A stretch of 64,000 nucleotides of DNA from the IMG/VR virus record IMGVR_UViG_3300037418_002332. One strand, written 5' to 3'. Of the stretch, positions 1 to 64,000 are shown one piece after another. This DNA is from a virus. Taxonomy: Duplodnaviria; Caudoviricetes. Positions within the stretch are counted from its first letter, which is position 1. Each line of letters begins with the position of its first letter. The notes under the pieces were generated by a model. The model worked only from the letters and a program-made list of their open reading frames with translations. It was not told the origin of the DNA and ran no database searches. The position numbers were made by a program, and so were the translations under genes.

Positions 1-63
1 TCTGACAAAACCTGAAGCCAGAAAAATCATGAAAGCTCTGGCTAACACCGGAAAGAAGTCTAA

Positions 64-357
64 ATGAGACAGGATATTGTTTCAGCTTTTGCTGAGCGCT
101 TTCAGGTTGGTGTTGGCACCGCTGAAGAATTTCTCAAGATGGTGACAACCAAGGATGTCAACTTTTTGAAGGAACATCTTTGGAATATCACTATGCAAAA
201 TCGCTTGTATTACAAAGCTGGCCAACCTTTCTATGATAAGCAACCGAAGTTCAAAACTAGGGCTGCTATCGATAAGGCATATGCCAAGGCTGGTGAAGAA
301 TTCACGTATTCCGTTCTGATCTTTCTGGATGAACATGGATTGAAATTCGGAGCGTGA
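64..357 (+). CDS. hypothetical phage protein
   Basis: 97-aa ORF in a tightly packed + strand run. Confidence 0.6.
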   Translation: MRQDIVSAFAERFQVGVGTAEEFLKMVTTKDVNFLKEHLWNITMQNRLYYKAGQPFYDKQPKFKTRAAIDKAYAKAGEEFTYSVLIFLDEHGLKFGA

Positions 358-358
358 G

Positions 359-547
359 ATGCCACGTGTTGCCAAACATCTGGAGATTTCTGGTGATAAA
401 GCTCAATCCTATGAGCATCAGGCCAGTGTTTGGCTTTCAAAGGGCAATGAAGCTTTAGAAAAAGGCAAAAGGGAATTGGCTGAAAAATATTATGCCAAAT
501 CCCAGTATTGGTTGGATCGTGCTAACAAAGCAAGAGGTTGGTCATGA
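359..547 (+). CDS. hypothetical protein
   Basis: 62-aa ORF abutting neighbours. Confidence 0.55.
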   Translation: MPRVAKHLEISGDKAQSYEHQASVWLSKGNEALEKGKRELAEKYYAKSQYWLDRANKARGWS

Positions 548-824
548 AACGGAATGATGTTGTCACCTTGCCAGCTGATGGTGGACATTGGCTTCCGTAT
601 GGAAGAATCAATCGCAAAGTTGGTGATAAATTCGAAGTCATCTATTGCGATCGAAATGTTCGACTTCATGATCCATCCGAACTTGAAGTGATCATTTACA
701 AAGGTCGTTGGGATCGTCATTTCATTGCTGGTGAATGGTTTGAGTATTGGATGAAGATGCCAACCCTTCGCAAACTGAAACAAATGGCATCAGGTTACAA
801 TCCAAAGGTTTGGAAAAAGAATAG
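544..824 (+). CDS. hypothetical protein
   Basis: ATG at 544 overlaps upstream stop; ends just before next ATG. Confidence 0.5.
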
Positions 825-1097
825 ATGATAACAACCAATACTGAAGTTGAATTTTCCGCTCGAATTCTTGCGGCAGATAATGACGGAAATATCTATCTGT
901 ACATTGGAGACGATGATTGGTCAATTACTCCATATCAATGGGGAGACAGTTTCAATCAGGTCTGGTTTCAAAATTTAGACAAGGTTGACGAAGCAATTCA
1001 AAAATGTGGACATAAGCCAAGGCATCGTGTTCAGAAGAACTCTATCGAATACCTTTCAAGAACAATAACAACAATCACAAAGGTTATAACTCGATGA
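825..1097 (+). CDS. hypothetical protein
   Basis: coupled ORF. Confidence 0.55.
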   Translation: MITTNTEVEFSARILAADNDGNIYLYIGDDDWSITPYQWGDSFNQVWFQNLDKVDEAIQKCGHKPRHRVQKNSIEYLSRTITTITKVITR

Positions 1098-1357
1098 AGA
1101 TGAAATTTGACAGACTTTGGTTAGAAAGAATTCCAGAACGTGGTCGATTTTTCTGGAAGAAAAGATTTTTCAGCATTTGTTCAGTTCATTCCCGTTGGGA
1201 ACCAACCTGTAAAGTGTGTAAGCATGGAAGTTGGATGAATGTTTGGCAATGGCGCTTTGAAGGTGTCATTTTCAAGCTTTGGCCTAAACTCTGGATCAAA
1301 TGGGCGAACAGAAAGAATTCACATTATAAGAAATTTGGAAATAAGAAAATAGGATGA
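1094..1357 (+). CDS. hypothetical basic Trp-rich protein
   Basis: ATGA overlap; CxxC (CKVC). Confidence 0.5.
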   Translation: MKMKFDRLWLERIPERGRFFWKKRFFSICSVHSRWEPTCKVCKHGSWMNVWQWRFEGVIFKLWPKLWIKWANRKNSHYKKFGNKKIG

Positions 1358-1360
1358 GTT

Positions 1361-2374
1361 ATGTTACTGTCGAGAGACGATTTTCGTGAGGGAGTATTCC
1401 GCCGCGACAGATATCGGTGCGTTGTTTGTGGCAACGCTGCTGTTGATGCTCATCATATTTTTGAGCGCAGGCTTTTTCCCGATGGTGGGTATTATCTTGA
1501 TAACGGTGCTTCTGTTTGTGAAGATCATCATCTTGCTTGCGAAAGGACTGATATTTCTGTTGAAGAAATTCGTACTTACGCAGGAATAACCAAACGCATA
1601 ATTCCGCCTCAATTGTATGATGACCAAGTTTATGACAAATGGGGCAATCCCATTTTGTTGAACGGAACACGATTAATCGGTGAACTTTTCTTCGATGAAT
1701 CCGTCCAGAAAATTCTTGCTGGTCATCTTCATGAATTCAGTCATTATGTAAAGTACCCAAGAACGTATCATCTACCTTGGAGCGAAGGCATTCATAATGA
1801 TGATCGAATTATCCCTTCCATGGAAGTTCTTGAGAAATCAGAAGTGGTTGTGACTAAAAAGATGGATGGTGAAAATACCACCATGTACAGTGATCATATC
1901 CACGCGCGAAGCCTTGATTCACTCCATCATCCATCAAGAAATTGGGTGAAGAATTTCCATAATCAGATTGGTTATCTCATACCTGAACACTGGCGTGTCT
2001 GCGTGGAAAATCTTTACGCCAAGCATTCAATAGGCTATGATGACCTTCCTTCATATGCCCTTGGGTTCTCAGTTTGGAATGAACGCAACGTTTGTTTGAA
2101 TTGGGATGAAACACTTGAGTGGTTTGAGCTTCTTGGCATCACTCCAGTTGAAACTCTTTATCGAGGTCCATTTGATGCTGAGAAAATCAAGGCTCTGTGG
2201 AAAGATATGAGTTGGGAAAAGGATGAAGGCTACATTGTCCGAACTGTTTCTGAGTTTCCATTCTCAGACTTTCGTAAAAATGTAGCGAAATTCGTTCGCA
2301 AAGGTCATGTTCAAACAATCAAACATTGGATGCATGGTCAAGCAGTAACTCCAAACAAGCTATTGGATGAATAA
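1361..2374 (+). CDS. HNH-domain / ATP-dependent RNA ligase family fusion
   Basis: N-term RDRYRCVVC..DAHHI..NGASVCEDHH (HNH); C-term KYPRTYHLPWS, motif I KMDGENTT, EGYIVR, KFVR. Confidence 0.8.
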   Translation: MLLSRDDFREGVFRRDRYRCVVCGNAAVDAHHIFERRLFPDGGYYLDNGASVCEDHHLACERTDISVEEIRTYAGITKRIIPPQLYDDQVYDKWGNPILLNGTRLIGELFFDESVQKILAGHLHEFSHYVKYPRTYHLPWSEGIHNDDRIIPSMEVLEKSEVVVTKKMDGENTTMYSDHIHARSLDSLHHPSRNWVKNFHNQIGYLIPEHWRVCVENLYAKHSIGYDDLPSYALGFSVWNERNVCLNWDETLEWFELLGITPVETLYRGPFDAEKIKALWKDMSWEKDEGYIVRTVSEFPFSDFRKNVAKFVRKGHVQTIKHWMHGQAVTPNKLLDE

Positions 2375-2379
2375 AACAG

Positions 2380-2416
2380 AAATCCTCTCTTACTAAATAC
2401 TGTAAAGAGAGGATTT
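2380..2416 (+). promoter_or_regulatory. late-promoter core TAAATA in the loop of an SD-sequestering hairpin
   Basis: AAATCCTCTCTTAC / GTAAAGAGAGGATTT arms flank TAAATA (2394-2399); right arm holds GAGG SD of ATG 2420. Confidence 0.7.
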
Positions 2417-2419
2417 CTT

Positions 2420-3253
2420 ATGACACAAACCAATAACATCACCGCCAATACAACTTACCAAAAAATTGCTGACGGTCCATTGGATATCGTTTTGAATCCA
2501 GTGACAGGTGTCACATATTTGGTTATCAAAACCACAGCTGGTACACCATCATCAAATTATGCTAACACCTTTGTAATGAAATCAGGTGTTGTTGATGGTG
2601 GTCTGAATCCAATGACCATTGCGAATGGTTCTTCAGTTTACGTTCGTTCAGCTGGTTCAAGCTCAGTTCTCAATTACGTAACAACCACTTCATCCGGTGG
2701 TGGCGGCGGAACTGTAAGCATTCCTAATCCTCTTCCAGTATCTGCTTCAAGTGCACTTCCAATTACAACTCCTGGTTCCGGAGTTGCTACAGCAACTTTC
2801 ACTCGCCCAGCCGATACAAACATCTATGCTATCGGTGATTTGATTGCAAACAGCGTCACTGCTGGTTCAGTCACACCAATGACTTTGGCTGTTTCCCGTG
2901 CAAATGATACCACTGGTATGTTGCGTAAAGTTCGAGTCAAAACAAATGATACTGCTTGGGCAAGCAAAAACGTTCGTGTTCACTTCTACAAAAATTCACC
3001 AACTGTAACAAACGGCGACAATGGTGCATGGCTTTCAACCGAAAGTGAATATCTTGGTTATTCTGATATTCTTTTGGATAGACATTTCTCTGATTTTGAA
3101 AAAGGTTTTGGTGTAGCATCAGTTGGTTCAGAATTTATTTTTGCGCCAAGCTCAGGCACTCAAAATATCTTTGCTCTTCTTGAAGCACGTGATGCTGTAA
3201 CACCGGGTTCTGGTAAGACATGGACAGTAACAGTTGAGGTCATCAAAGACTAA
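2420..3253 (+). CDS. probable virion structural protein
   Basis: S/T/G-rich beta-type protein, FTRPADT..YAIGD segment, late promoter upstream. Confidence 0.6.
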   Translation: MTQTNNITANTTYQKIADGPLDIVLNPVTGVTYLVIKTTAGTPSSNYANTFVMKSGVVDGGLNPMTIANGSSVYVRSAGSSSVLNYVTTTSSGGGGGTVSIPNPLPVSASSALPITTPGSGVATATFTRPADTNIYAIGDLIANSVTAGSVTPMTLAVSRANDTTGMLRKVRVKTNDTAWASKNVRVHFYKNSPTVTNGDNGAWLSTESEYLGYSDILLDRHFSDFEKGFGVASVGSEFIFAPSSGTQNIFALLEARDAVTPGSGKTWTVTVEVIKD

Positions 3254-4440
3254 TGCTTAGAGCATCACCTGCAACTCTTAATCAATCAACCAATCCATTC
3301 GCAAGAATGGCGATCGATATGGACTTTGTTAACAATGTCTATCGTGGTGGATCACAGCCTTACGGTAACAACAGCAATGATGGCAGATTGTTTCGTGATC
3401 CATCAAACATCAGTGCAACATACTGTCCTGATGCAACTGGCAAATTAGTTTTACAAGCTGCTGCTGGTCTTCGTCGCACATCTAAAGGTGTGTTTTCATA
3501 CATGTCAAGCACCAATGGCTTGTTGTGGAATCGTGATCTCAATGGCGGCATTGCTGGAGCAACATGGGTAGCGTCAAATATGACTGCTGCAAAGTCTCAA
3601 GTTGGCGCGGATGCAGCAGCTAACCAAGCGACACTTCTCACTGCTACAGCTGCCAATGGAACAATTCAACAGACTGTGGCAGGTAACGTCCAGCGTGTGT
3701 TTTCCCTCGATATCAAGCGAGTGACTGGTACTGGTGGTGTATTTTTATCACTTGATGGTGGAACTACTGAAACTGACATTTCCAGCTTAATCACCACATC
3801 ATATTCCCAACAATATATCACTCAGCTGATGTCAGCAGGTTCAACTTGTCGAATTCGTCTGGCAACCTCAGGTGATCAAGTTGCAGTTGACTTTCTACAA
3901 CTTTGTACGCCAACAATATCTGGGTTGAATATCCCAACTCAACAAAGATATGCAACAACCACCGCAACTCTGATCAATTCACAATGCCGTCCAAACGTTT
4001 TCAACACTGATGCTGGACCAATCTACGGAATCACACGTGGAGCATTTGGTTTCTATTGGCAAGGACGTTCTGAGAGACCAACTGGTGGTTATGTTATCAC
4101 ATCAGACGGTGGAATCTTCTGTAACACAACAGGCACTGGTGCGTTAACTTTTTCATTGAATCCAGGAGCTTCTACGACTGCTGCTGGTGTTTGGAGAACT
4201 GGTCTATCACAACTGAATAAAGTTGCTGGATTTGTCACCCCAAATGGTTTGATTAAGGTTGCATGTAATGGTGTTCTTGGTAATCTTGGAACAAATGCTG
4301 TACTAGATTCAGTATATACCCACTGGGACCTTGGAACAAATGGTGCAGGTAATAATACTATTATGGGCATCACTGAACGATTTTGCATTGGTAAAGAAGT
4401 CAGATTTACTGATGCTGAACTTCTAGCAATGACCACCTAA
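3253..4440 (+). CDS. probable tail fibre / receptor-binding or other virion protein
   Basis: G/T/A-rich, coupled to upstream late gene, lectin-like C-terminus ending FTDAELLAMTT. Confidence 0.55.
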   Translation: MLRASPATLNQSTNPFARMAIDMDFVNNVYRGGSQPYGNNSNDGRLFRDPSNISATYCPDATGKLVLQAAAGLRRTSKGVFSYMSSTNGLLWNRDLNGGIAGATWVASNMTAAKSQVGADAAANQATLLTATAANGTIQQTVAGNVQRVFSLDIKRVTGTGGVFLSLDGGTTETDISSLITTSYSQQYITQLMSAGSTCRIRLATSGDQVAVDFLQLCTPTISGLNIPTQQRYATTTATLINSQCRPNVFNTDAGPIYGITRGAFGFYWQGRSERPTGGYVITSDGGIFCNTTGTGALTFSLNPGASTTAAGVWRTGLSQLNKVAGFVTPNGLIKVACNGVLGNLGTNAVLDSVYTHWDLGTNGAGNNTIMGITERFCIGKEVRFTDAELLAMTT

Positions 4441-4458
4441 AAATAATTCACTTTAAAA

Positions 4459-4506
4459 TCAAGGGTTTACAATTTTCATAGAAGAAATAATTTTGTAGAC
4501 CCTTGA
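4459..4506. repeat. 14-bp inverted repeat in 300-bp intergenic region
   Basis: TCAAGGGTTTACAA (4459-4472) / TTGTAGACCCTTGA (4493-4506). Confidence 0.7.
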
Positions 4507-4698
4507 CAAACATCTAAAAATCAGCAATAAAATAATTCCTCGCGTGCGCGTTAACTTTTGAGGCATGAAATGCCGAAAAATGTTAAGCAACAAGTCCTTA
4601 ACAAGTCCCGTTAACTGATTCTCGCTGACTGCCTATTGATTCCGTTAACTCCCCTGCGTCCCTGAGGTTCGTATAGGGAAGAACATTCAAAATAATGC

Positions 4699-4726
4699 TT
4701 TACTTTCAAAAATTTTGGTTTATAAT
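4699..4726 (+). promoter_or_regulatory. early sigma70-type promoter
   Basis: TTTACT-N16-TATAAT, 22 nt before cca ATG. Confidence 0.75.
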
Positions 4727-4748
4727 GAATGAAATTGAGGATTGATTT

Positions 4749-5804
4749 ATGATGCGTAAAGCTTTTGAGCTGATGAAAATTATGAACGACGCAGGTCGCG
4801 AAACCCGAATTGCTGGTGGTGCGGTCCGTGATACGGTCATGAGACAAAATCCAAAAGACATCGATCTGGCAACTGTCGCCAAGCCCGAAGAGGTTCGGGA
4901 AATCTTCACTAAACTGGGTCACTCAGTTATTGATACTGGGCTGCAACATGGTACTGTTACCGTGGTGATTGATCACATTCCATATGAAGTGACAACTCTG
5001 CGGGTTGATTCAAACCAGGATGGCCGTCATGCTGATGTGACTTTCACTGATAGTTTTGAGGAAGATGCAAAGCGTCGTGACTTCACGATGAATGCTATGT
5101 ACATGGATTACAATGGAGATATCCATGACTTCCATGAAGGGAAGCGTCATATTAATCAACAGATGATTTATTTTGTTGGTGATCCTGAACAACGTATCAA
5201 GGAAGATTATCTGCGCATCCTGCGTTATTTCAGGTTCATGGCTCGATTTAGATTTGGTCATGACTATAATGCGATGTATGCAATGGGTGATTTGCGTATG
5301 GGTCTGCATAAAATCTCCCATGAACGTATCTACTCAGAAATCATGAAGACTGCGCAAGTTAATGACACGCAAGTGTTCTATCTGATGAATAATTCATGCA
5401 TCAGTGAAGTTGTCTTCAATAAGAATCTGAAAACGGAAGAAACAACCCATACGAAACCCGAAATCACTCTGTTCATGAAGGGTATCGGTTCTAATTGGTT
5501 CCGTGAATTCAAGGCTCCTGCTGATGTGATCAAAACGATTGAATGGCATGAAAAGTTTCAGCCTTCCAATTTCAATTTTGATCTGTTCAAAAACGGTGCA
5601 GAACGTATGCGTGAATGGTGTTTCATCAATAATGTTCCTTGGGGTTCCAAGTTTGCTGAGGCACCGAAGTTTCCGCTGACTGGTCACGATTTTCCTCACC
5701 TGAAAGGCAAGGCAATTGGTGACAAACTGAAAGAACTGCAAAAGGTATGGGCTGAAAATAACTTCGAGCCCACGAAACAAGAACTGCTGAAGGAGAATGG
5801 TTAA
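4749..5804 (+). CDS. cca: CCA-adding tRNA nucleotidyltransferase (class II)
   Basis: GGAVRD, DIDLAT, EVTTLR, EDAKRRDFTMNAM, EDYLRILRYFRF. Confidence 0.9.
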   Translation: MMRKAFELMKIMNDAGRETRIAGGAVRDTVMRQNPKDIDLATVAKPEEVREIFTKLGHSVIDTGLQHGTVTVVIDHIPYEVTTLRVDSNQDGRHADVTFTDSFEEDAKRRDFTMNAMYMDYNGDIHDFHEGKRHINQQMIYFVGDPEQRIKEDYLRILRYFRFMARFRFGHDYNAMYAMGDLRMGLHKISHERIYSEIMKTAQVNDTQVFYLMNNSCISEVVFNKNLKTEETTHTKPEITLFMKGIGSNWFREFKAPADVIKTIEWHEKFQPSNFNFDLFKNGAERMREWCFINNVPWGSKFAEAPKFPLTGHDFPHLKGKAIGDKLKELQKVWAENNFEPTKQELLKENG

Positions 5805-6382
5805 TGAATTTAGGTGAAGTATTTGGGATAGCTTTTCTGCTATCCGGTGGTTGGTTCTGGTTTGTTTTGCTGGCGGAAGTTTTCTTCCTCAGCATTTCAT
5901 GCTGGAAGGGAAATGGTTTTACATGGTTGGTGACTGTGGCTTTGGCTGCATTGTTTATCGGATTTTCCGATCTCAGCGCGCCATTCGTTTGGGTATCTGA
6001 ACATCCATATGAAACCGCATCAGTGATTGTTGGATATATTGGCATTGGTGCCGTCTATTCAATTGCCAAGTGGTGGCTATTCATTCGTGAGGATCGCAAT
6101 ATTCAAACACGCAAGAATGATTACGAAACTTACAAAAAGTGGGCACAATCTGGTCCAACTGCCGATCGCACCATTCCAACGTTTGATGATTTCTTTGCAT
6201 CTTCTTGGAACACCTTGACTCCAAGTCGTTACAAATCAACTATCATGGCTTGGATGGTTGTATGGCCTTTGTCTGGTGCTTGGACTTTGACTCACGATAT
6301 TTTCGAAAATATCTATGCGTCATTGGTGAAAATTTACACCAATATCTCAAGTCGTCACGCTCAATCTATTTTGAAAGATTAA
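5804..6382 (+). CDS. multi-pass membrane protein
   Basis: several hydrophobic helices. Confidence 0.7.
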   Translation: MNLGEVFGIAFLLSGGWFWFVLLAEVFFLSISCWKGNGFTWLVTVALAALFIGFSDLSAPFVWVSEHPYETASVIVGYIGIGAVYSIAKWWLFIREDRNIQTRKNDYETYKKWAQSGPTADRTIPTFDDFFASSWNTLTPSRYKSTIMAWMVVWPLSGAWTLTHDIFENIYASLVKIYTNISSRHAQSILKD

Positions 6383-6984
6383 TGACAATGCTTGTATCAT
6401 CAAATAAGAAATTTGACAAGTGGGGTGAATATTTTTACCTTGGAGCAGCAGCGGAATATGTTTTCCCTCTTGTCAAAAATTTCGATTCAACGAAGTTTCA
6501 AGCTGATCAGTTAAAGAGACTGAAGGCTATGAAACATCTTGTTCCTATTTCACAGTACGGAATTGGTGAATACAGGCGTTACAACACCGATCAAATTCTT
6601 GATCTTCTGCTGTTTACCAAGGAAGATAAAGATATTCTCGATATGAAAATTGAGGATTTACACTTCAAAAAGGAAGTGAACGTCATAGTTCCATATTACG
6701 TTGCTACAAATGATCTCAAGAAGCATCTAAAACTGATTGATCCAAAATTGGAACTTGATGAGCCAAAGGTTTGGGACTTTTGGCATGATGACCACAAATT
6801 TGATTTTAACACTGCCTTGAATTTGCCACGTCATCTAGGCAATTATGATCGAGGCATGATGGGAACAGGTTACACAGATTTCACCAATCCATCTGATGGT
6901 TCTTCAAGTCTTGAACCTGCGGCCATTGAAATGGGCACCGGAGAATTTCTAATTTGCCTTGTTTGGGAGTGGTACAACAAATGA
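6382..6984 (+). CDS. hypothetical protein
   Basis: start moved to ATG 6382, which overlaps the upstream TAA. Confidence 0.6.
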   Translation: MTMLVSSNKKFDKWGEYFYLGAAAEYVFPLVKNFDSTKFQADQLKRLKAMKHLVPISQYGIGEYRRYNTDQILDLLLFTKEDKDILDMKIEDLHFKKEVNVIVPYYVATNDLKKHLKLIDPKLELDEPKVWDFWHDDHKFDFNTALNLPRHLGNYDRGMMGTGYTDFTNPSDGSSSLEPAAIEMGTGEFLICLVWEWYNK

Positions 6985-7214
6985 TACTTACTAATGAAGC
7001 TAAGATTGTTTTGATCGTTGTAACTGGAATTGTATTGATTGCTTTTGCAATCGCAGCCGACTCAATTTTGACTGGGATTTACGCACCAAGCAATCCGGTC
7101 GCTGGAACATTGAGTTTGATTGACCGGTGCGTTGGGTCAAACAGTTCCAACAATCTCCAATGCACCCAAATTGTTTTGAACGCTATGAAGGATGGTGAAC
7201 ATGTTCAACATTAA
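6981..7214 (+). CDS. small membrane protein
   Basis: N-terminal TM helix. Confidence 0.55.
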   Translation: MILTNEAKIVLIVVTGIVLIAFAIAADSILTGIYAPSNPVAGTLSLIDRCVGSNSSNNLQCTQIVLNAMKDGEHVQH

Positions 7215-7770
7215 TAATCTGAAAGACATTGCCAATTTCATTCCAAATTTCCTTTGGACTCATATCTATGAAACTCTTTTCATATCTGAAAAAGATAAGA
7301 TCATCAAGTTGATTAACGAAGGCAAGGCTGTCGAAATCATGTCGTTGAAAATGCGACTTGAAACAGTATCCATTGTTGCAATTTATCGTGGAACACAACC
7401 AACCATCTATTTGACTTTCCCTGATGACAAGGCTCATGCTGCTTTGAAATCCCACTATGATTCTGAAAAGGCAAAGGCGCGTCGTTTGGCAGCGAAGGCT
7501 GATTTCCGCAAATCAAAGGAATTCAAGGAGTGGGCAAAGCACTTCATCATTGCTGGCGATATTCTTCAATTCACTGGCACCAAATCATACAGCCTTCGTC
7601 GCGTTATAAAGGTTGACGGTAGCAATGTTTATGGTCAACAGCTCGACAATAATTTCCGTGAAGTTGGTCAAACTACCAGCAACGGTGTTGACAAGATTTC
7701 CAAAATACGAAACAGCACCAGTGGCGAACTTGAACCAATTCGTAAAGTTTATGAGGCATGTGTAAAATGA
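7192..7770 (+). CDS. hypothetical protein
   Basis: 192-aa ORF. Confidence 0.6.
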   Translation: MVNMFNINNLKDIANFIPNFLWTHIYETLFISEKDKIIKLINEGKAVEIMSLKMRLETVSIVAIYRGTQPTIYLTFPDDKAHAALKSHYDSEKAKARRLAAKADFRKSKEFKEWAKHFIIAGDILQFTGTKSYSLRRVIKVDGSNVYGQQLDNNFREVGQTTSNGVDKISKIRNSTSGELEPIRKVYEACVK

Positions 7771-8069
7771 AACTGAATGACATTCCTAGTGATCATCATT
7801 ATGCTGTTATCAGCACTTCAACTTCATATGTTCACCATGAAGGTGATGAACGTAGCAGAACAAATCCAGGTCATGGATATCCTGCTTACACTGAGACCAT
7901 CACCAGTTTGAATTATGAAATTTTCAAAACAAAATCTGAACTTGAAGCTTGGTTGGTAAGACACACCAATGATCTATCTAAATACAAAGTATTGAGTGTT
8001 TCGCCACTTGACGTTAAAGTGACGGTGAGTGCGATAACGAAACCGGCAACGAGAAGCATGGAGACATAA
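7767..8069 (+). CDS. hypothetical protein
   Basis: coupled ORF. Confidence 0.55.
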   Translation: MKLNDIPSDHHYAVISTSTSYVHHEGDERSRTNPGHGYPAYTETITSLNYEIFKTKSELEAWLVRHTNDLSKYKVLSVSPLDVKVTVSAITKPATRSMET

Positions 8070-9407
8070 TTGGTAAAGCAAATATTCCTCAAAGGTAAAA
8101 AAGCAAATGAGGGATTTCTAGGAACTTTTCTTGATAATGATGCGTATGATGTTTTGCTGACCGAAGACGCTGATGTTTACAAGACAGATGCGTTTGGCGA
8201 AGATACCAGCGATAACAATGTTCTACTGAAATTTCGCAAGGGAGTTTTCTCAAAGGAACTCCGAGACGCAGCGTATAAAGGGTTGAAGGATGGCGCAACC
8301 ACATCACATAATCGTGGTATTGCTACTGGTCCAATTGAAGGCGATATTCAACGTCAATCCCCTGATTCAAAAAATGGTCGTGAATGGGTAACTGATTTTC
8401 AGTTTGAAATTTTGAATTTTTTCATTCAACCATCAGTTCTTTCATTGATGGGTGAAGATGAAAAATTGACCCTTGAAAAACTCATTGAAAAATTCAAGGG
8501 CAAGGAAAAAGAAGTTACATCTTTGCGTGGTCACGTATGGTTGACTGAAAAGATCGAACGCAATGAATTCAACTTCATGAACTGGGCACACGAAACTGCA
8601 AAGTTGCCTAAGACTGATCAAATGGAAGAAGCAAGAATTGTGTCTGAGGAATATATTTCTTCAACCAATTATGCAAATCCAGTTTTCAGTGGTGTAGGAG
8701 GTTTTTATGACAGATACCCAAGAATTCCTTATTGTAGAGCAACTGCCTACACAGCAAACAACAAAGAAAAATTTGAAATGTCTGTTCCATTCATTGAAGA
8801 TATTTCAGGATGGTTCCAAAAGTTGTTACCAACCAGATGGGCAGCTCAGAAAAAAGAAATCGTAAAGATTGATCCTGAGTACCATATTGGCAAATCAGTT
8901 TACACGACAATCACAATTAACAAAAATTTCCGTACTGCTTGTCACCGTGATGCTGGCGATTTGGAAGCTGGTTTCGGAAATCTGACGGCATTGTCTGACG
9001 ATCGTGAGTGGTCAGGTGGTTATCTTTGCTTCCCTGAATATCGTGTTGCAGTTGACATTCGACCTGGTGACGTTTTGTTGATGGACGTTCATGAAATTCA
9101 CGGCAACACCCCAATCTCAAAATTGAATGGTGATGCGCCTGAACGAATTTCAATCGTTTGTTATTTTCGTGAAAAAATGAATGGTTGCTCAGCAAAGTCC
9201 TATGAAGATTATCGTGAGAAGTTTGTCATGTGGAATAAGACTGACAAAAATTGCCCAAGCTGGAGAGAAAACTTCAATGGTGTCTATCCAGACATGTGGA
9301 AAAGCGAACGTTGGTACGATTACCTCAGAGCCAATCTTGGTGAGGACTCATTGAAACAATATCACCCTGAGGCATTCACTTCTGATTTGGCCGATTTCTT
9401 TAATTAG
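8070..9407 (+). CDS. TET/JBP-family 2-oxoglutarate/Fe(II) dioxygenase
   Basis: TITINKNFRTACHRDAGD (HxD), RPGDVLLMDVHEIHGNT (H), RISIVCYFRE (2OG Arg). Confidence 0.85.
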   Translation: MVKQIFLKGKKANEGFLGTFLDNDAYDVLLTEDADVYKTDAFGEDTSDNNVLLKFRKGVFSKELRDAAYKGLKDGATTSHNRGIATGPIEGDIQRQSPDSKNGREWVTDFQFEILNFFIQPSVLSLMGEDEKLTLEKLIEKFKGKEKEVTSLRGHVWLTEKIERNEFNFMNWAHETAKLPKTDQMEEARIVSEEYISSTNYANPVFSGVGGFYDRYPRIPYCRATAYTANNKEKFEMSVPFIEDISGWFQKLLPTRWAAQKKEIVKIDPEYHIGKSVYTTITINKNFRTACHRDAGDLEAGFGNLTALSDDREWSGGYLCFPEYRVAVDIRPGDVLLMDVHEIHGNTPISKLNGDAPERISIVCYFREKMNGCSAKSYEDYREKFVMWNKTDKNCPSWRENFNGVYPDMWKSERWYDYLRANLGEDSLKQYHPEAFTSDLADFFN

Positions 9408-9420
9408 AGTATATGCGAAA

Positions 9421-9615
9421 ATGACGAAATTAATTGTTGTGTTAGTGATGGCTTTTTGTAATGCTGGTGGTGGATATCGGTGTGAATATAAAATCACACC
9501 GGTTGAAACTTGGGACCAGTGCATTCAAGCAAGTCAAAATGCTAGAATAACTTTTGGTGCAAAGGATGCATCTATGGCAATTTATTGTTCCTATATGAAC
9601 CCAAACGATCTCTAA
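9421..9615 (+). CDS. small secreted/Cys-containing protein
   Basis: signal-like N-terminus, several Cys. Confidence 0.5.
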   Translation: MTKLIVVLVMAFCNAGGGYRCEYKITPVETWDQCIQASQNARITFGAKDASMAIYCSYMNPNDL

Positions 9616-9628
9616 AAATCTTTCAAAT

Positions 9629-9684
9629 AATTCTTCTGCCAAAGGAAGAATTCGCTTTACTCCATCCAGTCAATAAGCTATAAT
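9629..9684 (+). promoter_or_regulatory. early promoter with upstream dyad
   Basis: AATTCTTC-N8-GAAGAATT-cgc-TTTACT-N17-TATAAT. Confidence 0.75.
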
Positions 9685-9699
9685 GTTTATAGTGATTGG

Positions 9700-9912
9700 A
9701 TGGAGACTTCCGTGAGAAAGAGAACTCTTAAGACCTACAACGTTCGCTTCTTCCTCCAGTATCAGGGCGGAGGCAAGTCAGGTTCGGAATTCTTCGAAGT
9801 TGTAGCCTTCACTGCTGGTGAAGCAATCAACAAAGTTAAGAAGCAGGCTCGTGACGAAGTCTGGTATGACCGTCACGATGGTTCGGCTCAGTTTTCGGCT
9901 GTGAGGCTCTGA
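9700..9912 (+). CDS. hypothetical protein
   Basis: first ORF after promoter; true start uncertain. Confidence 0.5.
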   Translation: METSVRKRTLKTYNVRFFLQYQGGGKSGSEFFEVVAFTAGEAINKVKKQARDEVWYDRHDGSAQFSAVRL

Positions 9913-10112
9913 TGGTCGTTGGAATGGATCATGAAAAGAAAATCGGTGACAAGTATTGGCATCCGACATTACATTGGGGTGAAGTGACCAACGTGGTCTA
10001 TTATCCTGATGGTGATTTCCACTTCTATGTTGTGAAGTTTGATGAAAACTTCGTTGAATGCATGGAAGAGGATATGGAAGAAGACGCTGAGGCAAAACGG
10101 AGAATGCGCTGA
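9912..10112 (+). CDS. hypothetical protein
   Basis: coupled ORF. Confidence 0.5.
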   Translation: MVVGMDHEKKIGDKYWHPTLHWGEVTNVVYYPDGDFHFYVVKFDENFVECMEEDMEEDAEAKRRMR

Positions 10113-10442
10113 TGTCTCTTGAAGCACAAACCAGAGCATACAATGAATATTCTCGTTTGATGGATGCTTCCAAGAAGGCATATGATGTTGGGAATATGCG
10201 CAAATATTACAAGCTTATTGATGAAGCTGAAGATGCCTTTGATTATTATCAGGATATTCAGCGCCCTTGGGAGGACTGAATGAACGACAAAGCATTTATT
10301 TTGCTCTATGTGATAGGCGTTTTGATTTTCGTCATTGGTATCACTCTGGAGTTGACCGCATGGTACCATTGCGGTTTCAGCGGTTGGATTTACGGGCGAA
10401 ACATTTTCTGGGCCTATTGGCTTGGTTATTGCGGAGGGTGAT

Positions 10443-10985
10443 ATGGAAGAGATCGATATTGAGGACATTGCCACCCATCAAAAGTCCATTTATGCTCGAC
10501 GTCCTGCTCGTATGTCCAAACGGACCGAAAATCTTCTAGCCATTGTCACTGGCTCTCTGTTGGCCGAAAAGTCTGAATATGGTGACAAGGATGGTCTTCT
10601 TGACGCAGCTGCAAAGTTTGTCAAGAATATTGAAATCGAAGCACGTTTTTATCGTGCTATTGCTCGGCTCATTGAGCTTGAAACAAAGCTCAATTTGAAG
10701 CGCGCACCAACTCACTTTTTCCGTACAACCAAGAAAGGTGATGTTCTTTTTGTTCACGACGGCACTGAATTCAAAATTGGCAATCCTGATATTGAAGTTC
10801 TCGACAATATGATTCAGCGTTATGAAGAAGACCTTGCTGATCAAGAAGCTGAAGAAGCTTTGTTGGGTTCAATTCGCAAGAAGCTTTCGCTCGACGAAAT
10901 TCGTATTCTTCGTGGTGAACGTGAACCAATTCTTGAAAAATTGAACCACGAAGAAAAAGATTATATTTCAAGAAATTGGGGTTGA
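10443..10985 (+). CDS. hypothetical protein
   Basis: GGAGG SD before ATG 10443. Confidence 0.6.
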   Translation: MEEIDIEDIATHQKSIYARRPARMSKRTENLLAIVTGSLLAEKSEYGDKDGLLDAAAKFVKNIEIEARFYRAIARLIELETKLNLKRAPTHFFRTTKKGDVLFVHDGTEFKIGNPDIEVLDNMIQRYEEDLADQEAEEALLGSIRKKLSLDEIRILRGEREPILEKLNHEEKDYISRNWG

Positions 10986-11053
10986 TTGGGCTTTACTCGG
11001 CTATCTTCTTCATATATGTATGAGTTGTTAACTTAAGATATAAAGAGGATAGA

Positions 11054-11560
11054 ATGATTGTAGAAAGACCAAGACTGTTTTTGGATTCAGACGGTGTGTT
11101 GCTGGATTTTGATGCCAAATTTATGGAATTGTCCGGTGGGTTGTCTTCATCTGAGTATGAAGATACATATGGCGCAAAGCAGTTTTGGAAGTTGATTCGT
11201 GAGCACGATGACTTTTTCTACAATTTACCCTTCATGAAGGGTGGTTGGGAACTGTGGTCTCATTGTCAGCAGTATGACCCAACCATTCTGACCGGTGCTC
11301 CATTTGGAAACTGGGCCGCACCACAAAAAATCCGAGCGGCAAAGGATCGTTTCAATACAGACAAAATCATCGTTTGCTTGTCACGTAACAAGCGTGATCA
11401 TGCTAACCCTGGTGATGTTCTGGTTGATGATCTACTGAAATATAAGCATCTGTGGGAAGAAATGGGCGGTGTCTTCGTTCACCACACTTCATTTGATACA
11501 ACCGTCGCTGCATTGAAGGAAATTTATCATGGCAAAGATTACTCATCAACAAATGTATGA
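11054..11560 (+). CDS. 5'(3')-deoxyribonucleotidase, HAD/NT5C family
   Basis: FLDSDGVLLDF, ILTG, K, LVDD HAD motifs. Confidence 0.85.
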   Translation: MIVERPRLFLDSDGVLLDFDAKFMELSGGLSSSEYEDTYGAKQFWKLIREHDDFFYNLPFMKGGWELWSHCQQYDPTILTGAPFGNWAAPQKIRAAKDRFNTDKIIVCLSRNKRDHANPGDVLVDDLLKYKHLWEEMGGVFVHHTSFDTTVAALKEIYHGKDYSSTNV

Positions 11561-11981
11561 AAATCGATTGAAGGCTGTTGAATATTTGGAACAGCCTCAA
11601 CTTCGCAAGGCTCGTGAACAACTTCGCGATAATAAGGGTGGCCGTTGTTGTCTTGGGCATATGTGCGATGCTTTTCCTGAAGCAATTTCTACGGAAAAAA
11701 ACGGTGGCCAATGGCTTTATGGCAAAGATAAAGAACCCGCTCGTGCTCCAAAAGAACTTGTAGATTTGCTTGGAATGTACACCAGTATTGGTGGCACCAA
11801 AGATTTCAATATGTTTATGAACGATAAAGGTGAATATCCATTTGGCAACACTCCTAGTCTTGCAGAAGTGAACGATCAAATGCGTGTTTCACCTCAGGCT
11901 ATAGGAAAATATTTGCGTTCGGTTATTCTCGGTGGACCAAACACTCCTTGGAAGAAAATCAAGGTGGCAAAGGCTGCTTGA
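11529..11981 (+). CDS. hypothetical protein
   Basis: GRCCLGHMCD motif. Confidence 0.6.
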   Translation: MAKITHQQMYENRLKAVEYLEQPQLRKAREQLRDNKGGRCCLGHMCDAFPEAISTEKNGGQWLYGKDKEPARAPKELVDLLGMYTSIGGTKDFNMFMNDKGEYPFGNTPSLAEVNDQMRVSPQAIGKYLRSVILGGPNTPWKKIKVAKAA

Positions 11982-12015
11982 ACAAAGTCTTCCCTAAATA
12001 GCATTGGAGATTGAA

Positions 12016-12141
12016 ATGAATTTGATCAGTTTTCTTTTCATTGCGATTACAGTTTTAGTTGCGTGGGGACTCGGTTGGGGTGGAGCAACTCTTCATACAA
12101 AATACGAAGAATGGAGACTTAGAAGAAAGTATGGAGAATAG
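12016..12141 (+). CDS. small membrane peptide (41 aa, not in ORF track)
   Basis: MNLISFLFIAITVLVAWGLGWGG...; preceded by CCTAAATA and GGAGA SD. Confidence 0.5.
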   Translation: MNLISFLFIAITVLVAWGLGWGGATLHTKYEEWRLRRKYGE

Positions 12142-12520
12142 ACAGCTAGAATTAGATTTGGGTGATAAGCTTCAAAAATGGGAGTTAATTGCCCGGAAGA
12201 TGTTGGCTACTGTCAAACACAGTAACAACACATCAGTTAGAATTTTTAAGGGTCGTAGACCCGAAGATTGGATACTTGGCACTCGAACTTTTATCTATGA
12301 TACGGATTACACATATGATCATGTTATAGATTGGGAAACTGCCAAATATCTTTATGAAAAAGTTGGAGTTTGGGACTTTTTAGATTCAGTCAAAGGCAAA
12401 CTTGACGAAGAAAAGAAGATGCGACTTCTTGATCAAGTTGTCATATGTAAAAAGTGTGGATGTGAAAAGACGATTGCTGAAATGCAATCACAGGATCATA
12501 AAGCATGTTTTGAGGGATAA
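12131..12520 (+). CDS. hypothetical protein
   Basis: C-terminal CxxC..HxxC. Confidence 0.55.
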   Translation: MENRQLELDLGDKLQKWELIARKMLATVKHSNNTSVRIFKGRRPEDWILGTRTFIYDTDYTYDHVIDWETAKYLYEKVGVWDFLDSVKGKLDEEKKMRLLDQVVICKKCGCEKTIAEMQSQDHKACFEG

Positions 12521-13432
12521 ATGTATTCAATCGCAATGCGGACATATGGACGTTCTAAAACGTTTTCCGAACGCACCTACAAGTTTTTGAAGGCTCAGAC
12601 AGGTCTCGACTTGGCTGAGCAACTTTACATTTTTGTTGCAAACAAAGAGGAAAAGGCTCTCTACGAGGAAGCCTTGAAGGATCAACCATATAAACAAATT
12701 GTTGTTGGTGTCTTGGGTATCAAGGAAGTTACTGACTTCATGTTTCATTTCTTTGGAAATGGCAAGGAAGTCTTTTTCTTTGATGACGATCTTTTTGATT
12801 TCTTTGAATTTCCTGGTCATCCATTGACAATAAAAATCCAAAAAGAATCAACAAATTTGCACAATTATTTACTCGATGGGTTTAAAACCATTCATGAAGA
12901 AGGCATATCAACTTTCGCCTTCCGGTCCATGACCAATCCACTTTTCATCAGTGGAAAAGCTTTCAAGGAAATTCGTCCACACTATTTGGTTGGTTCAGCA
13001 TGGGGTGCTGTGACTAATTTTGAACTCCATACAACCATGTTTGGGCACAATGAAGATATGGAACGTTCAGCCAAAGTTATTGAAGAAGATGGTGGTTCAT
13101 TGGTTTACAATTGGGCTGGTATGATCAGTCATATCAACAATGTTGGCCAAGGTCTCAATGAAGGTGGAATGCAATCATCAGGTGATCGCGGTGATTTTGA
13201 TGATCCTGAATCCAGATATAATCATACAAAGGCTATTGTTGATACTTTGGCGAACAAATCATTGATGCCAAAATATTTCAATGGTCCATTCTACGATGAA
13301 ACTTTGAAAGCTTGGGATTGGAAAATCAAACCATTGAACAGTTTGAGAAAATATCCAATTCGTGAAAAACGTTGGGATGAATATTTCGATTCAGTTTCCC
13401 ATGAAATTGTAACAAATAAATTGCCAATTTAG
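12521..13432 (+). CDS. GT-A glycosyltransferase, TET-associated (TAGT/GREB1-like)
   Basis: IAMRTYGRS, FFFDDD (DxD), NEDMERS, GGMQ. Confidence 0.75.
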   Translation: MYSIAMRTYGRSKTFSERTYKFLKAQTGLDLAEQLYIFVANKEEKALYEEALKDQPYKQIVVGVLGIKEVTDFMFHFFGNGKEVFFFDDDLFDFFEFPGHPLTIKIQKESTNLHNYLLDGFKTIHEEGISTFAFRSMTNPLFISGKAFKEIRPHYLVGSAWGAVTNFELHTTMFGHNEDMERSAKVIEEDGGSLVYNWAGMISHINNVGQGLNEGGMQSSGDRGDFDDPESRYNHTKAIVDTLANKSLMPKYFNGPFYDETLKAWDWKIKPLNSLRKYPIREKRWDEYFDSVSHEIVTNKLPI

Positions 13433-13441
13433 GAGAAATAA

Positions 13442-14125
13442 ATGTGTGGAGTTCTTGGTTACAAGACCATCAATCCTTGCGCAACCGATCTTGAACTCAT
13501 TCGCAATTTGTTTTTGGAAGCTGGTATTCGCGGGCAACATGCAACGGGCATTTCATGGTTAGAAGGCAAAAAAATCAACACCGTTAAACTGCCTGTGGGT
13601 TCTGAAGAGTTTGTTAAACAATTCAATTTCAACAACCTTTTGAATTTAGATGGATCAATCACAATGATTGGTCACATTCGATACTCAACTAGTGACGTTC
13701 GGTTCAATCAACCTTTTTCCAATGATAAATACGCCATCGTTCATAATGGTGTAATCAGTCAAGAATCACCTGAAAATTGGCCTATCAAATGCGAAACACG
13801 CAATGATAGCGAAATGGTGCTACACGCTTTGTCTGATTTTAAAAACTACAAACATCCTCTCGAAGAATTTCCAGATAGCAGTCAAGCTGTTGTTTTTCTC
13901 CAAAATTCATCAAATGTACTTGGTGGTTGGAGAAATGGTTTAAGACCTTTGTGGTATTCATGGGATGCCCATGAGCGATTGATTCTCGCTTCTACTGAAA
14001 ATATCTTGAAACGTGCTGGCATTAAAAATGCAATCAAAGCACCAATGAATGTTGAATTATTCATGGAAGGCGATGAATTATATCAAAATCCATATCATCC
14101 AACAAATAAGAAAGATTTACAGTAA
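13442..14125 (+). CDS. class II (Ntn) glutamine amidotransferase
   Basis: MCGVLG with catalytic Cys2, RGQHATGI, GHIRYSTS, HNGVI, NDSE. Confidence 0.85.
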   Translation: MCGVLGYKTINPCATDLELIRNLFLEAGIRGQHATGISWLEGKKINTVKLPVGSEEFVKQFNFNNLLNLDGSITMIGHIRYSTSDVRFNQPFSNDKYAIVHNGVISQESPENWPIKCETRNDSEMVLHALSDFKNYKHPLEEFPDSSQAVVFLQNSSNVLGGWRNGLRPLWYSWDAHERLILASTENILKRAGIKNAIKAPMNVELFMEGDELYQNPYHPTNKKDLQ

Positions 14126-15037
14126 ATGGGAAAATACGAACCAAGCAATTGGTCATATGGAAGTGAACTTGAATTAGGTGATGTGAAATTTGGGCAAGAA
14201 CTTCCTGAAGGAAATAGTTGGAATACCAAAGATAATACAGTTATGAATTCCAATGGTGTGGCTAATGATCCAAAGGGTGAAATTTGGCCATGGGGTGGTG
14301 AAATTAATTGTAAACCAACTTCAACCACCATTGATCAAACACGCAATTTCACTTATGTATTGAGTGAATTGTCAAAAGAAGCAAAGCCGGTTGTGAATTT
14401 CAGATCAAATCTCCATATTCACGTGCGAGTTCCAGGATTAAAAGATGACCTTGAAGCGGTTAAGAAATTGCAAAGATACATTGATTCCTATGGGCAGGAA
14501 GCATTCGACATCGTTGAGCGTATCCCGAAGCCTGATCCTAGCCAAATGTCCAAAGAAGCTTATGAAGGTGCGTACAAAAGATTCAAGCGTCGTAAAGTGA
14601 GTCATCAATACATGCTTCCAAAAAATCGTTTGGATGAAATGTATGCTGCAACTACTGTCAAGGAATTTTGGGAAGCACATGCACCAATTGGTAAAGATGG
14701 TGCTCGTATGTGGTATTTTAGTCCACGACCAGGCATCAATCTGAGACAGCTTTGGGAAGAAACGGACACGGTTGAATTCAGACATTATCCTGGAACAATT
14801 GATCCATGGGAATTTGATTCATGCGTTCGTTGGTCTAAAGAGTTTCTTTATCATGCACTTTCTGATGAACAAAAAAGACCTCTTGACTTTTACACACCAG
14901 AGGATTATAAGTTTCCAAAGTTCGGTGAATATGATTATGAGTTGGACAAAATCTTTAAGATGACCAACTTTGCTGATAATAATCGTGCAACGGTTAAGGC
15001 AAACATCGAAAAACTTCAAGCGGAAGGCAAAATATGA
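14126..15037 (+). CDS. putative amidoligase (COOH-NH2 ligase, GCS-like fold)
   Basis: YGSELEL, GGEINCKP, LHIHVR, INL, TVEFRHYPGT. Confidence 0.7.
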   Translation: MGKYEPSNWSYGSELELGDVKFGQELPEGNSWNTKDNTVMNSNGVANDPKGEIWPWGGEINCKPTSTTIDQTRNFTYVLSELSKEAKPVVNFRSNLHIHVRVPGLKDDLEAVKKLQRYIDSYGQEAFDIVERIPKPDPSQMSKEAYEGAYKRFKRRKVSHQYMLPKNRLDEMYAATTVKEFWEAHAPIGKDGARMWYFSPRPGINLRQLWEETDTVEFRHYPGTIDPWEFDSCVRWSKEFLYHALSDEQKRPLDFYTPEDYKFPKFGEYDYELDKIFKMTNFADNNRATVKANIEKLQAEGKI

Positions 15038-15603
15038 GTTTAGCTGAATTCATAGAAGAACGCGATAAACATTATTCAAATTTTGACCATTTGAAGAAAA
15101 TTCCAATCGGTGGAAAGATTCTTTTCATTTGTGTTGGAAATATCAATAGAAGTCCAGCAGCAGAGTTGATGATGAGGGATCAACTAGTCGCTCACTCCAA
15201 ACTGAACTGGATTGTATTGTCGGCAGGAATATCAGATAAAAATAAAGGCAAGTTGACTGCCAAAAAAATGCGTGATATTCTTTTGGACATGGGTTATGAA
15301 AACAATTCAGTTCGTTCACAACCTGTTACGCAGGAACTTGTTGATCAGGCTGATGTCATTTTCGTCATGGACGGCGCAAATGAACGCAAGCTAGTGGAGA
15401 AATTTGGTGAGCAAATACTATCTAAAATTCAGTACATCGGAGATTGGAACACAACTTCTTCAAGAACAATACCTGATCCCCATTTTCATAGTGGGAGTGA
15501 GATGCATCGAAAAGTTGCTTATCTTCTTGAGGGCTCTATCCACAATTTAATTGGTTATCACGAAGCCATTTATAATTTCGAAGAGCCATTGAAGGGAAAT
15601 TGA
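15034..15603 (+). CDS. low-molecular-weight protein-tyrosine-phosphatase/ArsC-fold phosphatase
   Basis: P-loop CVGNINRS (CX5R), SAG, IPDPH general-acid motif. Confidence 0.85.
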   Translation: MSLAEFIEERDKHYSNFDHLKKIPIGGKILFICVGNINRSPAAELMMRDQLVAHSKLNWIVLSAGISDKNKGKLTAKKMRDILLDMGYENNSVRSQPVTQELVDQADVIFVMDGANERKLVEKFGEQILSKIQYIGDWNTTSSRTIPDPHFHSGSEMHRKVAYLLEGSIHNLIGYHEAIYNFEEPLKGN

Positions 15604-15604
15604 T

Positions 15605-16393
15605 TTGAAAATTTTCATTCCAACATATAAGCGTGAAGGCAAACAATTTACGTTGGCCGGCATCCCTAAAGGCTGGTTGAATAAGACATATCTTGTCTGC
15701 CCAAAGGAGGAAGTTCATGATCACCCTCTTCGTGTCGATGTGCCTGTTGAGTTCATTGGTTCCATTGCGAAAACACGACAATTCATCATTGATCAAAGTG
15801 ACGATCCTCAAATAGCAATGCTGGACGATGATCTCACGTTCTACAAACGTGATGAAATTGTCAAAACTCAACGTTCTACAAGTTCTGCCATAGTTAATGA
15901 TCTATTTCATTTGATGAACGACTGGTTAGATCAAGGTGATGTATTTTGCGGAACTTCGAATTCATTTATGTCACATGAGAAACCAACTGAATATTACTAT
16001 GGAAAACCATCCCACTGTTGTTTTCTAAATCGTGATTATTTGAAGCAACATAACATCCGTTACGATGCGGTGACATATTTTGAAGATTTCCATGTTCCAA
16101 TTTCCGTAATTGAATCTGGAAAACGTTTGCGTTACAGCGGCGAATATATCTCTATTGAAAAGAAGGCAAACGCTGAAGGTGGTTGCTCAGTCAATCGTAC
16201 CAAGGAAAACAACCGTGAAGCCATGATTGAGCTTCAAAAACTTCATCCAAATTACATCACCTTAAAAGAAGACGAAAAGGCTGAAAATCAAAATCTTCAG
16301 GTTGGATTGAAGATGAGAATTGAGTTCAAAAAATTGTACGATGAATTTGTATTGGGTAAGAAAGCCAAAATTGAATATGGGAGTCTGTTTTGA
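15605..16393 (+). CDS. second TAGT-like GT-A glycosyltransferase
   Basis: MKIFIPTYKR, IAKTRQFI, MLDDD, FEDF, GGCS. Confidence 0.75.
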   Translation: MKIFIPTYKREGKQFTLAGIPKGWLNKTYLVCPKEEVHDHPLRVDVPVEFIGSIAKTRQFIIDQSDDPQIAMLDDDLTFYKRDEIVKTQRSTSSAIVNDLFHLMNDWLDQGDVFCGTSNSFMSHEKPTEYYYGKPSHCCFLNRDYLKQHNIRYDAVTYFEDFHVPISVIESGKRLRYSGEYISIEKKANAEGGCSVNRTKENNREAMIELQKLHPNYITLKEDEKAENQNLQVGLKMRIEFKKLYDEFVLGKKAKIEYGSLF

Positions 16394-16492
16394 TCAATAG
16401 ATATATTGAAATTTTCATAGATGATATCATTCCTTTCATCGTTGGTGTCATTATTCCGTTTTCAATCTTTGGATACATAATGGTGACACATC

Positions 16493-17476
16493 TTGGATAG
16501 ACTCGACACTTTCATTGATTGGTTTGGGACCTCAGTTCGTATCAACGACTGTGATCCGGCTCTATTCATGACCACTTATTTTTTCGATCGATTTGAATTT
16601 AATCTTGAGCAAAAATATTGGTTGTGCTGGATATATGGAACAACCTATCATTGGCCAACCGCATATATCATCTGGAATGAATTTCCGGACTTTGCGTTGG
16701 TTGGTTATGATAAACTCAATGAATGGAATACTGAAAATTTCAAACGTCTGAGATATCAAACGGATACTAAATGGAACAAAGGTCATTTGGCCGAAATGTT
16801 CAAATCATACCGTGATCGATTGAAAGGATATGAGAGTCAAGAAGCTTATTTTAACAAATTGTGCGACAAGCCTCATGATCCATATTCTAATTTTTTGAAC
16901 TGTTATAATGCAATCATCCGTGATTTTCATAAATTTGGCAGATATTCAACTTGGTTCTATTTGCAGATTTTAAAACAATGTGTTGGTCTGAATATCGAAC
17001 CTGAGACATTACTGTTATCTGATCCTGGTTCTGAATCCCATCGTAATGGATTTCTATATGCTATGGGCCGTGAAGATTTGATTGATCAACCGATCACCAA
17101 AGAACAATATCAAGAATTTGAAGAAATTGCTGCAACTGTTTTGAACGAAACCCGAAGACGTTTTCCAGACGTTGCACATAGAATCGACTACTTCGCTATG
17201 GAAACTTGTTTGTGTAGTTTCAAGAAACTATTCAGAACACGTGACGGCAGATATCTTGGTTATTATCTGGATAGACAAGCTGAAGAAATTCAAAAGGTTG
17301 AAAAGGATGGTTGGATCGGCATTAACTGGAAACCTCTTTGGCAATGCCGTGAAGAAATAGTGGATAAAAAATGGTTGACTAATGCTATTGATCCAGCTAA
17401 AATGCATCTATTCCTAAAAACTGGTGATATTCATGCGGAGCTTGAAAAATCCGCATTGGAAGATTTTTTCAATTGA
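16493..17476 (+). CDS. aGPT-pyrophosphorylase / amino acid:DNA transferase (clade 2-like; HhH glycosylase-like fold)
   Basis: DCDP, WIYGTTY, RYQTD, KFGRYSTWFY (HhH-like), SHRNG, METCLCSFKK, RYLGYYLDR. Confidence 0.75.
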   Translation: MDRLDTFIDWFGTSVRINDCDPALFMTTYFFDRFEFNLEQKYWLCWIYGTTYHWPTAYIIWNEFPDFALVGYDKLNEWNTENFKRLRYQTDTKWNKGHLAEMFKSYRDRLKGYESQEAYFNKLCDKPHDPYSNFLNCYNAIIRDFHKFGRYSTWFYLQILKQCVGLNIEPETLLLSDPGSESHRNGFLYAMGREDLIDQPITKEQYQEFEEIAATVLNETRRRFPDVAHRIDYFAMETCLCSFKKLFRTRDGRYLGYYLDRQAEEIQKVEKDGWIGINWKPLWQCREEIVDKKWLTNAIDPAKMHLFLKTGDIHAELEKSALEDFFN

Positions 17477-17488
17477 GGAGAATATAAA

Positions 17489-17752
17489 ATGTCAATTTTC
17501 AAAAACATTACTGAGAAACTGAAGGAAATTAAAGACGTCGCAATCGAAAAGGCTGGCGACGTAGCTGAGCTTGTTGAAGACAAGTACGATGATGCAAAGG
17601 AACTTACTTCCATTGCTATCAACAAGGCTGGCACTGCATATGAAGGTGCTCGTGATTACGCAGCAGAAAAATACGAAGATGCTAAGGAAGTGGCTGGTGA
17701 GGTTAAGACCAAAGCAAAGAAAGTTGCTGACGTAATTCGCGAAAAAGAATAA
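17489..17752 (+). CDS. small amphipathic repeat protein (LEA/apolipoprotein-like)
   Basis: repeats AIEKAG/AINKAG and KYDDAKE/KYEDAKE. Confidence 0.6.
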   Translation: MSIFKNITEKLKEIKDVAIEKAGDVAELVEDKYDDAKELTSIAINKAGTAYEGARDYAAEKYEDAKEVAGEVKTKAKKVADVIREKE

Positions 17753-17997
17753 TGCGTTTTCATTGCGTAAATATTTTTGATTGGCTATCTGATCGTAGAT
17801 ATGCCAGTTATATTAAGAAAACACATTGGCATAAAAAGTTCACTTGGTTTCCAACCAGAATGACAGATGGCGATGGAGAATGCGTTTGGTTTGAAACAAT
17901 CTGGCGCAAAGGCGAATGTGACAGTTACAATGGAACTTGGTATTGGTCATATGTGACACCAGAATTTTATAATTACAATAGGTACAATGATGTCTGA
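17752..17997 (+). CDS. hypothetical protein
   Basis: coupled ORF. Confidence 0.5.
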   Translation: MRFHCVNIFDWLSDRRYASYIKKTHWHKKFTWFPTRMTDGDGECVWFETIWRKGECDSYNGTWYWSYVTPEFYNYNRYNDV

Positions 17998-18328
17998 ACA
18001 ATATTACGAATTATCGATAACTGCTGATACCAATGATGCTGATTATGTGACTGCAACTCATAAAGTTACAATGGAAAAAATCCAGGCTTTGTTGCCTATC
18101 ATTGAAGTGATCAACAAGAAGACACTAGAACTTAAAAACCAACGTGGTTATGGTCATAATTTTCCAAATGGTGAAATTGGCGATCCACGTGAAGTGTATT
18201 CTGAGGAAGAGCTTACTGACGAACAAATTGATTTAATCAGCGATTATTTACCATATGGCGAATATGGTATTCACACAATTACTGACATCGAATATTATCC
18301 ATACCCAGAAAAGGTTAGACTTCTATAA
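17987..18328 (+). CDS. hypothetical protein
   Basis: coupled ORF. Confidence 0.55.
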   Translation: MMSEQYYELSITADTNDADYVTATHKVTMEKIQALLPIIEVINKKTLELKNQRGYGHNFPNGEIGDPREVYSEEELTDEQIDLISDYLPYGEYGIHTITDIEYYPYPEKVRLL

Positions 18329-18732
18329 TGGGATTTGCATACGATTTGAAAAAGAAAACCGCTGAAGCTCAGGCGGATTTGAAAAATAAAGAAGCTCAAG
18401 AACATCGGGAAGCAGTAAGAATTCAAAAGCTTCTGGAAGCTGAACGATCCAAAAAATTCAAACATTCCGTCAAGGAATCAACCAAAAAAATTCTTGAACA
18501 AATGGAAATTGCTGCCGCAGCTGGCAGGCATTCCTTGGAATTTGAACCAAGGACATATTTCAATTATGCTGAAAATTTTCCATTGGCTGATATCGTTCAA
18601 GAATTAAAACGTCACATTGGTGATCCTGAATTCATTTACAAAACACGATCCGAAACTGTGGACGGCGAATGGGTAGACGTCGGCGACTACAGAGAAGGAT
18701 ACACAACTCGCTGGATAGAAATTTCATGGTAA
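18328..18732 (+). CDS. hypothetical protein
   Basis: coupled ORF. Confidence 0.55.
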   Translation: MGFAYDLKKKTAEAQADLKNKEAQEHREAVRIQKLLEAERSKKFKHSVKESTKKILEQMEIAAAAGRHSLEFEPRTYFNYAENFPLADIVQELKRHIGDPEFIYKTRSETVDGEWVDVGDYREGYTTRWIEISW

Positions 18733-19316
18733 AAAGATGCGTTGCAATTGGTGGTGTTCCTGGAACTGGGAAAACCACCTTAATGTTAAAATTCATGGGT
18801 GATTTGACACCAATCACCAAACTTCGAAACTTGGTTAATGGCCATGTTTATAAGGATCGCGTGGTCCTTGGAGATTACACCAAGGATGGGTCATTCAAAG
18901 GCACTGATACATTCTCAATGGCTGTCCAACCTGAAGCTGAGGAATTCTTCAAAGAAAACAAGTTTCATGTGGTGTTTGAAGGTGATCGAATTTTCAATTC
19001 AAAAATGCTCAACTTCATCCAAGACAATGGATATGAGCTTTTGACTATCATTATTGAAGCTCCTGAGAAAATGTTGAAGGAACGTTATGCTGAACGTGGT
19101 TCAGATCAATCCGAAAAGTTTTTGTCTGGACGTAAAACGAAATATGAAAACATTAAAAACGATGCCAGTTTAAAGGTTTACACGGCTGTTCATGAAGAAC
19201 CACTCGATACTGTGAAAATCGCAGTTGCGATGTTAAAATTCATTAATGATGGCATCATCGATGATGGTACATTGAAAGAAGTCAAGCACGATTCACTGGA
19301 CGACTTTTTCTCATAA
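18726..19316 (+). CDS. P-loop nucleotide kinase of DNA-hypermodification type (5-hmdU DNA kinase-like)
   Basis: GGVPGTGKTT Walker A, GTDTFSMAVQP, VVFEGDRI, ERYAERGS. Confidence 0.75.
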   Translation: MVKRCVAIGGVPGTGKTTLMLKFMGDLTPITKLRNLVNGHVYKDRVVLGDYTKDGSFKGTDTFSMAVQPEAEEFFKENKFHVVFEGDRIFNSKMLNFIQDNGYELLTIIIEAPEKMLKERYAERGSDQSEKFLSGRKTKYENIKNDASLKVYTAVHEEPLDTVKIAVAMLKFINDGIIDDGTLKEVKHDSLDDFFS

Positions 19317-19322
19317 CCTAAA

Positions 19323-19364
19323 TTCTCCTTGGGTATAAATAACTGAAACTTATTCCAAGGAGAA
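19323..19364 (+). promoter_or_regulatory. T4-type late promoter TATAAATA inside an SD-sequestering hairpin
   Basis: perfect TTCTCCTTGG / CCAAGGAGAA arms; TATAAATA at 19334-19341. Confidence 0.8.
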
Positions 19365-19372
19365 GAAGCACT

Positions 19373-19951
19373 ATGCCATTATGGTCAAAATCAGGTCAAA
19401 GACCTAAGTATCTTGCTGCGGCAGATCGTAGAAATATCATCGCTACACCAGAAGGCTGGGTGAGACGTATTCAATACACCGGCACTGGTGGTATTGTTCG
19501 TAAAAAAGACGAAATCCTTGTTCATATTACCAACCTTTCTGGATTGGTTTCAATGGGCAATCCAGATATCGTTGAATTGTATGTTGCAAACTCAAGCGGT
19601 GGCACCACTATCAAGAGAAACCTTGTCAATAAGGTTAATGTGGTCTATAGTGAACCAATCTCAATTGCCACTTCTCCATCCATTCTCAATATGAACGTTG
19701 CAAACGTTGCTGGTGGTTCAGCAAAGGTGGCTGTCTCAGATACCAACAAAGCTAACATCGTTAACGCAAACAATACGCTTGTTTTCAGTTTCACTCCAAC
19801 CGTCGCTGGCACTTATAAAATCCAAGCGCAAACGCTCACTTCCAATGCCGCACACAAGGTTTACGGCATCTATGGTGGTGCGTCAGAAACCGCAAACACC
19901 GTTATCAGCGCCTCAGTTTCCAACACCCTATCAACTTTCGTGGTTGGCTAA
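19373..19951 (+). CDS. probable virion structural protein
   Basis: MPLW N-terminus, beta-rich, late promoter upstream. Confidence 0.6.
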   Translation: MPLWSKSGQRPKYLAAADRRNIIATPEGWVRRIQYTGTGGIVRKKDEILVHITNLSGLVSMGNPDIVELYVANSSGGTTIKRNLVNKVNVVYSEPISIATSPSILNMNVANVAGGSAKVAVSDTNKANIVNANNTLVFSFTPTVAGTYKIQAQTLTSNAAHKVYGIYGGASETANTVISASVSNTLSTFVVG

Positions 19952-20023
19952 CACGTTGATTTCATTAGGTTTCTAAAAAATCTTAAGAAATCTTCTTTTT
20001 TCTTCGGAACTGACACCTATATT

Positions 20024-20060
20024 CCGCGTTATCGCCTTACCGTGATGACGCGGTTTTGTT
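20024..20060 (+). terminator. GC hairpin plus U-tract
   Basis: CCGCGTTATC...GATGACGCGG-TTTTGTT. Confidence 0.55.
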
Positions 20061-20088
20061 ATGTAACTAGTGAAAAGGAGTCAATGCC

Positions 20089-20610
20089 ATGAATATGAAT
20101 CGTGAACAGCTCATTCGCTCGATTGAAACTGCCCGTGTTCGGGGCGTCGTTGTGCCGACCGAAGTTTTCGGACGCAAGATCTTCGTCAAGACCACGAAGC
20201 ACGATATCGTCGCTCAAATCCGGAACGAGTTCAAGGAAGCGCAGCCTACCAATATGCGTTTCCGTATCGACCAGGAAGCCTCGCTCGCGATCGTCGAGCC
20301 TGCCACCGGCAAGCGCGGCGGCAAAATCCATGACCATCTGAAGGCGGAACCTGGTGTTCCTGTTCCGAAGCGCGGTCGTCCTTTCTCCAAGAATCAGCCT
20401 CCTGCCGAACCGGAAAAGACGGAAAAGAAGGCCGCAAAGGTCCTTCCGTTAAAGAAGGTCGGCACCAAGGGAACTGGTTTGACCGCTCTTCCCAAGAATG
20501 AAGAAACCAAGACCCAGCCTTCTGGTGCCGCCGATCCGAACCATCCGAGTGGCGGTGGTGAAACGGGGCCAGCCAAGACCGAAAATGGAGACAACAATAC
20601 GCAGCACTAG
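20089..20610 (+). CDS. hypothetical basic protein with AT-hook-like KRGRP and P/K-rich tail
   Basis: GGAG SD, GC-richer codons, PKRGRP motif. Confidence 0.6.
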   Translation: MNMNREQLIRSIETARVRGVVVPTEVFGRKIFVKTTKHDIVAQIRNEFKEAQPTNMRFRIDQEASLAIVEPATGKRGGKIHDHLKAEPGVPVPKRGRPFSKNQPPAEPEKTEKKAAKVLPLKKVGTKGTGLTALPKNEETKTQPSGAADPNHPSGGGETGPAKTENGDNNTQH

Positions 20611-20625
20611 GCTGTAACTCGGCAA

Positions 20626-20655
20626 TGATCAGGGACGCCCACAAGTGTCCCTGAT
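20626..20655. terminator. hairpin, possible terminator
   Basis: ATCAGGGAC...GTCCCTGAT. Confidence 0.45.
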
Positions 20656-20675
20656 CCAACATCTGGGAGGCAGTT

Positions 20676-21353
20676 ATGTTATTGGTTCATGGTACTTCAT
20701 TGCCTGTGGCTCATCTTGCTATTCGTCAAGGATTGAGACCTAGAGGAAAATCCGAATGTCGTTGGGGTGGTTTCCCAACATCACCTGATGTCGTTTATCT
20801 CACCAATGCGTATGGCCTGTTTTATGCCATCAACGCAGCTGATGATAGCGATCAGGAAGTTTGTTTGATCGAAATTGATACTGATGTCATCGAGAAAATG
20901 ATGGTGGCTGATGAGGATACTCTTGAACAAACTTATCGTATGAATCGAAAGAATCCTTTGTATCCATTGGATTTTGATCCTGCATGGAATACTGCCAAAC
21001 GAACCCAGTGGTTTGCCAAAAATCTCATCATTGGGAAAACTCTTGGATATGATCACAAATGGTCATTGAAAAAGATGGGAAATTGCGCTCATTTTGGTTC
21101 AATTCCAAAAGATGCCATCACAAGAATTGTGTCAATTCAAAATGTCAATCACATGTGGTGGCTTCAATTTTTCGATCCCACCATTACGATGGCAAATTTC
21201 ATATTCCTTGGTGAGCAGTATCGTACATCACAGTTGGTCCTCATGGGACGTATGGAAGAAGCGATCGAGTTTTCCGGTCCTGCGAACCGCGATTATGTGT
21301 GGTGGCTTGAAAACCTCATTCACCCAAATCGTAAGGTGATTTACGAGCGCTAA
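20676..21353 (+). CDS. putative ADP-ribosyltransferase-fold protein
   Basis: LVHGTS..IRQGLRP, VYLT, FYA, LIEID pattern of H-type ART folds. Confidence 0.5.
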   Translation: MLLVHGTSLPVAHLAIRQGLRPRGKSECRWGGFPTSPDVVYLTNAYGLFYAINAADDSDQEVCLIEIDTDVIEKMMVADEDTLEQTYRMNRKNPLYPLDFDPAWNTAKRTQWFAKNLIIGKTLGYDHKWSLKKMGNCAHFGSIPKDAITRIVSIQNVNHMWWLQFFDPTITMANFIFLGEQYRTSQLVLMGRMEEAIEFSGPANRDYVWWLENLIHPNRKVIYER

Positions 21354-21472
21354 ATTAGGTCATCCTAATCTACGTAAAATTTCATTAAAACCTTAAATAG
21401 TGCTTTACTTAATTCAGCCGTCAAGCTATGTAGAACGTAGGGACGGGTACAATTGCTTCGGGGTGATTATAA

Positions 21473-21805
21473 ATGATATCCGATATGATTCTTATCGGCA
21501 GGGACATTGAGTTCTTGCCGGGTGTTGAAGACTTTAATTCCTACGTTGAATGCGGTATGCGAGCTACCATTGTTGATATTCAGCCTTATCCAGAAGATGG
21601 GTTGTTTGAAATCACTTTGGATTATCGCAAGTTCGAAGTATGGAATTTTCAGTTTGAATCCATGCGTTTCACTCATCGCAGCCGGGTACTGTCATTTCGT
21701 GACGCGTTTGGCTACTGCGAAGAGGAGACCTATTGCGTTTCAGACCACTTCGATCTGTTCAAACCTCTTGATGCGTTGGAAACGATCAAAATCGTTCTCA
21801 ACTGA
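21473..21805 (+). CDS. hypothetical protein
   Basis: ORF after promoter-like TTTACT at ~21404. Confidence 0.55.
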   Translation: MISDMILIGRDIEFLPGVEDFNSYVECGMRATIVDIQPYPEDGLFEITLDYRKFEVWNFQFESMRFTHRSRVLSFRDAFGYCEEETYCVSDHFDLFKPLDALETIKIVLN

Positions 21806-21860
21806 AATCTTCTATATCTTAGAAGAAAGTCCTTTACTTTTTGAAGCGAATCAAATAAGC
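21805..21860 (+). promoter_or_regulatory. early promoter-like element with upstream dyad
   Basis: AAATCTTC-N9-GAAGAAAG-tcc-TTTACT; -10 degenerate. Confidence 0.5.
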
Positions 21861-22141
21861 TGTTCCTGTGATACAGGAAACAAGCTTACCAAAAGCCTGG
21901 GGGTGGTACTGGATTGGTTCAATCTTCAAATGGGGATGTGTCATGAGTACAGTTTTGTTAGAGCGTTCTGAAATTAACGACTTTTTGAATTGTATGCACA
22001 ATGATGTTGGGGCTGATGTGTATCAGACAACAAAGGATAATCTCCCTCGTGCATACTTCGTGAAAGATTTTCAAATTTTACCAATTGAGGTGGGCTACGA
22101 TCCGCCTCAAATTTTTTATCGAAATAATGGAGAAGAGAATA

Positions 22142-22375
22142 ATGAGCAACTGGTTTTCCGATGCCTCAAACGGAGGAGAATTCAACAAGAACGTTGAAAT
22201 CGCAAGTCGTTTCGACGGATTGTTTAATCTTTGGAAAAAGGTTGTTCGGTTCGATGAAAAAGAAGGATACACCAGTTATTGGGAAGTCATCGGAGTTTTT
22301 GAGGACGAAGGCAAAGCGAAAGCTGGCAAGGAAGCCTATCGTGCGCAAATCAAAGCAGCAAAGGCAGCAAAATAA
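22142..22375 (+). CDS. hypothetical protein
   Basis: start moved to ATG 22142. Confidence 0.5.
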   Translation: MSNWFSDASNGGEFNKNVEIASRFDGLFNLWKKVVRFDEKEGYTSYWEVIGVFEDEGKAKAGKEAYRAQIKAAKAAK

Positions 22376-22376
22376 A

Positions 22377-22709
22377 ATGAAGATTACGATTGAAAACGCA
22401 ACACGCGATCAAAAGCGTGCATATATCACCGAGCTTCTTGAAGAAGCCAATTCACATTTCGTGACCGTTGAATTCACCAAGAAGAATGGTGAGGAACGTT
22501 CCATGAATATTCAACAAGCCGCTCTGAAGTTCCACGTCAAGGGTGACGAAGCTTCGGAATCAGCCAAGAAGGCTGTTGAAACTCGCAAGGCAAATCATCC
22601 AGAACTTATGGCGGTCTATGACGTGCAAAAGCACGAAATCCGCTCAATCAATCTCGATACCACCAGCATCGTTCGTCTGGGTGGTAAAGAGTATGTGTTC
22701 GCAGAATAA
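22377..22709 (+). CDS. SH3-fold (WYL_2/DUF2693-like) phage protein
   Basis: FVTVEFTKKNGEERSMN...VYDVQKHEIRSINLD. Confidence 0.65.
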   Translation: MKITIENATRDQKRAYITELLEEANSHFVTVEFTKKNGEERSMNIQQAALKFHVKGDEASESAKKAVETRKANHPELMAVYDVQKHEIRSINLDTTSIVRLGGKEYVFAE

Positions 22710-22752
22710 GCTGCGGCGCATTCCTTTCAACTTGATTTAGGAGAATATTGAA

Positions 22753-23685
22753 ATGAAACTCGCTCGAATTGGAATGTTCGCCGCAATTGCTTTTGCAGCT
22801 TTTGCGTCATTCACTTCTGTGGCTTCGGCCAATCCAACCATGACCATCTGTGGTGGTAAGCCTGGCGGCAATTATGATTATGTGGCTCATCAGGTTGCTG
22901 ATCAGCTGCGCGGTCAGATTGACGTTGCCGTTCTCAACACTGCTGGTTCTGGTGAAAATCTGGACAAGATCAAGTCTGGTGAATGCGATGTCGCAATCAC
23001 TCAATCCGATGCGCTGTATGTTTACGGCAAGGAAAAGGGTCAACTCGATTATTACAATATCACCAACGATGGTATGTACACCGAGTATTCAACCCTGATT
23101 TGCAATCGTTCGTCAAACGTTAAGTCCTGGGGTGATCTTTCAGTGAAAGGTTCCAAAATTTACGCTGGTGAAAAAGGTTCTGGCGCCGAAATTACCGCAC
23201 GTGGTTTGAAGGCAGCTGACGCTGAAGAAGGCGGCGATGCATATAAGGATCTCGCAATCCTGAATTCACCTGCTGACGCATCGCTTGTCAAAGTCAAGTC
23301 ACGTTCCGCTGATTGTCTGTTCTATGTCGGTTCCAAGGGCAACGAATTTGTCGGAGTCAAGGCTGAAAAGCTTGCAGCTGATTTGGTTGTTGTTCCGGTC
23401 GAAGACAAGGACTTCAATGACGTTGTCATGAAGGACGCAAACGGCAACGAAATCTCCGTTTGGACCCCAGTCGATATGCCAAGCGATACCTATGGCAAAA
23501 TCATGCCTTCTGGTACTCTTTGGGGTAACAAGTCTGTTCCAACCATCGGTGTCAATTCTTTGATGATCGCAAGTCAGTCATGGGCCGATGCCAATGAGCC
23601 AGCTTTCACTGCTCTTGGATTGACCATCGGTGACGTTGTCAATGCTGTCCGTGCTGACAAAAAGGTTGAGCTTGTTGTAAAGTAA
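22753..23685 (+). CDS. TAXI-family TRAP transporter solute-binding protein
   Basis: signal peptide; GGKPGGNY, TAGSGENL..IKSGECDVAITQSD, GEKGSG. Confidence 0.8.
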   Translation: MKLARIGMFAAIAFAAFASFTSVASANPTMTICGGKPGGNYDYVAHQVADQLRGQIDVAVLNTAGSGENLDKIKSGECDVAITQSDALYVYGKEKGQLDYYNITNDGMYTEYSTLICNRSSNVKSWGDLSVKGSKIYAGEKGSGAEITARGLKAADAEEGGDAYKDLAILNSPADASLVKVKSRSADCLFYVGSKGNEFVGVKAEKLAADLVVVPVEDKDFNDVVMKDANGNEISVWTPVDMPSDTYGKIMPSGTLWGNKSVPTIGVNSLMIASQSWADANEPAFTALGLTIGDVVNAVRADKKVELVVK

Positions 23686-23712
23686 ATCTCCCTTAGTTTC
23701 GGTGAGGTTGGG

Positions 23713-23743
23713 TGGGGAGTGGAGCAATTCACTCCCCATTTTT
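23713..23743 (+). terminator. intrinsic terminator
   Basis: TGGGGAGTG-GAGCAATT-CACTCCCCA-TTTTT. Confidence 0.8.
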
Positions 23744-23758
23744 CATTAGGAGAATTAA

Positions 23759-24010
23759 ATGAATTTAGAAAAATATCCACTTGAAACTGAAAGCAAGGAA
23801 TTGCTTTACACACGATTGATGGAAGAATGTTCTGAGGTTGCTGTTGAGGCAGCATTGATTGCAAAGTATTGTTCCAAATCATTAAGGTTTGGCTTCAAAG
23901 AATTCGATCATGTTGATATGCTTGCCGCTTTGGAAGGACTTGAATCAGAAATGAAAGACGTTAAACTAATTGCGGCTGAAGTTAAACGCAGATGGGATAA
24001 CAATGAATAG
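23759..24010 (+). CDS. MazG-like NTP pyrophosphohydrolase
   Basis: LMEECSEV...KSLRFG...EMKDV. Confidence 0.6.
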   Translation: MNLEKYPLETESKELLYTRLMEECSEVAVEAALIAKYCSKSLRFGFKEFDHVDMLAALEGLESEMKDVKLIAAEVKRRWDNNE

Positions 24011-24455
24011 GCGTGGATTTTTAGGTTTCTTTGCTGGAAGTGCGGCATTGGGCAAATCGGCAGTTGTTGAGCTTGAAAAGACAATCCTTCAGGAAGGACT
24101 TACAGCTAAGAATGCTTTGAAGTTCTTGCCTTTGGGCAAAAATGCAAAAGAACAAGATGCATCACCAATAAAAAGCTCATACATTCCAGAAAATCCGTTT
24201 GAGACAATCAAGCGTTACAAAAAGCAATTGGAAAAACTTTCACGCAGACCCAATTCAGAAACATTGAGGGATGCAGCTGATTATCGGCGCAAAGAAGAAA
24301 TTGTGAATTTGATTTCAGTTTCAAAATCACACAAACATCGAATGATCAGTGATGTAGATTACGACAGTTCATATCGTTACAATGAATTCAAATATGGCCG
24401 CTGGATTAAGAATTTGGTGGCTGGTCGTGATGAATATGATGATGGAGAAGATTGA
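24003..24455 (+). CDS. hypothetical protein with twin-arginine-like N-terminus
   Basis: MNRRGFLGFFAGSAAL. Confidence 0.55.
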   Translation: MNRRGFLGFFAGSAALGKSAVVELEKTILQEGLTAKNALKFLPLGKNAKEQDASPIKSSYIPENPFETIKRYKKQLEKLSRRPNSETLRDAADYRRKEEIVNLISVSKSHKHRMISDVDYDSSYRYNEFKYGRWIKNLVAGRDEYDDGED

Positions 24456-24811
24456 TGATCATGTATATGATTCGCCACATTCCAACTAAACAAATTTCTG
24501 CTGGCGGCAGTTCACCATATGGAAACCCAAAAGCCGAAGGGAAAATGTATGCCGGAATGGGTGCATTGAAAAATCATCTCAATTTGGGGTTGAGTTTTTG
24601 GTATGGAATGAATCCAGTGTTGCTTCATCTGAGTTCTCAATTTGAACCATATCTTCAATCGGAATTGATTAAACTGGATACAGAAACCTTCAACGCTACA
24701 TATGATTCACAATTCATTCCTAATTATCTCAAAGAACGTGCCTGCAAGATGCTTCAGGAAAAACCATATTACGCGATTGATCCAGAAACAAAATTTAAGT
24801 TGGGAATCTAA
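24455..24811 (+). CDS. hypothetical protein
   Basis: coupled ORF. Confidence 0.55.
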   Translation: MIMYMIRHIPTKQISAGGSSPYGNPKAEGKMYAGMGALKNHLNLGLSFWYGMNPVLLHLSSQFEPYLQSELIKLDTETFNATYDSQFIPNYLKERACKMLQEKPYYAIDPETKFKLGI

Positions 24812-25182
24812 TGGCTGAAGAACGCAAACGCAGTGAAATGGAAAAACATTTGGATATGCTTGCCGCGCATCTAGATTACGATGAAGTTGCAATTCAAGCA
24901 ATCAAAGATTTGAGACGCGAAGCAAGTCAATATCAAGAACAACTTCATGCTCAAAAGAAAACTCTTGGTCGTGACGGTGCCGAACTAGGCAAGTGGATCA
25001 AGGAAGAAATCAAACAATACATGCGGTATGAAAAATCCGCAACGCTTTGGATTGATTGGTTCGAACGTGACGTCGATTTGTCATTCAAAGATTGGCCTGA
25101 AGAATATTATCCTGAACTTATGTACATTCACCGAACCTATTGGTTGAAACTGACGGAAAAATCATATGTCAAAAACAGTTGA
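24811..25182 (+). CDS. hypothetical protein
   Basis: coupled ORF. Confidence 0.55.
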   Translation: MAEERKRSEMEKHLDMLAAHLDYDEVAIQAIKDLRREASQYQEQLHAQKKTLGRDGAELGKWIKEEIKQYMRYEKSATLWIDWFERDVDLSFKDWPEEYYPELMYIHRTYWLKLTEKSYVKNS

Positions 25183-25399
25183 TCCTGAACCAACTCGTGT
25201 TGCTAACTGGAAAGCAAACATTGTCAATGGAGTTGATGAATACAATCGAAGGGTTGTGATTGAAACTGAAACCGACGATTTTGTCAGTGGCAAGTTCACT
25301 GAGATTGACGAATACACCTACAAGCACGACAAAGTGATAAGCGTGAAGCGAATTCCTACAACAATGCATTTTCATTACCGCAAGAAATCTTTGGCATAA
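25166..25399 (+). CDS. hypothetical protein
   Basis: coupled ORF. Confidence 0.5.
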   Translation: MSKTVDPEPTRVANWKANIVNGVDEYNRRVVIETETDDFVSGKFTEIDEYTYKHDKVISVKRIPTTMHFHYRKKSLA

Positions 25400-25401
25400 C
25401 C

Positions 25402-25457
25402 AAAGAAAGTGCTTTACTTTTCAACGGGTTAGTTTATAATGGTTGTATAAGGTGAAA
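25402..25457 (+). promoter_or_regulatory. early promoter with conserved leader
   Basis: AAAGAAAG-tgc-TTTACT-N16-TATAATGGTTGTATAAGGTGAAA. Confidence 0.8.
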
Positions 25458-25470
25458 TTAACTCGGTGAG

Positions 25471-25752
25471 ATGAAAGAAATGTCCTTCCCGATTCATCCT
25501 GATGATATGCCTTCTCCCCGCTTCGGTGGTTGGGCTGACGATTTCAATACTTATCGTGAAGCTTGCGAATATTACGGTTGTGATACTCCTGAGCAGATCG
25601 AAGCCGAAAATGAGTATTATGCTCGTGAGGAATATATCGCTTGGCAGGATGATCTGGAAACTCGCGGTCCTCGCATTCCTGAGGTTTTCGTTGAGCTTTC
25701 GGATGCTTCTCTTTGGAAGTCGTCTGCCTACGATGATGGTATTCCGTTTTGA
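25471..25752 (+). CDS. acidic hypothetical protein
   Basis: first ORF after early promoter. Confidence 0.6.
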   Translation: MKEMSFPIHPDDMPSPRFGGWADDFNTYREACEYYGCDTPEQIEAENEYYAREEYIAWQDDLETRGPRIPEVFVELSDASLWKSSAYDDGIPF

Positions 25753-25758
25753 GGTGAG

Positions 25759-25971
25759 GTGATGGACCGCGACACGGTAAAAGAAGAAATTCTTAGAGAT
25801 CTTAAGGGTCTCACCGATGGTCGCTATTTCACCAGAGTTTCGAAAGGTCTTGGACAATTGTTCCGTGAAATGGAACAGAATGGTTTAATCAAAATCAACA
25901 AGGTTTTGATTGAAGGCCGGAAACATCGTATAACGCAAGTCATTGCGTTGATGGAGAAACTCGATGGGTGA
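25759..25971 (+). CDS. hypothetical protein
   Basis: GAGG SD. Confidence 0.5.
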   Translation: MMDRDTVKEEILRDLKGLTDGRYFTRVSKGLGQLFREMEQNGLIKINKVLIEGRKHRITQVIALMEKLDG

Positions 25972-26145
25972 AAAAGTCACAGTTCAGAGACTTGAACTCG
26001 ATGACCGTGAGTTGGAGGACTATCTGTCCACCGCTTACGAAAACGGAAGCGAATTGCTGAGTCTCCAGCAAATTCCGAATGATAGTGGAGAGATTCGAAT
26101 TCGTGATGAACCTCTTCATAAATTTCTCATCGTGTTGAGGGAACT

Positions 26146-26424
26146 ATGATCAACATTATTCCTGGAACGGGTGTCCTGATTGAACGTGGCTCTGGAAAGT
26201 ATCTTGAGATCACGGAAGCAGTTGATGTGAAATTTCAATCCAGCTGGCAAAATGCTACTGTGATTGAGAAAGTGAAGTGGGATAATCCTGACTTGCGTCA
26301 ACAGATGATCGACTTCCATGAATTGAATTACACGGCTCATACATTGGAATTTGTTCCAATGGAAAAGTTGCTCGATCCTTTCGGGGATTGGCCTGAGCCT
26401 GATGAGGGTGACATGCGTCACTGA
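26146..26424 (+). CDS. hypothetical protein
   Basis: GAGG SD. Confidence 0.5.
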   Translation: MINIIPGTGVLIERGSGKYLEITEAVDVKFQSSWQNATVIEKVKWDNPDLRQQMIDFHELNYTAHTLEFVPMEKLLDPFGDWPEPDEGDMRH

Positions 26425-26430
26425 AGTTTT

Positions 26431-26565
26431 GCGGTATCAGTAAGCGAAAGCCTTAGAAACCTTTGTGAAGTGCGCATTACACAAAGGCAGACTCTGGTTA
26501 GTAGTGAGGTGGTCCTTCTGAGCGTGTTCATCACGTGGGGAGTTCGATCCTCTCCTACCGCTCCA
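26431..26565 (+). ncRNA. 135-nt tRNA-like RNA with encoded CCA
   Basis: 5' GCGGTA pairs with 3' TACCGC; discriminator T then CCA; T-arm GGGAG-TTCGATC-CTCTC; extra internal hairpins and no canonical anticodon arm. Confidence 0.65.
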
Positions 26566-26596
26566 AAGTTTCTATTTGGTGTAAAAGCTAAATAGG

Positions 26597-26664
26597 ATTG
26601 TTGCCGTTGATATTTCAACGTTAAGGTGTGGAACACGCGGGTGCAATTCCCGCCGTCTCCACCA
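26597..26664 (+). ncRNA. ssrA: two-piece (permuted) tmRNA, acceptor piece (5' end approximate)
   Basis: GCGGG-TGCAATT-CCCGC T-arm, CGTCTCC-A-CCA; GTGTGGA pairs with TCCGCGC of the coding piece. Confidence 0.85.
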
Positions 26665-26799
26665 TGGCTAAAACGAGACTGGACTGGTCATGTTTACATG
26701 ATTCGGAAAAGCGTACAGATGTTATGTTAGTTAGTCAATAATCTTCGAGAAATCGCCATTATTGAGGTTGACATAGCTTGAAATCGTTTTAGCTTTGAT

Positions 26800-26980
26800 G
26801 GGGACGAATTAGGATCGACTCCGCGCGCATAGGAAGAAAAGTAGGCAATTCGCTGACCGAGCGGTCAAACAAAATAAAGGACAACGATAACTTCGTTCCT
26901 ATGGCAGTTGCTGCGTAAGCAGTAGACTCCAATGAGCTTTTGCCGGTTTTGGCTTGGAAACAGAACAAAACCGGCATTCA
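26800..26980 (+). ncRNA. ssrA: two-piece tmRNA, coding piece; tag (A)DNDNFVPMAVAA at 26880-26918
   Basis: GGGGACG completes a 7-bp acceptor with G3:U70; GAATTAGGATCGAC; alphaproteobacterial-type tag; terminal TGCCGGTTTTG/CAAAACCGGCA hairpin. Confidence 0.85.
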
Positions 26981-27038
26981 TTACATTCAACGAAGATTTC
27001 TCTTTACTCAATGAAATGTTTCAGTTATTGTTATTATA

Positions 27039-27221
27039 GTGGTAATGGAGATTGAAATGGCCGCTATTTCTGACGCTGAATGGGTAAAGCTGGTTCGTGA
27101 TGAGGTGTTGCGGGCTTTGATGCTTTCGCCTCTGACTAAAAATGAAATTTTGGATCTTCTTGATTCTCTGCGCGCTGAAGTGGCTGCGCAGCCGGTTTCT
27201 AAGGTGACTCCTTCGGTCTGA
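27039..27221 (+). CDS. hypothetical protein
   Basis: ORF after GAAGATTT-ctc-TTTACT promoter. Confidence 0.5.
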   Translation: MVMEIEMAAISDAEWVKLVRDEVLRALMLSPLTKNEILDLLDSLRAEVAAQPVSKVTPSV

Positions 27222-27233
27222 GGTTCTTTTAAT

Positions 27234-27875
27234 ATGCTGATGTTTTCTGATGAATTCCACCAGTGGGCTGGATTTCGCTTCGAAGAGTTTAAATCAATCT
27301 GTCAGAAAATTTCCAGAGAACTTGATCTCCAACAGGAATTTATCGACATTGGTGTTGCACCAGATGTTGCTGATGCTGTTGCTGAAGGCAACATTGGTGA
27401 AGTCAAGCGAGTAACGTTCAACAGTAGGGAACGGTTTCATTCTGTTTACGAATTTGCCTATGTAGCGGCGCATGAAATGCGACATATTTGGCAATATGCG
27501 AACAAAGTTTTTTCGCCTTGGACATTCTATCCCAGTGGTGCTTATATTGGATGCGATCGGTTTGGTGTTTGGAAAAACTGTTTGATTTTCATTCCTAGCA
27601 ATAAAACTGACAGCGATCATTTTTGTCATCCTTTCGAGATTGACGCTAACGAATATGCGCATCGATTTGTCTCTAACATTGAGGCCGATCGTGAAAATTC
27701 GAAAGAAACTTTTTGGTCCGGGTTGGTTGATAAAATCATGGGCCATTATGAAATCTACGGTTTCAATGATACGCTTGAACAGAGAAAAGCGAGTAAAGCA
27801 TATCACGACTTTGAAACCGTAGAATTGGCAGTCAATCAGTTGAAGCATCATGGTTGTGAAATAGAGGATTATTGA
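27234..27875 (+). CDS. zincin-like metallopeptidase-domain protein
   Basis: AHEMRHIWQ (HExxH) and PFEIDANEYA (third ligand E). Confidence 0.7.
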   Translation: MLMFSDEFHQWAGFRFEEFKSICQKISRELDLQQEFIDIGVAPDVADAVAEGNIGEVKRVTFNSRERFHSVYEFAYVAAHEMRHIWQYANKVFSPWTFYPSGAYIGCDRFGVWKNCLIFIPSNKTDSDHFCHPFEIDANEYAHRFVSNIEADRENSKETFWSGLVDKIMGHYEIYGFNDTLEQRKASKAYHDFETVELAVNQLKHHGCEIEDY

Positions 27876-27876
27876 T

Positions 27877-28542
27877 ATGAAACGTTTTGGGGAATCGTTG
27901 ATTTTGGCCTTTGTTCTGACATACTTTTCGTATGGCATTGGCCAGTATATGGGTTGGGTCAAGGAACTCAATCTGATGGAAATTTTCTCAGTGTTCACGA
28001 CATACTCATGTACTTACATGTGTGTGAAGCAGACGCGCTGGAATTATCCAATGGGAGCACTGGCGACAGCTTCGCTTTGCTATGTGTTTTATCAGGCTGA
28101 TCTACTAGGTCAGGCTGCTCAGAATGCACTGCTTACACCTTGGCTATTGTATGGATGGTTTCGTTGGCGTGCTGATGCGATCACTCGTCCAGTTACCAGT
28201 GTTTTCTCTGATTCCAAGGTTTGGTTGACAGGTTATGTCGGTCTGACTGCAATCAGCTATCTGGTTTGCCTGAAAGCGATCGAAGCTTATGGTGGAACGA
28301 TGGCTCCACTAGATACTCTGATTCTAGTTCTTTCAATTCTGGCACAAATCATGCTTGATAACAAGAAACTGGAAAATTGGTATCTATGGGCAGTGGTCAA
28401 TGTGATTGCGATCTACGTCAACTTCGAAGCACTTCCAATGGTTGCAATGCAGTTCGTGTTCCTACTCGCTAACACTGTCTGGGGTTGGTCTGATTGGGCT
28501 CATTCTCAGAATCAGGATAAGAAAGAACTTGCAAATGTATGA
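27877..28542 (+). CDS. pnuC: nicotinamide riboside transporter PnuC
   Basis: 7 TM; WNYPMG, YGWFRW, LDTLILVLSILAQ, KKLENWYLWAVVN. Confidence 0.85.
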   Translation: MKRFGESLILAFVLTYFSYGIGQYMGWVKELNLMEIFSVFTTYSCTYMCVKQTRWNYPMGALATASLCYVFYQADLLGQAAQNALLTPWLLYGWFRWRADAITRPVTSVFSDSKVWLTGYVGLTAISYLVCLKAIEAYGGTMAPLDTLILVLSILAQIMLDNKKLENWYLWAVVNVIAIYVNFEALPMVAMQFVFLLANTVWGWSDWAHSQNQDKKELANV

Positions 28543-29575
28543 CGGCATCCTTTTGATGACGGCTCTTCTTCCGACGCGTGGGCACCAGTATCTTATTGAC
28601 TTCGCGTCGGAATATGCGGGCGGGAAATTGCTGGTGATTATCAGTTCCCGCTCCAAGGAGCCGATCGCTGGTGAAGATCGTTACAAAGCTTTTCGCAAGC
28701 ACTATCTTCACAATCCAAAGGTCATCATCCAGTTGATGGAAGATGATGACGCTCCGCAGAATCCTTCGGGTCCAGATGATGAACCATTTTGGGCATATTG
28801 GAAGAATGTGATGGTGACATATGCTCGTCGTCACGGCATCAGCGATATTCGTGAAGTGTATGCGTCTGAACCATATGGGCAAAAGCTGGCTGATTTGGTT
28901 GGTGCGCGTTTCGTTCCTTGCGATATTGCTCGACAAATTCTTCACATTTCGTCAACCGAAGTCCGTCAGGATACAGTGAAGCACTTTCATCAAATTTTGC
29001 CTGAAATGCAGCAGCACTTCCAAACGCGAGTGACGATCTTTGGTGCTGAGTCGTGCGGTAAAACAACGATGGCCAAGAAGCTTCATACTGAATATGACAG
29101 TTATTTCGTTCCTGAATGGGCAAGGGAATTCCTTGAAACAGTTGGAACTGAAATCACTGAAGAAAAGATGGAAACGATTTATCTTGCTCAGTATGCATCT
29201 CAGAAGGCAACCGCAGCCTTGGGTGGTGTTCCGTACATTTTCCAAGACACTGATTTGCTTTCAACGATTGGATATTACAAGATCATGGGTTACATGGTTC
29301 ACCCATTGCTGGTTCAATTGTTCAATGAAACTAAGTCTGATCTTTACATCGTGATGAACGATGGAATTCCTTTTGAGAAAGATCCTTTGCGTTATGGTGG
29401 TGATGTTCGCCAGAGCGGAACCCAATTTTGGATTGATTTGCTCGAAAAATATGAATGCAATTATTATGTTGTTCAAAATCGTGAGCGAGACTATCAATTG
29501 GGTGAAGTGAAATTTGAAATTGATCGCTTTACGAAAGATAAATTCAAGCCTATAGTGGATTTCCAACGCGAATAA
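28535..29575 (+). CDS. nadR: NadR-like NMN adenylyltransferase / ribosylnicotinamide kinase (no HTH)
   Basis: LPTRGH, YASEPYG, ISSTEVR; GAESCGKTT, PEWARE, DTD, DPLR. Confidence 0.85.
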   Translation: MYDGILLMTALLPTRGHQYLIDFASEYAGGKLLVIISSRSKEPIAGEDRYKAFRKHYLHNPKVIIQLMEDDDAPQNPSGPDDEPFWAYWKNVMVTYARRHGISDIREVYASEPYGQKLADLVGARFVPCDIARQILHISSTEVRQDTVKHFHQILPEMQQHFQTRVTIFGAESCGKTTMAKKLHTEYDSYFVPEWAREFLETVGTEITEEKMETIYLAQYASQKATAALGGVPYIFQDTDLLSTIGYYKIMGYMVHPLLVQLFNETKSDLYIVMNDGIPFEKDPLRYGGDVRQSGTQFWIDLLEKYECNYYVVQNRERDYQLGEVKFEIDRFTKDKFKPIVDFQRE

Positions 29576-29590
29576 GCTGGAGGTTCCCTT

Positions 29591-29863
29591 ATGTTCTTTT
29601 GTTATAGTGACAGTGCTGAACCGTTCACCGGATCGATCACAAAACTTGATCCGAATAAATGTTTTATGAAGCATTATGGAAATTCATTGTATTTGAATTT
29701 CATCTTCAACTCTTCAACGGATGGTGTTGAAAGGCGACAAGCTAACAAAGAAATCCAAATGGCTGATAAAAAGATGGCCTACTGGAGAAAGCATCCAGAT
29801 TTTAGTCTGGCTATCGTCGAACCGAAAATGAAAGCTGAAAAAGCAAAATGGCGCACGACCTAA
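29591..29863 (+). CDS. hypothetical protein
   Basis: GGAGG SD. Confidence 0.55.
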   Translation: MFFCYSDSAEPFTGSITKLDPNKCFMKHYGNSLYLNFIFNSSTDGVERRQANKEIQMADKKMAYWRKHPDFSLAIVEPKMKAEKAKWRTT

Positions 29864-31008
29864 AACTCTTCAATTCATTGACTGGGTCTAAAGATGTGTT
29901 CGTTCCTATGGACGATCAAAGTGTTAAGATGTATGTCTGTGGACCAACTTTATATGCACCATTGCATGTTGGCAATCTCCGACCAATGATCGTTTTTGAT
30001 CTGTTATATCGCATTTTGCGTGAATTGTATGGTATAGATCAAGTCATCTATGCACGCAATATCACAGATTATGATCAAAAGGTCATGACTGCGGTGAACA
30101 ACAGTTCCCTTGATTTCTCGACATTCATGTCAAGTCAAATTCAAGAATTCAATGCCTATGAAACTTTGTTAGGATTGATACCACCTGATTTTGAGCCGCG
30201 TGTAACAAAATATGTCACAAGCATTCGTACATATATCAACAAGTTGACTGAAAAAGGCAAAACATACGAAATTGATGGTATCATCTATTTGAGAAATCGT
30301 GCATTCAATGTTGGAATGCTTTCACGCAAACCTTATGTTGATTTAACACATAACAGAATTGAACCTGATCCAAACAAGGAAGACCCAAGGGATTTCATTC
30401 TTTGGAAACCAATTCCAAACGATTACGAATTTGGATTTGAATATCCTGAATCATCACCATTGCATTCAACGGAAGCCAAAGGCCAACCTGGATGGCACAT
30501 TGAATGTTCAGCAATGGCTGAAGAAGTTCTTGGATCAAAGATTGATATTCATGGTGGTGGTGAAGACTTGATGTTTCCTCATCATGAGAACGAAATTTCA
30601 CAATGCTATGCTCGTCATGGTCATTTTATGTCCAAGTTTTGGCTCCACAATGGATTTGTTACCAATTCTAAAGGTCAAAAATTTGGCAAAAGTCTGGACA
30701 ATGCAATTACAGTCAATGAAGCATTGAACAAATTTGGCGGTGAAGTGATTCGCTTTTATATGTTGATGACTCATTACCGCAGTCCAAAAACTTGGTCCCT
30801 TGAAGGATTGGTAGAAGCTCAAACTATTTTTATGAAATTCCAAAATTTGACTCATGGTGTTTTCCATCCGTACAACAAACCACCAACCGAGTTTTGGGAT
30901 GCCTTGATGAATGATATGAATACGCCATTGGCAATTGCGAAGATGCATGAGTATGCGAAGAAGGACATTTTCAGTTTAGATATCTGCATGCGTTGGCTTG
31001 GATTTTAG
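29848..31008 (+). CDS. cysS: cysteinyl-tRNA synthetase homolog lacking the C-terminal anticodon-binding domain
   Basis: YVCGPT, HVGN, DFILWK, GQPGWHIECSAM, DIHGGGEDLMFPHHENE, KFGKS, DALMNDMNTP; stops at 386 aa. Confidence 0.9.
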   Translation: MAHDLKLFNSLTGSKDVFVPMDDQSVKMYVCGPTLYAPLHVGNLRPMIVFDLLYRILRELYGIDQVIYARNITDYDQKVMTAVNNSSLDFSTFMSSQIQEFNAYETLLGLIPPDFEPRVTKYVTSIRTYINKLTEKGKTYEIDGIIYLRNRAFNVGMLSRKPYVDLTHNRIEPDPNKEDPRDFILWKPIPNDYEFGFEYPESSPLHSTEAKGQPGWHIECSAMAEEVLGSKIDIHGGGEDLMFPHHENEISQCYARHGHFMSKFWLHNGFVTNSKGQKFGKSLDNAITVNEALNKFGGEVIRFYMLMTHYRSPKTWSLEGLVEAQTIFMKFQNLTHGVFHPYNKPPTEFWDALMNDMNTPLAIAKMHEYAKKDIFSLDICMRWLGF

Positions 31009-31023
31009 TGCTTTACTTCCTGG

Positions 31024-31058
31024 TTCTTTTCATTTATAAATATTGTAAATGGAGAGAA
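31024..31058 (+). promoter_or_regulatory. TATAAATA late promoter in an SD-sequestering hairpin, overlapped by an early TTTACT-N17-TATAAA
   Basis: TTCTTTTCATTT / AAATGGAGAGAA 12-bp stem; TATAAATA 31035-31042. Confidence 0.65.
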
Positions 31059-31066
31059 GGGTTCCC

Positions 31067-32161
31067 ATGAAAAAGTTTAGTAAATTCCTCGTTGAATCAG
31101 TTCAGACGTCTCAGTCTGATATTGACGCATTGAAAGGATTGTCGTCTTATATGGACGGCAAGCAGAAGGATAAGTTTCTTGAAGCTGTTGACAAGCTTTG
31201 GGCTGGTACCCAAGCTAAGTCAATTTACAATGCCGACTTCGGTGAATTGACTTCTTATGGATTGATTCGCCGCCTTGATGAAGTTCGTGAAAAGCTGCGC
31301 GGCAAGATTATAGAGCAGCTTCGTTCTACAAATTTCGCTGATGATTCCCAAGGTTATGGATTTTATGTAAATTCCATCGCCAAGGAAAATCGTCACTGGG
31401 AAAAGCTGGCTTCCAAGTATCCCGAATATGCTGCCTTTTGGAAGACCGTTGCTTTCCTTCCTGATTGGTTCAAGGAAATGAAGGGTTACATTGTCAAGGG
31501 ACGCAAGCCGAAGGAAGTTGATCCTTCCGCTCCTCCTGTTTGGCAAAAGCCGATGATTCCAGTCGAAGCCAAGAAGAAAGCAGTTGAGTTTCTCACTCAG
31601 GCTGTTGATCAAATTCGTCAGGACTATTACAAGTCAATGACTGAATCCTTCATTAAGCAGGCTGAAGCTCTGCAGAAGATGGCTGCAGAAGAAAATTGGG
31701 ATCGCCAAGCTTTCATGAAGAAGCACGGCAAAAGCTATATGATGCAGATGGCTGATGCAGCTTTTGCTCGTGACAACACCTATCGTCTGAATGCTCCTTT
31801 GGTTGCTAATCCTGATAAGGATGCAGTTGCCGCAAAGGCTGCTAAGCAGACTGTTGATTCTATCCTCAGTGACTTCATTGTGAAGAATTCCGACAAGCTT
31901 GGACATATTTTCGCGAAGAAGGCTGTGATCAAGGATCATAAAATCGTTTACAATCGCGTTCAAATGGGCAACCTTGAAAATGGTATGTTCTTCGCCTTTG
32001 ACGACGGTTCAAGCTTTACGATTTACAGTTCGACCGTTGTTGGCTATACGCAGCGCGGCGCACAGTTCGTGAAGTATCCTACACGTTTCACTGACGTTAG
32101 GATGAAGGATGGTTCCAAGATGGGTATGCCGTCCGAGGAGAAGATGATCAAGGAGTTCTAA
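31067..32161 (+). CDS. candidate internal head (injected) protein
   Basis: N-terminus MKKFSKFLVE resembles the T4 IP capsid-targeting sequence; late promoter. Confidence 0.55.
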   Translation: MKKFSKFLVESVQTSQSDIDALKGLSSYMDGKQKDKFLEAVDKLWAGTQAKSIYNADFGELTSYGLIRRLDEVREKLRGKIIEQLRSTNFADDSQGYGFYVNSIAKENRHWEKLASKYPEYAAFWKTVAFLPDWFKEMKGYIVKGRKPKEVDPSAPPVWQKPMIPVEAKKKAVEFLTQAVDQIRQDYYKSMTESFIKQAEALQKMAAEENWDRQAFMKKHGKSYMMQMADAAFARDNTYRLNAPLVANPDKDAVAAKAAKQTVDSILSDFIVKNSDKLGHIFAKKAVIKDHKIVYNRVQMGNLENGMFFAFDDGSSFTIYSSTVVGYTQRGAQFVKYPTRFTDVRMKDGSKMGMPSEEKMIKEF

Positions 32162-32616
32162 TGAAAGTTTCTGACGTCCCGTTCGATAAATTATACGTCG
32201 GGACGTCAGTTATTTCAGCCTTGGGAACTTATGGCACAATCACAAGCGTATCACATAATCCAAATTATGCCCCGAATGATCCTGATGGAGATTATGTTTC
32301 CATCGATTGGACCAACGGTGGTAAATCTACTCACCGTCATTACATGCTTGATAAGGTAACATTGAATATGGCAATCGAATTTGTGAATAACAGCTTGTTC
32401 ATGAATGCTGATAGATACAACAGCCTTAAGAAATACGACAATATGTATCTATCACATTTTGATTTGGTTGCTATCGTTTTCGACAAACCAACCCATGGCA
32501 TGGATGGTGTCAAAGTTTTGAAGTGTCGGTTTTGGGACACCAAAACTCATAAAGAAGTCATTGACTTCTCTGAATTTAAAATGCTTTGTGATCAATACAT
32601 TTTAAATGATGATTGA
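32161..32616 (+). CDS. hypothetical protein
   Basis: coupled ORF. Confidence 0.5.
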   Translation: MKVSDVPFDKLYVGTSVISALGTYGTITSVSHNPNYAPNDPDGDYVSIDWTNGGKSTHRHYMLDKVTLNMAIEFVNNSLFMNADRYNSLKKYDNMYLSHFDLVAIVFDKPTHGMDGVKVLKCRFWDTKTHKEVIDFSEFKMLCDQYILNDD

Positions 32617-32695
32617 CTTTTCAATCGAACAAGCCTAAATAAAATCGCGTTGGGATAGACCTGACGTTTTCAAAAAATCTAAAAGGAGTTTTTAG

Positions 32696-33754
32696 ATGCC
32701 TCGCATAAATCAATACGACTACGCAGTTTTCATGGGACGATTTGAACCATACCACGATGGACATCATACGATCGTCCTACGTGCATTGGAAGTTGCTGAC
32801 AAACTAATCTTGGTAATGGGTTCGGACAACCGTCCACGCACTATCAAAAATCCATTCAGTTCGGATGAACGACGCGCCATGATCATGGCAGCATTGACAC
32901 CTGAACAGATCGAACGTGTGTATTTTGTTGCGCAAGAAGATTACTATTACAGTGACACCAAGTGGCTGGAAAGTGTTCAGAAGAAAATCCAGACCATCGT
33001 TTGGGAAAAGTTCAATCCTGATCCAATCAAAATCACTCTGATTGGACACAAAAAGGACAATAGTTCATATTACATTGATCTTTTCCCTCAATGGGCCTTT
33101 ACGGATGTGCAAAATCATAATATGCTGTCCGCTACAAATATTCGTAACGCAATGTTCAACGGTAAAGTTGAAGGTTGGGGACCAGCGTTATGGAATCAAG
33201 TTCCTGAAGGCACACATGCTTATCTCGAACAACTTCGAATATCAAAGATCAATGAGTTCGTTTCACTGAATCGTGAATGGGCTTTCATTGAGAAATACAA
33301 GGAACAGTGGAAGTCTGCTCCATATGCACCAACCTTTGTGACTTGTGATGCGACTGTTATCCAGTCAGGTCACGTATTGCTGGTGAAGCGTCGGGCTGAA
33401 CCTGGCAAAGGTCTTTGGGCTGTTCCTGGTGGGTTCTTGAATCCAGGCGAACGAATCAAAGATGGTATTTTCCGTGAGTTGAAGGAAGAAACCAAAATTG
33501 ACGTTCCTGAAAAGGTTCTTCGTGGTTCGCTCCGTGGAATCAAAGTGTTTGACCATCCGGATCGTTCATTGCGTGGACGCACTATCACGCACAATGCTTT
33601 GATCGTTCTACCGAATGGTTCACTGCCAAAAATCAAAGGCAGTGATGACGCAGAAGTTGCCAAGTGGACACCACTTGGTGAAGTGAATTCTTCAAATATG
33701 TTTGAGGATCATTATGATATGGTTCAAATTCAAAAAGATCTCGTAACTGGCTGA
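32696..33754 (+). CDS. nadM: bifunctional NMN adenylyltransferase / ADP-ribose Nudix hydrolase (NadM-Nudix)
   Basis: GRFEPYHDGH, KNPF, SATNIR; Nudix GLWAVPGG..GE...RELKEET, GSDDA. Confidence 0.92.
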   Translation: MPRINQYDYAVFMGRFEPYHDGHHTIVLRALEVADKLILVMGSDNRPRTIKNPFSSDERRAMIMAALTPEQIERVYFVAQEDYYYSDTKWLESVQKKIQTIVWEKFNPDPIKITLIGHKKDNSSYYIDLFPQWAFTDVQNHNMLSATNIRNAMFNGKVEGWGPALWNQVPEGTHAYLEQLRISKINEFVSLNREWAFIEKYKEQWKSAPYAPTFVTCDATVIQSGHVLLVKRRAEPGKGLWAVPGGFLNPGERIKDGIFRELKEETKIDVPEKVLRGSLRGIKVFDHPDRSLRGRTITHNALIVLPNGSLPKIKGSDDAEVAKWTPLGEVNSSNMFEDHYDMVQIQKDLVTG

Positions 33755-33794
33755 GGATAGACCAAGCCAATAATTTTGCAAAGGAGTTTTGCAC

Positions 33795-35186
33795 ATGCAT
33801 AAAATTTTCGAAACAATTATCATCGACACGGACAGCTACAAATTCAGTCACTGGCTTCAATATCCTGAAGGCACGACCAAAATTTGGTCATACATTGAAC
33901 CACGCGTTGATGGCGTTGAAATGGTGAATTTCGGCCTTCAGGCTTTCGTTAAAGAATATCTGTCTGAACGAATCACCAAGGCGGACGTTGATTTTGCTGA
34001 ACGTGTCATCACTGCTCACGGATTGCCTTTCAATCGTATGGGTTGGATGACAATCGTCAATAAACATGACGGATATCTGCCAATTCTTATTGAATCCTTG
34101 CCAGAAGGAACCGTGTTTAATTCACACAATTGCCAGGTTCAGGTTGTCAATACGGATGATGAATGTTTCTGGTTGGTATCATACATCGAAACTGCATTGA
34201 TTCGTGCTCTTTGGTATCCTTCAAGTGTTGCGACAATTTCACGCAACATCAAAAAGGTTCTGAAGAAATACTGGGATTTGACTTCAGATGCTCCAATCGA
34301 AAGCATTGAGTTCAAGCTTCATGACTTTGGTTCACGCGGTGCAAGCTCACAGGAAACCGCAAAGCTTGGTGGTATGGCTCATCTTGTGAATTTCAAGGGA
34401 ACTGATACGGCTGTTGCTTTGATTGGTGCAATGCAGTGGTATGGTGATATCAACAATCCAGAAAATAACATGCCTGGTTTCTCAATCCCAGCTTCAGAAC
34501 ACTCAACAATCACCTCATGGGGTGTTGAGCACGAAGAAGATGCTTACAGAAACATGGTTCAGAAGTATGCTGGTGAAGGCAAGATTTATGCTTGTGTTTC
34601 TGACTCATATGATTTCCATCGTGCTGTCGATGACATCTGGGGGACTGATCTGAAGGATGAAATTTTGAAGGCTGGTGGAACATTGGTTGTTCGTCCTGAC
34701 TCAGGTGAACCAGTCACTGAAGTTCTATTTGCGTTGAATTCACTGTACAAAAACTTCGGTGGTGAAGTCAACTCAAAGGGATACAAGGTTTTGAATCCTT
34801 CAGTTCGTTTGATTCAAGGTGATGGCATTGATCCAACCAAGCTTGAAGAAATTCTATATGTGATGTATCAGGATGGTTGGGCAATTGACAACATTGCTTT
34901 CGGTATGGGTGGTGGGCTTCTACAAAAAGTTAATCGTGACACCTTCAGCTATGCTCAAAAGGCATGTGCTAAAGAAGTTGGTGGTGAAATCACCAACGTG
35001 TTCAAGAAACCCGCAACCGATAGCAAAAAGGCCAGCAAGAAGGGCATTCTATCAACCTATCGTGAAAATGGTAAGTGGGTGACCACCAATGACCGAATGA
35101 AGAATGAAATGATTCCGATCTTCAAGCATGGTCAACTTTTGAATGAAACCACCTTTGACGAAATCAGGGAACGTGCAAAACTATGA
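33795..35186 (+). CDS. nadV: nicotinamide phosphoribosyltransferase
   Basis: DTDSYKFSH, LHDFGSRG, PASEHS, VSDSYD, VVRPDSG, IQGDG, FGMGGGLL. Confidence 0.93.
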   Translation: MHKIFETIIIDTDSYKFSHWLQYPEGTTKIWSYIEPRVDGVEMVNFGLQAFVKEYLSERITKADVDFAERVITAHGLPFNRMGWMTIVNKHDGYLPILIESLPEGTVFNSHNCQVQVVNTDDECFWLVSYIETALIRALWYPSSVATISRNIKKVLKKYWDLTSDAPIESIEFKLHDFGSRGASSQETAKLGGMAHLVNFKGTDTAVALIGAMQWYGDINNPENNMPGFSIPASEHSTITSWGVEHEEDAYRNMVQKYAGEGKIYACVSDSYDFHRAVDDIWGTDLKDEILKAGGTLVVRPDSGEPVTEVLFALNSLYKNFGGEVNSKGYKVLNPSVRLIQGDGIDPTKLEEILYVMYQDGWAIDNIAFGMGGGLLQKVNRDTFSYAQKACAKEVGGEITNVFKKPATDSKKASKKGILSTYRENGKWVTTNDRMKNEMIPIFKHGQLLNETTFDEIRERAKL

Positions 35187-35366
35187 CACAAGATAATGTA
35201 TTGACTTTCTTTCAATGGTACTTTACAATCGGTATGATAATGCTATTGTTTGGTATCTTCGTCGAAGGAAAAAAGTTGGAGAAGTACGGAACGTTCCGCG
35301 TGTTTGTAACGTTTTGTACATATCTGATGTTTTATCCATTGGCGATCTATTTGAATTGGAAGCACA

Positions 35367-35816
35367 ATGCAAAGCGAAAATGATTTGAATCCTCGGGAAG
35401 TCGTGGAAAAGGATGGTAAAACCAAAACCATAGTCTACGACTTCTTTAAACCATTATGGGATGAAAACACAAAACAGTGGCTTTTGCAGTCAGTGAAAAC
35501 TGGTCATCAATACTGGTTTTATGAATTGACCAATCAACCTGTCAATTCACGATTTGAATCATACCATGAAGAATATCATCGCAATTTGGATGAAGCTTCA
35601 TTGTATCATATGACGCCTGTGTTTGCAACTCATTGGCTCAAAATGCTTTTGTATTATGAATCAATGGAATATGCTGACAACAAGCGGTTGCAATTTTTGA
35701 AAGATAACCTGTTGCCTGATCTTTCACCAAAGGAATCAGCCAAGGTTTCAAAAAAGTCAGAACAAGTCTACCAGTCAGCTTATCCTGAATTTTTCACGAA
35801 ATTCAATGACTGGTAA
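35367..35816 (+). CDS. hypothetical protein
   Basis: coupled ORF. Confidence 0.55.
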   Translation: MQSENDLNPREVVEKDGKTKTIVYDFFKPLWDENTKQWLLQSVKTGHQYWFYELTNQPVNSRFESYHEEYHRNLDEASLYHMTPVFATHWLKMLLYYESMEYADNKRLQFLKDNLLPDLSPKESAKVSKKSEQVYQSAYPEFFTKFNDW

Positions 35817-36058
35817 TTCTGATCTTGCCCAATATATAAATGATCATTATGGCAGATGTAAGGTGAGTCCTTGCGTCTGCCTTAAAACAGGTCCATGGCT
35901 GGGCACGTTGTGTCTGAATTGGCAACCAATCGGATGCGACAACTACGAACAACTCAAACACAAAATGAAGGAGCAATACCCATGCATCATGGAAAAGGCG
36001 GCAAAGGAAGAAGAAAAGTAGGTTCAAAGAAGCGCAGGGCAAGACAAAATAACAAGCA

Positions 36059-36334
36059 ATGATTTCAATCGAAGAACTGGTTGGACTTCCGGAGTTTATA
36101 GAAAACCCCGAATCAAAAATGTTAAAGCGTAAGGCAAACGCTGAATTTGACATGCAGTTCTTCGATCTATTGCCACAAACAATACGTGACATCTTAAATG
36201 AATCCGAAGTTCCTGTTACTGGACAAATGGCAGCAAACATCTTGCGCACCAAAAAGTTCAATGAGCAGGAAGCAGCAAAGGAAATTAGGAGAATAATTAA
36301 TGAGTTCAAAGCAAACTATTTTCGATCAATATGA
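36059..36334 (+). CDS. hypothetical protein
   Basis: ORF. Confidence 0.5.
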   Translation: MISIEELVGLPEFIENPESKMLKRKANAEFDMQFFDLLPQTIRDILNESEVPVTGQMAANILRTKKFNEQEAAKEIRRIINEFKANYFRSI

Positions 36335-36593
36335 TATTGACGATATCCGAGATATGTTCACCTATGGCTGGTCAACACCAGACGGTTGGGAAAAGGTCAG
36401 TGAGGAATTTACTGGCTACGACGAAGGCAGCGTGACGACTGAATATGTTTACAAGCATATTGATTCAGACCGTTATTTTGCATATGATCACGTCTCAAAT
36501 TCATGGGCTGATTACGATGAACCATTCGAATTGGATGATGTTCGTGAAGTCAAGCCTGTCCAAGTAACTGTTACAAAATATGAGTCAATCTGA
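36300..36593 (+). CDS. small acidic protein, DSW/VxP paralog family
   Basis: NSWADY...EVKPVQVTVTKYE. Confidence 0.6.
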   Translation: MSSKQTIFDQYDIDDIRDMFTYGWSTPDGWEKVSEEFTGYDEGSVTTEYVYKHIDSDRYFAYDHVSNSWADYDEPFELDDVREVKPVQVTVTKYESI

Positions 36594-37434
36594 GCTTGAT
36601 TTCGAAATTCATCGATCTGAGCTTGATAATTCTGTAAATTACAGTTTTGAATATGAAGGATCATTGGTCGAGTGTCGTTTTGTTCAACGCGACACCGACC
36701 AGATCATTGCATATCTCTCAAGCCAAAATGGGTGCAACAAGTCTTGTAGATTTTGTTGGTTGACGCAAACAGGTCAAACATCAATGGTTGATGTCACACC
36801 TGAATTGTTTGTTGCACAACTTGATACAATTCTTTGGCAAAATCAAGAAAAGATCAAACCTGGCATTCGTTTGAATGTAAATTTCATGGCTCGTGGTGAG
36901 CCATTGGCTAACGAACATATCATTGGTAATTGGCCATATTTGGCAGGATTGTTGTTGGATTGTGCAACTCTTTGGGGTGTAAATCCAGATAATGTGAAAT
37001 TGAATCTTTCAACGATCATTCCTCGGGAATTGATCAACGAAATGACAATTCAACATATTGTTGAGAATGAACCTCACACTTGGATTTATTGGTCATATTA
37101 CAGCCATCAAATGGCATTTCGTAAACGTTGGATGCCAAAAGCTGCGAATGTATCAGATTGCCTTGAGTTTCTGGGCAATTATCCGAGAGTGGTTATTCAT
37201 TCTGCCTTCATTCATCAAGAGAATGATCAAATCAAAAATCTGAAACAGATGTTGTATGACCATCCAAATTGGAAAATGAATATCGTTCGTTACAATCCTT
37301 ATTCAGAAGCCCAAGGCGAAGAAGCACACAATATCGATGAGATACAACAGGAACTGGCTGAATTTGCTGACACACACATCGTACCAAGAGTTGGTTTCGA
37401 TGTGAAAGCATCTTGCGGTATGTTCCTCAAATAA
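36580..37434 (+). CDS. RlmN/Cfr-like radical SAM enzyme
   Basis: SSQNGCNKSCRFC, FMARGEP, NLST, NIVRYNP, ASCG. Confidence 0.8.
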   Translation: MSQSELDFEIHRSELDNSVNYSFEYEGSLVECRFVQRDTDQIIAYLSSQNGCNKSCRFCWLTQTGQTSMVDVTPELFVAQLDTILWQNQEKIKPGIRLNVNFMARGEPLANEHIIGNWPYLAGLLLDCATLWGVNPDNVKLNLSTIIPRELINEMTIQHIVENEPHTWIYWSYYSHQMAFRKRWMPKAANVSDCLEFLGNYPRVVIHSAFIHQENDQIKNLKQMLYDHPNWKMNIVRYNPYSEAQGEEAHNIDEIQQELAEFADTHIVPRVGFDVKASCGMFLK

Positions 37435-37506
37435 TTCTTCTACTCGGGAGAAGATTTCGCTTTACTTGACGACCAATTTCACCTATAATGAATGTATAAG
37501 GTGAAA
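37433..37506 (+). promoter_or_regulatory. early promoter with dyad and conserved leader
   Basis: AATTCTTC-N9-GAAGATTT-cgc-TTTACT-N17-TATAATGAATGTATAAGGTGAAA. Confidence 0.8.
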
Positions 37507-37521
37507 CGAAGGAAAAGTGGA

Positions 37522-37749
37522 ATGTCTCCCGTTGAACTCTTCGGTAAGATTGAAGCTCCCGACGCCGAAACGGTGATGTTCGATCACTGCATCCCTCTCG
37601 CGAAAATCATCGCAAACCTCAAAGAATTCGAAGCTTGGATGTCTGAACTTCAAACCAAGTATTCACCCGCCAAGTGGACATATTCGTCCCAGAAAATTCG
37701 TAACTATCAAGCGATTTCGGTCGTAATCAAGAACGTTGGAGAAATCTAA
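37522..37749 (+). CDS. hypothetical early protein
   Basis: AAGGA SD before ATG 37522. Confidence 0.55.
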   Translation: MSPVELFGKIEAPDAETVMFDHCIPLAKIIANLKEFEAWMSELQTKYSPAKWTYSSQKIRNYQAISVVIKNVGEI

Positions 37750-38153
37750 TGGACACCGCTACGTGGATTTTCAATCAGGCTGTGATGTATCGTCATATCT
37801 TCACTTTCGGCGGTCAGAAGTTCGAAAAGGAAAAGTGGTTCGCTGAAATGGAGAAGCATGGTGTCCATGGTACGGATGCTCTTGAAACACTTCTGAAGGC
37901 TGTCGATGAAGCCATTGAGGAAAATGAACCTCGTCGCAAGTTCGTCGTCTCCTACATGCACTATTCTGGTGAGAAGTATGGTCTTCTCACCTCAAAGCAG
38001 ATGTGGTGGGTTTATCTGAAGGCCGATGGGTTTGGCAAGCGTTCTGCCTATGACCTGCGTCGTCTCAATGATGGTTGGGATTGGTCTCATATTCGGGACT
38101 CCACGATCGACGGCTGGAAGGCAATGGAACGCGAACTTAGGAAGCATATCTAA
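37749..38153 (+). CDS. hypothetical early protein
   Basis: coupled ORF. Confidence 0.6.
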   Translation: MDTATWIFNQAVMYRHIFTFGGQKFEKEKWFAEMEKHGVHGTDALETLLKAVDEAIEENEPRRKFVVSYMHYSGEKYGLLTSKQMWWVYLKADGFGKRSAYDLRRLNDGWDWSHIRDSTIDGWKAMERELRKHI

Positions 38154-38164
38154 GGAGAAAATGT

Positions 38165-38437
38165 ATGAGTTCATATCGCGAAGCTGACGAAATCATCAAC
38201 GATCTCAAGGTTCAAACGAACCATGACTACAGTGCTCATCGCGATGAAATCGAGCAGTTTTATGACGATTACCTGATGAATGGTAATTGGGACGGAACGC
38301 TTGAATTCGAAAGTGGCATGCCTGCTCTCCGCTTCATCCAGGAAGATGAGTTCGATCAGCATCGATCCGATGATATGCCAGAGGAAGATGAGGACAACAT
38401 CTACTCGGCCGGACATTATGTCTGGATATTGGAATGA
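38165..38437 (+). CDS. acidic hypothetical protein
   Basis: AAGGAG SD. Confidence 0.6.
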   Translation: MSSYREADEIINDLKVQTNHDYSAHRDEIEQFYDDYLMNGNWDGTLEFESGMPALRFIQEDEFDQHRSDDMPEEDEDNIYSAGHYVWILE

Positions 38438-38563
38438 AACAAAGGCTTTTCATCCTTGCTCTGGTCATAGCTGCTCTATGTGCGGGAAGCTATGCTCAGA
38501 AAACATGGATGGAAATGCAATACGATAAACAAAATTCAATTTATTGTTATCGGAGATATTGAT

Positions 38564-39010
38564 ATGCAACTTATTCGTGAAAATTTCATTCTCGGTAACA
38601 TCTATCGCACGGTTGGTGGCGATTTGGTGAAGCTCGTCAAGGTTTCCAATGAAGGCACGTCCTATGAGACTATGGCTTGTGCCAAAGGCATTCATCGCTA
38701 CACTCAGCGCGATTATGGTCGAGTGACGGCAACCGACAGCAAGAAGCCTGATAGCAACAATCTCATTCCATTGTATCGTGTTGTTGCAGATCATTACGAT
38801 GTTCCTCATCGTTGGTCGGATGAAATCGAACGCGATGACAAAGAAAATGAAGCCAAACGTCTCCATCAGAAATTGTTCATGATTGATCATGTCAACGAAT
38901 GGGGCAAAGCTTGCCCGAAGTCGCTCAAAGATGAGGTGCGTAAAATCAAAAAGGAACTTCCGAATTGGAAGACCCTGATGATTGATTGGGTCAAAAACAA
39001 AGTCGCTTAA
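38564..39010 (+). CDS. hypothetical protein
   Basis: GGAG SD before ATG 38564. Confidence 0.55.
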   Translation: MQLIRENFILGNIYRTVGGDLVKLVKVSNEGTSYETMACAKGIHRYTQRDYGRVTATDSKKPDSNNLIPLYRVVADHYDVPHRWSDEIERDDKENEAKRLHQKLFMIDHVNEWGKACPKSLKDEVRKIKKELPNWKTLMIDWVKNKVA

Positions 39011-39092
39011 CAAAATTTCTAACAAAATCTTCGTTGATTGAAAGAATTTTGCTTTACTTTATCAATTCAATAGCTTATGATGGGTTATTGAG

Positions 39093-39338
39093 TTGATGAG
39101 GTTTGCTATGAATATGAACGTTAACGTCCTGTTCGCTGATCCGAACTTTGACAACGTTAAGGTAAATGCGGAACAGCGTATGAAGCTCTTTGACGCTCTT
39201 CCGGCTGAGCTTCGCGCTTTTGTGAATGAGTATCACCATCTTGGTGAGGTTTGGTCCTACTTTCGGATCGAAAACTTCAATGTCAAGAAGACCTTGAAGA
39301 CCCTCAAGGAACAAGATTTCTATTATCCCGCAATCTGA
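39093..39338 (+). CDS. hypothetical protein
   Basis: ORF after TTTACT-N-TATGAT promoter. Confidence 0.5.
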   Translation: MMRFAMNMNVNVLFADPNFDNVKVNAEQRMKLFDALPAELRAFVNEYHHLGEVWSYFRIENFNVKKTLKTLKEQDFYYPAI

Positions 39339-39346
39339 GGTGAATC

Positions 39347-41392
39347 GTGCTTTATAATGTCGAAAAGAAGAACGTTGTTTCTTCTGGTGAAATTTCCACC
39401 CGCAAAATCACTCTTTCAGCTAATGCCAAGGCTTTCCGTCTGTTGTTCGGTCAGATGTATCCGGACATTAAGAAGGCTATCGTTCGTGAGCTCTTCACGA
39501 ACGCTTGGGACAGCCAGAAGAATGCTGGAACTCTGGACACTCCGATCCAGATTCATATCCCTACGAATTGGGAACCGTATTTTTCTATCCGTGATTTCGG
39601 CACCGGCATGTTGCCTTCGGTGGTTGATCAAATCTATTCCAGGATTTTCGAATCAACCAAGGATGCTTCGAATGATGAAGCCGGCATGTTTGGCATGGGG
39701 TCCAAGACCCCACTAGGTTACGGTGATTCGTTCTCAGTAACGTCATACGTTGACGGGACGTTCTGGTACTATGATATTTACATGGACTCAGACGCTTCTC
39801 CGAACATTTCGCTGAAGGCCACTGGTGAAACTGATGAAGCCGATGGCGTTCTGGTTCAGCTTGGTGTTCAAGAAGCTGACTTTGAAGCTTTCAAACAGCA
39901 TACCGAACACTTTGCTTTGGGCGCCAACACTCCGATTGAAATCAATCGCCAGAAGTACCTGAACAAGAGGGAAATTCTGAAGGCTGGTGACGGCTGGCAG
40001 CTTTATAAGCCGCGCAATAATTATGAAGATGTTGATGTTGCGCAAATTCGTATGGGACCTGTTCTGTATCGTTTGAACATGGCTTATATGAACAGCTATG
40101 CGCCTTCGTCAATGTATGACAAGCGCAATGGTATTTCTACGCTGCTGAAGAAGCCAATCGTGATGGACTTCGATATCGGTGTCTTCAACGTCACTGGTTC
40201 TCGCGAAGATATCATTTACGATCGTGATTCGGTCGCAAAGATTTACGATAAGCTGGCAATTGCTCTTGACGCAATTCGCAAGGATGCGTATGAAGATATT
40301 CAGAACTGCGAAACTTATCGGGATGCGTTCTTCAAGTTGAAGGAATACACTGAATTGGGCTTTGGTCCGACCAAGCCTAAGTACGGTGCGTTGCCTCTGA
40401 CTCAGACTATGGACAAGAAGAAGTTTCCTGGTCTGGAGTTCATGATGAACCCAATCAAGAAGAAGCGTATGGATCGCTTTGAGCCGGCAAGCTATCTTCA
40501 GTTGTACAGTCTGTATGACACAAGCGTTGTGATGAATTATTTCATCGTGGTCCAGAAGGATGCTAAGGTTCAGCGTTTGAACCAGCGTCTGGAAAATCTG
40601 ATGGAACATCTGACTGCTCGAATGTCTTACAAGCGCAATTCGTATTCGTATCGCAATGGCTTCAATTTGATCTATGTTGAATATGAAAAGAAGTCAAACC
40701 TTAACCGGCTGCTTCCTTTCGTTGGCCCGAATGCGATCTTCATTGAACTGGAGGATATTGAGCGCAAGATCAATAAGCGTGGCGCCAAGGTTGCTGGGTC
40801 TGATATGGCCAAGTGGGTCAAGACCTCAATCTATGGCAACGTCGAGATTTCTGATAGTCAGGTTGAGATGGAAGACGACATGTATTATGTCGAAACTGTC
40901 TACAGCAACTTTGAAGCAGATGAAAGCATTATCAAGTCTGCTATTAAGTTTTACAATCTTCAGCCTGATGAAAAGGTTCTTTGCCTCGGCAAATCCCAGC
41001 GTCATCTTGTTGCAAAATACAACTTTGTTGACTTGGTAAAGGAATTCGAGGCTGATCGTCTCAAAATCCGCTACAACAAGGATACAATGAATAAGCATGC
41101 TTATGCATGGGCCAAGAGCGATCGTTCTTTGTCTTCCAATTTGTTTGACTCTGAAGAATTTCAGTCTTATGCGATGTCGGATTATAAGCATGACGAAACA
41201 AACGTTGAGCCTGATTTCAATTATAGCATCAACGAAGACGTGAAAACTGAGTTCCTGGAACTGGTAGAAAAAATTAAAGAAACTTACAAGAAATTCTTTG
41301 ACTCCAAGCCAATTCTCAGGTATATAAGCACTTATGAACTGGCAGAAAATTTTACAGACGTTATGAACACCATCGAGGAGATGTCTAAATGA
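39347..41392 (+). CDS. rIIA: rIIA protein (GHKL ATPase N-terminus)
   Basis: IVRELFTNAWDS, IRDFGTGM, GMFGMGSKTP; adjacent to rIIB. Confidence 0.9.
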   Translation: MLYNVEKKNVVSSGEISTRKITLSANAKAFRLLFGQMYPDIKKAIVRELFTNAWDSQKNAGTLDTPIQIHIPTNWEPYFSIRDFGTGMLPSVVDQIYSRIFESTKDASNDEAGMFGMGSKTPLGYGDSFSVTSYVDGTFWYYDIYMDSDASPNISLKATGETDEADGVLVQLGVQEADFEAFKQHTEHFALGANTPIEINRQKYLNKREILKAGDGWQLYKPRNNYEDVDVAQIRMGPVLYRLNMAYMNSYAPSSMYDKRNGISTLLKKPIVMDFDIGVFNVTGSREDIIYDRDSVAKIYDKLAIALDAIRKDAYEDIQNCETYRDAFFKLKEYTELGFGPTKPKYGALPLTQTMDKKKFPGLEFMMNPIKKKRMDRFEPASYLQLYSLYDTSVVMNYFIVVQKDAKVQRLNQRLENLMEHLTARMSYKRNSYSYRNGFNLIYVEYEKKSNLNRLLPFVGPNAIFIELEDIERKINKRGAKVAGSDMAKWVKTSIYGNVEISDSQVEMEDDMYYVETVYSNFEADESIIKSAIKFYNLQPDEKVLCLGKSQRHLVAKYNFVDLVKEFEADRLKIRYNKDTMNKHAYAWAKSDRSLSSNLFDSEEFQSYAMSDYKHDETNVEPDFNYSINEDVKTEFLELVEKIKETYKKFFDSKPILRYISTYELAENFTDVMNTIEEMSK

Positions 41393-42543
41393 TTCCTTAT
41401 ACACTTAACGATACGGGCATCACTTTCTTCCTGAAATCTCAGCGGACCTTTGCGAATGATTTCGCTCAGTTTGCTGAACTTGTGAAGGCAGTGATTGCCG
41501 GCGACGTGGCCGCTGTTGACCGCATCGCAAATCCCCGCAAGGTTATTGCGGCTGCTTCGGAAGGCAAGATTGTTATCAGCACCGACGACGAAGTGCTGTT
41601 CAATGGCCAGTCAGTTCCTGACTATCTGGCTCATCGTCTGCTGTCCCACTTCAAGCAGAGCCTTCCTATCGCTCCTCTTTGTGCATTCGCTGAAAAGCTG
41701 ATGGCCAATCCGAACCTGGACGTTCGTGAGGATATGTACAAGTGGCTGGAAGCTGGTCAGATGCCTATCTACGCCGACGGTGACTTCATGGCTTACAAGC
41801 TGGTGAAGGCTGACTTCACCCCAATCCATTCCGGTGGTAAATATGGCCAGGACCAGAGCGTTGGTAAGGTTGTTGAGCAGCCTCGCGAAACTTGTAACGA
41901 AAACCGCAATGACACCTGTTCCAGCGGTCTTCACTTCTGCTCATATTCTTATCTGCCTCACTTCGGTCTTGGCAGCGGCGGATATGTTGTGATTGTTCTC
42001 AAGATCAATCCAAAGGACGTCGTTTCAATCCCAACCGATTACAATCTGGCGAAGGGTCGTACCTGTCGCTTTGAGGTTGTCGATACGGTTGACAAGGATG
42101 TGATCAACGAAACCTTTGGTGGTCGCTTGGTCCTTCACAGCGTTGGCACCTATCAGGCACCAGCTGAAGGCTTCGACGAAAATGAAGTTCAGGAAGGCAA
42201 TACCGATGATCGCGGCGATCGTGCTCGCGAAGCGGTTGAGCGTCTCGGCACCAAGACTGCGGCTGCGGCCGAACTTGGTATTTCCCGTTCAACGCTCACC
42301 CGTTGGTTGGAAATTCCTGCTGTATCAAAAGTTGAAGATACGGCTGCACTTGATGCTGAAGAAGATTTCGACGATCTTGATGACTCATGGGAAGACGACT
42401 CATGGGACGAATACGATGCTGTGGATGAAAAGTCCAATCGTGAAATTGCTGAAGAAGCAATTGAGGAACACGGTACCAAGACCGCAGCTGCTGAGGCTTT
42501 GGGTATTTCCCGGTCAACGCTGACTCGTTGGTTGAATTCTTAA
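41389..42543 (+). CDS. rIIB: rIIB protein with two C-terminal HTH repeats
   Basis: KLMANP, DGDFMAYK, CSSGLHFCSYSY, KINPKDVVSIPTDYN..KGRTCRFEV. Confidence 0.9.
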   Translation: MIPYTLNDTGITFFLKSQRTFANDFAQFAELVKAVIAGDVAAVDRIANPRKVIAAASEGKIVISTDDEVLFNGQSVPDYLAHRLLSHFKQSLPIAPLCAFAEKLMANPNLDVREDMYKWLEAGQMPIYADGDFMAYKLVKADFTPIHSGGKYGQDQSVGKVVEQPRETCNENRNDTCSSGLHFCSYSYLPHFGLGSGGYVVIVLKINPKDVVSIPTDYNLAKGRTCRFEVVDTVDKDVINETFGGRLVLHSVGTYQAPAEGFDENEVQEGNTDDRGDRAREAVERLGTKTAAAAELGISRSTLTRWLEIPAVSKVEDTAALDAEEDFDDLDDSWEDDSWDEYDAVDEKSNREIAEEAIEEHGTKTAAAEALGISRSTLTRWLNS

Positions 42544-42553
42544 TCAACCTTTA

Positions 42554-42584
42554 TGGTGGGCTGGATTAACTGGCCCACCAATTT
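42554..42584 (+). terminator. hairpin after rIIB
   Basis: TGGTGGGCTGG-ATTAA-CTGGCCCACCA-ATTT. Confidence 0.6.
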
Positions 42585-42599
42585 CCGTAGGAGAGTAAA

Positions 42600-43772
42600 A
42601 TGGCAGGCTTTGAAGTTAAGATTGTGAAGATCGATGATGTTATCGATCACCCAAATGCTGATCGCCTTTCTTTGGTGAAGATCGCTGGCTATTCGGTTGT
42701 TTCCGGTAAGCTGGAGGATGGGTCACATCGTTACAAAGCCGGTGATTTGGTTGCATATGTTCCAGAAAATGCAGTCGTTCCTGAATACCTTTTGAAGAAA
42801 GGTTATTGGAACGATAACGAAAACAAGGGAATGTTGGCTGGTAAGAACGGTGATCGAGTGAAGCCTATAAAGCTTCGCGGCGTCATTTCTGAAGGCATTA
42901 TGTTCCCTGTTACCGATCATGTTGAGCCGACTGGAAACGTTTTGAAAGCAATTGATGGTCCAATGCGTTATGTTGACGGCATTGGTGAAGTCAAGAGCAA
43001 AAAGATCGTTGAAGAAGGCGATGAAGTTTCAGAGTATCTTGGCATCACCAAGTATGAACCTGAAATTCCGGCAACCATGGCTGGAGACGTGATCGGTCGA
43101 ATTGATCTACCAGTGAAGTATGATATCGAAAACATCAAGAAATACGATCGTGTGTTTGATGTGGGTGATGACGTTTACATGACTGAAAAGCTTCATGGAA
43201 CACAAGCTCAATTCGGGTGGCTTCCAAATGGTAATGATCCAGAACTAATCGAAGGCCAGTTCTTCGCAGCGTCCAAAGGCATCGCCTCACAAGGATTGGT
43301 GTTCAAGGATACTGAACAGAACCGAACCGCAAATCTTTATGTCAAGACTTTGATCAGTATGATCGACAAAATCAAAATGCTAAAGGATTTTGCATCAGAA
43401 ACGTCCAAGGTTGTATTGTTTGGTGAAATCTTCGGCAAGGGAATTCAAGACCTTGGCTACAATGAAGACAAGCCAACATTCCGAGTGTTTGATATCTGGA
43501 TGGATGGTTCATTCTTGGACTTCAATGATTTGATGCGGATTTGCGATTACGCAGAGATTCCTATGGTGCCAATTCTTTATGTTGGTCAATTCACATGGGA
43601 AGATCTAAAGCGTGAGACAGCCGGCAAGTCTAAACTGGGTGGAACTCACATTCGTGAAGGCGTCGTTGTTAAACCTTTGAAGGAACGCACTAACGAATGG
43701 ATTGGCCGTGTCATTCTGAAGTCAATCTCAGATGAGTATCTTGGTCGAAAGAACGGAACAGAGTACAACTAA
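42600..43772 (+). CDS. RNA ligase, DRB0094/Rnl2-like family
   Basis: N-term HPNADRL OB module; TEKLHGT, FGEIFG, FDI, REGVVVK, LKSISDEYL. Confidence 0.88.
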   Translation: MAGFEVKIVKIDDVIDHPNADRLSLVKIAGYSVVSGKLEDGSHRYKAGDLVAYVPENAVVPEYLLKKGYWNDNENKGMLAGKNGDRVKPIKLRGVISEGIMFPVTDHVEPTGNVLKAIDGPMRYVDGIGEVKSKKIVEEGDEVSEYLGITKYEPEIPATMAGDVIGRIDLPVKYDIENIKKYDRVFDVGDDVYMTEKLHGTQAQFGWLPNGNDPELIEGQFFAASKGIASQGLVFKDTEQNRTANLYVKTLISMIDKIKMLKDFASETSKVVLFGEIFGKGIQDLGYNEDKPTFRVFDIWMDGSFLDFNDLMRICDYAEIPMVPILYVGQFTWEDLKRETAGKSKLGGTHIREGVVVKPLKERTNEWIGRVILKSISDEYLGRKNGTEYN

Positions 43773-44265
43773 TGTGGCTTCCGTTTGAAACTGCACCAAA
43801 GATTGAAGGTCAACGGATACTTGCTTGGTGCAATCCAGCTGAAAGTGAATCAGGTATTGTAGAAATGCAATACAACGGTAAACATTGGATTCAAGTTATT
43901 GATCATCCTTGGCCAAATGCCTGTATGTGTCCTGCATATTGGACACATACAATTGCTCCTCCAACAAGGGAAGAATGATATGTATGTCCATATTCTATTT
44001 TTGATTCCTGTATTGGTTCTTGGCTTCATCCTCGGTGCTTTGTGGATGGCAAGAGAAACCAACATAGCAACGAATAAAATTTTGGATGCCTTGAATAAAT
44101 CTTGGAAATAAACTAATCTTTAACTTCTTCAGGCTATAATGATTATAGTGAATAACCTGATGGAGAGTTAAATGGAAATGCCTAGTGTTCGTGACGTGGT
44201 TGCTTTTGTTATGATTTTCGGGTTCATTGGGTTCATGTGTATGTTATAATAATGAAAGGAAAATT

Positions 44266-44529
44266 ATGTCAGAAGATACCACTACAACTGCGCCTGCTGG
44301 AAATAGTCAAATAACCAGCACTGTTCTGAAGGGTTATGTGAATCGAATTGAAAACCTTGAAGATCAGAAAAAAGAAATCGGCACAGATATCAAGGACGTT
44401 TACAATGAAGCCGCGAACGAAGGCTTCGATAAGAAGGCTTTGAGAGAAGTTATTCGTCGTCGTCGCAAGACTCGCGCTGAAATTGAAGACCTTGAAAATA
44501 TGGTTGACGTTTACGAATCAGCACTTTAA
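44266..44529 (+). CDS. gapR: GapR / DUF2312 (T4 DsbA-like) DNA-binding protein
   Basis: LKGYVNRIENLEDQKKEIGTDIKDVYNEA..GFDKKALREVIRRR. Confidence 0.85.
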   Translation: MSEDTTTTAPAGNSQITSTVLKGYVNRIENLEDQKKEIGTDIKDVYNEAANEGFDKKALREVIRRRRKTRAEIEDLENMVDVYESAL

Positions 44530-44536
44530 TTTATTG

Positions 44537-44569
44537 AGTTGCCGTTCTTCACTGGACGGCAACTTTTTT
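44537..44569 (+). terminator. intrinsic terminator
   Basis: AGTTGCCGTTC-TTCACT-GGACGGCAACT-TTTTT. Confidence 0.8.
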
Positions 44570-44628
44570 ATTGACTTCTTTGAATGAATCACGTATACAT
44601 ATTGAAAATATTTGAGGATTTTTCATTC

Positions 44629-45576
44629 ATGTTTTTAATTGGTTCCCGCGCTGCCGTTGAGCGTGGTCTCAAACTCAATCGTCCAGTTGACCAATCAGAT
44701 TGGGATATCATTGGCACAAAAGCTGAGATGGATTTTTTCCTTCTTAGATGGAAAGATGCCAAGGTCAAGGAATCAGGATTTCCTGGTAAATATCATATCA
44801 CCTTGCCGACTGGCATTAAAATTGAATTTGATGCAACCAACAATTTGAGCAATCATCTTTTAAACGCTCAACTGAATTCATGCAAGCCTGTTACAGTCAA
44901 AATCGAAGATTTCAAAGTTTTGTTTTTTGTTCCGTCACAGGAAACTTTATTTCAAATCAAACGTTCACATGCTAACTTTGATGTTCATTTCATGAAGACC
45001 ATCATGGATGTAAGAGCCATGATGAAGCAATGGAATATCACTGATCCAGCTGCTGAACGTCAGCATAACTTCTATCATGCTCGTCATGATGAAGCAAAAG
45101 CAAGATTTGGCAAACGGCAGGAACGAATCAAACTTGCTAAAACTAATGAAGCATTTTTCAAAGGTGGTGAAAAGCTTCGCACCTATGTTCATGATGATTT
45201 ACACCGAGCAGTGGCTTCAGAAGATCGACCATTGTTTGAGAAATGCAAGGTGGATTTGGAAAGTGCGTTTGTGTCGAAGGATATTTTCTTCAACAAATTC
45301 ACTCAAGAACAGCGCTTGAATATGGCTATGGAAGAATCAATGGTCATTGCGTTGGAACGGGAATATATTCCAAACCGCAAGGAAGGTCAACTTCCAACGG
45401 AACGTATGGCGTTGGATATGTATCGCAAAGGCATGTTGAAAGAAATCAAAGACCTATCAAAAGGATGGTTTCAAGATTTCATGATCGACAATATTTTGGA
45501 ATTGGAAAAGCCAAAGTGGAATTATATCGAAAGATTTGAAACTGCATTGGCTGACGGAAGGATTAGAACAGTATGA
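44629..45576 (+). CDS. phage protein with nucleotidyltransferase-like N-terminus
   Basis: LIGSRAA...SDWDII (GS/DxD); YVHDDLH. Confidence 0.55.
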   Translation: MFLIGSRAAVERGLKLNRPVDQSDWDIIGTKAEMDFFLLRWKDAKVKESGFPGKYHITLPTGIKIEFDATNNLSNHLLNAQLNSCKPVTVKIEDFKVLFFVPSQETLFQIKRSHANFDVHFMKTIMDVRAMMKQWNITDPAAERQHNFYHARHDEAKARFGKRQERIKLAKTNEAFFKGGEKLRTYVHDDLHRAVASEDRPLFEKCKVDLESAFVSKDIFFNKFTQEQRLNMAMEESMVIALEREYIPNRKEGQLPTERMALDMYRKGMLKEIKDLSKGWFQDFMIDNILELEKPKWNYIERFETALADGRIRTV

Positions 45577-45742
45577 TACTCGAATTGCTTTCAGTTAAGT
45601 TTTGGATTATTGCTTTATATGCTGTAAATGTTGGATTGTTTCCTCCATCAGAAGTCAAGTGCGTCATGGTTGTTGACAACAAATGTGCAATGTATGAAGT
45701 CAACCCAGACGGCTGGAATACAAACGCTGAGGGAGAAGTGAA

Positions 45743-46129
45743 TTGAGAAATGAAATTGATGTTGCTAACTTGCTAGGCATTCAGGTCGAAGACGAAGATG
45801 ATCGTTATGACCTTGGTTATGAATTTGCCAGTTGGTTGGTTCAACGTGATGGTTCGTATACATACTCAATCAAAAGATTGGGTATTGATTTGAAACAATA
45901 TAACGATCGGTTTGTGCAAATCGCTGAATATCGTGATGCTGGAGATTATGCGTATTCCGGTACAGTCCACTGGGTGTTTGTGGATAAAGAAACACAAATT
46001 AATTATATGGTCACAGCTTCAGCTGATTCCTGGGATGACGACGGTGCAATGGGTGAGGATTATTCATTCGATATCGTCTATCCAAAGGAAGTGACTAAGA
46101 CCATTTATGTTACAGAGGACAAGTTATGA
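45743..46129 (+). CDS. acidic protein, DSW/VxP paralog family
   Basis: DSWDDD...VYPKEVTKTIY. Confidence 0.6.
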   Translation: MRNEIDVANLLGIQVEDEDDRYDLGYEFASWLVQRDGSYTYSIKRLGIDLKQYNDRFVQIAEYRDAGDYAYSGTVHWVFVDKETQINYMVTASADSWDDDGAMGEDYSFDIVYPKEVTKTIYVTEDKL

Positions 46130-46494
46130 ATTTATCAACACTAATTGAACTATGCCGACCAGGAGATTTGGCTGAATGGGTCTATGGCGAAGATGACCAA
46201 GATGATCCTGCACATCCTGACAGAATTGAGAAAGATGTTCTCAAACAATATGAATTGATCGATGAAGATGCAGTTTTTGATGGAAGCATTTCTTCCTCAA
46301 ATGGAGTTGACAACAGTTTTGTTTTCAGAAATAAACAAACCGGAACTTTGTATCGTGTGACAACTCCGCATGATTCATGGTGCGATTATTTGCCTGAAGC
46401 TTTCGATGGTGCAAAAATTGAAATTGTTCAACCAAAGAAAGTTGTAATTGATACATATGAAAAGATCGGAACTGCTGATCTTATTGAATTGTGA
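46126..46494 (+). CDS. acidic protein, DSW/VxP paralog family
   Basis: DSWCDY...VQPKKVVIDTYE. Confidence 0.6.
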   Translation: MNLSTLIELCRPGDLAEWVYGEDDQDDPAHPDRIEKDVLKQYELIDEDAVFDGSISSSNGVDNSFVFRNKQTGTLYRVTTPHDSWCDYLPEAFDGAKIEIVQPKKVVIDTYEKIGTADLIEL

Positions 46495-46509
46495 TTGGAG
46501 GATTTTGCT

Positions 46510-47589
46510 ATGACAACTGGACTTGAAGTAATCTTTTCATTTGACACGACGGGTTCAATGGCGCCATGTATTGGTGAAGTTCGTAAGAATATGGAAGCTG
46601 CATTTGCTCCTTTGTTCAAGGAACTTCCAAACCTGAAGATCGGTCTAGTCGCTCATGGTGACTATTGTGATCGTGGTCGTACATATGTTACCAAGTGGCA
46701 ACCACTTACCAATGATCTGTATACGCTGACTCAGTTCGTGCGAAATACAGGTTCAACCGGTGGTGGAGATATGCCTGAGTGCTACGAATTGGTTCTTCGT
46801 GAAGCTCAGTCTCAGAATTGGACTGCAGATTCAAAGAAAGTTCTGGTTGTGATTGGTGACGCTGTTCCTCATGACGTCAGTTATCCAGACAACAAGTTGC
46901 GTTTGGATTGGAAGCAGGAATCAGTCAAGCTCAAGGATATGGGAATTCAAATCTACTCAGTCCAGGCACTTGGTCGTGGTTATTCTGATTCGTTCTACGC
47001 AACAATGGCAGGCATCACTGGTGGTCTTCATCTCAAATTGGCTCAGTTTCAGGAAATTGTTGACCTGTTGATTGCTATTGCTTATCAGCAAGACAGTCCA
47101 GAAAAGCTGGATGCTTGGGAACAAAGAATTGCTGATGCAAAGCGCATGAGCCGTTCATTGGATAACAACTTCCGTATCCTTTCTGGCAAGGCTGCAACAG
47201 CCCCAGGACGTTACGATTCATATACGACTGGTGGTCTGGTTCCAGTCAATCCTGGTCGTTTCCAAATTCTTGACGTTGATCATGATGTTGATATCAAAGG
47301 ATTTGTCACCGCCAATGATCTGATCTTCAATCTTGGTCGTGGTTTCTATCAGTTCACTAAGACTGAAGAAGTTCAGGAAAAGAAAGAAGTCGTGTTGCGC
47401 GATAAATATACAGGTGACATGTTCACTGGTAATGAGGCACGCAACATGATCGGTGTTCCATACGGAACTCGCGACCGTTTGAAGCCAACGGCTCTTGGCA
47501 AGTATGATATTTTTGTACAATCGACTTCAGTCAATCGTAAACTCAAAAGTGGAACCAAGTTCCTTTACGAAGTGGCTGACGACAGATAA
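46510..47589 (+). CDS. von Willebrand factor A domain protein
   Basis: FSFDTTGSM MIDAS-like, GDYCD, GGGDMPECY, IGDAVPH. Confidence 0.85.
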   Translation: MTTGLEVIFSFDTTGSMAPCIGEVRKNMEAAFAPLFKELPNLKIGLVAHGDYCDRGRTYVTKWQPLTNDLYTLTQFVRNTGSTGGGDMPECYELVLREAQSQNWTADSKKVLVVIGDAVPHDVSYPDNKLRLDWKQESVKLKDMGIQIYSVQALGRGYSDSFYATMAGITGGLHLKLAQFQEIVDLLIAIAYQQDSPEKLDAWEQRIADAKRMSRSLDNNFRILSGKAATAPGRYDSYTTGGLVPVNPGRFQILDVDHDVDIKGFVTANDLIFNLGRGFYQFTKTEEVQEKKEVVLRDKYTGDMFTGNEARNMIGVPYGTRDRLKPTALGKYDIFVQSTSVNRKLKSGTKFLYEVADDR

Positions 47590-47598
47590 GGATTTAAA

Positions 47599-47952
47599 AT
47601 GGCAGATTTAGAAGCTTACAAGTCACTGGCCGCATTTTTGAATAAAGATGAAGTGGCCAGTGACGATATGATGAATGTGGTCCAATTGGGCTACAGAAAA
47701 AATGAAATCGTTTTCAATTATAACAATGTCGATTACGATTTGGCCAGTGATTGGGATGATGAAATTCATCGTTATGATGAAGACAAACCTCAATATTGGT
47801 TTTGGCAATTTGACAAAAAGGACGAATACGCAATTTTCGTCGAAGGATATTATGATTCATGGGCTGGCTCAGAATTGTCAGAACACGAATACAAGGTCGG
47901 TAAGGTGATTCCTCATGTTGTCACATACACTGGCTTTGAAGAAATCAATTAA
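47599..47952 (+). CDS. acidic protein, DSW/VxP paralog family
   Basis: YDSWAGS...VIPHVVTYTGFE. Confidence 0.55.
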   Translation: MADLEAYKSLAAFLNKDEVASDDMMNVVQLGYRKNEIVFNYNNVDYDLASDWDDEIHRYDEDKPQYWFWQFDKKDEYAIFVEGYYDSWAGSELSEHEYKVGKVIPHVVTYTGFEEIN

Positions 47953-48215
47953 AGGGGTCCAATGGGAGTAGAATATAGCGAAGGCTACAAACAACGAGCT
48001 CGAGAACGTCTCGAACAACTCGAATCAATGATGACACCAAAAGCTTTGGAATTTTCCAAACTTGTGTCTGAAGCCTTCGATAGAGCCGGTGTCACCACTT
48101 ATTATGGTTTTGACAAAGAAGAGAAGAGAAAATCTAAGGAAAAATAGCTCTTTACTTTGAATCTTGCGCCATATATAAGTGATACGTACTCTCTAACAAT
48201 TAAATGGTGCACAAT

Positions 48216-48824
48216 ATGTCAATAAACTTAAGAACCCTTGTTCTAAACCCAAACTTCATGCCTGTTTCTGTCTTCCCAGATCTTTACACGATCCCGGTTG
48301 AGGAATCAATTGCGCGTTATCTGAACGGCAATGCGGAAGTTGTGTTTTGGCACGATCGTTTTGTTTTGACACCATCGCGCCATGATTTGAGATGGCCATC
48401 AGTCATCATCAATAACAACACGCGTTCCTTCAAGAAAGAAATCAAGCTGAAGCGAAGCACTCTTTATTACAGAGACCACTGTCAGTGTGTTTACTGTAAT
48501 CGAGACATGAGCATCCACGAAATTACTTACGACCACGTTATGCCAAAAATCCGTGGTGGTGAGCACAAGTGGGAAAACGTCTCATTGGCTTGTAAGGAAT
48601 GTAATTCAAAGAAGGGTGACTCATTGCCAGTCGGTAAGTGGGAGCCAAAGCGAAAGCCATACACTCCTACTTTCTTTGACTTGCTTGAAAAGAGAAAGAA
48701 ATTTCCGATCTATGTCGATGATGAAAATTGGAAGCAATTTTTGCCAGGTTTCACCAACTTTGTTCTTCGGACCAACAAATTCAAGGTGGTTGCGAATGAA
48801 AACGAAATGGAAGATGCTGCTTAA
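48216..48824 (+). CDS. HNH endonuclease
   Basis: TLVLN..., RDHCQCVYC, TYDHVMP..RGG...WENVSLACKECNSKKG. Confidence 0.88.
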   Translation: MSINLRTLVLNPNFMPVSVFPDLYTIPVEESIARYLNGNAEVVFWHDRFVLTPSRHDLRWPSVIINNNTRSFKKEIKLKRSTLYYRDHCQCVYCNRDMSIHEITYDHVMPKIRGGEHKWENVSLACKECNSKKGDSLPVGKWEPKRKPYTPTFFDLLEKRKKFPIYVDDENWKQFLPGFTNFVLRTNKFKVVANENEMEDAA

Positions 48825-48959
48825 GAATTCACTTGTAATTCTTTTGCTACTTTCAGGCTTATATGTGGCGTGGACCAGTAATCTAAACTGGCCCACGTCC
48901 AGTTTAATGACTGCTATTTTTGGCATATGGATATTCAATCTCATTGTGGAGATAATTGA

Positions 48960-49406
48960 TTGAAATACATCATTTTGGATTTGGATGGTACAATTGCTTT
49001 GGGCGGTGAACGTCAAATTTTCTATTGGACCGAACCAAGAAATTGGAAAGCAGCAGTTGCAGGCATCATTTATGATGATGTAATTCAACCAACCAAAAAA
49101 CTGATTGAACTTTTTATTGCGGACGGATATTCAATCATTGTTCTAACAGCACGTCCTGCGAATTGTCGAAATAATTGTATTTCTTGGCTTGAACGTGTCG
49201 GCATTCCTTGGGTGGATATGTATCTTCGACATGACGATGATGATCGGGAAGACTATGTTATCAAGGAGGAGTTTCTTAAGGAAATGATTGATAAGTATGG
49301 CATGCCTGAGTTTGCTTTGGAAGACCAGCCGGAAGTGACAAGAATGTTCGCCCGGAATGGAGTTTTCACCTTTGGCATCAACCGACCAATTGGACCACAT
49401 CCTTGA
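48960..49406 (+). CDS. HAD phosphatase, PseT (Pnkp) C-terminal-like
   Basis: ILDLDGT, LTARP, IKEE, LEDQ. Confidence 0.75.
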   Translation: MKYIILDLDGTIALGGERQIFYWTEPRNWKAAVAGIIYDDVIQPTKKLIELFIADGYSIIVLTARPANCRNNCISWLERVGIPWVDMYLRHDDDDREDYVIKEEFLKEMIDKYGMPEFALEDQPEVTRMFARNGVFTFGINRPIGPHP

Positions 49407-49734
49407 ATCAATCTTTGAGTCCTGTTTCAAGTACACTGAACGTAATCCAACAAAACCTATTCAACATTGGCTGAAAAGCAAGGCTCAATGTAAGAAATAC
49501 AAAACACTGGAGCTTTACCTAAAGCAAGATGGTAAATGTTACCATTGCGAAAAACCAATGCTTTACAAGGCAAATATTCATCATCCTTTGAAAACTAGTC
49601 TTGATCGAATCATTCCTGGATCATATGGTGGTGGTTACAAAATTAGCAATCTAGTTCTCTCCTGCATGACATGCAACAAGCAGCGTGGGGATAAAACCAT
49701 TGAAGAATACAATGAGTGGAAATCCGCCCAATAA
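49357..49734 (+). CDS. HNH-fold protein (start uncertain)
   Basis: KQDGKCYHC, SLDRIIP..GGGY..NLVLSCMTCNKQRG; first catalytic His replaced by Arg. Confidence 0.7.
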   Translation: MEFSPLASTDQLDHILESIFESCFKYTERNPTKPIQHWLKSKAQCKKYKTLELYLKQDGKCYHCEKPMLYKANIHHPLKTSLDRIIPGSYGGGYKISNLVLSCMTCNKQRGDKTIEEYNEWKSAQ

Positions 49735-49817
49735 CACGCAAGATAATGCTTTTCTTTCTTCTCCAAATCAGGTATAATGTTTTTGTAAGTAGGAATTAAC
49801 TCTTCTGGAGAAATCCC

Positions 49818-50258
49818 GTGAAGCTCGTCATTGAAACCCAGTATAATGAGAACTATGGTGCTCACAACTGGAACGGTGAAGGTGAATGCCCGCAGTATTG
49901 GAAGAGCAAGGGTGGTTCGACATATGTTGTCGAAAATTTCGTGCCCGACTTTGATGACCTTTCAAATCAGGTTGCAAAGCTGATCGTGCTCGCCAAGATT
50001 GAGCATCGTGACGAAGCTTCTGAGGAATATGTGATCGACTGGACGGTCGAGGATGATTCCTATGAAACTCATAATGAAAAGCGCGATAACGAGCTCGAAG
50101 TTGAAGACGAGTACTATGCGAAGGATGTTCGCTGGTGGGATTACCGTCTGAACCAAGAAACTGGTGATCGCAGCCAGAAGTTCCGTGGGTATGATGGTAA
50201 GATCTACCTGCGCACTTGGCCGGTGAACGGTGAATTCTCAGAAAAGGAAATTGCATAA
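49818..50258 (+). CDS. conserved-looking phage hypothetical protein
   Basis: MKLVIETQYNENYGAH.W.G.G.CPQYWK.KGG. Confidence 0.6.
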   Translation: MKLVIETQYNENYGAHNWNGEGECPQYWKSKGGSTYVVENFVPDFDDLSNQVAKLIVLAKIEHRDEASEEYVIDWTVEDDSYETHNEKRDNELEVEDEYYAKDVRWWDYRLNQETGDRSQKFRGYDGKIYLRTWPVNGEFSEKEIA

Positions 50259-50457
50259 TGGTTGCGGTTTGGGCAATTTTGAGCACTCCGTTTTGGTTGT
50301 TCTTTCTGTTTTGGACGTTCCTCGGGTGCTTTGCCAATGATATCACCATCAAGGGTAAGCAGGTTTATGGTTGGGAACGCATCGCGATGAGATTGATTGC
50401 ATTGATAATCGGTTTCGTCTGCGCTCTGATCGCCCTTTGGATGGATGGTGCCTTTGC

Positions 50458-50670
50458 ATGAAGAAAGCTGATGAACGCAGACAACTCTGGATCGATGAGA
50501 CCCAGATGTTTCAGCGGATCGCCAAAGTTGCGGTGACACCTGCTGATGAACTTGGTGCTGAATGGGACAAGTTCAATAAACGTCAGCGAGATTTCAATGT
50601 TCAACATATCCAGACGCATCAAATTATTCAGGATGCGGCAGTGAAGGTTGGAAAATCGAGGAATTCGTGA
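50458..50670 (+). CDS. hypothetical protein
   Basis: ORF. Confidence 0.45.
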   Translation: MKKADERRQLWIDETQMFQRIAKVAVTPADELGAEWDKFNKRQRDFNVQHIQTHQIIQDAAVKVGKSRNS

Positions 50671-50942
50671 TGGCTAAGTTGACCGACAAAAATGCGATCA
50701 AAGTTGCTTTGTTGGTTGCCATCGACACCGAAGAATCTTTGGTTGATGCTTATCGTTCGCCTCACACCGGAAAAGTTGATGAAACCGAACCTGGTGTTAT
50801 TATTGCTCGTAACAGGATTTTCGCTTTTAAACGTGTTCTGAAGCGTTATTATGGAATTACTGAGTCACCTGATCCGTTGAAAGATGCTAAGGTCATTTCT
50901 CTTTCGGATTTGATGAAGGGCAAGATTGAAGATCAGGATTGA
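50667..50942 (+). CDS. hypothetical protein
   Basis: coupled ORF. Confidence 0.5.
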   Translation: MMAKLTDKNAIKVALLVAIDTEESLVDAYRSPHTGKVDETEPGVIIARNRIFAFKRVLKRYYGITESPDPLKDAKVISLSDLMKGKIEDQD

Positions 50943-51523
50943 GTATGGATTTATTTGAATCAAGTTTGGTCGAATTGACCAAAAGCATCATGTCTGAGAA
51001 TATCACATTTGCTGAGGTTGGTGAGGATGAAAAAATGCCGTGGCATAAACGGCATTATGAGAAAAGAATCTCTAAGGTCATCCTTTATTTGGAACAGGAA
51101 GGCAAGTGTTGCTTTTGTTCCGTTCGAATGTATGCCCATGCTAGTGGTAATCCCAAGCAGGATTCAGCTACCATTGAACATGTTCAATGCAGGCAGCACG
51201 GCGGCAAGGATGATATCAGCAATTACAAACTTTCCTGCTATATGTGCAACAATCTTCGTGGCACAATGGATTATGACGCATTCTTTGAATTGATCCAAAA
51301 ATACGGAAGAAATGGCTATAATTTGATCCAAAAAGCAGTTAAAAAGGATAGGAAGAATCAAGCTAAGGAACGCAAAAAAGCTAACGAGCTTGAGCAGCAA
51401 AGAATTGCTAAACTGCTTGGTGAAGAGAAAGCTAGGAAGAAACAAGAAAATAAGCAGCGCATGATGTTTGAGATGGCATATGGCGCATTGTACAAGTCGG
51501 CAATCTATAGGAAAGCGGCATGA
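50939..51523 (+). CDS. HNH endonuclease
   Basis: EQEGKCCFC, ATIEHV..HGG...SCYMCNNLRG. Confidence 0.8.
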   Translation: MSMDLFESSLVELTKSIMSENITFAEVGEDEKMPWHKRHYEKRISKVILYLEQEGKCCFCSVRMYAHASGNPKQDSATIEHVQCRQHGGKDDISNYKLSCYMCNNLRGTMDYDAFFELIQKYGRNGYNLIQKAVKKDRKNQAKERKKANELEQQRIAKLLGEEKARKKQENKQRMMFEMAYGALYKSAIYRKAA

Positions 51524-52689
51524 TCTACGATTTTGCAAATATCAAGACGATCGATCCAATCCTTGAAGTAATCAAGGACAAGCCAGAGTTCATCGTTGCA
51601 AACCGTGATTGGTACAATATCGTCAATTACATGGTGAACAAGGAAGACACGTTTCCAAATATCACGTCTCAGACCAACAAGAAGGAATTGCCAAAAGCTG
51701 TCCTGCTTCGCGAACTTCGTGGCATTGCGTTTGACGAAAATGGTGAAATCATCCATCGTTCATTGCACAAGTTCTTCAATTTGAATGAACGTCATGAAAC
51801 GATGCAACGTTTGATTGATTTCAAGGAACCACATGTGATGCTCGATAAGCTGGACGGTTCTATGCTTCGTCCATTGTTTAACCGTCAACACAATGGCTTC
51901 CGTATGGCAACCAAGATGGGTGTGACGGATGTTGCTTTCAATGCTGAGGTTTTCGTTTCTGAAAATCCAAAGTATTTCAAGCTGTTTCGTTATTGCTGGG
52001 ATAATGGTTTATCACCAACTTTCGAGTGGTGTTCTGAGCTCAATCGTATCGTCATTCTGTATAAGGACGACAATTTGGTGTTGACTGCTATTCGTGGACT
52101 TCACGACGGTAAGTACATGCCATACCATGAGATGGTTGATCTTGGTGCAAAGTTTGACATTCCAGTGGTCGGTGCTCATGACTCAGTCACAGACATCGAT
52201 GCTTTCTTGGCAAAGTTGAATGATTACACTAATATCGAAGGCTTCATAGTTCGTTTCGACACCGGTCAAATGTTGAAGATCAAGACGGATGAATATTGCT
52301 TGCAACACAAGTCCAAGGATATTGTTTCCTCAAAGAGGCAAATCATTGAACTCGTTTTGGATGAGAAAATCGATGACATCAAGCCGCGCTTGATTCAAGA
52401 AGATCTCGACAAGGTTGCCGGTGTAGAAAAAGAAGTTTTTGATGTAATTCAATCAATGTCCACGAAACTGAATGACGTGCATGCGCGTTATAAGCATATG
52501 GACAAGAAGAACTTCGCTCTGAACATTGCTGACAAGTTGACTCCTTTCGAAAGAAAGGGTTTCTTCTCAATGATGGACGGCAAGCAGCCAATTGAATTGG
52601 TTCGTCAATTCTTGAGGTCAAATGTTGGCAACAACGTAAAGCTTCAAGCCCTGAAGGATCAGTACAAGGTCTTCGTTGACGCGGAATGA
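51520..52689 (+). CDS. rnlA: RNA ligase 1 (T4 RnlA-like)
   Basis: RELRGIAF, KFFNLNE, DKLDGS, TFEW, EGFIV, KIKTDEY. Confidence 0.9.
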   Translation: MIYDFANIKTIDPILEVIKDKPEFIVANRDWYNIVNYMVNKEDTFPNITSQTNKKELPKAVLLRELRGIAFDENGEIIHRSLHKFFNLNERHETMQRLIDFKEPHVMLDKLDGSMLRPLFNRQHNGFRMATKMGVTDVAFNAEVFVSENPKYFKLFRYCWDNGLSPTFEWCSELNRIVILYKDDNLVLTAIRGLHDGKYMPYHEMVDLGAKFDIPVVGAHDSVTDIDAFLAKLNDYTNIEGFIVRFDTGQMLKIKTDEYCLQHKSKDIVSSKRQIIELVLDEKIDDIKPRLIQEDLDKVAGVEKEVFDVIQSMSTKLNDVHARYKHMDKKNFALNIADKLTPFERKGFFSMMDGKQPIELVRQFLRSNVGNNVKLQALKDQYKVFVDAE

Positions 52690-52813
52690 TCCGATTCATC
52701 TTCTTAGCTTTGGTTCTCATGGTTTTCTTCTTCCTTTACATGAAGGAAGTGAGTGACCATGAGGACCGTCTTTTTGAACAATATTGTGTTCAACATATTG
52801 ATCCGGTTTGTGA

Positions 52814-53083
52814 TTGGAGATTACAGTGAAAAAGTACGAATTCAAGCAGGTATTTACCAGGGATTTGGTTCAATACGGTAAACAGGGATGGAATATTTGT
52901 TGTGCCAGTGAATCAATCAATGGTTACACTCATTCTTTTTGGATGAGTCGTGAGATTGAAGAAGAACGCAAGGTCCCTGAATTCAATCTCCCTGAAACTG
53001 CTAATCCGGAGTGGATTGAAAAGAACAAGGAAGCTTTGTCGAAATATTTCAGCCAAACATCAGTGCTTCCGACTGGAGAGTAA
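52814..53083 (+). CDS. hypothetical protein
   Basis: ORF. Confidence 0.45.
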   Translation: MEITVKKYEFKQVFTRDLVQYGKQGWNICCASESINGYTHSFWMSREIEEERKVPEFNLPETANPEWIEKNKEALSKYFSQTSVLPTGE

Positions 53084-53266
53084 TATGAATCGAAATGAAG
53101 TTGTCGCGATCACTATCATTGCTGTTTGTAGTATTTTGACATTTACTATTTTTGGAGTTTTCCAATCAGAGAAACTCACAGCGGAAAAGATGAAAGCTTG
53201 TGTGGAGTCTGGTCAACATTGGGTTGCTGATCCTGATAGATGGGCTGTTGTCATGGAATGCCGCAA

Positions 53267-53454
53267 TGATTAGTCATCATCCAAGAAACACTGTTATTGG
53301 TGGTGAATATGAAGATATGACTTGGCAAAAGGTCAAAGCAGGCAAGGAAGTTAAATTTGGTCCATTTGCCACTTATGAAGAAGCCTATGATTGCTGGAAG
53401 GCAAATATGTGGCTAAATGTGGACAATGCTTTGTTTAGGTTGAAAATCGTATGA
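53267..53454 (+). CDS. hypothetical (DUF4170-like) protein
   Basis: VIGGEY..FGPFATYEEAYDCW; start approximate. Confidence 0.4.
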
Positions 53455-54020
53455 TTGATTATGGGTTGCTGCAGAAATCTATAGATTTCTATGAAAAGGC
53501 TGGATTCAAGAGAATAGAATCGCCTTGGCTTGTGTCTGAAGCCATAAATAAAATCACTGCTCCAGAATTTGTTGAGCAGTATTATGTAACCAAGGGTGAT
53601 AAGACGAAAACGTTTGTAGCATCCGGCGAGCAATCGTTTTTGTATCTGATCAACAAAGGATTTTTGCCTGAAGGTTCGTATCAAACAATAACACCTTGTA
53701 TGCGAAACGATGTTTTCGACTCTTGGCATACAAAATATTTCCTAAAAAATGAGTTGATTATTTTCGGGAAATCAGCTAGCAATAAGTTTGCCGTTGACTC
53801 TATTGTTGATTTGGCTGCAAGCTTTTTCAAAAATCAGATTTCCAAAGATCACAAGGATGAATTGGAAATTGTAAAAACACCCGATGGATTTGATATTGAA
53901 TTCCATGGTGTTGAGCTTGGTTCATATGGTCATCGTGAATGTGATTTTGCTGAGTGGATTTATGCCACCGGCTTGGCTGAACCAAGATTTTCAAAAACAA
54001 TGAAAAGATTTGATAGGTGA
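53451..54020 (+). CDS. minimal class II aminoacyl-tRNA synthetase-like catalytic domain
   Basis: ASGEQSF, motif-2-like TPCMRND, ELGSYG, motif-3-like ATGLAEPRF. Confidence 0.65.
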   Translation: MIDYGLLQKSIDFYEKAGFKRIESPWLVSEAINKITAPEFVEQYYVTKGDKTKTFVASGEQSFLYLINKGFLPEGSYQTITPCMRNDVFDSWHTKYFLKNELIIFGKSASNKFAVDSIVDLAASFFKNQISKDHKDELEIVKTPDGFDIEFHGVELGSYGHRECDFAEWIYATGLAEPRFSKTMKRFDR

Positions 54021-54023
54021 TGA

Positions 54024-54269
54024 ATGGGTTACCATAAGCGTGAAATCAAGAAGGGTGTACTCGGTTATTTTTCCAAGATACGTGAGGAATTTGAAGAGCT
54101 AGAAGATGCTCTTGAACAAGATAATCCAGTGATGGCTTTGGTTGAATTGAGCGATATGGTCGGCGCAATTGAAGCATACACTATGAAATATCATAACATT
54201 GATATTGATCAACTTTTAAATATGACCAGAGCGACACAAAGAGCGTTCAAAGATGGGTCAAGAAAATGA
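54024..54269 (+). CDS. MazG-like all-alpha NTP pyrophosphatase
   Basis: SKIREEFEELEDA...VELSDMVGAI. Confidence 0.55.
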   Translation: MGYHKREIKKGVLGYFSKIREEFEELEDALEQDNPVMALVELSDMVGAIEAYTMKYHNIDIDQLLNMTRATQRAFKDGSRK

Positions 54270-54275
54270 GAATTT

Positions 54276-55172
54276 ATGGCATCCAAATTACGAGACGCAA
54301 TCAAAAGAGGACTGGTTAAAGACTATCCTTCATGGCTACCTGAAAACCTTCATTATGAAGTCATCATGGGTTCAATGGCTTATGGTGTTTCAACAGACTC
54401 ATCCGACATGGATATCTATGGATGGTGCATTCCACCTAAGCAAATGCTGTTTCCGCATTTAGCTGGCGAGATTGAAGGATTTGGAACTCAAAAGCCAAGA
54501 TTCAATCATTTCCAAATGCATCATGTTGTTGATCATCGCAAGAATACGGAATACGACTTTTCAATTTACAATATTGCAAAGTATTTCCAGCTTGCTATGG
54601 ATAACAATCCAAACATGATTGATAGTTTATTTGTTCCACTCAACTGTATCACACATATGTCAAAAGTTGGTCAGATGGTGCGTGAACAAAGAAGAGAATT
54701 CCTTCACAAAGGTTCATTCCACAAAATGAAGGGATATGCCTATGCTCAAATGTCAAAAATTGAGAATGGTGCAAATAGAAGTAACGAGAAACGAAAAGAT
54801 TCAGTCGACAAGTATGGCTATGACGTAAAGTTTGGTTATCATTTGGTACGACTGATGGATGAAGCAGAACAAATTCTGACATATCACGATCTGGACTTGC
54901 AGAAAAACAACGAACAGTTGAAAGCAATCCGTCGTGGTGAAGTTTCGTTCAACGAACTCAAGAAATGGTTTGCTTCAAAGGAAACCCAATTAGAAACGTT
55001 GTATGCAAATTCAACGTTGAGACAGAAGCCTGATGAAGGAAAAATTCGTCAGTTGCTTGTAAACTGTCTAGAAGATCATTATGGATCACTTGCTGATGCA
55101 GTTCGGGTTGAACCCAATTACGCTGCGATGGGCGAGGAACTTCGTAATGTACTGAAAAGGTATGGTGTATGA
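54276..55172 (+). CDS. pol-beta-family nucleotidyltransferase (RlaP-like)
   Basis: GSMAYG.STDSSDMDIYG, NNPNMIDSLF, YDVKFGYHLVRL. Confidence 0.8.
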   Translation: MASKLRDAIKRGLVKDYPSWLPENLHYEVIMGSMAYGVSTDSSDMDIYGWCIPPKQMLFPHLAGEIEGFGTQKPRFNHFQMHHVVDHRKNTEYDFSIYNIAKYFQLAMDNNPNMIDSLFVPLNCITHMSKVGQMVREQRREFLHKGSFHKMKGYAYAQMSKIENGANRSNEKRKDSVDKYGYDVKFGYHLVRLMDEAEQILTYHDLDLQKNNEQLKAIRRGEVSFNELKKWFASKETQLETLYANSTLRQKPDEGKIRQLLVNCLEDHYGSLADAVRVEPNYAAMGEELRNVLKRYGV

Positions 55173-55356
55173 TGAAAGTATTTTGGTGGTTGATGAGCTT
55201 CAAACTTGTCAACTGGTTAGTGCTTCACCTACCCATACCGATTTTTCTTGGTCGTTATGCTGAGCTCACGATGAAAGAAGATAAGTATGACTACATGCTG
55301 CTTCAAGAATATATTAGAATACAAAAATACAAAGCAGATATGCAGAAAGAAGAAGA

Positions 55357-55641
55357 ATGGCAATCGGAACCGCATCCTACTATGCTAGAACATTGAACGG
55401 AAGAAAAACGTCCAGTGGTGAAAGATATAACGAAAATTTATTGACAGCTGCCCATAGAAAGTATGCGTTTGGTACTAAATTAGAAGTGACTAATATAAGA
55501 AATCATAAAAAGGTTGTTGTAAAGGTCAACGATCGCGGACCATTTGTTGGTGGAAGAATCATTGACTTATCAAGAGCAGCCGCGAATAAAATTGGTATGT
55601 TACAAACTGGTACTGCTAAAGTTTCAATTAGGAAGCTTTAG
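55357..55641 (+). CDS. rlpA: RlpA-type double-psi beta-barrel (lytic transglycosylase-like)
   Basis: GTASYY, TSSGE, TAAH, VNDRGPF..RIIDLSRAAA. Confidence 0.88.
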   Translation: MAIGTASYYARTLNGRKTSSGERYNENLLTAAHRKYAFGTKLEVTNIRNHKKVVVKVNDRGPFVGGRIIDLSRAAANKIGMLQTGTAKVSIRKL

Positions 55642-55658
55642 AACCACAGGGTAGAAAA

Positions 55659-55985
55659 ATGTCACAGAAAATCTATGACGAAAACGGGAAGCTAGACGTA
55701 GAAAAGATGCTAGCTAATGGTTGGGAATACAGAGATTTTCCATGGGTTCACGAAAACTTGTTTTGCGAATTGGTGAAGCTTTTAGACGAAGATGATCTGA
55801 TTATCATGGCAAAAACTGAAATTACGGAAAATCAACAAACAGGTTCCTTCAAAAGAATTAGAGGTCAATTTCTTCTTTCTGATGAAGGTTCGCAAAAACT
55901 TAGAGATTGGGTTGATACGAACACAGCCTTAATTACGATGCAAACGAGTGATTTATCTAATGCAAACAACATCATCGCAATCTGA
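55659..55985 (+). CDS. hypothetical protein
   Basis: ORF. Confidence 0.5.
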   Translation: MSQKIYDENGKLDVEKMLANGWEYRDFPWVHENLFCELVKLLDEDDLIIMAKTEITENQQTGSFKRIRGQFLLSDEGSQKLRDWVDTNTALITMQTSDLSNANNIIAI

Positions 55986-56787
55986 CAAGATCATTAAATA
56001 TCTTCCAGGGATAACCAATTACAATTCCGGGAAGATTGGAACTAACAAAGGTGTTATTGTTGACACCGAAGCTACAGACAAAGACCCTAAATCAGCAACG
56101 CTCATAGAGTTGACGATGCTGCCTTTCACGTTCACAGATGAAATGGAAATTTGTGAAATCAAGAAACCAGTCACATTACTCAATGATCCTGGCGGTCCAC
56201 TTTCCGATGAAGTCAAAAAGTTGACAGGTCTGACTGACAAAATGTTGCGCGGTCATTCATTGGATTATGAGCTTATCATCGATACAATGAATGACAATGA
56301 AATCACTTTGGCGCATAATGCCAAATTCGACAGAACGATCCTTGAACGTCATGTTGCAATTCCAGATTACATTTGGGGATGTACCATGTATGACATTGAT
56401 TATGAAGCAAAATTGATAAATTCAAGAGCCCAAGATTACATTGCATTCCGTAATGGATTTTGGTATGAAGGACATCGCTCTGAAGAAGATTGTCGGGCAT
56501 TAGCTCACATTTTGAATTCAAAGTTCAATGGTGTTTCTTATTTCCAAGAACTCATGTTGAAAGTGTATGAATCAACCTTCAAAATTATCTTACGTGATAC
56601 TGAGTTCAATGATAATTCATTGATGAAAAAATTCAAGTTCAAATGGGATGGTGTTGAAAAATACTGGTTCCGCCCTTTCACCACCGAAGCTGAAGGTGAA
56701 CAAATTCGTGAAGAACTTTTTCCGAAATTGACTAAATATTCAGCGACTAAAGTCGTGGAGGATATTAACAAACGATATAAAGGTTGA
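55948..56787 (+). CDS. DEDDh 3'-5' exonuclease (DnaQ-like)
   Basis: VDTEAT, AHNAKFD, HRSEEDC. Confidence 0.88.
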   Translation: MIYLMQTTSSQSDKIIKYLPGITNYNSGKIGTNKGVIVDTEATDKDPKSATLIELTMLPFTFTDEMEICEIKKPVTLLNDPGGPLSDEVKKLTGLTDKMLRGHSLDYELIIDTMNDNEITLAHNAKFDRTILERHVAIPDYIWGCTMYDIDYEAKLINSRAQDYIAFRNGFWYEGHRSEEDCRALAHILNSKFNGVSYFQELMLKVYESTFKIILRDTEFNDNSLMKKFKFKWDGVEKYWFRPFTTEAEGEQIREELFPKLTKYSATKVVEDINKRYKG

Positions 56788-56788
56788 A

Positions 56789-57040
56789 ATGATTTTCTAT
56801 TCATTAGTTGTTGTGTGCATCATTCTATTCATTTGGCAGTATAACACTGCTCTATCATCCAGCAAGGTTATGAGAATGCTTGGTGAACTTTCGGATGAAG
56901 ATTCAGAAAATATGGATGAGTTGAGAAGAATCATGCATTATCATTTAGCACCAATTCCATCATTGTGGTTCGGATTTAAACATTGGTTTGTTCCATATCA
57001 TAGTCCACTTCAATATGAAAGATTGTCTGATTTTCAGTAA
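56789..57040 (+). CDS. small membrane protein
   Basis: N-terminal TM helix. Confidence 0.5.
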   Translation: MIFYSLVVVCIILFIWQYNTALSSSKVMRMLGELSDEDSENMDELRRIMHYHLAPIPSLWFGFKHWFVPYHSPLQYERLSDFQ

Positions 57041-57100
57041 TTTACTATTTACTTTTTGATAGAGATCAATTATATTTGTAGTGTGAGATTGAGGTGTAAA

Positions 57101-57715
57101 ATGTTTAAGAAGGCTGCGTTCGTAATTGCTGGTTTGCTGACTGCGACGCAGCCTTCATTCGCAAGTCCGCCCGATGTTTTCGGTTCCGTCGCGATCAAAC
57201 TCGGTAATGTTTCGATCGACGAAAAGTGGTTGCCGATTCAAAAAGAAATCGACGCATGTGTTGATGGTAGTTGCTTCACTCCCGAATTCAAAAAGTTCCT
57301 CGCTGGGTTGAAAGGCAAGACCTTTAAGGATCAGCTTGAAGCGATTAATCTCCATGTGAATCAAATCATCAAATACAAAAATGACGTTGATGATGAATGG
57401 ACAGGTCCTGGCGAAACCCTTGCTCGCGGTTATGGTGATTGTGAGGATTATGCAATTCTCAAGTTGACTGCATTGCGCAATATTGGTATTGATTCCCAGT
57501 ATCTTGCGATGGTCGTTGTGAATTTCAAAGGCACTGATGGCAAAGTCAATTACCATGCGGTAACCACGGTTTCAACAAATTTCGGTTATCAGGTTTTGGA
57601 TATCGTCACCAACGCGGTTTATAACGATTCAACCAACCACGTTTACTTTCCGTTATACTCTTTCAGCGATAATGCAGTTTATATCGCTGGAAGGAAAGTG
57701 AGCAATGGCAATTGA
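57101..57715 (+). CDS. BTLCP transglutaminase-like cysteine peptidase (LapG-like)
   Basis: signal peptide; IKYKND..D.W, GDCEDYAILK, YHAV, VLD triad. Confidence 0.85.
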   Translation: MFKKAAFVIAGLLTATQPSFASPPDVFGSVAIKLGNVSIDEKWLPIQKEIDACVDGSCFTPEFKKFLAGLKGKTFKDQLEAINLHVNQIIKYKNDVDDEWTGPGETLARGYGDCEDYAILKLTALRNIGIDSQYLAMVVVNFKGTDGKVNYHAVTTVSTNFGYQVLDIVTNAVYNDSTNHVYFPLYSFSDNAVYIAGRKVSNGN

Positions 57716-57884
57716 TGAGCTTGAGGAACTCGTAAACAAGGAACTTTCTCGTGATATGCGCGAAAGAGAAGCATATCCTGAACTCAAGGATAGCGATCCA
57801 TTTTGGAATGGTGAAATCATCGAAGGAAAAATGCACGAGAACAAAGATATCTCTTTACCTTGCCTCACTTTCAAGCTATAATGT

Positions 57885-58184
57885 TTGAAAGTGATGAAGG
57901 GTGTTGAAATGGATATCTCTGAAATCAAGGAAGGCTCTGTCCTCCGTTTGATTTGGGTAAAGGGTTATGGTGGTCATGGTGCTACCATGAAAATCACCAA
58001 AGTGAACAACAAATCCTTCAAGGCTGTAGAAATGAATCGTTCCTACAGCCCAGGAACCCTGTGGACTATCCACAAAAATTCTGAATTTCTCGTTCTGAGC
58101 GGTGAGAACAAATTTAAGTTCAATCGTGGTGAACTCGAATATTCAGGCAAGAACGAATATTTTGGTTTGGGTGATTGGCAATAA
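57885..58184 (+). CDS. hypothetical protein
   Basis: ORF after early promoter 57843-57882. Confidence 0.5.
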   Translation: MKVMKGVEMDISEIKEGSVLRLIWVKGYGGHGATMKITKVNNKSFKAVEMNRSYSPGTLWTIHKNSEFLVLSGENKFKFNRGELEYSGKNEYFGLGDWQ

Positions 58185-58255
58185 ATTCTTCTGGCAGTAG
58201 AAGATTCTACTTTACTTCATCTACAATTCAGCTATAATGGTTGTATAAGGTGAAA
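58184..58255 (+). promoter_or_regulatory. early promoter with dyad and conserved leader
   Basis: AATTCTTC-N8-GAAGATTC-tac-TTTACT-N16-TATAATGGTTGTATAAGGTGAAA. Confidence 0.8.
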
Positions 58256-58270
58256 CGGAAAGTTGCTAAA

Positions 58271-58579
58271 ATGAAACTGCATCTTCGTGCTCTCTCCTCG
58301 AACGAATTTACCTGGAGCAAGGAAAGCAAATCCTTCTCCGCTGAAATGTCCGACTTCCGCGGTGTTGACCGCGATCTCTTCCAACGCATCTATGACGATG
58401 CCTGCGACACCGGGTTCGCCATGTACTCCGAACGTACTGGTACGACCGAAACCTTTTACTTCTCCAAAGAAATATTTTCAGGTCGCGGTGAAGATCGCGA
58501 ACTCGCCGGATGGGAATTTCTCCCCTTGAACAAAGAACTCGCTGACCTTGGTATCAAGGTTGTGATCTTCAACGACTGA
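58271..58579 (+). CDS. hypothetical early protein
   Basis: ATG 58271 after the leader. Confidence 0.55.
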   Translation: MKLHLRALSSNEFTWSKESKSFSAEMSDFRGVDRDLFQRIYDDACDTGFAMYSERTGTTETFYFSKEIFSGRGEDRELAGWEFLPLNKELADLGIKVVIFND

Positions 58580-58588
58580 GGTGTTGAA

Positions 58589-58798
58589 ATGAATGCTCGT
58601 CAATATGTTCGAATCACCAAGCTTGAAGCTCGAGCTATGATCATGCGAATGATTGGTGAAGGATTCAAAGACCATCTTCACAACGATAATTTGGTCGGGT
58701 TTTACAAGTTCGATTTCGTAACCAACAAGGATGTTTGGTCGGACACCGAACTCTGCTTCATCGACGACATCGAAGTTCGTTTGTACTGGAGACCTTGA
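58589..58798 (+). CDS. hypothetical protein
   Basis: GAGG SD. Confidence 0.5.
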   Translation: MNARQYVRITKLEARAMIMRMIGEGFKDHLHNDNLVGFYKFDFVTNKDVWSDTELCFIDDIEVRLYWRP

Positions 58799-58800
58799 AA

Positions 58801-59007
58801 ATGGCACGCATGACCTACACCAAAGCAATCGAGTGGATCGTTCTTGAGGACGATATTGAATGGCTCGATGACGAAGATGGTTCGCCTTCGGTGACCGCAA
58901 TTTTTCTGGCCGAAATCTACAATGTTGAGGTAGATCAGGTCACTCGTGCCCTTCGCAAGACTCGCGATCGGTTGAAGGCTGCTGAGAAGGAGAAAAGCAA
59001 TGGCTAG
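58801..59007 (+). CDS. hypothetical protein
   Basis: ORF. Confidence 0.5.
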   Translation: MARMTYTKAIEWIVLEDDIEWLDDEDGSPSVTAIFLAEIYNVEVDQVTRALRKTRDRLKAAEKEKSNG

Positions 59008-59203
59008 ATTTCAGCGTGGTTATTGGATTGTAATGAGCAATTCAGCCGGTGAACTCGACCGTGTTTTCGTCAAGGAAGACAACACTTCCGGCGAAAGAAT
59101 GGCTGAAGCTTTGATCAGAATGATTGAAGACACAGGAACTCTCAATGCTGGAGATTCCTTCACGGTTGTTGAAGGTGAATCAGAGATCGTCAACGAAGAA
59201 TAA
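59000..59203 (+). CDS. hypothetical protein
   Basis: AAGGAG SD. Confidence 0.5.
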   Translation: MARFQRGYWIVMSNSAGELDRVFVKEDNTSGERMAEALIRMIEDTGTLNAGDSFTVVEGESEIVNEE

Positions 59204-59214
59204 TTGTTAAAAAC

Positions 59215-59254
59215 AAAGATATCTCTTTACTCCTTACCAATCATTTAGTATAAT
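59215..59254 (+). promoter_or_regulatory. early promoter
   Basis: AAAGATAT-ctc-TTTACT-N17-TATAAT. Confidence 0.75.
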
Positions 59255-59276
59255 GATTGTAGATAAGGAGTTTGAA

Positions 59277-60767
59277 ATGAAGCTTTTCCCGGATCAGGTT
59301 TCTCCCGTAGCTGAAGCGGTAGCTTACCTTAAAAACCGTAAAAACGTTTTGCTGCTGGGCCCTACTGGTTCTGGTAAAACTGTGATGGGTGCCGACATCG
59401 TACTTCAGATGTCGATGAAAACCGTCTTTATCGTTAACAAAATCACCCTGTTGTCGCAAGCTTATGATACGCTTCGCGCCCATGGGGTGAACGTTGCTGT
59501 GTTCCACAATTCGGTGACTAAGAACGTCGCCGGCGAAGTGATGAACGCTGATTGGGTTAACGCTGACGTTGTTGTAACCCTGATCGAAACCTTTGAAAAT
59601 GCTCAGCTGGATTTTGTTCCCGCTCTGATCGTGCTTGATGAGTGTCACAAATCGACCTCAGCCGGTTATCAAAACTTCCGTGACCGTTGCTCTGAAGCTT
59701 TGGTTCTTGGTTTGACCGCTACTCCTGGCCGCCTGAAGAATAAATCTGGTGAAGCTCTCGGTGAGTGGTATGATGTGATGGTGGTTGCTGATACTTGCGC
59801 CGCCTTGATCGAGAAAGGTCGTCTGGCTCGTCCGGTCTACAAAATTCGCGACGAAAACGAAAATGTTGTTGAAGCTTGGATGGAACTGGTGTCTGGTGAT
59901 GAAAATCGCCGCACTATTATGTTCGTCAAGAACGCTTCTCATATGATTGCTTTGAAGAAGGCTTTCACTGAAAATGGTATCTCGGCTGAATATATCTCTT
60001 CCGGTTCTGACCTTGAAGATGTGAAGGATGAAATCGCAGTAACCACAAATGAGCAGCGCAATGAATTGTTCCGCCGCTTCAAGGCTGGTACATTGGATGT
60101 TCTGATTTCGTTCGGCGTTCTTTGTGAAGGCTTCGATGAACCGCTGGCGAAGTATTGCTTCCTTCTTCGTAAGGTGAGCCACGTTTCGCTTCTTCACCAG
60201 ATGATTGGTCGCGTGTTGCGGTCGGCTGCTGGTAAGGAAAACGGTGTTATCGTTGACTTGTTCGGCAATATCGATGACTTCGGTCCGATTGAGCACTACA
60301 AGTGGGAAATGGACGGCACCGCTTATAAGGAAGCAACGGTTGTTCGTGAAGGTGATACAGTATACTATGGTCACTTCGCCCGCAAGCCGGTTGTTTATGT
60401 GGTTTGCGCTGAATGTACCCATGTGTATGACGTTGCTAAGGAAGACACCTGCCCTTGCTGTGATCGGATGAATAAGATTAAAATTTCGGCTTCCTTCAAG
60501 CAGCTGAAAGAATACTTTATGATGAAGATTGACCCTGTTGCTTTTGCAAGGCATACTCGGTTTGCAAAGAAGGGTGACGAATTCTGGTCGTTTTTGGAAA
60601 TTGTTAACAAAGCAATCAAACTGAATAAGACCCATGAGTTCAACCGGGTTCAGTTTGAACTGTTCGAAGTTGATGGTTCTCTGATTAAGGAATATCGCTG
60701 GATGCAGGTTGCTCTGGATAACATGAGGAAGCTGAAGTCTGAATCGAAAATTGAGTTCGCTATCTGA
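59277..60767 (+). CDS. superfamily II DExH helicase
   Basis: GPTGSGKT, DECH, TATP, LCEGFD, QMIGRVLR; C-terminal Zn-binding CxxC pairs. Confidence 0.92.
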   Translation: MKLFPDQVSPVAEAVAYLKNRKNVLLLGPTGSGKTVMGADIVLQMSMKTVFIVNKITLLSQAYDTLRAHGVNVAVFHNSVTKNVAGEVMNADWVNADVVVTLIETFENAQLDFVPALIVLDECHKSTSAGYQNFRDRCSEALVLGLTATPGRLKNKSGEALGEWYDVMVVADTCAALIEKGRLARPVYKIRDENENVVEAWMELVSGDENRRTIMFVKNASHMIALKKAFTENGISAEYISSGSDLEDVKDEIAVTTNEQRNELFRRFKAGTLDVLISFGVLCEGFDEPLAKYCFLLRKVSHVSLLHQMIGRVLRSAAGKENGVIVDLFGNIDDFGPIEHYKWEMDGTAYKEATVVREGDTVYYGHFARKPVVYVVCAECTHVYDVAKEDTCPCCDRMNKIKISASFKQLKEYFMMKIDPVAFARHTRFAKKGDEFWSFLEIVNKAIKLNKTHEFNRVQFELFEVDGSLIKEYRWMQVALDNMRKLKSESKIEFAI

Positions 60768-60789
60768 GGATTAAGAAAAGGAAAATGAA

Positions 60790-61461
60790 ATGATAACAAT
60801 AGCTGTGGGCGATGTCCACGGTTGTTTGGAAGAACTGAAACAACTCATCGCAAGTTTGTCCCAGTATCACAATCGGGACGACGTGCGATGGGTGTTCTTG
60901 GGAGATTATGTTGACCGTGGACCTGACGTTCGCGGCGTTGTAAACTTTTTGATGGAATTCAGTCAGACTAACAACTGTGTGTTTTTGAAGGGCAATCATG
61001 AAGACATGATGCTTGATCCATACAGCCAGGCTGATTGGCTCAGGAATGGCGGCAATGATACGTTGAATTCGTATCCAGATCGCCAAATTCCTCAAGATCA
61101 TATGAACTTCTACAGAAGTTTGGTATTTTTCTATGAGACAGAAACTCACTTTTTCTGTCACGCAGGCGTCCACCCGTATTATCCTTTGGATGAACAAAGC
61201 CCAAATGATTTGCTGTGGATCAGACAAACATTCCTTTATTCTGATAAGGATTTTGGAAAGATTGTTGTTCACGGTCACACACCTCAAGACCTTGAAAATC
61301 CTGTTGTTCGTCCAAACCGAATCAACATCGATCAGGGTTGCGTTTTTGGTGGACGATTGACGGCTGTTGTTCTTGAAGATAAACACGAACCAAAATTTGT
61401 TCAAGTTCAATCAAATTATTCTTGGAAGAAGGGTTTTCTTCTGAAACCAAATAAGGTATAA
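60790..61461 (+). CDS. metallophosphoesterase (Ser/Thr phosphatase/ApaH-like)
   Basis: GDVHG, GDYVDRG, GNHE, HAG, HGHT. Confidence 0.92.
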   Translation: MITIAVGDVHGCLEELKQLIASLSQYHNRDDVRWVFLGDYVDRGPDVRGVVNFLMEFSQTNNCVFLKGNHEDMMLDPYSQADWLRNGGNDTLNSYPDRQIPQDHMNFYRSLVFFYETETHFFCHAGVHPYYPLDEQSPNDLLWIRQTFLYSDKDFGKIVVHGHTPQDLENPVVRPNRINIDQGCVFGGRLTAVVLEDKHEPKFVQVQSNYSWKKGFLLKPNKV

Positions 61462-61467
61462 GACGTT

Positions 61468-61950
61468 ATGGCTAAATTGAAATTTTATATGTTGATCGGT
61501 GTTCCTGGTTCGGGTAAATCTACATGGACAAAGACTTTTCTTGAGTCCTCTGACGAGGAATATGCTATTCTTTCTACGGATGGATATATTGAGCGTGAAG
61601 CTCAGGCTCAAGGGAAGACTTACAATGATGTGTTCAAGTCTGCGGTGAAAGCTGCGTCTCAGAATATGGAAACTGATTTGGCGGTTGCCGTCAAGACTGG
61701 ATTGAATATCATTTGGGATCAAACCAATTTGACTCATGGCTCTCGAGCCAAAAAGTTGAAGGAAATTCCTTCTTCTCAATATGAGAAAATTGCTGTGGTC
61801 TTCATGACGCCTCCTGATTTGGATGCGCGCTTGGCTTCGAGACCGGGAAAGACAATTCCCATGAACGTTATCAAGCAAATGTTGGGTTCTTTCGAAATGC
61901 CTACTCTCCATGAAGGTTTTTCGAAAATTATTGTTGCGAGGAATACATGA
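61468..61950 (+). CDS. polynucleotide kinase-like P-loop (PseT N-terminal/AAA_33)
   Basis: IGVPGSGKST, ILSTD, WDQTNL. Confidence 0.85.
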   Translation: MAKLKFYMLIGVPGSGKSTWTKTFLESSDEEYAILSTDGYIEREAQAQGKTYNDVFKSAVKAASQNMETDLAVAVKTGLNIIWDQTNLTHGSRAKKLKEIPSSQYEKIAVVFMTPPDLDARLASRPGKTIPMNVIKQMLGSFEMPTLHEGFSKIIVARNT

Positions 61951-62552
61951 ATTGGAATTTAGACAATATCCTGGTTTGGTCGGATGTGCACTTCGGTCAC
62001 AGAAATGTGATGAAGTTTTGTCCAGCCACTCGTCCTTGGGCAGCTGATCCGCTGAACCCAACCGACGATGAGACCAAGGTTATGGATAAGGCTCTGATCG
62101 AGGCTTGGAATAAGCGCACCAAGGGTAAGACAATCTTTATGCTTGGTGACTTTTCCTTTTCACGTGATTCCGAATACAATGCTTGGATTTTCAGCCAACT
62201 GCTGGGTGATAAGCATCTGATCCTGGGTAACCATGATCATTCGGACACGCGAAAGCTGCCTTGGTCAAGCATCAGTAATTACAAGGAACTGAAGGTTGAA
62301 GGGAATCAGTTTATTCTATTCCATTATCCAATCTCTTCATGGAATAACTGCCGTCATGGTTCTTTCCATCTGCATGGTCACGTTCATGGAGAGCATGTTC
62401 CTGGTAAGCAAACTCTGAGAATGCTGGACGTTGCCGTTGATAATGGTTTCGCCGAGCCTATCAGTCTGCGGGAGTGTATTGATCAGATCGGTTCTCGATC
62501 AAATCATCCAATCAAGTGGGAACTTGAACCCACTGCGGTTGTCCCCGCATGA
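61947..62552 (+). CDS. calcineurin-like phosphoesterase (RNA end-healing type)
   Basis: WSDVHFGH, LGDF, GNHD, HYP, HGHVH. Confidence 0.88.
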   Translation: MNWNLDNILVWSDVHFGHRNVMKFCPATRPWAADPLNPTDDETKVMDKALIEAWNKRTKGKTIFMLGDFSFSRDSEYNAWIFSQLLGDKHLILGNHDHSDTRKLPWSSISNYKELKVEGNQFILFHYPISSWNNCRHGSFHLHGHVHGEHVPGKQTLRMLDVAVDNGFAEPISLRECIDQIGSRSNHPIKWELEPTAVVPA

Positions 62553-62737
62553 TAACAGACGTGGTGGTTGGAAATGTTTATATTGCCAAATCTCAAGGCA
62601 AGATGATCACTCCAATCACCCGTTACGTTGAAGTCATCTGGGACGATGGTGAGAACATTCATTATCGTCTTGATGGTGAAGACCTAGTCAAACAAACGTC
62701 CAAAATTCGGTTCCTCGAAATTCTCAATGGAGTTTGA
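62549..62737 (+). CDS. hypothetical protein
   Basis: coupled ORF. Confidence 0.45.
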   Translation: MITDVVVGNVYIAKSQGKMITPITRYVEVIWDDGENIHYRLDGEDLVKQTSKIRFLEILNGV

Positions 62738-62739
62738 AC

Positions 62740-63234
62740 ATGATTGAAATTGTGTCTGGTAATATCTTTGAATCACCTGCTGAGTGCATAACTGACGCAA
62801 ATAATTCAATCGGTGTTTCAGGCGCTGGATTGGCTTTGGCATTTGCTAGACGTTATCCAAAAACCGCTGAACATTATAATAAGTTCAGTCGTGAATGGCA
62901 GGCTCACCACAAGGTTCGGTCAGCTAATGGCGACGACTATGAACCTATTCTTCTACATCCTGTGATTTATCCTAAAGGCAACCAGGATAATTCTGATTAT
63001 GCAATTTGTAAATTTCCAACGATGGTCTTTCCGGGAGAACTAACTAAGGATGAGAACATCGTAAAAAATCTCATCGCATTACGCAATCTTTTACCGTTGA
63101 AACTGATTAATTCAATCGCGCTGCCTGCATTGGGCTGCGGAATTGGACGATACAGTTTTGACCAATTAGAACAAAATGTCAGGAAAATTTTTGATGAATC
63201 AGCAATTGACGTCTATCTCTACAAGCCTGGTTGA
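62740..63234 (+). CDS. macrodomain ADP-ribose-processing protein (DarG/Poa1p-like)
   Basis: GNIF, NNSIGVSGAGLALAFARRYP, KFPT, IALPALGCGIG. Confidence 0.85.
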   Translation: MIEIVSGNIFESPAECITDANNSIGVSGAGLALAFARRYPKTAEHYNKFSREWQAHHKVRSANGDDYEPILLHPVIYPKGNQDNSDYAICKFPTMVFPGELTKDENIVKNLIALRNLLPLKLINSIALPALGCGIGRYSFDQLEQNVRKIFDESAIDVYLYKPG

Positions 63235-64000
63235 TGAAGTTTCCAAGTTTCAAACAGACTTCGTCGCGCATTTTCATATCTGGCTTGCAAATCAACTTAC
63301 CAATAACGATTTTCTGATTGCTGGTGTAGGTACAGTTGCCCTTAGTGCGGCAATGTACCTACTGCGCAATGTTCCATTCTACATTTGGGACTTCCTCAGC
63401 TATCGCTTCACCGTCAAGGTTACGGTGTTCAACAACAATCCCATCTTTTATGATCTCACCAAAGAATTGAACAAAAAGACCATTCAGCTTTTCAGTCGAC
63501 ATAAGATGTTAGACAAATCTCATCTTACTGTTGGCCTTGGAAGTTCGGTGAGTTGGTTTCTTGGTCGATTGGTATTTGTTGAACGTTCTCAAGAAAAGTC
63601 TGATTCCCGTGAATTCAAACAGACTTTGACTCTTGTTTTCCCCTTTCTCACTCACAAAAAATTGGTGAAGCTTTTTGAGAGATTCATTGCTGAAAAAGAC
63701 GTGGCCAATCGTGACACATTTCGAGTCTATTCACTTGAAAACAATTATTTGAATTTCATGAAAACCACTCCAAAACGTCCAGTGGAAAGTATTTTTCTTC
63801 CAAAGGATGTTGTGGATCATATTCATGAACGCATCAATTTCTTTTTGACTAATCGTGATTGGTATCGTAAGCGAGGCATTCCTTACAAATATGCTATCCT
63901 TCTTCATGGTGTTCCAGGCACCGGCAAAACAACCCTAGCCAAGTACATTGCATCATTTACCAATCGCAATATGGTTCTTGTTACACCATCAAAACTTTCT
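63194..64000 (+). CDS. BCS1-like AAA ATPase (partial, runs off the window; not in ORF track)
   Basis: manual translation: TM helix, then ...SIFLP...DWYRKRGIPYKYAILLHGVPGTGKTT; start tentative. Confidence 0.75.
   Translation, partial: MNQQLTSISTSLVDEVSKFQTDFVAHFHIWLANQLTNNDFLIAGVGTVALSAAMYLLRNVPFYIWDFLSYRFTVKVTVFNNNPIFYDLTKELNKKTIQLFSRHKMLDKSHLTVGLGSSVSWFLGRLVFVERSQEKSDSREFKQTLTLVFPFLTHKKLVKLFERFIAEKDVANRDTFRVYSLENNYLNFMKTTPKRPVESIFLPKDVVDHIHERINFFLTNRDWYRKRGIPYKYAILLHGVPGTGKTTLAKYIASFTNRNMVLVTPSKLS

Follow-up and report, generated by a model that had tools for sequence, protein, structure and literature searches.

The 64,000-nucleotide stretch of DNA analyzed here (the window) belongs to the 247,119-bp, 97%-complete genome of a T4-like phage seen in soil and rhizosphere metagenomes, and it carries a gene cluster that most likely turns the thymine of finished DNA into bulky amide- and sugar-bearing bases. 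The best explanation of the whole, which we consider probable, is that the cluster hypermodifies thymidine after replication, adding ammonia to the base before an acyl group, with enzymes tethered to the sliding clamp.

Gene content and probable substrate of the cluster

The cluster contains the following genes.
8070..9407, + strand: TET/JBP-family 5-methylpyrimidine dioxygenase, 445 aa
11054..11560, + strand: HAD-type 5'(3')-deoxyribonucleotidase-like gene
12521..13432, + strand: divergent TAGT-like (GT-A) glycosyltransferase (GT1), no clamp tail
13442..14125, + strand: stand-alone class II (Ntn) glutamine amidotransferase (GATase)
14126..15037, + strand: putative GS-like carboxylate-amine ligase (Amidoligase_2 family)
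15034..15603, + strand: low-molecular-weight phosphotyrosine-phosphatase-family enzyme (LMW-PTP)
15605..16393, + strand: TAGT-family glycosyltransferase (TAGT2)
16493..17476, + strand: amino acid:DNA transferase (AADT; formerly aGPT-Pplase clade 2)
18726..19316, + strand: P-loop DNA 5-hmdU kinase (5-HMUDK type), 196 aa from ATG

A first-pass annotation had read this locus as one for DNA base hypermodification, and the present analysis supports that reading. The eight genes that it named, which are all those above except the HAD-type gene, have the starts, plus-strand open frames, and families given to them, six through matches above the Pfam cut-offs and two, the amidoligase and GT1, through homologues and folds.

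The dioxygenase matches Pfam Tet_JBP (E 4.9e-23; 81.6 bits, with the cut-off at 34.9) and phrog_24024 (1.3e-134), and it consists of a conserved N-terminal region of ~200 aa, a DSBH core, and a clamp-type C-terminal tail. The catalytic residues H292, D294, H344, and R359 are invariant across 24 homologues and align with the HxD, H, and R of TET2, and the AF2 model (pLDDT 81) has fold matches to NgTET1, TET2, and CcTet at E 1e-10. The enzyme is predicted to convert thymine in DNA to 5hmU. Its gene lies 3 kb upstream of the remaining cluster genes, and co-regulation with them is for this reason not certain. The HAD-type gene between them (phrog_2643, 3e-27) has a counterpart at the equivalent place in the relative L006, whose product gives a weak NT5C match, and its membership in the pathway is uncertain.

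The kinase matches Ploopntkinase3 (E 5.3e-7; 29.8 bits, with the cut-off at 27) and has the Walker A motif GVPGTGKT; together with homologues of 193 to 197 aa, this makes the previously proposed start at 18726 most likely correct. The AADT (ADDT, 2.2e-19; phrog_3271, 2.2e-44), which has relatives in 379 phage records, ViI-like phages among them, is predicted to swap the phosphate of 5-phosphomethyl-dU for a nucleophile. The GATase (GATase_6, E 4.6e-9) has the N-terminal Met-Cys2, an HNG motif, and a conserved D-L-Q motif at the C terminus, with Cys2, R80, and N102-G103 invariant; it has more than 573 relatives in IMG/VR and is predicted to be the ammonia supplier. This copy of the amidoligase gave no match in the Pfam search, and many of its 302 homologues, at 50 to 74% identity, carry PF12224 (Amidoligase_2). 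The best fold matches of its AF2 model (pLDDT 94.8) are, with weak scores, all GS, GCL, or YbdK carboxylate-amine ligases, and its GxExE strand and 43 further positions are invariant, which is consistent with the predicted amide-forming step. The LMW-PTP (LMWPc, E 1.9e-24) has the motifs C33-x5-R39-S40 and D148-P, and it is a partner of this amidoligase subfamily, the two being fused in some phages (P0063, P0072, P0085, and P0092).

The two glycosyltransferases differ in how readily they are recognized. TAGT2 matches TAGT at E 1.3e-9 and phrog_842 at 1.8e-30. GT1 matches Pfam TAGT at E 0.009, which is under the cut-off, with ESM Atlas features at 0.98, and its Atlas model aligns at TM 0.81 to TAGT-carrying viral clusters. 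Two TAGT glycosyltransferases within one cassette are rare, and any glycosyltransferase was found in just 10 of the 84 related cassettes at loci located through the amidoligase.

The first-pass annotation had noted that the window holds neither a C5-methylase nor a dUMP hydroxymethylase. This extends to the entire 247-kb genome (97% complete), in which searches gave no match to PF00145 (C5-methyltransferase) or PF00303 (ThyA-type hydroxymethylase) and did find ThyX. Both families are likewise absent from the relative G018, which is complete and has terminal repeats, and from four further records. With neither family in the genome, thymine is left as the only substrate that the TET/JBP enzyme has available. 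The sequence of the dioxygenase itself gives no discrimination between T and 5mC, and 5mC could come from a host C5-methyltransferase. On that account, modeled on published phage clusters of C5-methyltransferase, TET, and glycosyltransferase, the dioxygenase would oxidize host-laid 5mC, the glycosyltransferases would make glycosyl-5hmC, and the substrate of the kinase and AADT would be 5hmC or some other molecule. TAGT enzymes and clade A and B phage TETs do act on 5hmC and 5mC (PMC8256090), and some phage T-dioxygenases also oxidize 5mC, according to the available text of PMC13229309. We nevertheless regard this account as very improbable, because a C5-methyltransferase is missing from this genome and from five related records, including a complete one, because the constant partners in the cassette are the thymidine-pathway enzymes AADT and 5-HMUDK, and because so few related cassettes have a glycosyltransferase of any kind. 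In addition, a C5-methyltransferase co-occurs with only 6% of 5mYOX pathways in the accessible part of O'Toole et al. 2026 (PMC13229309), where phage TET/JBP enzymes without a neighboring C5-methyltransferase are also described as oxidizing T in vivo and in vitro. Action of the enzymes on RNA, protein, surface polysaccharide, or some other non-DNA substrate appears extremely improbable. The GATase, amidoligase, LMW-PTP, and glycosyltransferases do belong to general metabolic families, and all lack the tail here, but TET_JBP, AADT, and 5-HMUDK are DNA-base-specific families, the cassettes of relatives lie amid replication genes, and the polymerase-type tail of the dioxygenase, AADT, and kinase points to the replication fork. 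Direct post-replicative conversion of T to 5hmU, as the first-pass annotation had proposed, is supported by the genome-wide absence of the ThyA and C5-methyltransferase families, by ThyX, and by the clamp-type tails, and hypermodification derived from T via the dioxygenase, kinase, and AADT is, in our judgement, very likely.

Cassette conservation and the proposed order of the tailoring steps

All six core genes are present in 47 of the 84 loci found through the amidoligase, and 36 of these full cassettes have the order TET-GATase-amidoligase-LMWPc-AADT-kinase, mostly beside T4-type replication or head genes. Loci found by way of the GATase number 80. The slot that separates this gene from the AADT gene is taken by an amidoligase without LMWPc in 49 of them, by a GNAT acetyltransferase in 21, and by an amidoligase with LMWPc in 3, and the occupants are all amide-forming enzymes. 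Where the GNAT takes the slot, the GATase remains beside the AADT, which favors ammonia transfer to give 5-aminomethyl-dU, followed by N-acylation. On these gene arrangements, we hold the chances that ammonia comes first and N-acylation second to be evenly balanced. Phage PaMx11 reportedly makes 5-acetylaminomethyl-dU in this way, via 5-aminomethyl-dU and a GNAT.

The reverse order, in which the AADT would add a free amino acid to 5-phosphomethyl-dU and the amidoligase would use GATase ammonia to turn the carboxylate into a carboxamide, seems to us unlikely, if still to be reckoned with. Such an amidation would neutralize the negative charge, as the PLP decarboxylases of the M6 and ViI pathways do. 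The stop and start of the GATase and amidoligase genes abut (14125/14126), which fits glutamine-dependent amidation of a carboxylate, and the two genes adjoin in 36 of the 47 full cassettes. The AADTs characterized to date are said to move amino acids, glycine or serine, and not ammonia. GS-like ligases typically take ammonia or small amines as substrates, and the fold matches of the amidoligase include GS and PuuA. Some contigs pair an amidoligase with an AADT and have no GATase, which implies that the amidoligase is able to use another amine source. Against this order, the 21 GNAT-bearing cassettes have no amidoligase, so that the AADT is the sole potential synthetase-type partner of the GATase there, and the sharing of one slot by GNAT and amidoligase is most simply read as two ways of acylating the same amine. 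The intermediates named in the available text of Lee et al. 2021 (PMC8989533) are N-alpha-GlyT and O-SerT. Of the pathway sketched in the first-pass annotation, the route from a hydroxymethylpyrimidine to kinase, AADT, and glycosyltransferases holds up, but aminoacylation followed by amidation does not sit well with the GNAT-bearing sister cassettes.

In the ammonia-first pathway, of which we infer both the order of steps and all of the chemistry, dTMP would come from ThyX and T would be incorporated normally. The TET/JBP dioxygenase would oxidize T in DNA to 5hmU, which the P-loop kinase would convert to 5-phosphomethyl-dU. The AADT would then displace the phosphate, most likely with ammonia from the adjacent Ntn GATase, to give 5-aminomethyl-dU, and the GS-like amidoligase with ATP would couple some carboxylic acid to the amine, yielding an amide-bearing base. 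The LMW-PTP-family enzyme probably dephosphorylates the added group or intermediates that have not reacted, a role that is a guess. The two TAGT glycosyltransferases may put one or two sugars on remaining 5hmU, in the manner of base J, or on a hydroxyl that the appended group carries. The C-terminal tail would bring the dioxygenase, AADT, and kinase to nascent DNA via the gp45 sliding clamp, which would stand in for the ParB that serves other phage T-dioxygenases.

A C-terminal tail shared with the DNA polymerase

The ending L-x-D-F-F-[N/S] is found on only 4 of the 2,629 frames of the genome, namely, those of the dioxygenase, the AADT, the kinase, and the family-B gp43 DNA polymerase. The tails in the cluster are candidate clamp-binding motifs.
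9384..9404, + strand: dioxygenase tail DLADFFN, candidate sliding-clamp-binding motif, also placed in a complex model
17453..17473, + strand: AADT tail ALEDFFN, candidate clamp-binding motif
19293..19313, + strand: kinase tail SLDDFFS, candidate clamp-binding motif

The polymerase tail aligns over its full length with that of RB69 gp43 (...KKASLFDMF), a peptide that we take to bind the clamp (PDB 1B8H). The first-pass annotation did not mention the shared tail. A looser form of it was counted in unique relatives, in two sets of which the second holds only sequences absent from the first. It occurs on 9/9 and 15/15 polymerases, 44/61 and 57/64 dioxygenases, and 24/53 and 29/56 AADTs in sets 1 and 2, respectively, and on 8/10 TAGT enzymes in set 1, the only set in which these were counted; TAGT2 has a degenerate tail in this phage (GSLF) and GLEDFFN in relatives. 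The other enzymes gave 0/55 and 3/68 (GATase), 0/72 and 0/46 (amidoligase), and, in set 1 only, 0/59 (LMWPc), with a background of 7/1323 and 12/832 other ORFs. On kinases (2/48 and 0/44), the tail is seen only in this lineage. Judged from these sequences, enrichment is confined to enzymes expected to contact DNA. In addition, enzyme tails track the polymerase tail of the same phage, as in DLP6 (polymerase ATLDSFFA, dioxygenase ATLGDFFV), Cr30 (polymerase ADLSSLFD, GT-like enzyme SDLSKLF), and L058 (polymerase STLENFF, dioxygenase SSLEAFF).

A complex model of gp45 with dioxygenase residues 396 to 445 scored 0.63, with 0.01 for the best control, passing a mark that 51 of 78 solved complexes attain, as do 2 of 108 mismatched pairs. 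Three runs share at least 98% of contacts, the partner pLDDT is at least 62, and residues 433 to 445 are placed on the C-terminal face of the clamp. Together, tails and model suggest that these enzymes bind the clamp through the tail, which we think reasonably likely. Alternatively, the shared tail may be real but serve another hub protein, turnover, or packaging, with the enzymes reaching DNA unaided. Clamp binding is predicted here from sequence and model, and the model may pass only through likeness to the RB69 gp45-polymerase peptide complex, which is already solved; most kinases of relatives have no tail, and an interaction of a T4 glycosyltransferase with gp45 failed to reproduce in the available part of a preprint (10.64898/2025.12.06.692756). 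This alternative is rather improbable in our view, because the tail matches and co-varies with each phage's own gp43 tail, which in this phage aligns with the RB69 peptide, and because its enrichment is limited to enzymes for which contact with DNA is expected.

Comparison with known systems

The cluster type, with TET, GATase, amidoligase, AADT, and kinase, is known already from Lee 2021 and O'Toole 2026, the second of which also demonstrated T-dioxygenase activity for phage relatives, and the novelty claimed in the first-pass annotation was overrated. The available texts (PMC8989533 and PMC13229309) describe metavirome clusters of TET_JBP (5mYOX clade C1) with GATase, P-loop kinase, and AADT, and mention amidoligase and GATase as partners with no function assigned. 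These clusters share with the present one the enzyme families, the lack of a dUMP hydroxymethylase and a C5-methyltransferase, and the logic of in situ conversion of T to 5hmU, feeding kinase and AADT. The published clade C1 subclass with such machinery is, in the same texts, ParB-dependent, whereas neither this genome nor any of 27 related records gave a match to ParB_N (PF02195), in a search that divergent phage ParB-like proteins may escape. The dioxygenase here, with its conserved N-terminal region and polymerase-type tail, also differs from 5mYOX176, the one published example compared, whose conserved core ends at residue 280 in the accessible text. Searches of the available portions of PMC8989533 and PMC13229309 turned up no LMW-PTP partner, no pair of TAGT glycosyltransferases, and no shared tail. 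Relative to these portions, the present analysis adds the tail common to the dioxygenase, AADT, kinase, and gp43, the GNAT in the amidoligase slot, and the two TAGTs.

As in phages M6, ViI, PaMx11, PhiW-14, and SP10, a kinase and then an AADT would act on 5-hmdU in DNA, and the final N-acylation of 5-aminomethyl-dU in PaMx11 reportedly uses a GNAT, the kind of enzyme found in the amidoligase slot of the sister cassettes. Those phages produce 5-hmdU ahead of replication via a dUMP hydroxymethylase, whereas here it would arise after replication via TET/JBP, and tailoring would fall to GATase, GS-like amidoligase, and LMW-PTP enzymes in place of the radical SAM, PLP decarboxylase, and FAD enzymes of cultured phages. 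With kinetoplastid base J (JBP1/2 and JGT), the cluster shares the predicted making of 5hmU from T by TET/JBP and the addition of sugar by a glycosyltransferase. It differs in being of a phage, in its TAGT-family glycosyltransferases, in the dominance of the kinase/AADT branch among relatives, and in that no JBP-type DNA-binding domain was identified here.

Like the motifs of T4 and RB69 gp43, gp33, and gp55, the tail is a short C-terminal peptide with acidic and aromatic residues, carried on a linker, and its predicted seat is the hydrophobic patch on the C-terminus-bearing face of the clamp, as for known clamp motifs (PMC7892883). A DNA-modifying enzyme would ride behind the fork, as DNMT1 does through its PIP box and PCNA. 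Here, the motif, with predicted clamp binding, is on base-hypermodification enzymes (dioxygenase, transferase, kinase, and glycosyltransferase), for which literature searches found no precedent. A related claim, that T4 alpha-glucosyltransferase binds gp45 (in vitro data), failed to reproduce in a 2025 preprint in which C-terminal His tags were used, and whose available text names no polymerase-like tail for this enzyme (10.64898/2025.12.06.692756). Both cases envisage a phage DNA-modifying enzyme cooperating with the clamp in replication, but the basis here is different, being a shared tail that co-varies over hundreds of sequences.

Layout and enzyme families of the modification cluster

The window corresponds to bases 73,197 to 137,196 of a 247,119-bp virus record that carries T4-type genes and has a CheckV completeness of 97%. 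Several metagenome runs from soil and rhizosphere contain matching DNA, no RNA run was listed for the window, and a megablast search of the 11-kb cluster region against 50,697 phage records gave no match. Every gene of the cluster region lies on the + strand. The first-pass annotation had placed a DNA hypermodification locus at 8070-19316; the locus is real, its broad logic was correctly read, and Pfam and PHROG scans bear out the family calls for TET, GATase, LMWPc, TAGT2, AADT, and kinase. The features are as follows.

8070-9407, + strand: TET dioxygenase, Tet_JBP (PF12851), E 4.9e-23, 81.6 bits (cut-off 34.9)
12521-13432, + strand: glycosyltransferase GT1, TAGT Pfam score of only 16.4 bits, below the cut-off; ESM Atlas features 0.98, TM 0.81
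13442-14125, + strand: class II (Ntn) GATase, GATase_6 (PF13522), E 4.6e-9, 36.8 bits (cut-off 27)
14126-15037, + strand: putative amidoligase, homologues with PF12224; AF2 pLDDT 94.8
15034-15603, + strand: LMW-PTP, LMWPc (PF01451), E 1.9e-24, 87 bits
15605-16393, + strand: glycosyltransferase TAGT2, TAGT, E 1.3e-9, 38.7 bits (cut-off 27.5)
16493-17476, + strand: AADT, ADDT (PF18724), E 2.2e-19, 70.5 bits (cut-off 26.2)
within 18669-19316, + strand: kinase, Ploopntkinase3 (PF18751), E 5.3e-7, 29.8 bits (cut-off 27)

Compared with its relatives, the window version has two added glycosyltransferases, and its TET gene is set apart from the other genes by small ORFs that span approximately 3 kb. 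In Pfam and PHROG searches of the small ORFs in two stretches, 9421-12520 and 17489-18732, only an NT5C-like gene, a deoxyribonucleotidase in the stretch following the TET gene, and families of unknown function were matched. The flanks carry a CCA-adding enzyme/poly(A) polymerase head-domain protein upstream (4749-5804; PF01743, E 3e-32), a 192-aa ORF directly 3' of the kinase (19373-19951), which is kept in the related locus L007 with an identical C-terminus (...SNTLSTFV), and an NMT1_3/periplasmic substrate-binding-like protein downstream (22753-23685; E 5e-14), with a homologue at the same relative position in L007.

The GATase has invariant catalytic residues (M1-C2, R80, and N102-G103). 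The amidoligase of the window gave no Pfam match at E 0.01, and many of its 302 homologues carry PF12224 at 50 to 74% identity. Glutamine synthetases, glutamate-cysteine ligases, and YbdK-type carboxylate-amine ligases account for all of its best fold matches, which score weakly: E is 2e-3 in the PDB and 4e-4 in Swiss-Prot, and TM is approximately 0.4 to 0.5. Direct PDB sequence searches with the amidoligase and with AADT returned chance matches only. AADT (aGPT-Pplase clade 2) has relatives in ViI-like and other phages. The kinase start at 18726 in the first-pass annotation is most likely right, since it yields 196 aa, as in homologues, and in this form the Walker A motif (GVPGTGKT, residues 10 to 17) is intact. 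The LMW-PTP belongs to the phosphatase family by sequence, with a CX5R(S/T) P-loop (C33-VGNIN-R39-S40) and a general-acid loop (D148-P149), and some phages have it as a fusion with the same amidoligase subfamily (P0063, P0072, P0085, and P0092). A role for it as a constant amidoligase partner was considered and dropped, as 49 cassettes have an amidoligase without LMWPc.

GT1 and TAGT2 show no pairwise similarity by BLASTP. The link of GT1 to the TAGT family required Atlas features and structure; the ESM Atlas groups GT1 with viral clusters carrying TAGT. A TAGT gene is present in only 10 of 84 related loci fetched via the amidoligase, and among these loci only L006 has both GT1 and TAGT2, as in the window.

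Predicted thymine oxidation and the probable order of the later steps

The AF2 model of the TET matches NgTET1, TET2, and CcTet at E 1e-10 (DSBH fold). The Fe(II) triad and the 2-oxoglutarate arginine (H292, D294, H344, and R359) do not vary among 24 homologues and align to the HRD, H, and R of TET2. An Atlas search with residues 1 to 205 gave only scores of approximately 0.8 to TET clusters, and no separate assignment for the N-terminal region. The first-pass annotation had pointed to the absence of a C5-methylase and a dUMP hydroxymethylase from the window, and searches with PF00145 and PF00303 extend this to the whole genome, which has neither a C5 cytosine methyltransferase nor a ThyA-family gene and hence no dUMP or dCMP hydroxymethylase. 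Neither occurs in G018, a relative whose record is complete and has terminal repeats, or in four other related records. The only thymidylate-synthase-type gene of the phage is a ThyX (PF02511, E 7.6e-9) outside the window, at G000:C1:1491-1925 of the full record. Because ThyX is present and the other two families are missing, thymine is the sole 5-methylpyrimidine that the phage can supply to the TET. With no cognate C5-methyltransferase in the genome and five relatives, and with AADT and a kinase in the cluster, the TET fits a phage T-dioxygenase and not a 5mC-dioxygenase by its gene partners, and it is predicted to convert T to 5hmU. TET/JBP is present here in place of dUMP hydroxymethylase as the predicted source of 5-hmdU.

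In addition to the 84 loci fetched via the amidoligase, 80 further loci were fetched via the GATase, for which IMG/VR contains more than 573 relatives. All six core genes are present in 47 of the 84 loci, 36 of which have the order TET-GATase-amidoligase-LMWPc-AADT-kinase, and module loci often adjoin T4-type genes (gp23, UvsW/UvsY, and gp43). The slot between GATase and AADT in the 80 loci holds an amidoligase of approximately 291 aa without LMW-PTP (49 loci), a GNAT acetyltransferase of 211 to 237 aa (PF00583; 21 loci), or an amidoligase with LMW-PTP (3 loci). Conversely, some amidoligases accompany AADT without a GATase.

The first-pass annotation had proposed that an amino acid is attached first and that its carboxylate is then amidated, an order that fits the tight adjacency of GATase and amidoligase. 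We consider it unlikely, and an ammonia-first order is the simplest reading of the slot, because GNAT and carboxylate-amine ligases both turn an amine into an amide and the GATase keeps its association with AADT. In the ammonia-first order, the GATase would feed ammonia into the AADT reaction on 5-phosphomethyl-dU to give 5-aminomethyl-dU, whose amine would then be N-acylated by the slot enzyme, GNAT or amidoligase. The GNAT version would yield 5-acetylaminomethyl-dU, and the amidoligase version found here would attach some acid to the amine. The base of phage PaMx11 is reportedly 5-acetylaminomethyl-dU.

Polymerase-type tails and the sliding clamp

An L.DFF[NS] ending occurs in only 4 of the 2629 frames of the whole genome, those of the TET (DLADFFN), AADT (ALEDFFN), the kinase (SLDDFFS), and the 846-aa family-B DNA polymerase (SLEDFFN). 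The last of these endings aligns over its whole length with the tail of the RB69 polymerase gp43 (...KKASLFDMF), the peptide bound to the RB69 clamp in PDB 1B8H. T4 gp33 and gp55 engage the C-terminus-bearing face of the clamp through a similar linker-borne motif (PMC7892883). Judged by their likeness to the gp43 C-terminal peptide, the tails of the TET, AADT, and kinase are candidate T4-type clamp-binding motifs. Among relatives, tails co-vary with that of the phage's own polymerase, as in Stenotrophomonas phage DLP6 (polymerase ATLDSFFA and TET ATLGDFFV), Caulobacter phage Cr30 (polymerase ADLSSLFD, GT-like protein SDLSKLF, and TET GATLF), locus L058 (polymerase STLENFF and TET SSLEAFF), and others. 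A literature search found no paper with such tails on hypermodification enzymes.

Table. Proteins with a polymerase-type tail among unique relatives, scored by a relaxed tail pattern; set 2 contains only sequences absent from set 1.
Polymerase: set 1, 9/9; set 2, 15/15
TET: set 1, 44/61; set 2, 57/64
AADT: set 1, 24/53; set 2, 29/56
TAGT: set 1, 8/10; set 2, none found
Kinase: set 1, 2/48; set 2, 0/44
GATase: set 1, 0/55; set 2, 3/68
Amidoligase: set 1, 0/72; set 2, 0/46
LMW-PTP: set 1, 0/59; set 2, none found
Other ORFs of at least 100 aa: set 1, 7/1323; set 2, 12/832

Other C-terminal endings were also observed. TAGT2 ends here in ...IEYGSLF, an apparently degenerate or shortened tail, and its closest relatives end in ...GLEDFFN or ...GLDEFFG. 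The GATase has a conserved D-[L/Y]-Q in its last few residues (KKDLQ here and PDLQNV or VDYQIGV in relatives, L006-L173), which may be a docking site for a partner enzyme. One amidoligase sub-lineage (L046, L050, L051, L053-L055, L059, and L060) has an acidic E-E-[S/G]-F-F-[E/G] C-terminus that resembles a clamp-type tail without the leucine and is absent from all other amidoligases. A separate cassette lineage (L062-L066, L074, L077, and L078) has TETs of 474 to 496 aa that end in ...NYW[GY]TEN or otherwise, without a clamp-type tail; L062, L063, L074, L077, and L078 have two TET genes each, and the last three also have two amidoligases. A gp43-type polymerase was not found in five records with tail-less TETs, which are fragments and therefore uninformative on this point.

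The genome encodes a homologue of the sliding clamp gp45 (G000:220564-221220). A complex model of gp45 with TET residues 396 to 445 scored 0.63, compared with 0.01 for the best control, and passed a mark that 51 of 78 solved complexes attain, as do 2 of 108 mismatched pairs; this pass indicates likeness to a similar solved clamp-peptide complex and not binding. Three runs share at least 98% of contacts, with a partner pLDDT of at least 62, and the modelled contacts join TET residues 433 to 445 to clamp residues 32 to 39, 103 to 111, 198 to 200, and 213 to 218.

ParB has been proposed to hold other phage T-dioxygenases on DNA. A ParB_N (PF02195) search, which could miss a very divergent ParB, gave no match in the 247-kb genome or 27 related records, and the ORFs flanking the cluster had no Pfam match in this check. 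Because no ParB_N gene was found in these records, the clamp may substitute for ParB in holding the TET on DNA. We tentatively propose, as a possibility that we rate somewhat short of probable, that T4-like phages have a clamp-riding line of DNA modification in which tailed enzymes work on gp45 after the fork, ParB is replaced, and the product is an undescribed N-acyl-aminomethyl-deoxyuridine. The tail carriers of such a line would be the thymine dioxygenase, the transferase, and the glycosyltransferase, plus the kinase in this lineage; they would act on gp45 clamps remaining behind the fork, and the N-acyl-aminomethyl-deoxyuridine could also be glycosylated. Clamp dependence might explain the inactivity of ParB-less clade C1 enzymes in E. 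coli without phage partners, the TET here being unplaced by clade. A recent preprint that used C-terminally tagged enzymes (10.64898/2025.12.06.692756) did not reproduce gp45 binding by T4 alpha-glucosyltransferase, which had been claimed long before.

Cultured relatives and comparison with known systems

The closest cultured handles on the cluster are Cr30 and DLP6. In Cr30, the TET is accompanied by an AADT (E 1.3e-52), a weak TAGT match, and an inositol-1-phosphate synthase; in DLP6, the TET is tailed and AADT is absent. The genes of Cr30 lie within 13 kb (KF301602.1, 12001-25000), together with those for an Acb3 CBASS inhibitor and a protein with a dATP/dGTP diphosphohydrolase N-domain. 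Most of them are annotated as hypothetical, the TET is misannotated as an "SNF2 DNA repair protein", and the weak TAGT-like glycosyltransferase has a polymerase-like tail. With TET, AADT, and a GT-like gene in Cr30 and only the tailed TET in DLP6, the two phages offer a route to the final base.

DNA hypermodifications decide phage survival against restriction and CRISPR defences, and both DNA labelling and sequencing chemistry draw on the enzymes that make them. One concrete candidate answer to how post-replicative enzymes gain efficient access to DNA is a clamp-binding tail, which suggests co-expression of gp45 and the clamp loader in assays of "inactive" phage TETs. From the swap of GNAT and amidoligase, 5-aminomethyl-dU is predicted as an intermediate, with glutamine as the source of the ammonia.

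The pathway type is already known, because it is described by Lee et al. (2021) and O'Toole et al. (2026), and the cluster is a variant of it, whose value lies in the polymerase-type tails, the evidence on step order, and the rare glycosyltransferase pair. As presented by O'Toole et al. (2026, PMC13229309), phage 5mYOX enzymes have T-dioxygenase activity in vivo and in vitro, and clade C1 neighbourhoods contain GATases, P-loop kinases, and AADTs. The ParB-dependent 5mYOX subclass in that account would be marked by a co-located ParB-like activator gene, and no PF02195 match occurs here. In the metavirome contigs described by Lee et al. (2021, PMC8989533), TET_JBP replaces dUMP hydroxymethylase beside 5-HMUDK, AADT, amidoligase, and amidotransferase genes, and this TET-fed variant has the same supply of 5-hmdU by TET/JBP as is predicted for the cluster described here.

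Follow-up and report, generated by a model that had tools for sequence, protein, structure and literature searches.

Gene content and C-terminal endings of the modification cluster

The window (the whole stretch of DNA that was analysed, 64,000 nt) carries a cluster of DNA-modification genes with the following features (window coordinates):

8070..9407, + strand: TET/JBP-family 2OG/Fe(II) dioxygenase, 445 aa (Pfam PF12851, E=5e-23, 81.6 bits)
9384..9404, + strand: dioxygenase C-terminal tail DLADFFN, behind a variable linker (translation, homolog alignment)
12521..15603, + strand: cluster members without the tail, namely a second TAGT-like protein, a GATase, a ligase-like protein, and an LMW phosphatase (translations, Pfam)
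15605..16393, + strand: TET-associated glycosyltransferase (TAGT), 262 aa, with a degenerate tail ...KIEYGSLF (Pfam PF20691)
16493..17476, + strand: amino-acid:DNA transferase (AADT), 327 aa (Pfam PF18724, E=2e-19, 70.5 bits; curated cut-off 26.2 bits)
17453..17473, + strand: AADT C-terminal tail ALEDFFN (translation, homologs)
18669..19316, + strand: P-loop nucleotide kinase 3 family protein, candidate 5-hmdU DNA kinase (Pfam PF18751, 29.8 bits; curated cut-off 27 bits)
19293..19313, + strand: kinase tail SLDDFFS, closing an extension of ~21 residues (homolog alignment, AF2)

The TET/JBP protein is probably a thymine dioxygenase. Its HxD...H metal ligands (H292, D294, and H344) were invariant in 30 dioxygenase homologs, and no C5-methyltransferase was found in the genome. 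In addition, a search for ParB (PF02195) gave no match in the 97%-complete genome, against matches in 11 of 14 control genomes; judged by the presence of a cognate ParB gene, this phage does not belong to the ParB-dependent thymine dioxygenase subclass. For the kinase, the ATG at 18726 is likely the true start, giving a protein of 196 aa, because the homologs begin at that position, and the Walker A residues G10, P12, G15, K16, and T18 were invariant in the homolog alignment.

The ORF translations revealed that the dioxygenase, AADT, and kinase end in DLADFFN, ALEDFFN, and SLDDFFS, respectively (in fuller form ...TSDLADFFN, ...KSALEDFFN, and ...HDSLDDFFS), with the FF pair in each case one residue ahead of the stop codon. 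The initial sequence-only reading, which had reported an LxDFF tail on three modification enzymes, on no other ORF of the window, and a weaker GSLF ending on the second glycosyltransferase (the TAGT at 15605-16393, ending ...EYGSLF), was borne out on all three counts. A frameshifted or hidden full tail past the TAGT stop codon was also sought, and none was present in the other frames.

The ending is shared with the replicative DNA polymerase

A scan of the whole genome (247,119 bp), which had been suggested from the window alone, returned four occurrences of L[ADE]DFF, each one residue from a C-terminus. The fourth protein is an 843-aa family B DNA polymerase (gp43-type) ending ...VDSLEDFFN, the sole protein of the 247-kb genome besides the three enzymes with an LxDFF ending. 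For the looser pattern L.[DE]FF, four terminal matches were found genome-wide against 0.04 expected from its internal frequency. Among these four tails the synonymous codons differ, three different stop codons are used, and the flanks are unrelated, pointing to conservation of a peptide and not of a DNA repeat. A repeat origin was rejected on these grounds, and selection acts on the tail at the peptide level.

The polymerase could be aligned to T4 gp43 by BLASTP up to both C-termini, with SLEDFFN sitting at the T4 epitope SLDFLFG. The tails of T4 gp55 and gp33, as read from NC_000866, are SLDFLY and TLDFLL, and the T4 tails of gp43, gp55, and gp33 bind the gp45 clamp and can replace one another (PMC2988020). 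The enzyme endings DLADFF, ALEDFF, and SLDDFF share the hydrophobic-acidic composition of T4 SLDFLF, SLDFLY, and TLDFLL (consensus [ST]LDFL[FLY]). The genome also encodes a gp45 clamp of 218 aa at genome 220564-221220 (PF09116 match), adjoining gp44 and gp62 loader homologs, and the clamp profile matches the RB69 and T4 gp45 structures (1b77/1b8h, 1czd) at E=8e-41. Thus, of the three clamp clients with which a comparison had been proposed, gp43 bears the tail (SLEDFFN), but gp55 and gp33 do not: gp55 (genome 212871-213368) ends ...NMDNFIREYEAKHPKG and gp33 (phrog_254, genome 187286-187513) ends ...KKADALPI, neither being a canonical tail. An MDNFI segment of gp55 was considered as a hidden motif and discarded, the matching segment in two relatives looking like part of the fold. 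In T4, the clamp contacts of gp55 and gp33 drive late transcription. When the clamp trimer was modelled with dioxygenase residues 396-445, both with alignments, the median score was 0.16 against a mark of 0.32, a result that counts neither for nor against binding.

Conservation of the tail in related viral contigs

In related viral contigs, the motif [ST]L[ED]xFF formed the C-terminal end of 47 of 50 distinct TET homologs, and the linker ahead of it varied in both length and sequence, with indels. For AADT, 1284 homologs were found; most stand-alone proteins from the protein search (80/99) end in GL[ED]xF[FMI] or a close variant by a loose motif, and the strict motif ended 48 of the 59 AADTs at loci in related contigs. 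All 15 polymerases in these contigs carried the tail, and cyanophage gp43s end NLDSFFS and SLEDFFG, while the tail was absent from the GATases (0/48), ligase-like proteins (0/22), and clamps (0/24). In relatives it was further detected on TAGT, GNAT acetyltransferases, and HNH endonucleases, such that the carriers (polymerase, gp55, TET, AADT, kinase, TAGT, GNAT, and HNH proteins) have unrelated folds and all act on DNA.

The kinase departs from this pattern. Apart from this phage, only the two closest relatives have the kinase extension (HDSLDDFFS and HDSLEDFFS); 20 aligned homologs lack it, and none of 31 more distant kinase homologs bore the tail, which in the kinase is a recent add-on. Conservation among homologs, the lack of which would have counted against the sequence-only reading, stands for TET (47/50) and AADT (48/59) and not for the distant kinases (0/31). 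In the AF2 model of the kinase (pLDDT 92.6), the last helix of the fold stops at residue 175 of 196 and the tail lies beyond it; residues 181-190 of the extension received high confidence and a clearly disordered linker was not seen, so the kinase linker may not be floppy.

The TAGT homologs of the two closest relatives (L093 and L095, 68-72% identical) end GLDEFFG and GLESFFG, and in comparison with them only the copy of this phage is degenerate. These endings overturn the proposal that the tail sets oxidation, phosphorylation, and amino-acid transfer apart from the glycosyltransferase branch.

These alignments bear on whether the shared ending has any function. In relatives, only a few kb separate the modification genes from those of the polymerase and clamp, so that illegitimate recombination copying the polymerase 3' end onto its neighbours is conceivable, as is plain chance. 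Yet such a functionless ending has a negligible probability, given the four terminal matches against 0.04 expected, the synonymous differences and unrelated flanks, persistence of the tail in homologs of just 40-60% identity, in which the linker before it is free to vary, and the independent appearance of other shared motifs in two more lineages (below). Moreover, the genes beside gp43 in P-SSM2 (a 2OG oxygenase, uvsX, gp41, and a methyltransferase-like gene) have no tails, indicating that genes close to the polymerase do not generally carry one.

Covariation of the tail between phage lineages

Within the clade, the tails of 11 genomes were compared with tails shuffled between genomes: polymerase and TET had 48 identical positions against 47.7 expected (p=0.52), and polymerase and AADT gave p=0.43, in a test left without power by the uniform core motif across the marine clade. 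Between lineages, the picture is different. In Salmonella phage ViI, the motif [NS]L[LM][SG][LM][LM] ends the polymerase, the kinase gp243, the AADT gp247, and a 70-aa protein, and its five occurrences in the proteome are all terminal. Both gp243, a verified 5-hmdU DNA kinase, and gp247, a serine:DNA transferase, are active in vitro without a clamp (PMC8989533), and hence the tail is not needed for catalysis. In Vibrio phage 144E46.1, the polymerase and AADT have [KR][KR]LW (5/5 terminal) in common with two kinase-family proteins and with a 99-aa protein of the same PHROG. Both phages have gp45-type clamps, that of ViI lying at 91596-92264 of its record. Three lineages thus use three motifs, each common to the polymerase and the modification enzymes, so that the motif changes together in both. 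Kinase-AADT fusion proteins, which have other endings, form a candidate fourth lineage. As a negative control, no shared tail was seen in a mycobacteriophage that has TET, AADT, and kinase together with ParB but is without a clamp. The covariation between lineages is the strongest evidence for the clamp-tail reading.

The same data weigh against a C-terminal signal with no link to replication, for example one for degradation, solubility, or localisation, that the polymerase would also use. Short C-terminal motifs can act as protease tags, and the enzymes work in vitro without a clamp. However, a degron on the essential replicative polymerase would be odd, the tail occupies the homologous place of a proven clamp epitope, only proteins that act on DNA carry it, and the motif differs between ViI and the Vibrio phage, two related gammaproteobacteria-infecting lineages, although protease recognition signals are expected to be similar among gammaproteobacteria. 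Such a signal is considered very improbable.

A common partner other than the phage clamp, such as the host beta clamp, the loader, the single-strand-binding protein, or the polymerase itself, is regarded as unlikely; through it, the enzymes would still belong to the replisome, by a different contact. In its favour, the comparisons go no further than giving the enzyme tails and the polymerase tail one partner, gp55 and gp33 are tail-less in this phage, and the ViI tails LLGLM and LMSLL resemble bacterial beta-clamp pentapeptides (motif QL[SD]LF); owing to this resemblance, the clamp concerned in the ViI lineage could be that of the host. Conversely, gp45 is the only partner on record for the homologous gp43 tail of T4/RB69 (PMC2988020), the motif recurs at the end of gp55 in three relatives, each of the three lineages has gp45 clamp and loader genes of its own, and the clamp-less phage has no shared tails.

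Proposed recruitment of the modification enzymes to new DNA

As such, we consider it likely that the shared ending is a sliding-clamp-interacting peptide that recruits the modification enzymes to new DNA, and these enzymes probably act on DNA that has just been replicated. The tail would correspond, in the form [ST]L[DE]xFF seen in marine T4-like phages, to the gp45-binding epitope of T4 gp43, gp55, and gp33, and the dioxygenase, kinase, and AADT, all predicted to act on polymer DNA, would each bear this clamp peptide. The gp45 clamps loaded in replication would stay on the fresh duplex, and these leftover clamps would recruit the tailed enzymes and hold them on the newly made DNA, where thymine would be converted to 5-hydroxymethyluracil, phosphorylated, and aminoacylated soon after synthesis. 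In this scheme, the contact with gp45, the succession of the chemical steps, and any benefit to processivity or timing are inferred, as is the ordered assembly line of modification steps first suggested from the window.

The central clamp-docking idea is partly supported. Strong comparative support comes from the same peptide on gp43, its conservation in homologs, and the covariation in two further lineages, while the parts of the sequence-only reading that concerned gp55/gp33 and the separate glycosyltransferase branch did not hold. The missing tails of the phage's own gp55 and gp33 homologs and the uniform marine-clade core, with no genome-specific covariation, count against it. Furthermore, a claimed interaction of T4 alpha-glucosyltransferase with gp45 was not reproduced (bioRxiv 10.64898/2025.12.06.692756), indicating that such clamp claims can fail.

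A wider generalization is more doubtful. Docking on a sliding platform might be a general need of post-replicative hypermodification, served either by a gp45 peptide co-evolving with that of the polymerase or, in clamp-less phages, by a ParB-like protein, and the clamp might be an activator or processivity factor of the dioxygenase on duplex DNA. ParB-less clade C1 dioxygenases expressed alone in E. coli showed no activity (PMC13229309), which such an activating role of the clamp would explain.

Accounts of phage DNA hypermodification usually picture free enzymes working on DNA once it has been replicated, and the rationale for post-replicative modification has been called a mystery (PMC13229309). 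A clamp peptide on dioxygenase, kinase, and transferase would give a concrete and testable answer to how the enzymes reach each new duplex before host nucleases do: clamps left on new DNA recruit the enzymes. In practice, the C-terminal tags common on such enzymes may mask a functional motif, and an ending like that of the polymerase may serve as a sequence rule for finding new phage DNA-acting enzymes.

Comparison with known systems

The literature search found no paper describing polymerase-type clamp tails on DNA-modifying enzymes. The ViI pathway shares the kinase-then-AADT chemistry on 5-hydroxymethyluracil in DNA, and its gp243 and gp247 bear the tail of their own polymerase, on which the published work is silent (PMC8989533). 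The tail sequence is quite different from that described here, and ViI supplies 5-hmdU before replication, whereas here the dioxygenase probably makes it on DNA. As this cultured phage shows the same pattern on two purified and assayed enzymes, the idea is testable at once.

The ParB-dependent phage thymine dioxygenases (5mYOX clade C1; PMC13229309) share with this phage the gene set of TET/JBP, GATase, P-loop kinase, and AADT, and resemble the proposed system in needing a DNA-associated helper on double-stranded DNA, relatives of ParB being DNA-sliding clamps. In contrast, no ParB is present here, and a polymerase-type tail stands where those enzymes have a C-terminal extension.

A close parallel is provided by the gp43, gp55, and gp33 epitopes of T4/RB69 (RB69 clamp with polymerase peptide, PDB 1b8h), which are likewise short hydrophobic-acidic C-terminal peptides, one type being found on several proteins. 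There they follow a divergent linker, as the dioxygenase tail does here, and can be exchanged between the clients of the one clamp (PMC2988020); the polymerase tail of this phage is the positional homolog of the gp43 epitope. The proposed clients here differ in being DNA base-modifying enzymes, where those of T4 work in replication or transcription, the endings follow [ST]L[DE]xFF and not [ST]LDFL[FLY], and gp55 and gp33 are without the tail. The T4 alpha-glucosyltransferase, proposed from in vitro data to interact with gp45, would similarly be a phage DNA-modifying enzyme riding gp45; the alpha- and beta-glucosyltransferases of T4 have no SLDFL-type tail, unlike the enzymes here with their explicit polymerase-type tail.

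Finally, eukaryotic DNMT1 is recruited to PCNA via a PIP box, and the proposed system would resemble it in that a short linear motif links a DNA-modifying enzyme to the replication clamp, so that modification of new DNA takes place just behind the fork. The clamp family member, the motif, and the chemistry differ, and several successive enzymes of one pathway would be coupled here in place of one methyltransferase.

Shared C-terminal tails in a T4-like phage

The window sits in a 247,119-bp viral contig (97% complete) from a T4-like phage, with a family B polymerase sharing 42-43% identity with cyanophage gp43 and with homologs of gp45, gp44, gp62, gp55, gp32, and RNase H. The sequence-only reading had proposed that three unrelated modification enzymes, a TET/JBP dioxygenase, an amino-acid:DNA transferase (AADT), and a kinase, share a C-terminal peptide that tethers them to the sliding clamp; all three ORFs were present, and their families and common endings were confirmed.

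Modification and replication proteins and their C-termini
Window 8070-9407: TET/JBP dioxygenase, tail DLADFFN
Window 15605-16393: TET-associated glycosyltransferase (TAGT), weaker ending GSLF
Window 16493-17476: AADT, tail ALEDFFN
Window 18669-19316: P-loop nucleotide kinase 3 protein, tail SLDDFFS
Genome 224375-226906, outside the window: family B DNA polymerase, 843 aa, ending VDSLEDFFN
Adjoining the clamp-loader genes: gp45-type clamp, 218 aa

The genome-wide scan that the same reading had called for (approximately 400 candidate genes) revealed four occurrences of L[ADE]DFF, each one residue from the C-terminus, with the polymerase as the fourth carrier, and the looser L.[DE]FF gave four terminal matches against 0.04 expected across the whole genome. 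The tail-coding DNA showed synonymous-site differences, three different stop codons, and unrelated flanks, indicating that the peptide, not a DNA element, is conserved. In addition, all kinase homologs start at the position of ATG 18726, and the 19 codons upstream of it overlap the preceding ORF, suggesting that the real kinase is probably 196 aa in length, starting at 18726.

The clamp profile gave full-length matches to the clamp structures of RB69 and T4. In the T4 record, gp43, gp55, and gp33 end in KASLDFLFG, SPSLDFLYEAND, and NTLDFLL, respectively. It is through these similar hydrophobic-acidic ends that the three proteins bind gp45; the epitopes are freely exchangeable, and that of gp55 is attached by a divergent linker whose length varies (PMC2988020). 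BLASTP aligned the polymerase with T4 gp43 through the last residue of both, indicating that its tail occupies the position of the T4 epitope. Moreover, cyanophage gp43 proteins end in NLDSFFS or SLEDFFG, implying that the epitope motif takes the form [ST]L[DE]xFF in marine T4-like phages.

Conservation of the tail in related phages

Among distinct sequences from 80 related viral loci, the strict motif ended 15/15 polymerases, 47/50 dioxygenases, and 48/59 AADTs, and none of the 31 kinases, 48 GATases, 22 ligase-like proteins, or 24 clamps. The aligned dioxygenases show a linker of differing length and sequence between the fold and a nearly invariant tail. A protein search returned 1284 AADT homologs, and a motif variant (e.g., GLEEFF, GLEAFM, ALEDFFV) ended 80 of the 99 stand-alone AADTs among the best 120. 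About 20 of these 120 were P-loop kinase-AADT fusions of approximately 480 aa (P0013, P0015, P0023, P0034, and others) with different endings (e.g., KKVQSFL, EIKSLIN). The GATase homologs (L003-L082) all ended in a separate conserved [ED]DLQ, to which a C or P is added in some cases, and the GATase of this phage (window 13442-14125) ends in KKDLQ, which is not a clamp-type tail.

Only in this phage and the two relatives closest to it does the kinase have the approximately 21-residue extension ending in HDSL[DE]DFFS, which an AF2 model (pLDDT 92.6) placed beyond the last helix of the fold; this tail was acquired recently. The TAGT of the same two relatives ends in GLDEFFG or GLESFFG, indicating that GSLF is a decayed tail; the tail thus does not set the dioxygenase, kinase, and AADT apart from the glycosyltransferase branch, as had been supposed.

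In more distant relatives, the tail was also found on GNAT acetyltransferases beside the AADT, HNH endonucleases, and small unknown proteins. The tailed HNH or endonuclease VII-like nucleases (L021:8887-9375, L053:11952-12617, and L028:4824-5174) suggest clamp-guided, possibly homing, endonucleases. One close relative harbored two TET/JBP paralogs in tandem, both 446 aa long (L095:1792-3132 and L095:3180-4520), ending in NLEDFFN and SLEDFFS. Furthermore, the polymerase of two related phages (L086-L089; records G003 and G004) was split into two ORFs, which encode about 484 and 365 aa and are separated by a few hundred bases, with the tail kept on the C-terminal half.

Covariation with the polymerase between lineages

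Covariation between lineages provides the strongest evidence. Salmonella phage ViI encodes a gp43-type polymerase, a gp45 clamp, and a loader; its polymerase ends in RVNLLSMMGKKG, gp243 in SVSLLGLMRKA, and gp247 in SVNLMSLLKR, the latter two being the verified 5-hmdU DNA kinase and serine:DNA transferase (PMC8989533). Across the ViI proteome, five proteins carry [NS]L[LM][SG][LM][LM], all of them in their final 12 residues; in addition to the polymerase, gp243, and gp247, these are a 70-aa protein and, as a weaker case, a tail-tube-like protein. T4 gp43 aligned with the ViI polymerase to residue 1029 of 1032, placing SLDFLFG opposite NLLSMMG. In Vibrio phage 144E46.1, of the same family as ViI and with its own clamp, [KR][KR]LW was found in only five proteins of the proteome, at the end of each: the polymerase, AADT, HMUD2 kinase, HMUDK-helical-domain protein, and a 99-aa protein. 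Thus, three lineages use three unrelated motifs, and in each the modification enzymes track the polymerase. The negative control, Mycobacteriophage Mithril, had the same dioxygenase/AADT/kinase set and no shared tail.

The ViI 70-aa (L106:10355-10564) and Vibrio 99-aa (L118:16708-17004) proteins both belong to phrog_4789, each with the polymerase-type tail of its own lineage, and could be regulators that bind the clamp, perhaps as analogs of gp33; in the Vibrio phage, the gene lies between those for gp32 and gp59. In Mithril, the pathway takes its ParB-associated form: genes for a ParB-like protein, a TET/JBP-like 'oxidoreductase', AADT, and P-loop kinase 3 make up one block (L124:1-3465) next to the terminase at the left end of the genome.

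Among the late-transcription proteins, gp55 bore the tail in three of the five related genomes inspected (NTLEPFMK, SDLMDFFLDDEE, and SDLSEFLVG), and thus joins gp43 as a tailed protein whose counterpart in T4 binds the clamp by its tail. The comparison with this phage's own gp55 (genome 212871-213368) and gp33 (phrog_254, genome 187286-187513) homologs, proposed in the sequence-only reading, found both without the tail, suggesting that late transcription here may not follow the T4 arrangement and that its clamp coupling may have been lost or rewired.

Proposed pathway and comparison with known systems

When found together with GATase, P-loop kinase, and AADT, phage TET/JBP enzymes carry out post-replicative thymine oxidation in DNA; many of them depend on ParB for activation when the DNA is double-stranded, and clade members lacking ParB showed no activity when assayed in E. 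coli (PMC13229309). Neither a C5-methyltransferase nor ParB was found in the 97% complete genome. Thymine would likely be oxidized to 5-hydroxymethyluracil, which the kinase would phosphorylate before the AADT exchanges the phosphate for an amino acid; the last two steps are established for ViI and M6 (PMC8989533), and this order is considered likely here from both studies.

Clamp tethering is the best explanation for the shared tails and a probable one, given the polymerase tail and the covariation; this part of the original proposal gains support, but its division between pathway branches does not. As gp243 and gp247 are active in vitro without a clamp (PMC8989533), the tail would serve targeting or timing, not catalysis. 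The single earlier claim of this type, for T4 alpha-glucosyltransferase and gp45, was not reproduced (bioRxiv 10.64898/2025.12.06.692756); unlike the modification enzymes of this phage, the T4 glucosyltransferases have no such tail. A literature search found no paper on polymerase-type tails of phage TET, AADT, or kinase enzymes, and the two key experimental papers (PMC13229309, PMC8989533) make no mention of tails. In summary, the mechanism is already known in kind, as the clamp 'toolbelt' with peptide-bearing clients, and what appears to be new is the type of client and the way it covaries with the polymerase from one lineage to another.

Follow-up and report, generated by a model that had tools for sequence, protein, structure and literature searches.

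The RNA described here is best compared with RNA C of phage T4 (species 1 RNA, gene rnaC), a stable RNA to which no function has been assigned (PMC3014915, PMC9697503). The gene occupies positions 70908-71046 of the T4 record AF158101, is 139 nt long and has no encoded CCA, which corrects a first-pass annotation of the DNA studied here, where RNA C had been listed as CCA-ended. A set of seven RNA C homologues, from six genera, served to build a covariance model. The consensus has a seven-layer acceptor stem, a long arm, a second hairpin and a T-arm, with 22 pairs that show double changes; in phage TG1 the acceptor stem is fully paired through compensatory changes. The loops of the arms, UUGACG and CGUCAA, are complementary in seven of seven homologues, and in TG1 the pair has changed in concert, giving UUGAUG and CAUCAA. 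As RNA C makes plain, T4-type phages do produce stable RNAs, about 140 nt long, in which a covarying acceptor stem and T-arm are combined with two arms foreign to tRNA.

Processing signals of tRNA-like shape also stand beside other RNAs, as in the tRNA punctuation of mitochondrial transcripts, in the MALAT1/mascRNA pair, and in the tRNA-like/pre-miRNA units of murine gammaherpesvirus-68. In these units a non-decoding tRNA-shaped module adjoins an RNA, and cleavage by RNase P or RNase Z sets the end of that RNA. A third relevant structure is the tRNA-like domain of tmRNA, together with the mini-tmRNAs that consist of this domain only, in which a long helix continues from an acceptor/T-arm minihelix that has no D-stem.

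The window analysed here is a 64,000-nt stretch of DNA from an IMG/VR phage record (247 kb, 97% complete), and it holds a 135-nt element that resembles each of these. Like RNA C, the element is about 140 nt long (135 nt as against 138-141), lacks an anticodon, and has an acceptor stem and T-arm that close two non-tRNA arms, the element's two arms being fold predictions in this comparison. RNA C is presumably excised by tRNA-processing enzymes, as we propose for the element. There are differences also. RNA C lies inside a tRNA cluster and is conserved across genera, whereas the element lies outside the tRNA array of its phage and is a singleton; RNA C has a covarying 6-nt loop-loop complement, and between the two RNAs there is no detectable homology of sequence or profile. 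The RNA C model, which gives T4 152 bits, finds only noise between 24000 and 29000, its best weak match near the element (26377-26511, 3.3 bits, E 5.4) being offset from it. The element's best candidate for a loop-loop contact, GUGAA (35-39) with UUCAU (97-101), has three bases in a predicted stem that would have to melt, and has an estimated chance expectation of about 0.3; it is the only counterpart here of the UUGACG/CGUCAA hallmark. On this evidence the element resembles RNA C without being a demonstrable member of its family. Might it nevertheless be a true member, diverged beyond recognition and with the same function? The size and the order of acceptor stem, long arm, second hairpin and T-arm would fit, and the phage's tRNA region yielded no other RNA C homologue. 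Against this stand the silence of the model, the ambiguous counterpart of the hallmark and the position outside the tRNA array, and we regard such kinship as very doubtful.

The mitochondrial, MALAT1 and gammaherpesvirus units differ from the element in being eukaryotic or organellar, and the element adjoins a two-piece tmRNA of a phage, carries its CCA in the gene, has an extra body of 100 nt, and would be processed in the way we propose. It shares the minihelix and the long helix with the tmRNA domain and adjoins a tmRNA gene, but has G3-C70 rather than G3.U70, no D-loop motif and no Rfam match.

Anatomy and predicted fold of the element

Four features named in the first-pass annotation (acceptor stem, canonical T-arm, U73 and encoded CCA) can be read directly in the sequence of 26431-26565. 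The acceptor stem GCGGUA/UACCGC has six Watson-Crick pairs, to which a U.C mismatch adds a seventh layer; alternatively, G107-C125 lengthens the T-stem to six pairs. The canonical top half of a tRNA (acceptor stem, UUCRANY T-loop, NCCA end) is present as six pairs plus the U.C layer, with UCCA at the end. The base at element position -1 is U. An upstream 92-aa ORF has its stop, TGA, at 26422-26424, 6 nt ahead of the element, and the element fills exactly the gap from this stop to the tmRNA. A public gene caller placed no gene on the 26431-26565 stretch, and the two ORFs that overlap it (26418-26636 on the minus strand and 26470-26595 on the plus strand) match no PHROG family. The parts of the locus are collected in Table 1.

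Table 1. Parts of the element and its surroundings, in positions of the window
Feature	Position	Strand	Basis
Lineage-specific block with six small orphan ORFs, the element at its 3' end	24812..26430	+	comparison with relatives
tRNA-like RNA gene, 135 nt (element positions 1-135)	26431..26565	+	sequence reading, descriptor scan, chance estimate
Acceptor stem, 5' strand GCGGUA (G1-C72, C2-G71, G3-C70...)	26431..26436	+	pair probabilities 0.88-1.0
Predicted long arm: interrupted helix 7-25/75-91, apical 8-bp hairpin and 17-nt unpaired stretch	26437..26521	+	MFE and ensemble folds
8-bp hairpin CCUUUGUG/CACAAAGG with 12-nt loop AAGUGCGCAUUA holding UGCGCA	26460..26487	+	reading, ensemble fold, shuffle z -3.2
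Predicted unpaired stretch CAGACUCUGGUUAGUAG	26488..26504	+	ensemble fold
5-bp hairpin GCGUG-UUCAU-CACGU, placed as an anticodon or variable arm would be	26522..26536	+	reading, ensemble fold, shuffle test
T-arm GGGAG-UUCGAUC-CUCUC	26538..26554	+	reading, descriptor scan, chance estimate
Acceptor 3' strand UACCGC (26556-26561), discriminator U (26562), encoded CCA (26563-26565)	26556..26565	+	sequence reading
34-nt A/U-rich spacer from the element to the first tmRNA helix (near 26600)	26566..26599	+	alignment with L221, L222 and L224
Circularly permuted two-piece tmRNA	26566..26976	+	Rfam RF01849 (77 bits) and RF04321 (81.8 bits); ARAGORN

Could such a tRNA top half arise by chance? We scanned the genome with a stringent motif, a 5-bp T-stem with G53-C61, a TTCRANN loop, seven nucleotides, any base and CCA. 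It occurs 28 times, 27 of them inside the tRNA array, and the sole outsider is the 135-nt element. The expectation is 0.04 occurrences, from 200 first-order Markov resamples of the genome minus the array, and in none of the 200 did a 6-bp Watson-Crick partner stand 60-220 nt ahead of the motif (expectation 0.0). Given the chance expectation of 0.04, the tRNA top half of the 135-nt element is real and not random.

The interior is a matter of prediction. The MFE and ensemble folds agree on an acceptor stem (1-6/126-131), a helix (7-25/75-91), a hairpin (30-57), an unpaired stretch (58-74), a second hairpin (92-106) and the T-arm (107-125), and in the thermodynamic ensemble the long interrupted helix has pair probabilities of 0.73-1.0. 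This arrangement departs in part from the first reading of the interior, as the GAAA-capped hairpin and the "weak third stem" proposed there have ensemble pair probabilities of 0.0. The two other hairpins of that reading, the 8-bp one with UGCGCA in its loop and GCGUG/CACGU, can be read in the sequence; the kissing-loop dimers that it allowed for are speculative. Compared with shuffled sequences, the whole RNA gains modestly (z -2.1) and the interior is weakly better (z -1.1 to -1.7, with -1.1 for the long arm). Because the interior fold barely beats the shuffles and no homologues were found, the interior structure stays a prediction. Within the long helix, the internal loop A18-A19/G81-G82 could, as we read it, form tandem A.G pairs. 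The element's loops are no more complementary to the tmRNA region, or to the remainder of the genome, than shuffled loops are.

The acceptor end and the tests of RNA class

A second feature of the element is the glycine-like character of its acceptor end. The pattern GTTCGATCC-N5-TACCGCTCCA, which spans the T-loop and the acceptor end, was searched for in genome and viral collections. There are 25 bacterial matches, 18 of them complete genes, and these 18 are without exception tRNA-Gly, with the anticodons CCC, GCC or UCC; the other seven have no ARAGORN tRNA call, some being truncated 3' ends of tRNA-Gly and the rest looking like chance. Every one of the viral matches, seven in number, is a tRNA-Gly. 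Wherever else in these collections the ...UACCGC-U-CCA end occurs with the GTTCGATCC T-loop in a complete gene, then, the gene is a tRNA-Gly (25 of 25). The phage's own two tRNA-Gly genes start with GCGG and carry U73. In bacteria, the determinants of glycine identity are U73, G1-C72, C2-G71, C35 and C36, and the TacT toxin reads U73 and G71 (PMC9976931). The element has U73, G1-C72 and C2-G71, and is missing C35 and C36. Judged from its sequence, it holds the acceptor half of glycine identity without the anticodon half, and the glycine identity that the first-pass annotation saw in the acceptor end holds, on the strength of the 25 look-alikes. The element is thus like bacterial and phage tRNA-Gly in its GCGGUA/UACCGC acceptor, U73, CCA and T-loop, and unlike tRNA-Gly (74-78 nt) in being 135 nt long and in lacking a D-arm, an anticodon arm, C35/C36 and an Rfam tRNA match.

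It may be asked whether the host glycyl-tRNA synthetase charges the element with glycine. If so, the RNA might act off the ribosome, either as a decoy or sponge for enzymes such as TacT-type acetyltransferases and CCA-directed toxins, or as a donor of glycine. The element's G1-C72, C2-G71, G3-C70 and U73, the 25 look-alike genes, and the presence of what both glycine charging (U73, G1-C72, C2-G71) and TacT (U73 and G71) need at the acceptor (PMC9976931) would all suit such a role. The phage also invests heavily in translation and in the supply and repair of tRNAs: ARAGORN finds 33 tRNAs and a descriptor scan adds seven (about 40 in all), and there are a CCA-adding enzyme, three RNA ligases and a truncated CysRS. 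However, C35 and C36 are missing, which would make glycine charging inefficient; the genome encodes no aminoacyl-tRNA transferase of the FemAB type; and the relatives discussed below do without the element. A role of this kind is unlikely. Similarly improbable is the fuller prediction of a non-decoding tRNA mimic, chargeable with glycine and made in bulk from the tmRNA transcript, that would soak up enzymes or toxins that read tRNA-Gly, or carry glycine; if true, it would offer a candidate function for phage RNAs of the RNA C-like class.

Is the element a tRNA in any ordinary sense? With default settings ARAGORN calls neither a tRNA nor a tmRNA on it, and an Rfam search of an 801-nt slice at E<=10 places no family over 26431-26565, the tRNA family RF00005 (gathering threshold 29 bits) included. 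The same RF00005 model finds 28 tRNAs in the phage's tRNA array. The element has no D-arm G18G19, no GG in a D-loop that could reach the T-loop, and no 5-bp anticodon stem with a 7-nt loop (U33, purine 37), and only forced fits are obtained, at ARAGORN thresholds of 50-70%. The absence of a normal anticodon arm, as first annotated, is borne out by these searches, and the anatomy and the lack of a tRNA call support the more general description as a tRNA-like, non-decoding RNA gene.

Under relaxed settings, ARAGORN can fit an intron-containing tRNA-Thr(GGU) to the element. The 50-nt intron would separate positions 31 and 32, a C would stand at position 37, and the D-arm is poor; the phage, moreover, already has a tRNA-Thr(GGU) among its own tRNAs. 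We agree with the first-pass annotation that this is not an ordinary intron-containing tRNA. Nor is there a glycine anticodon (NCC) in a U33-type loop anywhere in the sequence of the element, as another decoding reading would ask. A related proposal is that the element is an attachment-site copy of the 3' end of a host tRNA-Gly, and bacterial genomes do carry integration scars that consist of a partial tRNA-Gly 3' end. Yet the 97%-complete genome has no integrase, resolvase, or tyrosine or serine recombinase, and the 3' 22-mer of the element, GAGTTCGATCCTCTCCTACCGC, has 0 matches in 185,579 species genomes; we conclude that it is not such a copy. Taken together, the decoding and attachment-site readings are very improbable.

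The neighbouring tmRNA raises a different question. Is the element itself a miniature, one-piece rescue RNA, made up of a tRNA-like domain, a P2-like long helix, a hairpin and a frame of four codons? At a threshold of 60% ARAGORN reports it as a tmRNA with the tag ADSG and three stops, and the stretch CAGACUCUGGUUAGUAG with its flanking bases does read GCA GAC UCU GGU UAG UAG UGA, a frame closed by UAG UAG UGA that lies in the predicted unpaired stretch, with a real tmRNA adjoining. The same report adds 'Tag not identified', however, and the phage genome has no SmpB gene. Charging of tmRNA by AlaRS needs G3.U70, and here the pair is G3-C70; the tmRNA families RF00023, RF01849 and RF04321 are unmatched on the element at E<=10; and the motif GGAUCGAC, which both Rfam consensuses and the tmRNA of the phage show 3' of the acceptor strand, is absent. 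We give this reading next to no credence.

Two other candidates were rejected. A Y RNA or YrlA is not supported, as the genome has no TROVE (Ro) gene, the ends of the element form an acceptor stem with a free CCA where a Ro-binding stem would be expected, and no Rfam family matches. A UGA suppressor, in which the UUCAU hairpin would present the anticodon UCA, is at odds with flanking ORFs that end in TGA, with the 5-nt loop and with the lack of a variable region.

The insertion upstream of the tmRNA

As the first-pass annotation had it, a tmRNA lies directly downstream; the Rfam alpha_tmRNA match begins at 26566. The acceptor piece ends at 26664, the coding piece begins at 26800, and the tag is DNDNFVPMAVAA. 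The contigs L221-L224, from relatives, have the gene order of the window: an NMT1-like gene, a 113-aa ORF (118 aa in L222), the tmRNA, an ORF of 236-298 aa, PnuC, NadR, a 90-aa ORF, CysRS and NAD salvage genes. The truncated CysRS of the window, 3.3 kb downstream of the element, has two relatives of the same length with 45-46% identity. In the three loci searched with Rfam (L221, L222 and L224) the syntenic gap holds a permuted tmRNA in each case (87-96 bits), with the tag DNDNFVPMAMAA, near-identical to that of the window, and a coding piece 85-86% identical.

What lies in front of the tmRNA is quite different. The relatives' 113-aa ORF, which stands beside their tmRNA, matches window positions 24455-24793 with 38% identity, and between that ORF and the tmRNA the relatives hold only a promoter. 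In L221 the upstream ORF stops at 5354-5356, the first tmRNA helix begins within about 45 nt of this stop, and TTTACT-N17-TATAAATA lies in the interval; L222 and L224 align with this stretch, which is alike a sigma-70-like promoter and a T4 late-promoter box. From the position of the 113-aa ORF match it follows that 24812-26565, about 1.75 kb, is a lineage-specific insertion. Aligned with the relatives, the element is the last part of this insertion and stands where they keep the tmRNA promoter. The spacer that follows it reads GCTAAATA at the place of the relatives' box TATAAATA, and the -35 part has been replaced by the element; a residual promoter may persist in 26566-26599. Between 25441 and 27010 no promoter-like site is predicted. 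Upstream there is a candidate, TTTACT-N16-TATAAT at 25413-25440, and such sites are no commoner there than in shuffled sequence. The promoter-associated motif AAGATTTCTCTTTACT, which occurs eight times in the window as against 1.2 expected, is kept 3' of the tmRNA (26993-27008) and is missing upstream of it.

The covarying homologues on which, according to the first-pass annotation, its reading would depend are at present lacking: no homologue of the element was found, and the syntenic relatives are without it. Near the tmRNA of L221, L222 and L224 there is neither a T-arm+NCCA motif nor a blastn match to the element. A contig from a much closer relative, in two soil runs (X7 and X8), matches 26567-26692 with about 95% identity, but the match starts only at 26567, and the sequence before that point is unrelated and has no tRNA-like end at the junction. 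The element is therefore dispensable, and the junction is variable even among close kin. No homologue came from blastn of 26300-27100 against 50,697 phage records; the exact 29-mer of the element's 3' end had no match in viral contigs; and the degenerate pattern GTTCGATCCNNNNNTACCGCTCCA returned only ordinary tRNA-Gly genes, their fragments, or chance matches in coding sequence. Searches by way of the surroundings gave the same answer. Patterns of 29 and 38 nt from the tmRNA led to no element homologue in metagenome contigs, and the 30 nt upstream in the close relative found nothing in viral contigs. The flanking 213-aa and 92-aa ORFs gave self-matches only, searches with the 213-aa ORF and the helicase gave no relative locus, and a search of viral contigs for the CysRS locus gave only bacterial-type genes. 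Near-identical contigs of the same phage show no variation that would be informative. With no homologue, there is no covariation for the element.

One would think that an RNA so restricted in its distribution might have no function at all. In this scenario the insertion of the cassette scrambled a gene derived from tRNA-Gly, now a relic whose ends are intact only because the event was recent; tRNA enzymes may still cut it, with nothing selecting for it. The absence of the element from every available relative and of homologues from the phage, viral-contig, metagenome and genome collections would be as expected, as would an interior whose fold is not significantly stable and that has neither an anticodon arm nor a D-loop GG reaching the T-loop. 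It is hard however to see why a relic should retain flawless acceptor strands, T-arm, U73 and CCA, 135 nt apart, with a 5' partner that chance does not supply, and a simple insertion into a tRNA-Gly gene would have left recognisable D and anticodon arms, of which none is present. The exact fit of the element between the ORF stop and the tmRNA, and the existence in T4-type phages of conserved, stable RNAs of the same outline, likewise speak for something more than debris. We consider the relic somewhat unlikely.

A possible processing signal for the tmRNA precursor

If the cassette has displaced the tmRNA promoter, how is the tmRNA made? Read-through transcription must then supply its precursor. 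From the last stop codon of the cassette to the tmRNA, the tRNA top half is the one processing signal that can be recognised; it has the features expected of an RNase P substrate, namely a 12-layer stack, U at -1 and NCCA, and for this reason we favour a punctuation role. The RNA genes of the phage are evidently matured by the tRNA pathway, as all but two of its ARAGORN-called tRNAs end in an encoded CCA, and it encodes a CCA-adding enzyme as well. With a probability that we put at about 0.42, the element would be a tRNA-shaped processing signal that frees the tmRNA precursor. The steps proposed draw on what is established about the maturation of tRNAs. Cassette, element and tmRNA precursor would be transcribed together from an upstream promoter, for which the site at 25413-25440 is one candidate. 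Host RNase P, guided by the 12-layer acceptor/T stack and by the UCCA end, would cut just before G26431, and ordinary tRNA 3'-end maturation would cut after CCA, in the A/U-rich spacer. The two cuts would part the mRNA from the tmRNA precursor and leave the acceptor piece of the tmRNA with a 5' end made by processing and not by the start of transcription. The excised 135-nt RNA, protected by its tRNA-like ends, would probably accumulate as a stable CCA-ended by-product, in the manner of T4 RNA C.

The punctuation role does not account for the whole of the element. A plain tRNA or a short minihelix could serve as the cutting signal, so that the 100-nt body is unexplained, and this leaves room for the relic, for a glycine-linked role and for kinship with RNA C.

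What would such an RNA signify? The element is a second, unrelated RNA of the RNA C outline, from a single lineage, and two features make it productive of hypotheses, the glycine-type acceptor end and the position at the former tmRNA promoter. To our knowledge no function has been found for T4 RNA C in fifty years. If the processing reading is true, this would be tRNA punctuation in a bacterial virus: a tRNA-shaped module would have taken on the task of setting the 5' end of an RNA that rescues ribosomes. Should the RNA also have an activity of its own, it would join the tRNA-based counter-measures of phages, a set that is growing. Coming from one lineage, the case is a lead and not a result.

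Finally, we asked how often permuted tmRNA genes have a tRNA-like partner upstream, in a scan that took in 120 viral-contig loci holding such genes. Among 113 permuted tmRNA genes on viral contigs, an upstream tRNA within about 475 nt of the acceptor piece was found in L067 and L085 only, and the tmRNA thus does not generally need such a partner. In both loci the partner is an ordinary 91-nt tRNA-Ile(UAU), and the tRNA and tmRNA genes are identical in the two.

The shortened CysRS and the end-repair genes

Is the cysteinyl-tRNA synthetase of this phage, which lacks an anticodon-binding domain, dedicated to the tRNA-like element? Its length of 385-388 aa is kept in the relatives, which lack the element, so the enzyme is no partner reserved for that RNA. 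For tRNA end repair the phage has a full kit: a CCA-adding enzyme (PF01743, 115 bits) together with three RNA ligases, of which two match PF09414 and one is T4 Rnl1-like.

Coordinates of the features discussed. L186 and L187 are tRNA-array loci of this phage genome ('genome', whole-record numbering); L221 and L224, syntenic relatives; L067 and L085, other viral contigs; L002, contig of IMGVR_UViG_3300029826_000145; L179-L185, T4 RNA C homologue loci.
Feature	Location	Remark
Shortened CysRS	window 29848-31008; L221:8573-9730; L224:3647-4813	
CCA-adding enzyme + three RNA ligases	window 4749-5804; 1361-2374; 42600-43772; 51520-52689	
Motif AAGATTTCTCTTTACT	window 9646, 26993, 37451, 48141, 57844, 58201, 59216	+ strand
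tRNA-Arg (CCU, ACG, UCU)	L186:2204-2281, 12360-12437, 13700-13781 (genome 33203-33280, 43359-43436, 44699-44780)	outside window
tRNA-Ile, 91 nt	L187:1163-1253 (genome 46962-47052); L067:4120-4210; L085:2243-2333	'two anticodon arms' design
tRNA-Phe(GAA)	L186:11358-11435	6-bp D-stem; no ARAGORN call
Leu(UAA)-like tRNA, 83 nt	L186:8850-8932	no ARAGORN call
tRNA-Ser(UGA)	L187:1255-1341	no ARAGORN call
tRNA, anticodon CUA	L186:5523-5599 (genome 36522-36598)	amber suppressor type; ARAGORN label 'Pyl'
RNA resembling a lone tmRNA tRNA-like domain, ~95 nt	L002:6256-6349	
T4 RNA C homologues	L179:2909-3046 (-); L180-L185	unannotated, among tRNA genes

Unusual tRNA genes of the array

Three tRNA-Arg genes lack the 5' D-arm. 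Their anticodon arm is enclosed by a 3-4-bp stem starting directly after position 9, and a D-loop-like, GG-containing stretch is placed 3' of the anticodon arm. ARAGORN called none of the three, and two score barely over threshold with Rfam. The tRNA-Ile carries an anticodon arm with UAU and a second hairpin whose loop contains GAU; on L067 and L085 it lies 19 nt upstream of the permuted tmRNA of another phage. When the Phe, Leu-like and Ser genes that ARAGORN missed are counted, tyrosine is the sole amino acid for which no tRNA was found.

The tmRNA, its look-alike and its flanks

In this phage the two tmRNA pieces are separated by an intervening segment of 135 nt (window 26665-26799); in alignment with the window this segment is visibly shorter, about half the length or less, in the relatives L221, L222 and L224. 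The L002 RNA, not called by ARAGORN, reads GGGGACG...GUCUCCACCA, with a D-loop motif of tmRNA type and no tag region, and over 29 nt of T-arm and acceptor it is identical to the tmRNA of this phage; it looks like the lone tRNA-like domain of a tmRNA.

The motif AAGATTTCTCTTTACT occurs eight times in the window, against 1.2 expected. In the relatives, promoters of the TTTACT-N17-TATAAT type flank the tmRNA, and the motif makes up their upstream and -35 portion. It is probably an early promoter signature of this phage group, and might also serve as a point of recombination for gene cassettes.

Homologues of T4 RNA C

RNA C homologues were found in several Tevenvirinae genera. The arm loops, UUGACG and CGUCAA, are mutually complementary in all seven homologues, and in Yersinia phage TG1 both loops are altered in concert.
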